DNA of 21,765 bases, from contig JALTLO010000156.1 of NCBI GenBank assembly GCA_027001995.1, positions 1 through 21,765 on the forward strand, in the 5' to 3' direction. Source of the stretch: Planctomycetota bacterium (lineage in GTDB: Bacteria; Planctomycetota; GCA-002687715; DRQF01). Below the pieces are notes generated by a model that did not search any database, had not been told where the DNA came from, and saw only the letters and a program-made list of their open reading frames with translations. Each line of letters opens with the position of its first letter. Within the stretch, counting starts at the first letter, position 1. This document shows, piece after piece, positions 1 through 21,765 of the stretch. A program made the translations under genes and the position numbers.

Positions 1-842
1 AGTACAACGCCAATCCAACTTGGAAAGAACGCTATAACCGCGACAAGGATCGCGGCGAACCAGAGCATGACTATCTGGAAACGACCATTTCTGGCGCGAG
101 TAGCGCAAGCCGCATCAGGAGCGCAAGAACGATTTTTGAAGTATGTTATGTAAAACGCGAATCCCAGTAAGACCGAGGCAGCTCCAAGAAACCAGGGTCT
201 GACCGATTCGAAGGCTGCGGACACCCCAGCTGCGGACATGCCAAATGCAACCAGCAGCAGTGGAAGCCAACAGCAGGCGGACGCCACAATGGCGGCAAGA
301 AGCGAACCACCGGCCGCCCAAAGCCCCCTAGGGCGTTCCTGGCCTGATTCGGTTGCCATATCGGCAAAAACCGCATGTCCCGCAACTGAACAACAGTCGT
401 CATCCTCGGAGATGGCCGCCACGTCTACGGTGCCCATTGCCTTTTCGGTCGCTTTCCGAATGTCGCTGAGGCAGCATTTCCCCTTGGGGTTCTTGAGCTC
501 ACAGGCACAATTACCTGCGGCAACTTCAGCTTTGATCGAAGAGAATGCCGTACTGACGCCGGTGCGTTCAATCTCCTCGCGAATACTCTCCTCGGAGTGA
601 CCAAAGCAGTAGCAGACCGTGTGCGGGGGGGCCTCGACCTTGGCTCCGATTCGCACGGTGACGTCGTCCTGTCCGACGGTCGTTCCGGCACTGGAAAAGT
701 AGGCCACAGAGCAGCCGGGTTTGGAGCAGAATGCCCAGGATTCCTCGTCGGTTGGCGACCGTTCTGGACAGACGAGCGCCTTCAGGGTTGCGACGCCGAC
801 TTTTTGGCCAGTCGTCTTGCAGTCAGGGCACTTGGATTTCAT
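1..842 (-). CDS. Fusion of a CopZ-N-terminal-like Zn/[2Fe-2S] (BFD-like) domain and a MerT-family mercuric transporter domain; 3' end outside the window
   Basis: Translated by hand; absent from the ORF track because its stop lies outside the window. ATG at 842 follows GGAGG. Reads MKSKCPDCKTTG...WAFCSKPGCSVAYF...TVCYCFGH...NCACELKNPKGKCCLSDI, a linker DDDCCS, then in the same frame without a stop MATES...LLAAIVASACCWLPLLLVAFG...VRPWFLG...GFAFYITYFKNRSCAPDAAC...MLWFAAILVAVIAFFPSW (MerT TM1 CC pair plus the loop Cys pair). Confidence 0.88.
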   Translation of the reverse strand, partial: MKSKCPDCKTTGQKVGVATLKALVCPERSPTDEESWAFCSKPGCSVAYFSSAGTTVGQDDVTVRIGAKVEAPPHTVCYCFGHSEESIREEIERTGVSTAFSSIKAEVAAGNCACELKNPKGKCCLSDIRKATEKAMGTVDVAAISEDDDCCSVAGHAVFADMATESGQERPRGLWAAGGSLLAAIVASACCWLPLLLVAFGMSAAGVSAAFESVRPWFLGAASVLLGFAFYITYFKNRSCAPDAACATRARNGRFQIVMLWFAAILVAVIAFFPSWIGVV

Positions 843-885
843 AGCGTCCTCCGGTTCGAGACCCGATGCCTCCAACTACTTGAAC

Positions 886-907
886 GCCTTGAACCCAGGT
901 GCAGGGT
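886..907 (-). promoter_or_regulatory. Degenerate MerR-family operator dyad upstream of the CopZ-MerT fusion
   Basis: Minus strand ACCCTGCACCTGGGTTCAAGGC aligns with the dyads at 1363-1384 and 6616-6637; its -35/-10 elements are poor. Confidence 0.55.
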
Positions 908-918
908 TTCCAACTAAT

Positions 919-1350
919 TCAGTTTTTCTTTCGCCGGTCCGATTTGCCGCTCTTGCGACGGAGTTCATCGACCACTTCACACGGGGCGGCCGGGTCGGCA
1001 GCGAGACATTGATCCAGGGCCCCTTTGAGCGTGTCTTTCAGCAGCCGCAGTTCGCGCATCTGCCCACGAACGGACTCCAGCCTGGACTCAATCAGGAGGC
1101 GCACCTCGCCGCAAGGGGCCAGCTCGCCGTCGGCGAACCGCAACAGCCCCTCGACGTCATCAAGCGTGAATCCGTTTGCTTGTGCGGCGCGAATGAACCG
1201 GACACGTTCGGCGGCATCATCGTCAAACACACGGTAGTTGCCGCTTGTTCGGAGACTGGGACGAATCAGTCCTCGACGTTCGTAGTACCGCAGGGTCGAG
1301 ACGGGCACATTGGCAGCCTTGGCGAGTTTTCCAATAGTCATGCGGGCCAT
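919..1350 (-). CDS. MerR-family heavy-metal-responsive transcriptional regulator
   Basis: HTH MTIGKLAKAANVPVSTLRYYERRGLI...GNYRVF, then RFIRAAQANGFTLDDV. Cys at the start of the dimerisation helix (APCGEV) plus CLAADPAAPC gives the three-Cys set of divalent-metal sensors (MerR/ZntR/CadR/PbrR). Confidence 0.93.
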   Translation of the reverse strand: MARMTIGKLAKAANVPVSTLRYYERRGLIRPSLRTSGNYRVFDDDAAERVRFIRAAQANGFTLDDVEGLLRFADGELAPCGEVRLLIESRLESVRGQMRELRLLKDTLKGALDQCLAADPAAPCEVVDELRRKSGKSDRRKKN

Positions 1351-1356
1351 GGAACC

Positions 1357-1387
1357 ATGATAACCCTTTACCCAGACTAAAGGTCAA
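1357..1387 (-). promoter_or_regulatory. MerR-type sigma70 promoter with 19-bp spacer and operator dyad
   Basis: Minus strand TTGACC-tttagtctgggtaaagggt(19)-TATCAT; dyad CCTTTA-n7-TAAAGG. The ATG at 1350 lies 6 nt after the -10 element. Confidence 0.85.
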
Positions 1388-1490
1388 GGGTGGAGCGGAC
1401 TCTTGGTCGGAGTAATTCCAAGGGGTGCTTTCTCACGATCTTGGCCGCGAATGTCAGCCCACTTGCCCGTGATCGCCAAGTGATCTCAAC

Positions 1491-2291
1491 TTGGACGAAA
1501 AAAAGAGCCTGCGAGGTGCCTTATCGCTTCTAGAACAAATCTTACCCAAAGACGACCCACGCCAATCGATTCTATGGTCGACACCAATTCGTTTCGTTGA
1601 AAGCCAGGGTCGCAGTGACGTCGGTGCACGGTGGGACCCAGTGAGCGCTTCTATCGAAGTGGGCCGACCCGGTTTCGTTGATCAGCTGCGGTTCACTATC
1701 GTGTTAGCCCATGAATTCACTCACGCTTTAGACAAAAAGCAAAGTCCAGCAGACATCATGACTTTGCTGCAAAGCGAAGAACGGGCTTATGCATCAGAAT
1801 CGTCGGTAATTCGTCCGATGAAATCTGTCATCGCCGGCTTGGAGGACATCAATCCCCCTGAGCGCGCTTTTCTTCAACTTGCTCTGAAGCGACATAAGAG
1901 ATCTGGATCTCTACTCTTGAAGATGACGCGCTTTCGACTCAGCCTCATCGCTATAGCTTTCAATATGAGCCAGCTCAGAACGCAAATTCAAGCAGCCGGT
2001 AATTCTTCTGAACATGCTCAATTGATAAAATCCTGGGAATCACAACTACAACAGGTTTGCGTCGCCGACCGGCCGATCAATCCCCAAGATGGCCAAATTG
2101 TAAACACAGTTCTCCAACGTTTCCGCCAGTACATAGCCACCAACCCAAACTTCCATGCCGCCGGATTCGACGCCCTTTTATCCGCTATTGAAAGAGCTCA
2201 GATAGATTTGGCCACAATCGGCAAATCTTCGAGATCACTTGCATCAATCGAAGCGCGTCTCGCGCGCCTTCAGGATGCGTTGAAGCGTTGA
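1491..2291 (+). CDS. Hypothetical protein with HExxH zinc-metallopeptidase-like motif; start uncertain
   Basis: 266-aa ORF with VLAHEFTHALD followed by SEERAYASE (possible third-ligand Glu); TTG start without a clear RBS. Confidence 0.6.
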   Translation: MDEKKSLRGALSLLEQILPKDDPRQSILWSTPIRFVESQGRSDVGARWDPVSASIEVGRPGFVDQLRFTIVLAHEFTHALDKKQSPADIMTLLQSEERAYASESSVIRPMKSVIAGLEDINPPERAFLQLALKRHKRSGSLLLKMTRFRLSLIAIAFNMSQLRTQIQAAGNSSEHAQLIKSWESQLQQVCVADRPINPQDGQIVNTVLQRFRQYIATNPNFHAAGFDALLSAIERAQIDLATIGKSSRSLASIEARLARLQDALKR

Positions 2292-2452
2292 CACGGCGGA
2301 GCAATCCTGGTGAAAATCTCCTTTGGGTTCAGTGGCACACGTGGGCCAAATGTACTTATCACAAACTTAACTCAAGGCCTTATCCTGCGAGTCGACGAAG
2401 ATCATCCAGCGTATCGACCAAACTCTTTTTAGTCGACGCTGTGGGTTTAATC

Positions 2453-3784
2453 TCAGCCGTCATGAAGGAGTAAAGATTTGACCTCTTTGATCCATGGGGG
2501 AATCATGACTAATGTCGAAGGGTGGTTCTTTTCTCTTGATTGATCTTCCAAGTAAGCAAGCCACAGAGGTAGAAACTCCTCCCATTGTGGCAAGGGGTGA
2601 ATACTGAAGGATGTCATAGCCCTCAGGGGTTGAAACCCAACATACAAGTAAGAAGAACAACCGAAAACAGCAAAGATGAGTTCTGGGCGGCGGTGAACAG
2701 GAACGGAAGCAAAGGCAGCCAACGCAAGCTCGGTGGTGGCTCGGGCCAGATCGTAGGTGAGAACTTCACTCAGGCATTCGTAGTTACCTTCGACCTGCAA
2801 GACATCGTTGATCATGGCGGGCAACAAACCACTCAGAATATGCAGGGCCAAGCCGTCATTATCGCGCAACAGAGTGGCCGATGCGAAACGCAAGATCTCA
2901 TCCACTTCTTGGGGTTGAAACCGCGCCCCTTTTTCCACTTTCTTAAAGAACTCGACCACTGCTTCTTGTTCGGAATCCAAGACCGGAGGCAGCTCCCAGT
3001 CCGGGCATTTCTTGCGCCCACAAAACACCACTGTGTCTCGAAGCAGGTCATAACCCGCCAAGTCGAATTTTGGATTGACGATCAAATCTCGACAAAGCTG
3101 ACGAAAGTCGTCGGCATCAAGGCGAGAGAGAGCCTGATCAAAAACCTCCAACCCATCGGTTGTGTGGCGGAATCGACTTGTTTGACCGGGAGCCAGTCCG
3201 AATTCCTGGGCTAGCAGATTGTTGTCGTCAGCAACAACAGTGTTTGCGAATTCGCTGATATCGAAGGCTTCTGGGTGCCAATCGCCCAGCCACTCCCCTA
3301 AGCTTTCCTCTTCTCCCCAAGGGTCTACCCCGGTCTTGGCAAAGGTGGACACCCTCTCGTAACCGCCATAACCGCCACAATCCTCCGGCGGAAAACTCCT
3401 GGCACCGTCGACCAAAATCATTTTCGCGTCGCCATCATGTTTTGTTCGACCTACAAGTTTGACCTTATGCTCCCAGCCATCGCCGAAATCATAGAGATAA
3501 CGACAAGTACTACCTTTTCGTTTGAAGTAGTCTTTAACCAAAATGGTCGTGGCATCAGGGCAATCTAGATCATAGTCATCATTGGGCACTCCAGCGATTT
3601 CTTGATTCTTGTTGTTCAGAAACCCCCACAAATGACAGTCCAACCACCCACAGGCCTGAATCGCTTGGTGCAAATCATAGAATGTGGAAGTTTCAGGGAT
3701 CTCAAACTGGCGATAGATGGGCGGGAAGATGTTCTCGATATCAACCCGAAACTCTAAGTATTTCAATTTTTCAAACTCCGGCAT
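2453..3784 (-). CDS. Plasmid pRiA4b ORF3-like family protein with C-terminal extension
   Basis: Family motifs PPIYRQFEIP..TFYDLHQAIQ..GW.DCHLWGF, YLYDFGDGWEHKV and GARSFPPEDCGGYGGY in the N-terminal ~180 aa; the C-terminal half is not recognised. Confidence 0.85.
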   Translation of the reverse strand: MPEFEKLKYLEFRVDIENIFPPIYRQFEIPETSTFYDLHQAIQACGWLDCHLWGFLNNKNQEIAGVPNDDYDLDCPDATTILVKDYFKRKGSTCRYLYDFGDGWEHKVKLVGRTKHDGDAKMILVDGARSFPPEDCGGYGGYERVSTFAKTGVDPWGEEESLGEWLGDWHPEAFDISEFANTVVADDNNLLAQEFGLAPGQTSRFRHTTDGLEVFDQALSRLDADDFRQLCRDLIVNPKFDLAGYDLLRDTVVFCGRKKCPDWELPPVLDSEQEAVVEFFKKVEKGARFQPQEVDEILRFASATLLRDNDGLALHILSGLLPAMINDVLQVEGNYECLSEVLTYDLARATTELALAAFASVPVHRRPELIFAVFGCSSYLYVGFQPLRAMTSFSIHPLPQWEEFLPLWLAYLEDQSREKNHPSTLVMIPPWIKEVKSLLLHDG

Positions 3785-4472
3785 CAAGAGTCATGAAGAA
3801 GAAGCAAGGTGCACAATATTCGTTTCTTTCGAACAGCGGTGGCCCCTAGCAGAAGCAGGTGTTTGGTGAAAATACGGACACACACGGTGTCGCAAACAAA
3901 ATTACCAAAGATCATGATTCTGAACAATTCGTTGTAGCACGCCCCGTGGAGTCTGATAGGATTGGCAAGCTAAATCGAGGGTTGATGTCTATCCCTCTAT
4001 GTCTGAGGTCCATCTGGCTGGAATCTATCCTTAAGATTCATGGCATCCTACAGTAATCAACACACCTGCACAGAATCCCCAGCCCCCATGAGACAAGACA
4101 ACCAAATCCCTTGTTGATCACGAGCTGGTTCCCCCAGATTGAATCCAGGCAAGCCCACTCTTAGAACCTTTATTCCGCAACAGCTTGCGACCCGAGTGAT
4201 TCTTCGTGTCCAGGCCATTTTTTCGCCAATGCTTCCTGTTCTTTGAGTCAGTCCCATCTTCATCAATATTCTTTCTCCGAAGCTCAATGGGCTGCGTGTC
4301 CCTGATCTTCGAATCCAGTTTTTTCTCTCGTCTTTTCAACGCTTACCGCCTAGCCCGAAGACTTCACGATCTTTCCAAGCCCACTGGCCATGTTTTACTT
4401 TGAAAAGAGGTCTTAAGAATCGTTGTTCCGAGCTTTCTTTGTGAGGCATTCTCTCGCACTACGCCCACGATC

Positions 4473-5003
4473 TCATGAATTCGTCGGCTTAGGAACCAAA
4501 GCAGGCGGCGATTGGGAATAGTCGACAATGGCATCGAAGGCCTTATTTTCCAGGATGGATTCGCTGCTGCCCATCCACGGATAGTAGAAAGGAGCGTTAT
4601 CGATCCTAAGGTGAAGCACACCATTGCGGGTTTCCAAAATACCAGTTGCTCTAATTGACATGGTTCCAGGCTTAAATCCGGCATCTTTGATCGCAATTGG
4701 CACTTTCGCGAGGTTGAGAGGGACGTTCTCTGAGGGCGTCACAAAGGCCAAGTTTTCTTGCAAATCGATGCGTACATGTTTGACGCCATCCAGGCGTCGA
4801 AGGGCGTCAGCGACACCCTTGGCTCATGGAGTTCACTCCATCCCCAGCGCTTGCACCTTAATGGCCATGAGACCGGACTTAATAGCGACTTGAGATTGTC
4901 GATTACCTTCCCTCGAAGAGGATTCCGACGGCGCTTTGTTCGAGGATGCGCAACTGATCAGTGCGAACAAGAGAAAAGCGCTTGATACCAACAATGTCTT
5001 CAT
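4473..5003 (-). CDS. HMA (MerP/CopZ-like) domain lipoprotein with two in-frame UGA codons at the CxxC positions; candidate UxxU selenoprotein, 176 aa
   Basis: AGGAGG, ATG 5003, signal peptide and lipobox MKTLLVSSAFLLFALISC. Continues IKVQALGME-TGA(4833-4835)-T-P-TGA(4824-4826)-AKGVADALRRLDGVKHVRIDLQENLAFV...IAIKDAGFKP, a complete HMA pattern. Joins track ORFs 4833..5054 and 4473..4763 in one frame. Confidence 0.85.
4782..4820 (-). other. Two tandem candidate bacterial SECIS hairpins
   Basis: mRNA AAGGGUGUC-GCU-GACGCCCUU (4800-4820; 9-bp stem, loop 21 nt after UGA1) and GACGCC-UGGAU-GGCGUC (4782-4798; 6-bp stem, loop 31 nt after UGA2). Both loops have a G in the first two positions. Confidence 0.55.
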
Positions 5004-5017
5004 GAAAATCGTGCCTC

Positions 5018-5947
5018 CTAAAAGATAAACTTCACACCCAAAGTTGCGCCCCATTGGCGGCGTCCGAAAGGATCGTCAATATTCTGGAAGATTGGAACCT
5101 GGATAGAGGCCTCAATCAACACGTCTCGATTCAAGTATATTTGGACACCGGGAGCAGCCCAGACTTCGAAGCCACCGTCGTCCAAACCACCTCGGCTGCC
5201 GATACTTTCGGAGCGATACGTTGAGAGGAGTTCGAAAACACCTCGCACCTCAACCTCTTGTTCTTCTGGATCAAAAGTAGCGGGAGTGATTCGATACCAA
5301 TACGCCAAGTTGAGATGGAAGGAATCACCAAGTCGAAAACCCTCATGGCGCGTTCGATGTCGATAGAACACCTCAGCGGAAAAGCGATGACGGTCACGGA
5401 TAATAGTAAAAGCGCTCCCTACGCCGACACCCCATCCGCCCGATCCAAGCTGGAGCTTCCGTGGCAACTCGACACCGGCTTCTCGCTCACGATGTCTGCC
5501 GGTCGGCGCGACGCCCTCAACCATCACCGCCCAACGCGTTGACTCAAGGACACCGTCTTCTTGAAACAGAGAATATTTCAATCTTAGCTCAAGGTCGCCA
5601 AGTCCAAATAGGGAATCACTCTCATCGAGGCCAGATGGTGTCTTGAATTCCAAATCTCGGTAGAGAGTTGGAACCGTAAGTCGAGTCTCCAAAGTTGGAG
5701 TTGGGCTGTAAACGAATTGGAGCAAAGATCGAACTTCTTTGACATGAGCAAATGACCGATAGGACAAAAGCTCAATCAATGTCGGTAGCTCAGGCGAATT
5801 GACGCCGGCATTGGCGGTGAGAATCTGCCCACTTGTTGCAGGTGCAAGTAGCAAGAAGGAAATAGCGAGAACCAAGTGAAAACGGATACCAATTCGGCCT
5901 CTATTCTGATGTGCCCAACCACTGTTTGGACTTGATGTTTCAGACAT
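5018..5947 (-). CDS. Putative outer-membrane beta-barrel transporter (MetA-pathway/SphA-like family)
   Basis: Signal peptide, GLGDLELRLKY, PTG...LQLGSGGW, amphipathic beta-strands, APGVQ, and a C-terminal aromatic residue (GVKFIF); RBS AGAGGA. Confidence 0.8.
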   Translation of the reverse strand: MSETSSPNSGWAHQNRGRIGIRFHLVLAISFLLLAPATSGQILTANAGVNSPELPTLIELLSYRSFAHVKEVRSLLQFVYSPTPTLETRLTVPTLYRDLEFKTPSGLDESDSLFGLGDLELRLKYSLFQEDGVLESTRWAVMVEGVAPTGRHREREAGVELPRKLQLGSGGWGVGVGSAFTIIRDRHRFSAEVFYRHRTRHEGFRLGDSFHLNLAYWYRITPATFDPEEQEVEVRGVFELLSTYRSESIGSRGGLDDGGFEVWAAPGVQIYLNRDVLIEASIQVPIFQNIDDPFGRRQWGATLGVKFIF

Positions 5948-6186
5948 GGATTCCTCTTTCCTTATTCTGCTTCAGCTGACGTCGCATTCTGATCGTCATG
6001 AACTCCACCAACTCCGATCCGTCCGGCCGAGAAGGCAACTTTTGGTCAATACCTAACAAGCGTTCCATCCATCTTGACCATCACAGAGAGGTCGTTGTTT
6101 CCTATTCGCAGGAACACATCGCAGCGGAGCCTTGAAATGGGAACACAGTCTCTTTCGTGAGTTTTCTAATCATAAGCTCACCAGAT

Positions 6187-6588
6187 TCATTCATCATCCA
6201 TTGCCTCCAGAATGGAGCATTCACCTATCGGACCGTCATCAACGCATCGTTCGACCAAAGAAGCCAGTGCTCGTCGAATAGCGCGCAGTGAACGAATTTT
6301 CTCATCGACGTCGGCAATCTTGCCTTCAGCTCGCCGCCGGACGTCAGAGCATTTGGCGTTCTCCTTGGCGCGTAAATCAAGAAGGTCGCGGATCTCACGT
6401 AGTGTAAAGCCAAGCTCCTGCCCGCGTTTGATAAAACCGATTCTCTGAACATAGTGCTCCGGATACTGGCGGTAATTTGATGAACTTCTCGGCGGCTTCG
6501 GAATGAGCTTGATCTTCTCGTAGTAGCGCAGTGTTTCAGGATTGATCCTGCACCGGCGAGACAGCTGCGCTCTTGTTAGTCCATTCAT
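6187..6588 (-). CDS. MerR-family heavy-metal-responsive transcriptional regulator
   Basis: LTRAQLSRRCRINPETLRYYEKIKLIPKPPRSSSNYRQY, FIKRGQELGFTLREIRDLL; Cys triad KCSDV / RCVDDGPIGECSIL. Confidence 0.95.
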   Translation of the reverse strand: MNGLTRAQLSRRCRINPETLRYYEKIKLIPKPPRSSSNYRQYPEHYVQRIGFIKRGQELGFTLREIRDLLDLRAKENAKCSDVRRRAEGKIADVDEKIRSLRAIRRALASLVERCVDDGPIGECSILEAMDDE

Positions 6589-6608
6589 TCTTGGCTCCGT
6601 TGGGATGG

Positions 6609-6640
6609 ATCTTAAACCCTGTAGTTAGGTACAAGGTCAA
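6609..6640 (-). promoter_or_regulatory. MerR-type sigma70 promoter with 20-bp spacer and operator dyad
   Basis: Minus strand TTGACC-ttgtacctaactacagggtt(20)-TAAGAT; dyad ACCTTGTA-n6-TACAGGGT, resembling CadR/PbrR/MerR-type operators. Confidence 0.85.
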
Positions 6641-6758
6641 GGGAAATCAAGGTCATAGCATTTCGGGTAGTTCATTTTCCCGATTTTCACAACGATGCCG
6701 CGGGATGTAGACCGTGAGACTCGACATTGGATCAAGTCTCACGGATCTTGGGCACATG

Positions 6759-7802
6759 CTATCGGCCTCGGCCTCGTCGGAAGTGATTGTCACTGTTGGC
6801 AGCCAACTCGAGCCTTCCCAACATTCGTTTAACTTCGGCATTCTTCGGATCAAGAGCTCGGGCTTCCAAGGCGACTTTGCGTGAATTCTTGAGAGATCCA
6901 CGATAGAAAAACTCGGATGCGAGATAGAGTTGGGTTTCCACCGCGTCATCCGTCATGGACTTAAGGTAAGAATCAATCAATGCCCCCATGGGTGAATTCG
7001 ATTTATTCTCCGCCTTGAGCTTGATGAGCTCTTTGCGGCCTTTTTCGAATTCAACAATCGCGCGTCGAAAATCTTTGATGGCTTGGCTATGCCTCTTGGT
7101 GTTTTTAAGGGCTTTACGTTTGAGCTCGTGAGCCTTGGAATAGTGTTTCCTTCCATGAGCAAGACGTTTCATTGCCCTTTCATCTGCTCTCCTTGAGACC
7201 TTAGCCGCCCGATCTTCTGTTTTCTTCTTTCGAACCGTCATGGCTCGATCGGCAATGTCGTCCAAGAGTATGCGCGCTTGAGCGGCGAATTCTGTGAATG
7301 GATATTTCTCAAGCAACATCCCCAAATGGCGCTCGGCTTTCAGTATTTTTCCCGCCGCGATTTGCTCCCGAGACCAAGTAAGCATTCTTTCGCCAACTCG
7401 ATGTTCCAACGCCTTAAGTTCAATTTCAATCTTGCTGCCCAAACTGGTATCTGCCTTCTGGGCCAAACGAAAATGCCGACGGGACAATTCAAAGAGATCG
7501 TGATCCAAGGCGTAGGAGGCAATCTTCAGTTGCCCTTTGGCGTCATTAACTTGCGTCCGCGACTTCATCAGTCGATAGATGGTCCGGGGATGAAGCTCTG
7601 CGTAGGAATAGGTGACAATCTTCTTGTCCTTGAATCGGCGAACCTTGATCTTTCGCCCGTCATCGCTCAGCAAAGTACAGGTTTGAGCTTTACCGCTCCT
7701 CAACAAAATGGTGTGTGGGGCCTGCTGCAGATCAGAGGCAGAAAACGCCATCGTGTAGAATGTGAGACTAAAGACTAACGTGAGTGTCGTCTTGGAAATC
7801 AT
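6759..7802 (-). CDS. Hypothetical secreted, basic, alpha-helical (TPR-like) protein
   Basis: 347-aa ORF with signal peptide and TPR-like segments (EARALDPKNAEV); RBS GGAGG; ATGA overlap with the upstream gene. Confidence 0.75.
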   Translation of the reverse strand: MISKTTLTLVFSLTFYTMAFSASDLQQAPHTILLRSGKAQTCTLLSDDGRKIKVRRFKDKKIVTYSYAELHPRTIYRLMKSRTQVNDAKGQLKIASYALDHDLFELSRRHFRLAQKADTSLGSKIEIELKALEHRVGERMLTWSREQIAAGKILKAERHLGMLLEKYPFTEFAAQARILLDDIADRAMTVRKKKTEDRAAKVSRRADERAMKRLAHGRKHYSKAHELKRKALKNTKRHSQAIKDFRRAIVEFEKGRKELIKLKAENKSNSPMGALIDSYLKSMTDDAVETQLYLASEFFYRGSLKNSRKVALEARALDPKNAEVKRMLGRLELAANSDNHFRRGRGR

Positions 7803-8044
7803 TGCTCGCCTCCTCTGCTTTGGCCTGGGGCCGCTAAGCTACAACAAGTGCAAAATGGATTGTCCGAGTTGCCTTCTCCGTTGGCGCATGCGGCACAAAA
7901 GCAACCATCGACATCGGCTTCAGGAGTTCCGCAGATGCACTCGGAGACAGGATTGTTTCCCATCCGGCTGTACGCCCCGTCACTACTGCATGCCCCCAAA
8001 CTAAAAAGGACTATAATCATGACCAAGGGAATCGACTTCTTCAT
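7799..8044 (-). CDS. Small Cys-rich lipoprotein, 81 aa
   Basis: AAGGAG RBS, MKKSIPLVMIIVLFSLGAC lipobox, then CICGTPEADVDGCFCAACANGEGNSDNPFCTCC. The track's start at 8128 is probably too far upstream. Confidence 0.8.
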   Translation of the reverse strand: MKKSIPLVMIIVLFSLGACSSDGAYSRMGNNPVSECICGTPEADVDGCFCAACANGEGNSDNPFCTCCSLAAPGQSRGGEQ

Positions 8045-8582
8045 TTTGTCTTCCTCCTTCGCGTTGCAATGTCGTGAGATCCAAAACGCAACAGCGGACA
8101 AAAGTCCAGTTGCCGTCCATCTCAACAACGAACCTGCAGCTCAGTTTATTCACGACAACGCCGAAGACTTTTGTTCATTCATTTTTTCTTTTGTGCGAAG
8201 AGTCGAAGCGGTCTGAGCTCAATTTCATCTGTCACATTTTTGTGAATCTGTCACAGAAATGAGTCGCGCTCACGAGCATGGAGTCGAAGGCAGCCAGTTG
8301 CTTCAACGATAATGGTCAATCCTGGGGCGCCCGCCACCCGATGAAATAAGAATCTGCTGCCTGCCCAGAAATTCCTTCGAAACGACATCAGGAATCTGTA
8401 GTTTGACGCGATAGAAAAAGTCGCATAGGCTCCACGCGGGATGAATAGCAAGAGACAAATGAAACACACAAGAAATCACGAAACACCGTGCACTTCAATC
8501 ACTTCATGCCTCCCCCGTCTAACTGTGCGAGTTCGACGGATTTCACTCAACAGCACCAACTTTTTGCCTGCAATGAGGATCC

Positions 8583-9137
8583 ATGCAAAAAGTAAGTGAA
8601 GACAAGCTGCTAAGAATTGTCGATTCGATCGTGTCAAATCGAAAAAATGATGAGGCTTGGAATCAGTTCGCCATCAGCAGTTGGTCAACCGTTCTCGCTG
8701 CCACAAGGCAACTCAACATTGAATTGGATCCGAAAGAAGTTCATGCGGAAGTCATGGTGCGGATGTTTCGCCATGCAAAATTAGCCAATTTCTCCACCGA
8801 AGCTGGCATTCGGGCATACATCTGGGTTGTAGTCCGGACGATCGGCACCAATCACAAGAAGGTGAGTCATCCCCATGTTGACTTGCTTGACGACGAAAAC
8901 CCTGGAACGACCGTGGTGCAACCGACGGAGCGAACCATCATGGGGGAGCTCGTCAGATCTCTCAAACACCACTTAGAAGACCAAGAAATTGAGCTTGTAG
9001 AGTTGCTTCTCAGAGAAGATACCAGCCGCAAGGAAATGGCCAAACAACTCCAGATCACTGAGGGGTACTTGGCTTCACAGATATCGAGACTGAAAGCTCG
9101 TATTCAGAATCTCCTTGAGAAAAACAAGAAATTTTGA
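8583..9137 (+). CDS. ECF-type RNA polymerase sigma-70 factor (divergent)
   Basis: Region-2-like DPKEVHAEVMVRMF..F....IRAYIWVVVRT and region-4 HTH SRKEMAKQLQITEGYLASQISRLK; RBS GAGG; adjacent anti-sigma. Confidence 0.8.
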   Translation: MQKVSEDKLLRIVDSIVSNRKNDEAWNQFAISSWSTVLAATRQLNIELDPKEVHAEVMVRMFRHAKLANFSTEAGIRAYIWVVVRTIGTNHKKVSHPHVDLLDDENPGTTVVQPTERTIMGELVRSLKHHLEDQEIELVELLLREDTSRKEMAKQLQITEGYLASQISRLKARIQNLLEKNKKF

Positions 9138-9204
9138 GAATTGTTGTCATGAAACGGAACGATCGCGCTTCTTCTAATAACCAGACTAGAGGGAGACCCC
9201 TGAA

Positions 9205-9957
9205 ATGAGGAAGAAAAACGGCACTCAGCCAAGCACAGATCAGGTCGGCCCAAACTGCCTGACCGCCCAAGAGCTTGAAAATTATAGCCACAGTGGTGAC
9301 TTGCCATTAGGCCGTTTGGACCACATTAGCCACTGCCCTTCCTGCGACAAACTTCTGAGCTTGGCAGCCTCACCTCCTGACTTCAGCAATCTGATTGACA
9401 CGCTAATTCAATACGACGGCCCTGAGAGTCCCGCCGGCCCATACCATCTGCAACCTTCTGCTGAAATCCCGACTTCAAGTATGTCGAAATGGATGTTGGC
9501 TCTTTTGTTGGGAATAAGTATCACTCTCGGCTTCTTGACCGCTGAATTCAGAGGCGAAAATGCTCGACTACAACAAGAAATCGCCACATTGGATGGGAAA
9601 ATCACAGACTTGGTAGCGATCAGCAAATCTTTGGAGCCGGTGTCCCGTTGGTCAGAAGAGCGCATCTTAGAATGGTTTTCTAGCAATAATTCTGACTCCG
9701 AAGAGCATCAAGCACAGCTCTTCCTACTGGCCGAAACCAAACACCTGCCACAAGCCATCTGCAAGTCAGCCATCGTACTCGCCGGGGGCTTGGCTGACAG
9801 CAAGGGCAAGTACCTTCTCCACACACTTGCAGCTCGTAATTTTCTTCGCACTTTCAAATGGCCCGAAATTGTGGAGAATGTCCGCAAGGACGCCCACATT
9901 TTAGGCGAAGAACCAGAACACATTCTGTCATCGATTAGGAAATCTATTCAACAATGA
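9205..9957 (+). CDS. Putative membrane-anchored zinc-binding anti-sigma factor
   Basis: N-terminal CLTAQELENY...HISHCPSC (HxxxCxxC, zf-HC2/ZAS motif), TM helix WMLALLLGISITLGFL, then a coiled coil; RBS GGAG. Confidence 0.75.
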   Translation: MRKKNGTQPSTDQVGPNCLTAQELENYSHSGDLPLGRLDHISHCPSCDKLLSLAASPPDFSNLIDTLIQYDGPESPAGPYHLQPSAEIPTSSMSKWMLALLLGISITLGFLTAEFRGENARLQQEIATLDGKITDLVAISKSLEPVSRWSEERILEWFSSNNSDSEEHQAQLFLLAETKHLPQAICKSAIVLAGGLADSKGKYLLHTLAARNFLRTFKWPEIVENVRKDAHILGEEPEHILSSIRKSIQQ

Positions 9958-10181
9958 ATCAATGCGAAAATAGCGACTTCATCCAGCACTACGCTTGGAA
10001 AGATGGCGACAACTTTACGGCAAAAGTAAACGATCATACTGTCAGCGTCATTACCACAGTCCTTGGTGCCAACAAAATTGAAGTCAAGGTGCTCAATGGA
10101 AACTACTCCGCTGGTGACGTTCTTACCATCTATAAGAACGGTAACTTGGTCGAGACCATCACGGTCATTGAATGCCCTTAG
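9954..10181 (+). CDS. Small hypothetical beta-rich protein
   Basis: 75-aa ORF with an ATGA overlap to the anti-sigma gene and a protein-like composition. Confidence 0.6.
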   Translation: MNQCENSDFIQHYAWKDGDNFTAKVNDHTVSVITTVLGANKIEVKVLNGNYSAGDVLTIYKNGNLVETITVIECP

Positions 10182-10207
10182 TCTTTCATCGTCGCCTCCA
10201 GAAAACC

Positions 10208-10873
10208 TCATAGCCTCTGCCCGACAAAGATGATGTGAGTTGGGACACTCTTGCCACGGCCCCCTTTGCACTTGTGCGCCGAAACTTGAAAACCGGCGAC
10301 ACCCAAGCGTTTGGCGAATTCTCGGTCTCCATTGGCAGACCATACGACGAGTCTGCCTCCAGACTTGAGGGCTCGGTAGCACAAGCAAAGACTCTCTTGA
10401 CTATAGAGTTGGCCGTTCTGGGGTGTCACCATGGCGGAGGGGCCATTGTCAACATCCAGAATAATCCCGTCAAATTCGTCCTGGTACCGAAGAATCACAC
10501 GCTGGACATCATCGACCACCACTTCGACACGGGGATCTTGGATGGGATAGTCCGTCTTGGAACCCAATGGGCCCAGATTCCACTCAACGATGGCCGGTAC
10601 AAGTTCGGCTTGTAGGACCCGGCCTGACTCAGAAAGGCGATCCAGAGTGGCGCGTAAGGTAAACCCCATGCCCAGGCCACCAATAAGAACGTTGCTGTCT
10701 CTTGGAGTGGCTGGCAGTGCATAGACAGCGAGTTGCTCCTCGGAATGCCGCAAACGCGTACTCATGAGGACGTCCCCATCTGCCGTCAGAAGAAAGTCCC
10801 GATCGTGCTGAAATAAGGTCAACTCAGCCCCAGATTCCACTTTCGCCGAGCCAATCTTGATTCTGGGTTTCAC
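10208..10873 (-). CDS. Spermidine-synthase-like SAM-dependent methyltransferase
   Basis: LMSTR..HSEEQLA, VLIGGLGMGFTLRATL, AELVPAIVEWN, FDGIILDVDNGP; GTG start after AAAGGA. Confidence 0.9.
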   Translation of the reverse strand: MKPRIKIGSAKVESGAELTLFQHDRDFLLTADGDVLMSTRLRHSEEQLAVYALPATPRDSNVLIGGLGMGFTLRATLDRLSESGRVLQAELVPAIVEWNLGPLGSKTDYPIQDPRVEVVVDDVQRVILRYQDEFDGIILDVDNGPSAMVTPQNGQLYSQESLCLCYRALKSGGRLVVWSANGDREFAKRLGVAGFQVSAHKCKGGRGKSVPTHIIFVGQRL

Positions 10874-11197
10874 GTTTGCGGTCCTTTAATTCTGGATGTA
10901 ATCGGCGAAAATGATAACAACATTCCCCATGCCAGCCTTTGCCTCCCGATCGAGTTAAACCGTCCTCAGACCAACTAGATAGCGAAATCTCGCGATTTGA
11001 GAATCGTCACAATGAGTGGATTACCAAGAACTTCTGAAATTGTTTTGGCTAATTACGTCACTATTCTATGATTCAAACGTCAAGAGGAATGTCTCCGTTA
11101 CAAGGCGTTCCCAAAGCTGACTGAGTAAGCGCCGTACGAAGTTAGCCCACCACTTGCCGGAATAAACAGTATTGAGCTCTGATCAAGGGAGATTGAG

Positions 11198-13885
11198 ATG
11201 CCATTTCGTGTTCGTCTAGGATTGGGCATTTGCTTAGTCGCTACGTCCATATTCGTCAGTTTGTTCGCCTTCCGAACAACCGAAACCAGCCATAGCGATC
11301 GGCAATATGAAATTGTCAAAGAGGTCATTTCTCAGAGCGGGTTTGAGCGCATGAAACCCGTCCACCGGGACATGCTCGAGGAAATCGTCCAGGTACACAA
11401 GAAAGCTGGTCGCCCGATTTATTCTGCGTGTTGGGATACCGCGGGAGCCGATCCAGAAACGATCGATGCATTCAATCAAGCCATTCAGTTGGGTCAGACA
11501 ATTAGCAACGAATTCCAACTTGGCAATCGTTGGTCAAGCACCACACTCAGTGGTGGTGGACTTGGGCAAGGGGACCCAGTCACGATTACGGTGAGTTTCG
11601 TCCCAGATGGAACGACCATTTCTGGGGGTACCGGAGGCACAGCACCCAGCGATCTTTTCGCCTGGATGAACGGTCTTTACGGATCACCTGGGGTTTGGCA
11701 ACAAATCTTCGTTGACGAATTCCTTCGGTGGTCGGGCATCACGGGGATCAAGTATGTTCTTGAACCCAACGACGACGGTGCTTCATTCCCTGGCTCACCA
11801 GGCGCCGCTGGAGTCCGTGGTGACATTCGTATCGGCGCAAAATTCATTGATGGCCCTAGCAGTATTCTGGCGTACAATTACTTTCCCAATACAGGCGACA
11901 TGGTCCTAGACTCCGCCGACACATTCTTCTCCAACATGACGAACAACTCGCGCAAATTGCGTAACGTTATTGCCCACGAAAATGGCCATGGCATTGGGTT
12001 AGCCCATGTCTGCCCAGTCGATCAAACAAAATTGATGGAACCGACTGCAAGCACAGCATTTTTGGGCCCACAATACGACGATAGGCTCGGTGGTCAACGA
12101 CATTACGGCGACGTCTATGAACCCAATAACTCGGTCGGCGCTGCTTCACCTTTGGGAGCTTTGACAATCGGGACAACCACAATCACCGATGTAAGTACGG
12201 ACGACAATAGTGACACCGACACCTACAGCTTCACGGTTCCGAGTTCACGATCTTTGACCGCCATCCTTCGCCCAGTAGGCTCGACCTACAATCAAGGAAC
12301 CCAATCAGGAGGCTGCGGAGCCGGGACGCCCTTCAACTCCCTCGTTGTCTCCGATCTCAGTCTCCAGGTCATTGACAGCGACGGGACTACAATCTTAGGA
12401 ACGGCAAACGTCAACTCCGCTGGTCAAAATGAAGTGCTCTCGGGCATCAGCCTGCCCACAGGCGGTACTTACTATGTTCGGGTAACACCTGATAGCACAA
12501 ATAGCATTCAGTCCTACGAATTGGACATCGATCTGTCGACTGCCACATCAAACGCCGTCGTGATCGAATTCCCTGAGGGCTTGCCAACCACAATTACCCC
12601 AGACTATGTCACCCGTGTTCGCATCGACACACAGAATTCGAGCACGGCCCCAGATCCCAACAACTCTTTCCTCTATGCAAGAATCAATGGAGGCCCTTTT
12701 GTTCAAACACCTCTGGTAGATCTTGGCAACAGCATTTGGTGGGCAAACTTGCCTGCCGCTCCTTGTTATGCCCAAGTCGATTATTACTTCGAGATGTTGC
12801 CATCTGGTGGTGGTGCTTCAACTTTGAGTCCACCTTTGGCACCCGCCGCACTTCACAGCACCACTGTGATCCACCCCAACTCAACCACCGTATTCTCCGA
12901 CGACTTTGAAAGTGATCTGGGATGGACAGTCTTAACTCAAGCCTCCGTCACTGGTGGAATTTGGGAACGGGCTATTCCCAGCGGTGACGGCACTCGTGGT
13001 GACCCTCTGACCGATTTCGACAATAGCGGCAACTGCTTTGTTACTGAAAACGGCGCTGGCAATACAGATGTGGATGGGGGCAACACAAGACTCATCTCCC
13101 CCGTCATCGATCTCTCCGGTCTCTCAGCAGCCCGGGTCAGCTATGCCTTTTGGTACAGCAATGACGTGGGTGCCAACCCCAACGAAGATATCTTCGAAGT
13201 TTGGGTTAGACAAAGTGCCGGTCATCCTTGGATTGCCGTTGAAATGTACAACAACAACGCTGGCGCTTGGGTGCAGCGAGAATTCGAAGTCAGTGATTTC
13301 ATTCCATTGACATCGACATTCCAGATTCGCTTCGTGGCTCAAGATGTCGGCGCAGGTGGTAGCATCGTTGAAGCAGGCATTGACAGTGTCATGATCGAAG
13401 GATGCCCCATCGACAATCCTATCGGCCCATGCGCTGCAGGAAGCGTTGGAGTCACCAATGGCCCACCAGCACCCACCTTGGTCATCAACGGAACCACCGG
13501 GGGAGCAAACCGAGAAGTTTTCGTGCCAGTCAACACGCCATACAGCGTTTTGATGGACAACCCTCCGGGCTTTTCTGGAGCTGGGTATGCCATGTTCGCA
13601 CGGATCGGCAAGCCAACCCCGAGCGAAGCATTCCTGATTAGCCCTCAGGCTGGAGAGATGTGCTTTCTGCCTGCCATTCTTGCCCCAACAGATCCATCGT
13701 TGTTCACAGTGGCATGGGTAGCACCTAACCCGCCATTGGGCGTGCTGGATCCAACGGCAACGCCGACTCCTTGGTTCTCTCAAAGCCCAGGTTTAGGTTT
13801 CCCTTTGACCGTCTCCGTGCAAGCAGTGATTTTGGAAGGCCCGATTCTCAGAGTCTCGAACATGGTCATTCTGACCATTTTCTAA
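11198..13885 (+). CDS. Secreted matrixin-like (M10) zinc metallopeptidase with pre-peptidase C-terminal and further beta-sandwich domains
   Basis: Signal/TM segment, GDIRIGAKFIDGPSSILAYNYFP, metzincin motif HENGHGIGLAH, Met-turn LMEP, PPC-like D.YEPNNS...DTDTYSF...GTYYVRV, and FSDDFESDLGW. Confidence 0.92.
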   Translation: MPFRVRLGLGICLVATSIFVSLFAFRTTETSHSDRQYEIVKEVISQSGFERMKPVHRDMLEEIVQVHKKAGRPIYSACWDTAGADPETIDAFNQAIQLGQTISNEFQLGNRWSSTTLSGGGLGQGDPVTITVSFVPDGTTISGGTGGTAPSDLFAWMNGLYGSPGVWQQIFVDEFLRWSGITGIKYVLEPNDDGASFPGSPGAAGVRGDIRIGAKFIDGPSSILAYNYFPNTGDMVLDSADTFFSNMTNNSRKLRNVIAHENGHGIGLAHVCPVDQTKLMEPTASTAFLGPQYDDRLGGQRHYGDVYEPNNSVGAASPLGALTIGTTTITDVSTDDNSDTDTYSFTVPSSRSLTAILRPVGSTYNQGTQSGGCGAGTPFNSLVVSDLSLQVIDSDGTTILGTANVNSAGQNEVLSGISLPTGGTYYVRVTPDSTNSIQSYELDIDLSTATSNAVVIEFPEGLPTTITPDYVTRVRIDTQNSSTAPDPNNSFLYARINGGPFVQTPLVDLGNSIWWANLPAAPCYAQVDYYFEMLPSGGGASTLSPPLAPAALHSTTVIHPNSTTVFSDDFESDLGWTVLTQASVTGGIWERAIPSGDGTRGDPLTDFDNSGNCFVTENGAGNTDVDGGNTRLISPVIDLSGLSAARVSYAFWYSNDVGANPNEDIFEVWVRQSAGHPWIAVEMYNNNAGAWVQREFEVSDFIPLTSTFQIRFVAQDVGAGGSIVEAGIDSVMIEGCPIDNPIGPCAAGSVGVTNGPPAPTLVINGTTGGANREVFVPVNTPYSVLMDNPPGFSGAGYAMFARIGKPTPSEAFLISPQAGEMCFLPAILAPTDPSLFTVAWVAPNPPLGVLDPTATPTPWFSQSPGLGFPLTVSVQAVILEGPILRVSNMVILTIF

Positions 13886-13913
13886 GGTCAACAACAAAAG
13901 CAGTTCCAGTTTA

Positions 13914-13947
13914 GGGAGTCAGTGGCAGCGCCGCTGGCTCCCTTTTT
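13914..13947 (+). terminator. Rho-independent terminator of the peptidase gene
   Basis: GGGAGTCAGTGGC-AGC-GCCGCTGGCTCCC (13-bp stem with two G:U pairs) followed by TTTTT. Confidence 0.85.
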
Positions 13948-14071
13948 CTATTAAGTCGACAGGCCCCGGAGGTGAACCGCAGACAAGGAATTCATTTCGG
14001 CGTAGAATCAAGCCGCCCCTTTGGGGCTCATGATAGGACAGGGACTTCACACTGAGCTTGGGTGAAAGCAC

Positions 14072-15100
14072 ATGGAAATTCGCATCATTGAAATCATCGC
14101 CTCGGACACCAGCGAAACCCGAATCCATGAGATCATCGAGCAACATAAGACTCTCGACATCTGGAGCCGTCCTCTTGCAGATGGTCGCCGACAAATCCAA
14201 GTGCTCTTGGAAACCAGAGCTACAGAGTCCCTGATGGACGACTTAGAGACCTTTCATGCCAATGAACCAGGATTTCGCCTGTTACTGAGGCAGGTAGAAG
14301 CCACAATCCCGGCAATCAAGGCAGAAGAGACCGACAACAAGGAAGAAAGTGAAAACGAAGCTACGCCCCCACCAAAAGACCGCATCAGCCGCCAAGAGCT
14401 CTACAATGATGTAGCTGGAGGAGCGAAAGACACCGACTATTTCTACCTCAACGTCTTGTTGGCCACCATCGTAGCCGCCATTGGTTTAGTGCGCTCGGAT
14501 ACAGCCATTATTATCGCCGCTATGGTCATCGCCCCGCTTTTGGGCCCCAACATGGCCCTGGCATTAGCTACGACTTTGGGTGACCGAGAGCTGGCGAAAG
14601 CTGCTCTGTGGACCAACGGCAAAGGACTTGCCCTGACCATTCTCGCCAGCTTGGTAATCAGTCTCATTCTCTATTCGGCCCATGAATCCGTGGTGACCTC
14701 AGAGGCCATTCTTTCGCGGACAAACATGGGCTTCGTCGACGTCATCTTGGCCTTAGCAGCGGGAGCTGCCGGGGCTTTGGCATATACTCACAGTGTGTCA
14801 GGAAATTTGGTGGGTGTCATGGTCGCTGTCGCTCTTCTGCCACCAATCCTTTGTAGTGTCCTACTCTTCACCCATGGACAGCCCGTCTTGGCTGGAAAGG
14901 CATTCGTCCTTTTCGTGACGAACGTAGCAGGAGCCAATCTGGCTGCGGTAAGCGTATTCTTACTCAGTGGAATTCGCCCACGAACCTGGTGGGAAGCTGA
15001 TCGGGCCAAACGAGCTGCAAGACGAGCCATCATCGCCTGGGTTGGGCTCATTCTCATATTGTTGTCTCTGCTCTTTCTCACCGTTGGCTTGGGATGGTGA
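14072..15100 (+). CDS. TIGR00341 / DUF389 family membrane protein
   Basis: RISRQELY, VAAIGL..SDTAIIIAAMVIAPLLGPNMALAL, LALAAGAAGAL, LVGVMVAVALLPP. Confidence 0.92.
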   Translation: MEIRIIEIIASDTSETRIHEIIEQHKTLDIWSRPLADGRRQIQVLLETRATESLMDDLETFHANEPGFRLLLRQVEATIPAIKAEETDNKEESENEATPPPKDRISRQELYNDVAGGAKDTDYFYLNVLLATIVAAIGLVRSDTAIIIAAMVIAPLLGPNMALALATTLGDRELAKAALWTNGKGLALTILASLVISLILYSAHESVVTSEAILSRTNMGFVDVILALAAGAAGALAYTHSVSGNLVGVMVAVALLPPILCSVLLFTHGQPVLAGKAFVLFVTNVAGANLAAVSVFLLSGIRPRTWWEADRAKRAARRAIIAWVGLILILLSLLFLTVGLGW

Positions 15101-15129
15101 CAAAGACCACCCCAAAGGCATCGGGGAAA

Positions 15130-15153
15130 GATCGCCTGAATTCCAAGGCGATC
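15130..15153. terminator. Hairpin between convergent genes, possible terminator
   Basis: GATCGCCT-gaattcca-AGGCGATC (8-bp stem); weak U-tract on the minus strand only. Confidence 0.4.
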
Positions 15154-15186
15154 AAGAATCGCCAAGAACCCGCGTTTCGCCCAATC

Positions 15187-16509
15187 TCAATGATCTCGTC
15201 CTGATCGTCCTTGACCTGATGAGCGCGGCTTGCTCCCCCCAGGCTTACGGCGACTGCCCCCTTGGGGTTTTCGCCTAGATGAGGACGCGCCACCACGCTT
15301 GGGACGGCTTTGACCCTGGGCGGGACGGCGGCGACGCCCCCCACCCTGTTGCTTAGGCCCGCTGCCAGGGCCCCCAGATGTGATCTCTCTTTTGGTCGGC
15401 GGGGGTTTCACCCCCAGATCGATCTTCTTGCCAATTTTCTTTTCGATGTCCTTCAAGTGACCATTCTCTTCCGGTGATACGAAGGTGTAAGCATCGCCCT
15501 TTTTCTCCGCCCTGGCCGTTCGACCAACACGATGAATATAGTCTTCAGGCTGGCCAGGGACATCAAAATTGACCACCAAACCCAGAGAATCAACGTCAAT
15601 ACCCCGGGCGGCCACATCGGTGGCAACCAAAACGCGAACTCGACCATTCTTGAAGGCCGACAACGCTCTCTCCCTTTGGGACTGGCTCCGATTTCCGTGA
15701 ATTCTCTCGGCCTCGATGCCATGCCTGGTCAAGAATGTGGTCAAGCGATTGGCACGACTCTTGGTGCGCGTGAAGACCAACACCGAATCCCCACCTCGGT
15801 CGTCCAAAATATCGACTAATAGGCGAGACTTGCGGGCTTGCTCGACATGGAAGATCTTCTGGTTGACACCGGAAGCAGGAGCCTGCTTTCGTTGAATGGC
15901 TATCTGTACCGGATCAATCAGGATCTCGCCGCTGAGTTTGGCAATTTCCTTGGGCATGGTTGCCGAAAAGAACAAGGTCTGCCTGTCTTCTGGGACTCTT
16001 TGAAGAATTCGGCGAATGTCTGGAAGGAATCCCATGTCCAGCATGCGATCCGCTTCATCCAGAATGAGGATTTCGACATTGCGAAAATCGACGTATTTTT
16101 GTTGCATATGGTCCAGAAGACGACCAGGACACGCCACGATCACCTCGACTTTGCGGCGAAACGCCTGTTCTTGAGGGCGCATGCCAACACCACCATAAAC
16201 AGTGGCCACGCGCAAATCGGTGTATTTCGCCAAGTCTCCCATGTCATCGGCGATTTGCCCCGCCAGCTCGCGAGTTGGGGTTAAGACCAACACCCGAGGT
16301 CCTGTCACTTTCTCCTCGAGAAGGTAGTCTAACGTGGGGAGCAGAAAGGCTGCGGTCTTGCCACTGCCGGTGGCGGAACACGCCAGGATGTCGGCACCGT
16401 CGAGGGCCGCAGGAATGGCGTCATGTTGAATCTGCGTTGGACGATCAAATCCGAGATCTCGAATCGCATCCAATAGTTTGGGGTGAAGGCCCAAGGACTT
16501 AAAAGTCAT
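15187..16509 (-). CDS. rhlE: DEAD-box ATP-dependent RNA helicase (RhlE-like)
   Basis: Q motif GFDRPTQIQ, ATGSGKT, PTRELA, DEAD, SAT, ARGID, YIHRVGRTARA; basic G/R/S-rich tail. Confidence 0.92.
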   Translation of the reverse strand: MTFKSLGLHPKLLDAIRDLGFDRPTQIQHDAIPAALDGADILACSATGSGKTAAFLLPTLDYLLEEKVTGPRVLVLTPTRELAGQIADDMGDLAKYTDLRVATVYGGVGMRPQEQAFRRKVEVIVACPGRLLDHMQQKYVDFRNVEILILDEADRMLDMGFLPDIRRILQRVPEDRQTLFFSATMPKEIAKLSGEILIDPVQIAIQRKQAPASGVNQKIFHVEQARKSRLLVDILDDRGGDSVLVFTRTKSRANRLTTFLTRHGIEAERIHGNRSQSQRERALSAFKNGRVRVLVATDVAARGIDVDSLGLVVNFDVPGQPEDYIHRVGRTARAEKKGDAYTFVSPEENGHLKDIEKKIGKKIDLGVKPPPTKREITSGGPGSGPKQQGGGRRRRPAQGQSRPKRGGASSSRRKPQGGSRRKPGGSKPRSSGQGRSGRDH

Positions 16510-16610
16510 GTGGAATTCTCAATTTTCGTGCAAGCAGCACGCTGTCGCTAAAGCGTTGATAGCGACGAAAATGGGTTGGCGAGGATCATCCCTCGCTCTG
16601 GTCTCAGGAT

Positions 16611-16639
16611 AGGTTAAGAATGCCCTGAACAGGGGGCAA
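16611..16639 (-). promoter_or_regulatory. Candidate sigma70 promoter for the helicase
   Basis: Minus strand TTGCCC-17 bp-TAACCT about 100 nt upstream of the ATG. Confidence 0.4.
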
Positions 16640-16660
16640 GGTAGGAAAACGCCAAAGTGC

Positions 16661-19600
16661 CTATCCCGCTGAAACGAGACTTCGCTTCAGATCTGACAAT
16701 TTGAAGGGTTTTTGGATGAAGCCAGCGAGATCCCGGCCGACGAAGCCAGCGGTGGCGTCGAGCTGGTTGTAGCCGCTCACCAAGATGATCCGGGCTTGAG
16801 GGTCAATCGCTTGAATCTCGTCAAACACCTGTCCTCCGCTCATCTTGGGCATGGTGAGATCGAGTAAGACATAGTCGAATCCGTCGAGTTTCTGCTTAAA
16901 TAGGGCAACGGCATCGTCGCCATCCTTCGCCAAAGTGACCCGCAGACCAAGGCTTTCGAGCATGGTCCTGCCCACATCCCGAATAGCAGGCTCATCGTCC
17001 GCCAGTAAGACCGTAGCGCCCATAAGGTCTGCCTCTTCCCTCAAAGGCAAAGGAGCCGGATCGAGGTCCCTTGAGTCAAGTCGAGATGCTGCTGGGAACA
17101 AGATAGTCACGGTCGTCCCTTCACCCACCGTACTCTCAACTTTGACGCCACCCTGATGACCTCTTGCGATTCCCAATACTGCCGCCATCCCCAGGCCTCG
17201 ACCGGTGAATTTGGTGGTAAAAAATGGATCGAAGAGCCGCTGAAGAGTGGCCTCGTCCATTCCCTGGCCATCGTCACTCACCTCCAAATAGACATAGGGC
17301 CCTTCCGGCCGCTCATTCACTCCTTCTGCGTCGGGCTGAGGCTGGGGTTGCAACTGACTCAAGAATCCACGAGAGCAGGACATAATTCCCGTACTAAGCT
17401 TGATGACTCCAACCTGATCACCAATGGCTTCAGAGGAGTTCGTGATCAGATTCATCACCACCTGGCGCAACTGCGTGACGTCACCTTCGAAATTGGGCAA
17501 AGCCTCCGCTAAGGAGATCTCAATGGCCACTTTCTTCGAAATTGACACATTCAGCATTTCGACCATTTCAGTGACCACATCATTGAGAGAGATGGGACGA
17601 ATAACGAACTTGCCTTTCCCCGAATAAGCGAGCATTTGCTGAGCCAAATCTGCGGCTCTTCGCGTCGACGTTTCAATGGCTTCTAGGTTTTCGAGGATCG
17701 GTGAATCCTCCTCGACACGATGAAGGGCGATATCCGCATGTCCAAGAATCGCCATCAAGATATTGTTGAAGTCATGAGCAATTCCGCCAGCCAAGACTCC
17801 CAAGCTTTCTAATTTCTGAGCATGCTGAACTTGACGCTCCAAGCTAATTCGCTCCCGTTCGTTCGCTTTACGCAAGGTGATATCCTGGATCGTCCCACTC
17901 AAGCGTGCTACCCGCTCATCTTCTATTTCTGGGTGGCAGATAACATGGACGCAACGCTTCTTCCCCAGCCCAGTCTCAAGGTTGAGTTCTAGGTCGAAGG
18001 ATTGGTGATTTTCGATAGCGTTTTCGATTTTGCTGGCGAAGCGCTCTTTATCTGCACCGATATAGTACTCCAAAGATTCCTCATAGGTCGGCGTGACGGC
18101 ACAAAGCACTTCGTGAATGCGAAACGTTTCATCGGTCCAACGTAGCTCCAAGGTGCTGGCGTCGAGTTCCCAGCCCCCCACACGAGCAACCTTCCCCGTA
18201 TCCGACAAGAATGCTTCACTTCTGGCCAGAGCTTCCTCAGCTCTCTTGCGGTCACTCAAATCAATGATGGCCACATAGACATGGGACCAATCCGGGGAAT
18301 CTGGAGCGATCAGCAGATTGATGACAACGTCCCGGTGCTCGCCAAAGATGGTCGAGAGGCTCGTTTCAAGAGAAAACCTTGTGGCCCCACTTGCCAAGGC
18401 GACTAGCTCTTCCTTAAACGCAACACGGGAATCAGCGTTGAATGTCAAGTGCAACGACGCCATCAATTCTTCTTTGGTCTTGGCAGAATGGAGATCAAGA
18501 GTTGAGCGATTCACATCCAATATTTTGACGTCCCGGACACAGAGATCAATGACTTCTGGGTTGGCATCGAAGTAGGCCCGAAAATCCTCAACTCCTGATT
18601 CTCTTAATTTCTCAAGCCGACATTTCACGGCGGAGAAATCTTCAAGCCAAAGACTCACAGGTGCCCCCTCAAAGAGCGAAGCCAAGCGGATTTCGTTCAA
18701 TTTTCCTTCAGTAATGTCGGTGAGAGAGCCAAAGTAACCGGTACAGCGCCCTTCCTTATCACGAACTGCTGCGGCTTTCCCCGCCACCCAAGTCAGTGAG
18801 CCATTGGGGGCGACAAAGCGATAACGAGAATCGAATTTCACACCGTCCCGAGCTGCCACGGTCCACTCCACGGCAATACGTGCGCGGTCATCCGGATGAA
18901 GTGTCTTCAGCCAGCCATCCCCCATGGCTTCTTCAGGAGTCAGCCCGGTCATCTGACACCAACGGTCATTGACATAGGTGTAGGAACCTTCGGCATCCGT
19001 ATGGAAAATTCCTACCAAAGCCACACTGGCAAAAACCGAAAACTGATCATCACGTTCAGCTTCCGCTTGCTCTGCACGAGCAACCCAAAGTGATTCTCGA
19101 TATTGAACCCAAACAAGACCGATGATGAGAAATCCCGCCAAAACAACGAGACCAACTATTTCGATGTCTGTCTCTGTTTCTATGGGTTGCACCGAGAAAA
19201 CAACACCCGCAGCCAGGTTGTCAACAGAGACCAAACGATAGACACTTTTGGGCAAGGGGACGGAATAGGTGCCGTCTGGAAGAGTGGTAATACTTTGGAC
19301 TCGATAGCCGGCCCCCGAACTTGGAGGAACAACTTCAGAGAGCAAGACCTCAGCATCGACAAAGCAAGAAACCGCTCCGATATCCCGATCGTTGGCGGGA
19401 GCCGCCACATGAAGGACAAAATACCGCCGCCCATCCCGGTCGTGAACGTTGCCATTCCATGTCGTATTGGCTGGGAGCAAGAATCGCTGCTGGGGAGGCA
19501 AGGACAACATCAGTGAGTCCAGAGAATTCCCTGCTCCCGGCTTCTCCACCCAAAGCTGCTCACCTTTGGCATCGGAGCAAACGATAGCTACCACAGAAGC

Positions 19601-19891
19601 GTGTTTTTCGGCGAAGTTACGGGCGATTCGACGCCATCCATCAGTTTCCAGCCCTCCGCCCTTCGCGCCATTGGCCAACGCCGCCATGCTGTTGGCCAGC
19701 TTACTGAGTCGCGCTCCCAGCTCTTTGTGCACGACGTTCGCTACAGAAGTCAGATGCTCTGCTGTCTTCTCCATCTTCCTGATGTGCAAAGACCACAGCA
19801 GTGCAAGTAAGACCACAAGAAAGGTCAATCCGCCCACAGCCGGCGAAAACCAACCACGGAACGTCCGCTTTCCTGGCTCAAATTCAGGCAT
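16661..19891 (-). CDS. Membrane-bound multi-PAS hybrid sensor histidine kinase with receiver domain
   Basis: Two TM helices, three PAS-like domains, H-box AGGIAHDFNNIL, QVVMNLITN, DDGQGM, FDPFFTTKFTGRGLGM; receiver VLLADDE...LLDLTMPKMSG...QKPF. Confidence 0.95.
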   Translation of the reverse strand: MPEFEPGKRTFRGWFSPAVGGLTFLVVLLALLWSLHIRKMEKTAEHLTSVANVVHKELGARLSKLANSMAALANGAKGGGLETDGWRRIARNFAEKHASVVAIVCSDAKGEQLWVEKPGAGNSLDSLMLSLPPQQRFLLPANTTWNGNVHDRDGRRYFVLHVAAPANDRDIGAVSCFVDAEVLLSEVVPPSSGAGYRVQSITTLPDGTYSVPLPKSVYRLVSVDNLAAGVVFSVQPIETETDIEIVGLVVLAGFLIIGLVWVQYRESLWVARAEQAEAERDDQFSVFASVALVGIFHTDAEGSYTYVNDRWCQMTGLTPEEAMGDGWLKTLHPDDRARIAVEWTVAARDGVKFDSRYRFVAPNGSLTWVAGKAAAVRDKEGRCTGYFGSLTDITEGKLNEIRLASLFEGAPVSLWLEDFSAVKCRLEKLRESGVEDFRAYFDANPEVIDLCVRDVKILDVNRSTLDLHSAKTKEELMASLHLTFNADSRVAFKEELVALASGATRFSLETSLSTIFGEHRDVVINLLIAPDSPDWSHVYVAIIDLSDRKRAEEALARSEAFLSDTGKVARVGGWELDASTLELRWTDETFRIHEVLCAVTPTYEESLEYYIGADKERFASKIENAIENHQSFDLELNLETGLGKKRCVHVICHPEIEDERVARLSGTIQDITLRKANERERISLERQVQHAQKLESLGVLAGGIAHDFNNILMAILGHADIALHRVEEDSPILENLEAIETSTRRAADLAQQMLAYSGKGKFVIRPISLNDVVTEMVEMLNVSISKKVAIEISLAEALPNFEGDVTQLRQVVMNLITNSSEAIGDQVGVIKLSTGIMSCSRGFLSQLQPQPQPDAEGVNERPEGPYVYLEVSDDGQGMDEATLQRLFDPFFTTKFTGRGLGMAAVLGIARGHQGGVKVESTVGEGTTVTILFPAASRLDSRDLDPAPLPLREEADLMGATVLLADDEPAIRDVGRTMLESLGLRVTLAKDGDDAVALFKQKLDGFDYVLLDLTMPKMSGGQVFDEIQAIDPQARIILVSGYNQLDATAGFVGRDLAGFIQKPFKLSDLKRSLVSAG

Positions 19892-20112
19892 GGAAAAAAA
19901 GATCCTAATTCCGGCGACAAACGTAATTCGCGATTTTTCAGTAGAGTGAATCTGTACTCAGAGGATACACTTTTGCCCAGAAGCAGTCCTCTCAATATTG
20001 TCTCTCCGGTCAATTGTCGGGACAATAATGTCCGAACGATGTGAAAATCATCGGGCACAATCGCCGAATAACGGAAGTCGTAAGTCCTAAAGCAAGTAAT
20101 GAAGTCACGATC

Positions 20113-20670
20113 ATGAATACCCTCGACATCCTTATTTTGGTCATCCTCGCGGCAAATGCTGTCTTAGGCGCTGTTCGAGGGGCTGCATGGCAAATCCTGC
20201 GTCTGGCTTCTATTTTCTTGGGCTTATGGGGTGCTGCGCGATACGGAGAAGAATTCCTGCGGCTCTTCCCCGCATCCTGGGGAATTTCTGAGGACTACGG
20301 CATCTATGTGGCCCGCGTTGTCCTCTTTCTTTGCGTCTATTTGATCATGTTTGGAGTGACGAATTTAGTCAAAGGAGCCATCCAAAAGGTCAAGTTGGGT
20401 TCCTTTGACCGAGGATTTGGGGCCCTCATTGGTGCAGCCAAAGGACTCATTTTTTGTACCGCGATTCTCTATCTCCAACTCACCCCCATCGGTGAAATCA
20501 CCGTGGTTCAAGACCACCTGAATGGAAATGAAGAGAAATCAATACCGCCCTCCATCGGCAACAAAATGTTCTTGAAATACGCTCGAGAACGGCTGGAAAA
20601 CGCCGTACCAAAAGATATTGAAGAGGTCATCGAGCGCAAGACGAAAGACCTCATCAAGAAATCCAAATGA
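20113..20670 (+). CDS. cvpA: CvpA (colicin V production) family membrane protein
   Basis: MNTLDILILVIL...GAVRG, four TM helices, LGSFDRGFGALIGAAKG; ATG 20113 preferred over GTG 20041. Confidence 0.85.
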   Translation: MNTLDILILVILAANAVLGAVRGAAWQILRLASIFLGLWGAARYGEEFLRLFPASWGISEDYGIYVARVVLFLCVYLIMFGVTNLVKGAIQKVKLGSFDRGFGALIGAAKGLIFCTAILYLQLTPIGEITVVQDHLNGNEEKSIPPSIGNKMFLKYARERLENAVPKDIEEVIERKTKDLIKKSK

Positions 20671-20691
20671 CAACTTTGGATTTCTCTTCCC

Positions 20692-21537
20692 TCAAGATTT
20701 GCCCGCCAATTCCTTCATCGCCGCATCCACATAGGCACGATGGGAAGCCGGGATGTGCTCCTCCATCTTATCCTGGAAAACACGAACTTCTTTGAAGAGT
20801 CGAAGGGCTTCTTCGGGGTCCTTGCCGTCGAGCTTGATAAGATCCGCCCGCTTCAGCAAGACATTCATGCGTTGTTCATCTCGGGCAGGAACCTCAAACT
20901 CTTCTACTTGAGCCCACATTTGAGCAGCCTCGTCGTGGCGGCCTGCAATTGCCAGAGCATTCCCCGCCTCTAAGAAAACTCCGTATTCATTGGCGAATTT
21001 GGGAAGCGAAGCAAGATGGAGACCAACCTTCTGCCACAAGACAAGAGCGTCCTTGGCCAAAGCTCCACGGACCTCTGCCGATTCAATGTTGGGGTTGACT
21101 CGAACTGGCTTTAGGACTGCGTGGTAGAAGAGCATACAGCTGGCCAGGAGATCTCCAGAATTTGGACAGCGATGGGCAAAGAGCTTCAACTCTTTGCTTG
21201 CCCTGACGTAGTCATCATTACTGTGATCCAGAAGGTAAAAGATCAACTGACTCCAGGCCTGGGGCCCAGCGGCAGTGTCGTAATACACATGTGCGATATC
21301 GACCAATTTCTCGATCTTCTGCACCGGGGACATTTCATTCGTCGCTTTGAGCAGATGAGCGGCTTTCTTCTCCCGCCGCAGTTGTTCCTGCTCATCAAGA
21401 ACGATGTTGGTCGATTTCTCCGAAGCCGCTTTTTGGGGACATCCCCCCAAGATCGCAACCCCAAGGAGGAGGGCAAATATCTTCAGGAAAGGGGTTCTGG
21501 CCATCTTCTTAGCCCAGTTGCGCGAGGGAGAGTCCAT
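20692..21537 (-). CDS. Hypothetical alpha-helical (TPR-like) lipoprotein; start may be 21504
   Basis: Signal peptide with lipobox-like ILGGC; TPR-like EAGNALAIAGRHDEAAQMW. Confidence 0.72.
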   Translation of the reverse strand: MDSPSRNWAKKMARTPFLKIFALLLGVAILGGCPQKAASEKSTNIVLDEQEQLRREKKAAHLLKATNEMSPVQKIEKLVDIAHVYYDTAAGPQAWSQLIFYLLDHSNDDYVRASKELKLFAHRCPNSGDLLASCMLFYHAVLKPVRVNPNIESAEVRGALAKDALVLWQKVGLHLASLPKFANEYGVFLEAGNALAIAGRHDEAAQMWAQVEEFEVPARDEQRMNVLLKRADLIKLDGKDPEEALRLFKEVRVFQDKMEEHIPASHRAYVDAAMKELAGKS

Positions 21538-21660
21538 CTTTTGTCCTGTCTGAATGAGGTCGTAAAGTCAATATTTGGTCAACAATCATGAAGCAAAACC
21601 AAGAAAATAACGTATCAATAGTATGATACCAACAACTTCGAACCGGGAGTCCAAAGCAAA

Positions 21661-21765
21661 ATGAAGGCCAGATTCAAATTCCTTGCTCTGAGCACCATGC
21701 TCATCATGGGCCTCTGCTTCAAATCTCAATCCATCTCTGCCCAAGTGAGATCAACAGATCAAGAT
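21661..21765 (+). CDS. 5' end of a probable secreted protein (partial)
   Basis: GGGAG upstream; MKARFKFLALSTMLIMGLCFKSQSISAQVRSTDQD is signal-peptide-like and open to the window edge. Confidence 0.55.
   Translation, partial: MKARFKFLALSTMLIMGLCFKSQSISAQVRSTDQD

Follow-up and report, generated by a model that had tools for sequence, protein, structure and literature searches.

The locus described here raises the question of whether a small gene that seems to be broken twice is in fact whole and, if so, how it is decoded and what its product does. It belongs to a Planctomycetota bacterium from an apparent hydrothermal-vent metagenome; 'the window' below means the whole stretch of 21,765 nucleotides that was analysed. 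The first-pass annotation had joined two broken open reading frames into one, encoding an HMA-domain lipoprotein in which both metal-binding Cys are replaced by UGA, and had proposed that these codons specify selenocysteine (Sec). Our analysis supports this proposal: from sequence evidence, we estimate a probability of about 0.88 that the minus-strand gene 5003..4473 encodes a genuine double-selenocysteine HMA lipoprotein, and the apparently broken gene is almost certainly intact.

An HMA-domain lipoprotein gene with two in-frame UGA codons

The gene comprises the following features.

4473..5003, minus strand: predicted selenoprotein gene, encoding a lipoprotein whose HMA domain has UxxU as its metal site; 176 codons plus a TGA stop
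5014..5019, minus strand: ribosome-binding site AGGAGG, from sequence, 10 nt before the ATG
4950..5003, minus strand: signal peptide with the lipobox LISC at its end; Cys18 is the predicted lipidated residue
4833..4835, minus strand: UGA codon 57 (UGA1), predicted Sec codon in place of the first Cys of GMxCxxC; invariant alignment column
4824..4826, minus strand: UGA codon 60 (UGA2), predicted Sec codon in place of the second Cys of GMxCxxC; invariant alignment column
4650..4871, minus strand: HMA domain (ferredoxin-like beta-alpha-beta-beta-alpha-beta), residues 45-118; AlphaFold pLDDT 94-98
4476..4649, minus strand: family-specific C-terminal all-beta extension, residues 119-176; strands predicted, pLDDT 79-98

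Translation of 5003..4473 with TGA read as U yields 176 residues and then the terminal TGA (MKTLLVSSAFLLFALISC...LGMEUTPUAKGVADAL...), and no stop other than codons 57 and 60 interrupts the frame. Re-reading the minus strand thus bears out the earlier account of a single frame, in which the TGAs sit exactly on the two HMA Cys positions and both the ribosome-binding site and the lipobox are intact. The gene's own terminator (codon 177) is likewise TGA, and its AGGAGG overlaps the TAG stop of an upstream gene for an outer-membrane barrel protein. Both TGAs are also present in an independent assembly: a Logan contig (run X1, depth 9.5) spans 4300-5654 with 0 differences. This run, which may be the window's own source sample, is the only one of four with coverage of the TGA sites, runs X2-X4 having none there.

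The lipobox consensus is [LVI][ASTVI][GAS]C. Codons 15-18 encode L-I-S-C, and Cys18 is invariant in 18/18 aligned homologues. The genome encodes both lgt (214.8 bits) and lspA (91 bits) above their cut-offs and so, with a lipobox signal peptide and the enzymes that act on it, the protein has the marks of a bacterial lipoprotein. With U read as C, residues 54-111 match Pfam HMA (PF00403) at 35.1 bits against a cut-off of 24.8, and this score, together with a fold that places the ligand pair at the loop and the start of helix 1, assigns the domain to PF00403. The best Foldseek match of the HMA part is MerP (1osd_A; TM 0.83, rmsd 2.0, 25% identity), and its alignment to 4a48_A (VIA-align) gives a Z of 11.6 and an rmsd of 1.4 over 66 residues. 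The C-terminal extension is conserved among homologues, with Gly121 invariant; the fold searches matched the HMA part alone and returned no solved fold for the extension, which they barely tested.

Conservation among Planctomycetota

We searched 401 genomes of the phylum for homologues. At least 26 of the 150 matches listed carry two TGAs. Among 30 loci that were fetched, the HMA site reads UxxU in 20, contains one U in four (CPIU, UAVC, CLFU and CNLU) and is CxxC in six. The 20 two-TGA homologues span at least 12 families of Planctomycetota, and two further UxxU genes occur in named Planctomycetota metagenome-assembled genomes (MAGs). In a separate search for related loci, a single protein used as query found no relative and a four-row alignment of the barrel protein was successful. 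The presence of TGA at both positions in 20 of 30 loci from other genomes excludes chance or sequencing error as its cause.

Identity of the homologues to the window's protein is 15-50%, and the invariant residues (Cys18, U57, U60, Gly73, Gly109 and Gly121) stand both before and after the UGAs. In the alignment with CxxC relatives the UGAs face Cys, and some homologues are of mixed type (CxxU or UxxC), so that the series of homologues which the first-pass annotation had anticipated, conserved on both sides of the UGAs, is indeed found. A profile search of 1.84 billion representatives gave 35,451 matches at E <=0.001 and was swamped by multi-HMA proteins; the architecture of HMA plus beta domain appears in only three of the 150 matches listed (P0083, P0143 and P0151), all of them CxxC.

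Two conserved hairpins downstream of the UGA codons

Two hairpins follow the UGA codons.

4800..4820, minus strand: hairpin H1, candidate SECIS for UGA1; 9 bp, loop GCU, -12.2 kcal/mol
4782..4798, minus strand: hairpin H2, candidate SECIS for UGA2; 6 bp, loop UGGAU, -11.6 kcal/mol

Measured to the loop, H1 is 21 nt downstream of UGA1 and 12 nt downstream of UGA2; for H2 the distances are 31 nt from UGA2 and 40 nt from UGA1. Published limits for bSECIS elements are a loop of 3-9 nt, a G in the first two loop positions, a distance of 16-37 nt from the UGA and a minimum free energy of -7.5 kcal/mol or lower (PMC13188914). Both hairpins of the window fall within all of these limits, each for one UGA only. 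An Rfam scan of 4700-4900 returned no SECIS family and a single chance-level sRNA match (E 4.6). A further hairpin of 6 bp, which encloses UGA1 in the window, was dropped as it is not conserved in homologues.

Comparative analysis supports the two structures. RNAalifold recovers H1 and H2 unaided, and 94.1% of cells in the hairpin alignment are paired compared with 31-47% in slid controls. Compensatory change is seen in 7 of 14 pairs, amounting to 22 cells against 6.1 in shuffles, with none of 500 shuffles reaching 22, and two held-out genes each match 14/14 pairs. Cys-only relatives (n=8) fit between three and nine of the 14 pairs, and the hairpins are missing there. At pair 26/38, nine sequences have GC and five have CG, with Gly63/Ala67 exchanged for Ala63/Gly67; this swap implies that the RNA stem constrains the protein sequence.

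Given that H1 lies in the permitted window of UGA1 and H2 in that of UGA2, the pair may be a tandem SECIS with one element per UGA, an assignment that we put forward tentatively and with less than even confidence. A G in the first two loop positions is found in 17/17 homologues for H2 and in only 10/17 for H1. Moreover, H1 is kept in CxxU relatives that lack UGA1, which indicates that it is not tied to that codon: two of these (L036 and L052) fit 11/14 fixed-structure pairs, and a third (L051) fits only 7/14, yet its predicted fold shows hairpins at both positions. A relative with two UxxU sites (G047) has, at the second of them, a single hairpin in range of both UGAs, and two hairpins are therefore not generally required. 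H2 alone might serve both UGAs. Whichever holds, a family that includes UxxU, CxxU, UxxC and CxxC members with separable hairpins offers a natural system for studying how SelB serves UGAs that are 9 nt apart.

Selenocysteine machinery and the reading of UGA

The genome, which is 92% complete, contains one tRNA-Sec (68.2 bits against a cut-off of 47, anticodon UCA) next to selA and selD, and selA (510.9 bits), selB (334.3 bits) and selD (357.2 bits) all score above their cut-offs. The selA, selB, selC and selD genes on which the first-pass proposal depended are therefore all present. The selD gene itself has one in-frame TGA. Global reassignment of TGA was considered and ruled out, as TGA ends 6 of the 10 Pfam-supported ORFs of the window.

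Two other accounts of the UGAs must be weighed against selenocysteine insertion. The gene might be a pseudogene, or might be translated no further than a lipopeptide of 56 residues, and we consider this the most improbable account of all. Standard gene calling does split the gene, as the first-pass annotation had expected, and word-index searches of 5.8 billion proteins, one using the read-through protein and one residues 61-176, found no relatives, either full-length or fragment. The latter result says little, since a match in such a search needs shared five-residue words. Decay of the gene is hard to reconcile with the retention of both TGAs in 20/30 fetched homologues at 15-50% identity, with conservation and an open frame past the TGAs that together produce one confident HMA fold, with covarying hairpins just downstream, and with the lack of a start codon or ribosome-binding site directly after UGA2. 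It is also conceivable, though very unlikely, that one or both UGAs are read as Cys or another standard residue, either by a SECIS-dependent route of the tRNA(ReC) type or by near-cognate suppression. The available text of a recent hydrogenase study describes tRNA(ReC)-like tRNAs as enriched in genomes with UXXU motifs and allows that either UGA might be Cys (PMC13582414), and a genome that is only 92% complete could conceal such a tRNA. Against this, ARAGORN finds 43 tRNAs in the whole assembly, of which only tRNA-Sec has the UCA anticodon, along with one normal 72-nt tRNA-Cys(GCA); nine sub-threshold matches to the tRNA-Sec model are all ordinary Ser, Gly, Tyr, Leu and His tRNAs; and TGA is a common terminator here (6/10 ORFs). 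Cys insertion, which the first-pass annotation had offered as its alternative, thus finds no support in this assembly, and insertion of Sec at both codons remains the preferred reading.

Gene neighbourhood

The genes around the lipoprotein gene point to metal sensing and transport.

6609..6640, minus strand: promoter/operator of MerR type preceding the regulator gene; TTGACC and TAAGAT, 20 nt apart
6187..6588, minus strand: metal-sensing regulator of the MerR family (133 aa; Cys80, Cys115, Cys124); Pfam MerR-DNA-bind, MerR_1 and MerR
5018..5947, minus strand: outer-membrane beta-barrel protein gene, 309 aa, Phenol_MetA_deg; Pfam PF13557, E 2.8e-7
3..875, minus strand: fusion of a CopZ-N-terminal-like metal-binding domain with a MerT transporter domain, possibly associated; cut by the contig end

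An over-long spacer is a hallmark of MerR-family promoters. The spacer at 6609..6640 holds a dyad, ACCTTGTA-N6-TACAGGGT, identified by eye and by pattern search, and a comparable arrangement (TTGACC, 20 nt with the dyad CCTTAGAG...CTCGAAGG, TAGACT) lies upstream of the merR-like gene in another Planctomycetota MAG (L078). The intergenic region between the regulator and barrel genes contained no inverted repeat, and no sigma-70 match with a 16-18 nt spacer was found on the minus strand. Of 15 NCBIfam families, TIGR02051 MerR is the regulator's best at 118.2 bits, below its cut-off of 150.85. The closest solved relative is 4ua1_A (E 6.1e-30; CadR 1.7e-19, CueR 3.7e-15), and Cys80, Cys115 and Cys124 align without gaps to Cys at all three corresponding positions of 4ua1_A, which we take to be its Hg ligands.

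The barrel gene lies directly upstream of the selenoprotein gene and is probably co-translated with it; in 17/20 UxxU loci a homologue of it occupies the same strand and stops 5-96 nt before the lipoprotein gene. The gene at 3..875 matches NF047645 (115.7 bits, cut-off 100) and Pfam MerT, and its visible part has Cys rather than Sec. MerT-domain homologues adjoin the barrel-lipoprotein pair at three other loci (L056, L061 and L078), making four with the window. MerA was not found above its cut-off in the 92%-complete genome (best 312.3 against 454.45 bits).

A possible role in soft-metal handling

Taken together, the data suggest a pathway in which SelB with Sec-tRNA(Sec) would decode both UGAs and the product, after export and lipidation at Cys18, would stay tethered within the periplasm; if lipoproteins are sorted as in E. 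coli, Ala at +2 points to the outer membrane. The diselenolate site would bind a soft thiophilic metal, most likely Hg(II), with Cu(I), Ag(I) and Cd(II) also possible. The lipoprotein may work with the co-transcribed outer-membrane barrel, under a MerR-type metal-activated promoter, and the metal would probably be passed to, or competed for with, the recurring MerT-domain transporter of the inner membrane. As no MerA was found, the pathway may end with the metal sequestered or handed on, and not reduced.

The gene context favours a soft metal of the mercury type. Hg(II) binding and the 'metallochaperone' role are both inferred, and for mercury itself we would give even odds. The site might instead serve Cu(I)/Ag(I) or Cd(II)/Zn(II) in periplasmic copper or cadmium defence, which is possible but on balance doubtful. 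Among NCBIfam models, those for CopZ score highest with the HMA domain (35.1, 33.1 and 32.5 bits), the regulator also matches the ZntR, CadR and CueR models (100-107 bits), and the genome has no MerA above cut-off; on the other side, mercury-type proteins provide both the best family (MerR) and the best solved relative (4ua1) of the regulator, whose three Cys all align ungapped, the best Foldseek match is MerP and the recurring neighbour is a MerT-domain transporter. We retain the copper/cadmium alternative since the mercury-type scores are all below equivalog cut-offs. Improbable, in our view, is a true double selenoprotein whose UxxU acts as a redox-active diselenide, in a periplasmic oxidoreductase or a selenium/chalcogen handler. 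According to the available portions of selenoprotein reviews, UxxU occurs in redox (Prx-like) families too, and the G047 relative has two UxxU HMA domains fused to a thioredoxin domain with WCAPC. That thioredoxin might just as well maintain reduced selenols ready to bind metal, however, and both the fold and the position of the motif are those of a metal-binding HMA domain with MerP as its best structural match. Furthermore, a metal-sensor-type MerR regulator with a Hg-binding Cys triad heads the operon, and MerT-domain genes recur nearby. Metal binding by a double selenoprotein is therefore the function we favour. The joint proposition, that a tandem SECIS and a reductase-independent mercury or soft-metal pathway of Planctomycetota are both real, is unlikely as a whole. 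If it were true, a module of MerR-type sensor, barrel, diselenolate lipoprotein and MerT transporter would capture metal at the envelope by means of selenium, and the tandem SECIS would be a dedicated RNA solution for two Sec codons 9 nt apart. The clear regulator, promoter and partner genes make a bench test straightforward.

Comparison with known systems

The first-pass annotation could not say whether such proteins had been described, and in part they have. UxxU HMA selenoproteins appear in selenoprotein reviews, as far as the available text of these goes, and are curated as NCBIfam NF041115 ('UxxU_metal_bind'), an HMA-type domain with Sec at both ligand positions that is likewise a computational prediction. 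The window's protein shares the UxxU at the HMA site and scores 23.9 bits against the NF041115 cut-off of 95; four relatives gave 16.5-33.7 bits, and the genome has no NF041115 member above the cut-off (best 38.6 bits). The NF041115 model is a single domain of 74 residues, to which the window's protein adds a lipoprotein signal, a linker and a beta extension of ~58 residues; a further difference is the pairing with a gene for an outer-membrane barrel.

MerP (TIGR02052; 1osd, 1afi) has in common with the window an exported HMA domain, a site of the GMxCxxC type and a MerR-like regulator and MerT-domain gene nearby. The window's protein differs in being lipid-anchored rather than soluble and in having two Sec, an extra C-terminal domain and a barrel partner, and it scores 28.2 bits against the TIGR02052 cut-off of 92.55. 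A 'Mercuric transport protein MerP' selenoprotein is entered in a table of the GOS survey, in the part of that paper available to us (PMC2398784). NF045683 ('MerT/CopZ fusion-like heavy metal transport selenoprotein') also links MerT-type transport and HMA/CopZ in a selenoprotein; the window's protein reaches 21.0 bits against its cut-off of 375, and in the window the MerT domain is encoded by a gene distinct from that of the HMA selenoprotein. The CopZ/Atx1 copper chaperones (NF047957, NF033795 and NF033794) have the same fold and motif position (32.5-35.1 bits) but are cytoplasmic, Cys-based and single-domain, and these scores are far below the cut-offs of 85-95 bits.

The UXXU Group 4 [NiFeSe] hydrogenases described in 2026 are unrelated proteins that likewise have two UGAs two codons apart at a metal-ligand CxxC (PMC13582414). 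In the accessible text of that paper, how SelB and SECIS serve two such close UGAs is raised as a question and one shared SECIS is proposed, whereas the locus described here has two covarying hairpins, each placed 16-37 nt from just one of the UGAs. UxxU HMA proteins have thus been catalogued before; the lipoprotein family with its beta extension and gene neighbourhood, as predicted here, appears not to have been. Gene callers cut the members of this family into fragments, and its recognition matters for annotation as well as for metal biology, in that, within a conserved module of regulator, barrel and lipoprotein genes, a MerP-like protein anchored at the envelope would have a metal site with two selenols.

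An intact HMA lipoprotein frame with TGA at both metal-ligand positions

The first-pass annotation had proposed that two broken ORFs form one frame, interrupted only by TGA at the two Cys positions of an HMA motif and with its ribosome-binding site and lipobox intact, and this was borne out in every detail. The genes of principal interest are:

4473-5003, minus strand: lipoprotein (selenoprotein) gene
5018-5947, minus strand: 'barrel' gene, directly 5′ of the lipoprotein gene and on the same strand; outer-membrane protein of 309 residues, Pfam Phenol_MetA_deg
6187-6588, minus strand: MerR-family regulator gene, 133 residues, 5′ of the barrel gene
3-875, minus strand: CopZ-N-terminal-like/MerT fusion gene, above the cut-off of NF047645 and cut by the contig end

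With TGA read as Sec (U), the lipoprotein gene (5003..4473) stays open as a single frame for 176 codons and ends in TGA; AGGAGG, 10 nt 5′ of its ATG, shares bases with the TAG stop of the gene before it. Within the frame, stops occur only as TGA at codons 57 (4835-4833) and 60 (4826-4824), which are both Cys positions of the GMxCxxC motif in the read-through product, MKTLLVSSAFLLFALISC...VQALGMEUTPUAKGVADALRRLDGV.... Pfam HMA, with U read as C, matches residues 54-111 at 35.1 bits (cut-off 24.8). A check of both TGAs in reads had been called for, and a Logan contig from metagenome run X1 (depth 9.5), which may be the window's source sample, spans 4300-5654 with 0 differences; three other runs stop short of the TGA sites.

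The protein begins with a signal peptide carrying the lipobox L-I-S-C, and lgt and lspA are both found in the genome above their cut-offs. An AlphaFold model built from an 18-row alignment (mean pLDDT 86, pTM 0.73) has a low-confidence tether (residues 1-40) followed by a well-predicted region (residues 41-140, pLDDT 94-98), in which residues 45-118 are modelled as an HMA fold. The top Foldseek match is oxidised MerP (1osd_A; TM 0.83 on the target, rmsd 2.0, 25% identity), and VIA-align to 4a48_A gives Z 11.6 and rmsd 1.4 over 66 residues. Beyond the HMA fold, its final strand continues as a beta extension of ~58 residues that is conserved in the lipoprotein family; fold searches, which barely probed this part, found no solved counterpart for it.

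Directly 3′ of the gene, overlapping its last codons and TGA stop, lies a dispersed repeat of ~90 nt (4399-4493) that matches the window's own genome 28 times (73-100% identity). At this repeat metagenome contigs accumulate and break, and the C-terminal residues diverge from those of the same-genus homologue from approximately the repeat onward.

Conservation across both TGA codons

Homologues with CxxC, UxxC and UxxU forms, conserved on either side of the TGAs, had been suggested as a test, and such homologues were found. The read-through protein matched 12 of 61 relatives searched, four with two TGAs, among them one of the same genus (50% identity, GMEUTPU) and one that is distant (42%, GLEUMPU). 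Searching 401 genomes of the phylum with a profile returned at least 26 matches with two in-frame TGAs, each from a different genome, among the best 150 of 263 matches. Of 30 homologous loci compared, 20 are UxxU at the HMA site, with at least 12 family labels represented, four carry a single Sec (CPIU, UAVC, CLFU, CNLU) and six are CxxC; two additional genes from named MAGs are also UxxU (GIEURPU). No row of the 18-row alignment (15-50% identity) departs from the lipobox Cys, from Sec at either position or from three of the glycines, and conservation continues across both TGAs.

The relatives form two motif groups, the window's type 'G[ML]EUxPUxK' versus 'GGVTUPxU'. One relative, in genome G047 (L023:721-1863, minus strand), has four in-frame TGAs and would encode a protein with four Sec: a lipoprotein signal is followed by an HMA domain (GGITUPMU), a beta domain, a second HMA domain (GATUMAU) and a thioredoxin domain (WCAPC). 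In public protein sets, the arrangement of HMA, beta domain and second HMA occurs in Cys-form proteins. Planctomycetota MAGs account for all five (5/5) of the closest named records in which the barrel-lipoprotein pair is present, and one run alone, labelled hydrothermal vent metagenome and possibly the source, contains the stretch nearly whole.

Selenocysteine machinery and the reading of UGA

The sel genes that recoding calls for are present in the assembly (5.22 Mb, 204 contigs, 92% complete). A tRNA-Sec (68.2 bits, cut-off 47; anticodon UCA by ARAGORN) is adjoined by both selA (510.9 bits) and selD (357.2 bits) in a cluster at G000:C148:21750-24413, and selB (334.3 bits) lies on a separate contig (C17). 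selD has its own in-frame TGA, and SelD is therefore itself a selenoprotein. Global reassignment of TGA was rejected, as TGA terminates 6 of the 10 Pfam-supported ORFs in the window and the lipoprotein gene too.

The first-pass annotation had also raised insertion of Cys at UGA. A route of this kind would run through a tRNA(ReC)-type tRNA, and according to a 2026 hydrogenase paper (PMC13582414) such tRNAs are enriched in UXXU genomes. However, among the 43 tRNAs that ARAGORN finds in the whole assembly the only one with a UCA anticodon is tRNA-Sec, the single tRNA-Cys is ordinary, and the weaker tRNA-Sec model matches are standard Ser, Gly, Tyr, Leu and His tRNAs, such that Cys insertion has no support here. 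Machinery, conservation, genetic code and the RNA structure described below instead agree on a predicted reading of codons 57 and 60 as Sec.

Two conserved hairpins follow the UGA codons

An ungapped alignment of 17 UxxU genes (76 nt, from 6 nt 5′ of UGA1) contains two neighbouring hairpins, both predicted unaided by RNAalifold. In the 14-pair structure 94.1% of cells pair, versus 31-47% with partners slid by 1-3 columns. Compensatory changes occur in 7 of the 14 pairs, and 22 cells are changed on both sides versus 6.1 in shuffles, none of 500 of which reaches 22. Two genes outside the structure derivation each fit 14/14 pairs; eight Cys-only relatives fit 3, 3, 4, 4, 5, 6, 6 and 9 of 14. One stem pair joins the second bases of codons 63 and 67, so that Gly63/Ala67 (nine genes) alternates with Ala63/Gly67 (five genes); judged from the alignment, it is the RNA stem that dictates the amino-acid pair here. 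PMC13188914 sets bSECIS limits of a 3-9 nt loop, G in the first two loop positions, a UGA-loop distance of 16-37 nt and an MFE of at most -7.5 kcal/mol.

Hairpins in the 17 homologues compared with the bSECIS limits
H1 (4800-4820, minus strand): UGA1 at 18-21 nt (inside); UGA2 at 9-12 nt (outside); G rule 10/17; -7.5 kcal/mol or lower in 16/17
H2 (4782-4798, minus strand): UGA1 at 40-41 nt (outside); UGA2 at 31-32 nt (inside); G rule 17/17; -9.1 to -12.1 kcal/mol

In the window itself both H1 (loop GCU, 21 nt, -12.2 kcal/mol) and H2 (loop UGGAU, 31 nt, -11.6 kcal/mol) pass these limits. Since exactly one hairpin falls in the permitted range of each UGA, the arrangement suggests a tandem SECIS. 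This reading is weakened because CxxU relatives, which have no UGA1, keep both hairpins (L036 and L052 fit 11/14 fixed-structure pairs, L051 7/14), and because, at the second UxxU site of the G047 relative, one hairpin (loop GGA) is in range of both UGAs, at 32 and 23 nt. Which hairpin SelB would bind we can only infer. No Rfam SECIS model matches the region of the two UGAs.

A conserved regulator-barrel-lipoprotein module

By tblastn, a barrel homologue is found at 22 of 28 loci, including 17 of the 20 UxxU loci, where it is always on the same strand and ends 5-96 nt 5′ of the lipoprotein start; the three UxxU loci without a match include L045, which has no upstream sequence. The barrel protein has invariant Arg/His-rich stretches (RDRHRFS and RHRTRHEGFR; nine homologues, 36-71% identity) that might line a pore or bind ions.

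The regulator scores highest against MerR itself (118.2 bits), short of that family's cut-off of 150.85 bits. Among solved structures it is closest to 4ua1_A (E 6.1e-30), followed by CadR (1.7e-19) and CueR (3.7e-15), and in the gap-free alignment to 4ua1_A its Cys80, Cys115 and Cys124 face Cys residues which we take to be the ligands of an Hg-binding MerR. Upstream are TTGACC, a 20-nt spacer with a 7-of-8 dyad, and TAAGAT; an over-long promoter spacer is a signature of the MerR family. Locus L078 has the same layout, with dyad arms that differ yet are again complementary, and merR-like genes flank the pair in L040, L041, L059, L063, L077 and L078. Between the window's MerR-type promoter and a TPR-protein gene (6759-7802, minus strand) is a 13-nt inverted repeat (6712-6744) whose arms, 7 nt apart, are 92% complementary; it probably serves as terminator for the upstream gene.

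The CopZ-N-terminal-like/MerT fusion gene, whose CopZ-N-terminal-like domain is Cys-rich, lies 3.6 kb downstream of the pair, and its homologues adjoin the pair in L056, L061 and L078. The start of another contig of the genome falls within an HMA domain (GMHCEAC; G000:C188:4-192, L072), and that contig could be the continuation of this gene. The intervening 2453-3787 (minus strand) encodes a 444-residue protein with a plasmid pRiA4b ORF-3-like domain (E 6.3e-38); in the same-genus relative another gene lies downstream, and the stretch may thus be an insertion. MerA was not found above cut-off in the 92%-complete genome (best match 312.3 versus 454.45 bits).

Our analyses show that the lipoprotein gene is recoded, intact and conserved, that it encodes an exported HMA protein, and that it lies within a regulator-barrel-lipoprotein module which is itself conserved. 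We envisage that a soft metal, most likely Hg(II), would activate the MerR-type promoter and that the operon would yield barrel and lipoprotein, SelB placing Sec at both UGAs with the aid of H1 and H2. The protein, presumably lipid-anchored beside the barrel in the periplasm, might then bind metal through its two selenolates and either pass it to the MerT-domain transporter or retain it.

Relation to known systems

In the open-access literature, so far as its accessible text extends, we found no description of the lipoprotein UxxU HMA family or its barrel partner, nor of such selenoproteins in Planctomycetota. The available text of a 2026 review contains neither 'Planctomycet' nor 'lipoprotein' (0 occurrences of each), and 'mercuric reductase' is absent from the main text, as available, of the 2007 paper by Zhang & Gladyshev. 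An HMA domain with Sec, even as UxxU, is nevertheless known by computation from NCBIfam models, reviews and the GOS survey: NF041115 ('UxxU_metal_bind, metal-binding (seleno)protein') and NF045683 ('MerT/CopZ fusion-like heavy metal transport selenoprotein') are existing entries, the accessible part of a 2022 selenoprotein review carries a UxxU HMA selenoprotein, and that of the GOS survey names a 'Mercuric transport protein MerP' selenoprotein. The lipoprotein falls below every family-level cut-off (NF041115, 23.9 bits versus 95; MerP, 28.2 versus 92.55; CopZ models, 32.5-35.1 versus 85-95). On the sequence evidence, the double-selenocysteine HMA lipoprotein gene is real and conserved; its kind is catalogued, but its family, which has an architecture, partner genes and a two-hairpin element of its own, is not.

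Follow-up and report, generated by a model that had tools for sequence, protein, structure and literature searches.

What does a MerR-type promoter govern when the genes behind it encode an outer-membrane beta-barrel and a lipoprotein whose reading frame is broken by two TGA codons? This question is raised by a locus of a Planctomycetota bacterium (assembly GCA_027001995.1), located on a 21,765-nt stretch of DNA that was analysed as a whole and is called the window here. The original prediction described a metal-inducible envelope system in which a channel and a selenol-armed lipoprotein capture or hand off ions such as Hg or Cd. The reading preferred here, with a probability that we put somewhat above even, is that a selenocysteine (Sec)-containing HMA-domain lipoprotein and a predicted outer-membrane channel act as a pair that catches soft-metal complexes, in this bacterium most likely those of mercury, and holds the metal on two selenium atoms.

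Layout of the locus

The layout read from the window by the original prediction is confirmed by the coordinates (Table 1). The promoter with its dyad, merR, the barrel gene and the UxxU lipoprotein gene lie on one strand, the stop codon of the barrel gene overlaps the following ribosome-binding site, and merR is separated from the barrel gene by the gap that had been described. Termination at the first TGA would leave 56 aa, as had been calculated. Judging from the sequence, translation of the barrel and lipoprotein genes is likely coupled through the overlap.

Table 1. Features of the merR–barrel–lipoprotein locus on contig JALTLO010000156.1.
Feature	Position	Strand	Remarks
MerR-type promoter	6609..6640	-	-35 TTGACC (6640-6635), 20-nt spacer, -10 TAAGAT (6614-6609)
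9-4-9 operator within spacer region	6637-6616	-	dyad ACCTTGTAC-CTAA-CTACAGGGT
merR, MerR-family metal sensor, 133 aa	6187..6588	-	Cys80, Cys115, Cys124; best profile TIGR02051, below its cut-off
merR-to-barrel gap, 239 nt	5948..6186	-	
Outer-membrane beta-barrel, PF13557/COG4313 type, 309 aa	5018..5947	-	profile and predicted fold
AGGAGG ribosome-binding site, overlaps barrel TAG	5014..5019	-	10 nt before ATG at 5003
Lipoprotein with HMA domain, U57-x-x-U60, 176 aa	4473..5003	-	PF00403 and predicted fold
First in-frame TGA, Sec57	4833..4835	-	aligns with Cys of full-length homologues
Second in-frame TGA, Sec60	4824..4826	-	
Hairpin 1, 9 bp, loop not conserved	4800..4820	-	begins 13 nt past first UGA
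Hairpin 2, 6 bp, 5-nt loop, invariant G at 4791	4782..4798	-	likely SelB-binding SECIS

Decoding of the two UGAs

The lipoprotein motif, GMEUTPU, contains both TGA codons, and these are almost certainly decoded as Sec, in line with the read-through that had been proposed. The codons are more than chance occurrences because many genomes share their positions, the upstream barrel gene and an RNA structure downstream. Among homologues, the motif occurs in the states UU, UC, CU and CC; the UGA aligns with Cys, and homology runs past it. The genome carries selA, selB, selC and selD, all scoring above their cut-offs. Across the phylum sample, selA was found in 289 of 401 genomes, as against all 38 of those with a TGA-bearing partner. 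It is absent from the four genomes (completeness 97–100%) in which an all-Cys HMA lipoprotein gene lies upstream of the barrel gene.

That the lipoprotein gene is a pseudogene, its TGAs being genuine stops or errors, is very improbable. Public gene calls agree with such a reading in that they either end at the first TGA (P0006, 73 aa) or begin past the second, but both codons are kept in dozens of divergent selA-positive genomes, with intact downstream frames and covarying hairpins. Reads covering both TGAs come from a single run labelled hydrothermal vent metagenome, which is possibly the source DNA and thus not independent; three other sequencing runs cover short pieces elsewhere, and no RNA data set was listed as containing the sequence.

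The two tandem hairpins past the second UGA covary, even at the amino-acid level. Overall, 88.8% of cells in the alignment are paired, a value reached by none of 500 shuffles. Hairpin 1 shows double-sided changes at five of its nine pairs, while 98% of cells are paired in hairpin 2. The loop G, which the search pattern did not fix, is present at 35/35 loci from the Genome Taxonomy Database (GTDB), and an invariant G is restricted to hairpin 2. Synonymous recoding seldom reproduces the native hairpins: no more than 5 of 100 recodings match them at 34 of the 35 GTDB loci, and 2 of 1000 do so for the window. Both hairpins are lost at the all-Cys locus L047, and in the UxU subtype, hairpin 1 is without double-sided changes. 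Single-Sec genes are few; two UxxC genes retain both hairpins, and of the CxxU genes, L011 has hairpin 1 in a shifted register while L046 retains it. The 14 CxxC matches from metagenomes are generic CopA/CopZ domains and not orthologues, and they are therefore a weak control.

A separate SECIS for each UGA is disfavoured by the sequences because the hairpin-1 loop lacks an invariant base among 85 pooled UxxU-register genes. From the hairpin-2 G-loop, the distance is 33 nt to the second UGA and 42 nt to the first. SelB bound to this loop could serve both codons if hairpin 1 folded away about 20 nt and so brought hairpin 2 within reach of the first UGA. As described in PMC8659212, the upper stem of the Escherichia coli fdhF-type SECIS begins 11 nt past the UGA and presents G23/U24 in its loop. 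Both signals have an in-frame hairpin whose loop carries a conserved G; the family described here differs in that its two UGAs, separated by 9 nt (or 6 nt), precede a stack of two hairpins. The tandem hairpins offer a small, testable model for bacterial decoding of two UGAs three codons apart, for which the natural UU, UC, CU and CC variants serve as controls, and they may aid the making of multi-Sec proteins.

The HMA lipoprotein

The lipoprotein has a lipobox (L-I-S-C18, called from the lipobox consensus), an HMA domain at about residues 45–118 and an additional C-terminal beta domain. With U read as C, the HMA domain scores 35.1 bits against the PF00403 gathering cut-off of 24.8. The predicted structure (pLDDT 87.4) was compared over residues 41–122 and matches MerP and CopZ folds, with a Z of 11.9 and an rmsd of 1.6 over 72 residues against 1fvq. 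Score, ferredoxin-like fold and GMxCxxC-type motif together place the domain in the HMA family. Some partners of the barrel, namely those at L046 and L047 and the AYGVxKAL subtype, have no lipobox Cys.

A word-indexed search with the lipoprotein gave no matches, whereas a full HMMER scan did find homologues; its alignment holds no stretch conserved enough to serve as a search query. A plasmid search found no Cys homologue of the lipoprotein and two weak matches to the barrel, neither with an annotated HMA neighbour.

The barrel and its partner

The barrel gene product scores 31.3 bits against the PF13557 cut-off of 22. It has a likely signal peptide extending to about residue 40, a C-terminal Phe, 12 predicted strands (structure-prediction pLDDT 78.9), and the conserved Asp and Pro-Thr-Gly cluster of COG4313/PF13557, features that place it in this family on the strength of a predicted fold. 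The likeness in strands and cluster extends to the channels Pput2725 (4rl8; TM 0.66/0.75 with the predicted structure), SphA, TcpY and FapF (5o67). In PMC4493636, the family is assigned to the uptake of hydrophobic organic compounds, which the solved relative is also thought to carry; the title of the FapF PDB entry indicates polypeptide export. In 15 of 17 listings for COG4313, no metal or lipoprotein partner is described. The protein is devoid of Cys, the family alignment contains no conserved Cys or Met, and the barrel has no metal-ligand lining. Of the metal channel originally proposed, the barrel stands, while an ion channel is not established because the family is tied to hydrophobic solutes and lacks conserved Cys or Met.

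The link between the two genes is tight and passes the test that had been set for it in other genomes. A GTDB motif scan gave 37 matches, 35 of which are family members (33 UxxU and 2 UxxC), and the barrel gene lies directly upstream at all 35. The same holds for 42 of 45 distinct UxxU loci with enough flank in metagenomes. Starting from the barrel, 42 of 73 loci examined in the 401-genome phylum sample have a Sec-HMA-type partner; a scan of genome contigs with the barrel alone as query matched none of 119 candidates. Partner motif types track the barrel clades in a quick tree, with 11 changes compared with 55.8 after shuffling. Across clades, the partners include YHS-domain lipoproteins, and pairing is one-to-one.

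Such strict pairing, with barrel clades following the type of partner, would also suit a pore that exports the selenolipoprotein to serve as a metal sponge at the cell surface and passes no metal itself. The best structural match of the barrel, the polypeptide transporter FapF (E 4e-12), and its unlined interior point the same way. We nevertheless regard surface display as improbable, since a folded HMA domain would be large for a plugged 12-stranded pore and partners without a lipobox Cys exist.

Promoter and regulator

The promoter is of the MerR type, as had been proposed. The 9-4-9 operator inside a 20-bp spacer is the arrangement of Gram-positive mercury MerR proteins. It matches 16 of the 18 bases of the firmicute consensus ACCGTGTAC-(4)-GTACAGGGT, for which a 20-bp spacer is reported (PMC1526738). 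A standard sigma-70 scan did not detect the merR promoter because it permits only spacers of 16–18 nt. With 19- or 20-nt spacers and a dyad filter, two sites were found in the window, each preceding one merR gene. A looser genome-wide scan for spacer and dyad gave 15 matches, mostly with poor -10 boxes, so the promoter motif by itself is not specific.

Mercury MerR proteins have three metal-binding Cys residues, 35 and 9 residues apart. The three Cys noted originally show this spacing, and a fourth, Cys13 in the HTH, had gone unmentioned. Among 15 models, the best match of the regulator is TIGR02051 MerR, at 118.2 bits and thus below the cut-off of 150.85. PbrR shares the spacing (C79/C114/C123), and the Cys pattern therefore cannot tell Hg from Pb. 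PbrR also has C14, and its essential C134 is missing from the window MerR. Linked regulators at other loci vary: Cys80 is replaced by Ser at L092 and L126, where a promoter of the 20-bp-spacer type stands directly before the barrel gene, and Cys115 is absent at L046 and L047. In the window, neither a MerR-type promoter nor a terminator-like site was found in the 239-nt gap. A small thioredoxin gene occupies this slot in some relatives; a decayed thioredoxin gene in the gap is unsupported (thioredoxin HMM, 0.8 bits).

A MerR-family gene lies within about 2.5 kb at 7 of the 35 GTDB loci, and the remainder have an ArsR gene or no nearby regulator. MerR does not belong to the conserved module, contrary to what had been proposed; the conserved unit is the barrel and the Sec-HMA lipoprotein. 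The pair might then serve a housekeeping purpose at its core, either by scavenging an essential metal in short supply or through selenol/diselenide redox reactions in the envelope, with MerR control as a later gain in a minority. This is rather unlikely. MerR- and ArsR-type regulators respond to metal excess, and it is these types that occur where a regulator is present; moreover, the fold is that of a metallochaperone and not of thioredoxin. In its favour are the 28 of 35 GTDB loci with no MerR within about 2.5 kb, the embedding of many pair loci among housekeeping genes, and the linkage of the pair to small thioredoxins (5 loci) and UxxU HMA–thioredoxin fusions. The pair is also far commoner than MerA (42 loci compared with 2 genomes).

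Metal-resistance neighbours

In the original prediction, the pair took the place of MerT/MerA or P-type ATPases, a view that its surroundings contradict. In G303, an all-Cys pair is part of the operon merR-trx-barrel-HMA-DUF2703-merT-merP-like-merA. MerC or MerT-HMA genes are neighbours at L117, L119, L126 and L027, CopA-type (Cu-type P1B) ATPases adjoin the pair in G122 and G054, G122 having another heavy-metal P1B ATPase as well, and CusA/CzcA pumps adjoin it in G131 and G001. At 3.1 kb from the pair, the window itself contains another merR, accompanied by a CopZ-N/MerT fusion; with this fusion as query, no match was found in five close relatives. Since the pair occurs within a mer operon or beside Cu/Zn pumps, it complements the classical systems. 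HMA fold, mercury-type operator and these neighbours together support the soft-metal role, and the metal may differ between loci because Cu-type ATPases and CusA/CzcA pumps are neighbours as well.

These pumps also suit an export module, in which P1B ATPases or RND systems would deliver Cu, Zn or Cd to the periplasm, and the lipoprotein would gather the metal there and release it outward through the barrel. The HMA fold is likewise that of CopZ, and in some of the linked regulators the first of the Cys positions is occupied by Ser, a CueR-like feature. Export is nonetheless unlikely: selenol ligands would hinder release of the metal, the neighbours also include MerT/MerC importers and a full mer operon, and the window operator is of the mercury-MerR type.

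For capture of mercury, the fate of the captured Hg is a difficulty. MerA is over its cut-off in none of the 38 Sec-bearing genomes, which counts against this role. In the genome studied here (92% complete), the best merA match reaches 312 bits against 454.45 and has no C-terminal Cys pair, unlike a classical mer operon. With three candidates scored per genome, MerA exceeds the cut-off in 2 of 401 genomes of the phylum. Given this rarity, the 0/38 count is uninformative on Sec versus Cys, and a statistical claim that Sec replaces MerA was dropped.

A model for the pair

In the preferred reading, soft-metal capture, a divalent soft metal would bind MerR and activate the 20-bp-spacer promoter, giving a single merR–barrel–lipoprotein transcript. 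The lipoprotein would be anchored at the periplasmic face of the outer membrane, next to the barrel. Once neutral or ligand-bound metal species had crossed the plugged barrel, the two selenols would strip the metal off chloride, sulfide or thiol ligands. The metal could then be stored or handed on, to pumps or to systems of the MerT/MerC type, in most cases with no MerA involved. As a counterpoint, periplasmic oxidation may turn the UxxU pair into a diselenide, which would then require a reductant.

More tentatively, and with clearly less confidence, the pair may represent an undescribed phylum-wide envelope system that combines a channel, a two-selenium mercury trap working without mercuric reductase, and a two-hairpin signal in which one SelB site serves two UGAs 9 nt apart. 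It would link Sec with metal handling at the outer membrane and could give abundant uncultured Planctomycetota, in which MerA is so scarce, a route to bind mercury or other soft metals.

Relation to known systems

The Sec-HMA proteins, which gene callers split in two, form a large family of selenoproteins outside all curated models scanned. No description of the barrel and Sec-HMA pair was found in curated families or in the literature searched, the coverage of which is incomplete. The SAO system of Haft and Gwadz (bioRxiv 10.1101/2022.07.06.499078) is similar in that selenoproteins form an envelope module for which a mercury-like metal is proposed. It differs in that its core is an ABC importer together with a MerB-like lyase, and the terms "HMA" and "barrel" are absent from its text.

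Among curated families, the UxxU metal-binding (seleno)protein NF041115, listed as a "putative mercuric reductase" with two Sec (Table 1, PMC13188914), shares an HMA-like domain with UxxU. The window lipoprotein scores 23.9 bits against the cut-off of 95 of this 74-position model, on which five UxxU or CxxU relatives reach 20–34 bits; the Sec-HMA proteins differ in being exported, 150–200 aa long, linked to a barrel and extended by a beta domain. The MerT/CopZ fusion-like selenoprotein NF045683 likewise carries Sec within a CopZ-like domain and is associated with metal transport. However, it is an inner-membrane fusion of 235 positions, against which the lipoprotein, having no MerT part, scores 21 bits (cut-off 375). 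MerP, from the operon merR-merT-merP-merA, is also a binder with the HMA fold that is exported and controlled by a MerR-type promoter. Against its model TIGR02052, the lipoprotein scores 28.2 bits with a cut-off of 92.55, and it differs from MerP in having Sec for Cys, a lipid anchor and an outer-membrane barrel as its partner.

Organisation of the Locus

The promoter, merR, the gap behind it, the barrel gene with its TAG overlapping AGGAGG, and the two-TGA lipoprotein frame of the original prediction are all present on the minus strand of the window. A search of the merR–barrel gap there gave no terminator-like site.

Features of the barrel–lipoprotein locus in the window
Feature	Position	Strand	Remark
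Promoter boxes	6640-6609	minus	20-nt spacer
merR	6588-6187	minus	
merR–barrel gap	239 nt	minus-strand unit	
Barrel gene, 309 aa	5947-5018	minus	TAG overlaps AGGAGG
Lipoprotein frame	5003 to 4473	minus	176 residues if both TGAs read through
In-frame TGAs	4835-4833 and 4826-4824	minus	give GME-U-TP-U
Hairpin 1	+4 to +24 after second UGA	minus	
Hairpin 2	+26 to +42 after second UGA	minus	

With U read as C, the lipoprotein exceeds the Pfam HMA cut-off, and its model (pLDDT 87.4) predicts a MerP/CopZ fold across about residues 45-118, followed by a small beta domain; the fold searches behind this match covered the HMA part. L-I-S-C18 fits the lipobox consensus, and Ala at +2 would direct outer-membrane sorting. 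The barrel product exceeds the PF13557 cut-off, and its predicted structure (pLDDT 78.9) resembles those of FapF and of Pput2725, a COG4313 channel. It retains the COG4313 Asp and Pro-Thr-Gly cluster, lacks conserved Cys or Met, and has several Arg and Glu that are invariant only in this subtype. For a solved relative, the accessible text of PMC4493636 describes an N-terminus occluding the pore and proposes hydrophobic solutes as cargo.

An intergenic repeat of ~110 nt lies at about 4380-4495, immediately 3' of the lipoprotein stop; 29 further matches (68-90% identity) are listed in the genome, and several contigs also stack there.

A Conserved Barrel–HMA Unit

Judged from gene neighbourhoods, the conserved unit is the barrel plus the HMA protein, and the linkage named as a check in the original prediction recurs in other genomes. 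The barrel profile matched 108 of 401 phylum genomes at 163 places, and 73 of the better-scoring loci, the window among them, were inspected. At 42 of these an HMA-type gene lies directly downstream of the barrel (39 with two TGAs, two with one, one all-Cys), and at four an all-Cys HMA lipoprotein lies upstream. At another 12 the downstream gene encodes a YHS-type lipoprotein (judged by eye, one confirmed by Pfam), and 15 have none of these partners. The YHS lipoproteins (loci L029, L034-L038, L041, L060, L065, L066, L086 and L016) are Cys-rich and form a parallel pairing of barrel and metal binder. The TGA forms sort into four types, G[ML]EUxPU, G[VI]TUP[IM]U, xxUIUND and GU[TS]U[NS][EQ]; for the last two types, representative members matched no Pfam or NCBIfam model.

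A motif scan of GTDB DNA used a pattern that accepted either Cys or Sec at each of the two positions and was blind to the barrel. The 37 matches comprise two chance matches without a barrel and 35 family members (33 UxxU, two UxxC), from records titled Planctomycetota or 'bacterium', and the barrel is immediately upstream in 35/35; the GTDB and phylum sets overlap, the 51-nt recoding region being identical to phylum-sample loci in 11 of the 35. A metagenome scan gave 109 matches, of which 80 were retrieved and 72 were distinct (54 UU, three UC, one CU and 14 CC, with U for Sec and C for Cys). Among UU loci whose flank was 350 nt or longer, a barrel lies upstream in 42 of 45, and among CC loci in 0/12, the CC matches being generic CopA/CopZ domains. 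In a quick tree built from 97 barrels, loci with the same partner type group together (11 changes vs a shuffled mean of 55.8), which fits long co-inheritance but is not proof of binding.

The feature holds up and is widespread, and the barrel–Sec-HMA family is probably novel and uncatalogued. It is absent from the 119 entries of Table 1 in a 2026 review (PMC13188914), where the nearest entry to the lipoprotein is NF041115, a 74-position model, and a term search of the main text of the deep-Sep paper returned no mention of it. Full-text searches of the main texts of non-subscription literature found nothing published on a barrel paired with a Sec-HMA protein, nor on tandem bacterial SECIS hairpins. 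Neither the lipoprotein nor any of nine relatives reached the cut-off of an NCBIfam model. The lipoprotein would be a MerP/CopZ-type exported metallochaperone set apart by two predicted selenocysteines, by an outer-membrane barrel dedicated to it and by a recoding signal made of two hairpins. In Acidobacteriota and Bacteroidota, large clusters of Cys members belong to the wider family, according to a feature search that serves as a lead only. One full-length member, the HMMER match P0147, has the motif GVDEWPAA, with neither Cys nor Sec.

Selenocysteine Decoding

Genome content and homologues indicate that both TGAs are almost certainly selenocysteine codons. In the genome (92% complete), selA, selB, tRNA-Sec and selD, the last with a TGA of its own, all score above their cut-offs. 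Among the best 150 of 923 HMMER matches, many start at or just past query residue 62, immediately behind the motif, and others are full-length Cys proteins of ~170 aa. The deposited version of the window's gene is itself a stub stopping at the first TGA; a reading of the TGAs as stops, and of the lipoprotein as a pseudogene, is close to excluded. selA occurs in 38/38 genomes with a TGA-form partner vs 289/401 across the phylum sample, a comparison given without a P value because related genomes are not independent, and is absent from all four genomes with an all-Cys HMA lipoprotein upstream of the barrel. The figure of 289/401 also makes Sec use look common in the phylum.

In 19 genes of the UxxU register, 88.8% of cells pair and double-sided changes occur at 8/15 pairs; in 500 shuffles neither the pairing nor the covariation score was reached once, and pairing fell to 32-47% in slid controls. 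As the structure was built from the same sequences and kinship inflates such scores, a synonymous-recoding control was added: for 34/35 GTDB loci, no more than 5/100 recodings did as well as the native sequence, and for the window 2/1000 did. Stem compensation is visible even in the protein, where KGV..DAL is exchanged for KAV..DGL. Genes of the UxU type pair hairpin 2 throughout, three of its pairs being double-changed; their hairpin 1 reaches 81.5% pairing and has no double-changed pair. Pairing in the usual register is poor in 13/54 metagenome UU genes, and all 10 that were folded show a register-shifted hairpin 1. Both hairpins are lost in the all-Cys locus L047.

The second base of the hairpin 2 loop is G in 35/35 GTDB loci, at a third codon position not fixed by the search pattern; the hairpin 1 loop has no invariant base across 85 pooled genes. 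The G-loop of hairpin 2 begins 32 nt from the second UGA and 41 from the first, and hairpin 1 begins 12-13 nt past the first UGA in both registers. In candidate single-UGA genes of the same genome, chosen by eye, the G-loop begins 19-35 nt downstream (33 in selD), and two further UxxU genes there have a small hairpin, 2 nt and then a G-loop hairpin. Hairpin 2 is thus the likely SelB site and would serve both UGAs, with hairpin 1 as a spacer that would bring it closer to the first.

Proposed MerR Control

The proposed MerR control suits the window, with its mercury-type operator and 20-nt spacer, but not a general role. The operator, ACCTTGTAC-CTAA-CTACAGGGT, agrees at 16/18 bases with the firmicute mercury-MerR consensus; a 20-bp spacer is given for this type in the accessible text of PMC1526738. 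MerR is the best-scoring model for the sensor (Cys80, 115 and 124), yet below cut-off. Its Cys spacing is shared with PbrR, but C134, required in PbrR according to the accessible text of PMC3431237, is absent. The same promoter type precedes merR in L023, L024, L028, L046, L047, L103 and L119, and in L092 and L126 it stands immediately before the barrel gene. L023 and L028 have merR and barrel frames that adjoin directly. Only 7/35 GTDB loci have a MerR within about 2.5 kb, and Cys content varies among the linked sensors.

A second MerR unit occupies window positions 1-1387 (minus), with a 19-bp-spacer promoter (1387-1357), merR (1350-919) and a CopZ-N (NF047645, above cut-off)/MerT fusion that continues beyond base 1. 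Its G+C is 57-58% vs about 50% in adjacent DNA, and the fusion also adjoins the barrel pair at five other loci. Between the two units lies a pRiA4b ORF-3-like gene (PF07929; 2453-3787, minus), of a family frequent on mobile DNA.

Proposed Role and Related Genes

Most probably the pair serves soft metals as a front end at the outer envelope. Metal species that are neutral or ligand-bound would enter through the barrel and be taken over by the selenol pair of the lipoprotein, then stored or passed to inner-membrane systems. Selenols bind mercury tighter than thiols. In genome G303, an all-Cys pair lies inside merR-trx-barrel-HMA-DUF2703-merT-merP-like-merA; G357, of the same family, has the CxxU form, with merT and merA not adjacent. 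Other neighbours include MerC, MerT-HMA, CopA-type ATPases, CusA/CzcA pumps and ArsR. The pair may instead serve metal export, surface display of the lipoprotein, or a housekeeping or redox role. MerA was above cut-off in 0/38 Sec-bearing genomes, and in just 2/401 overall; the other merA genome, G161, lies outside the barrel-profile matches. For the front-end reading, mercury is the best guess at the window's locus, evenly balanced as that guess is.

Related candidate selenoprotein genes occur in this and other genomes. In the window's genome, contig C188 (1-1070; L139) opens within an HMA domain, behind which lies a UxxU HMA-thioredoxin lipoprotein, and may continue the MerT fusion broken at window base 1, although the contig ends do not overlap; a second such lipoprotein lies at C74:12130. 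Homologues stand immediately behind the barrel–lipoprotein pair in G047 and G122 (second gene of L026 and L031), and in all of these, as in the C74 gene, a stack of two hairpins follows or overlaps the second UGA. Further HMA-like frames with an in-frame TGA lie at C26:9639 and C155:3648, minus (TPLUGPSU; GLAUQK).
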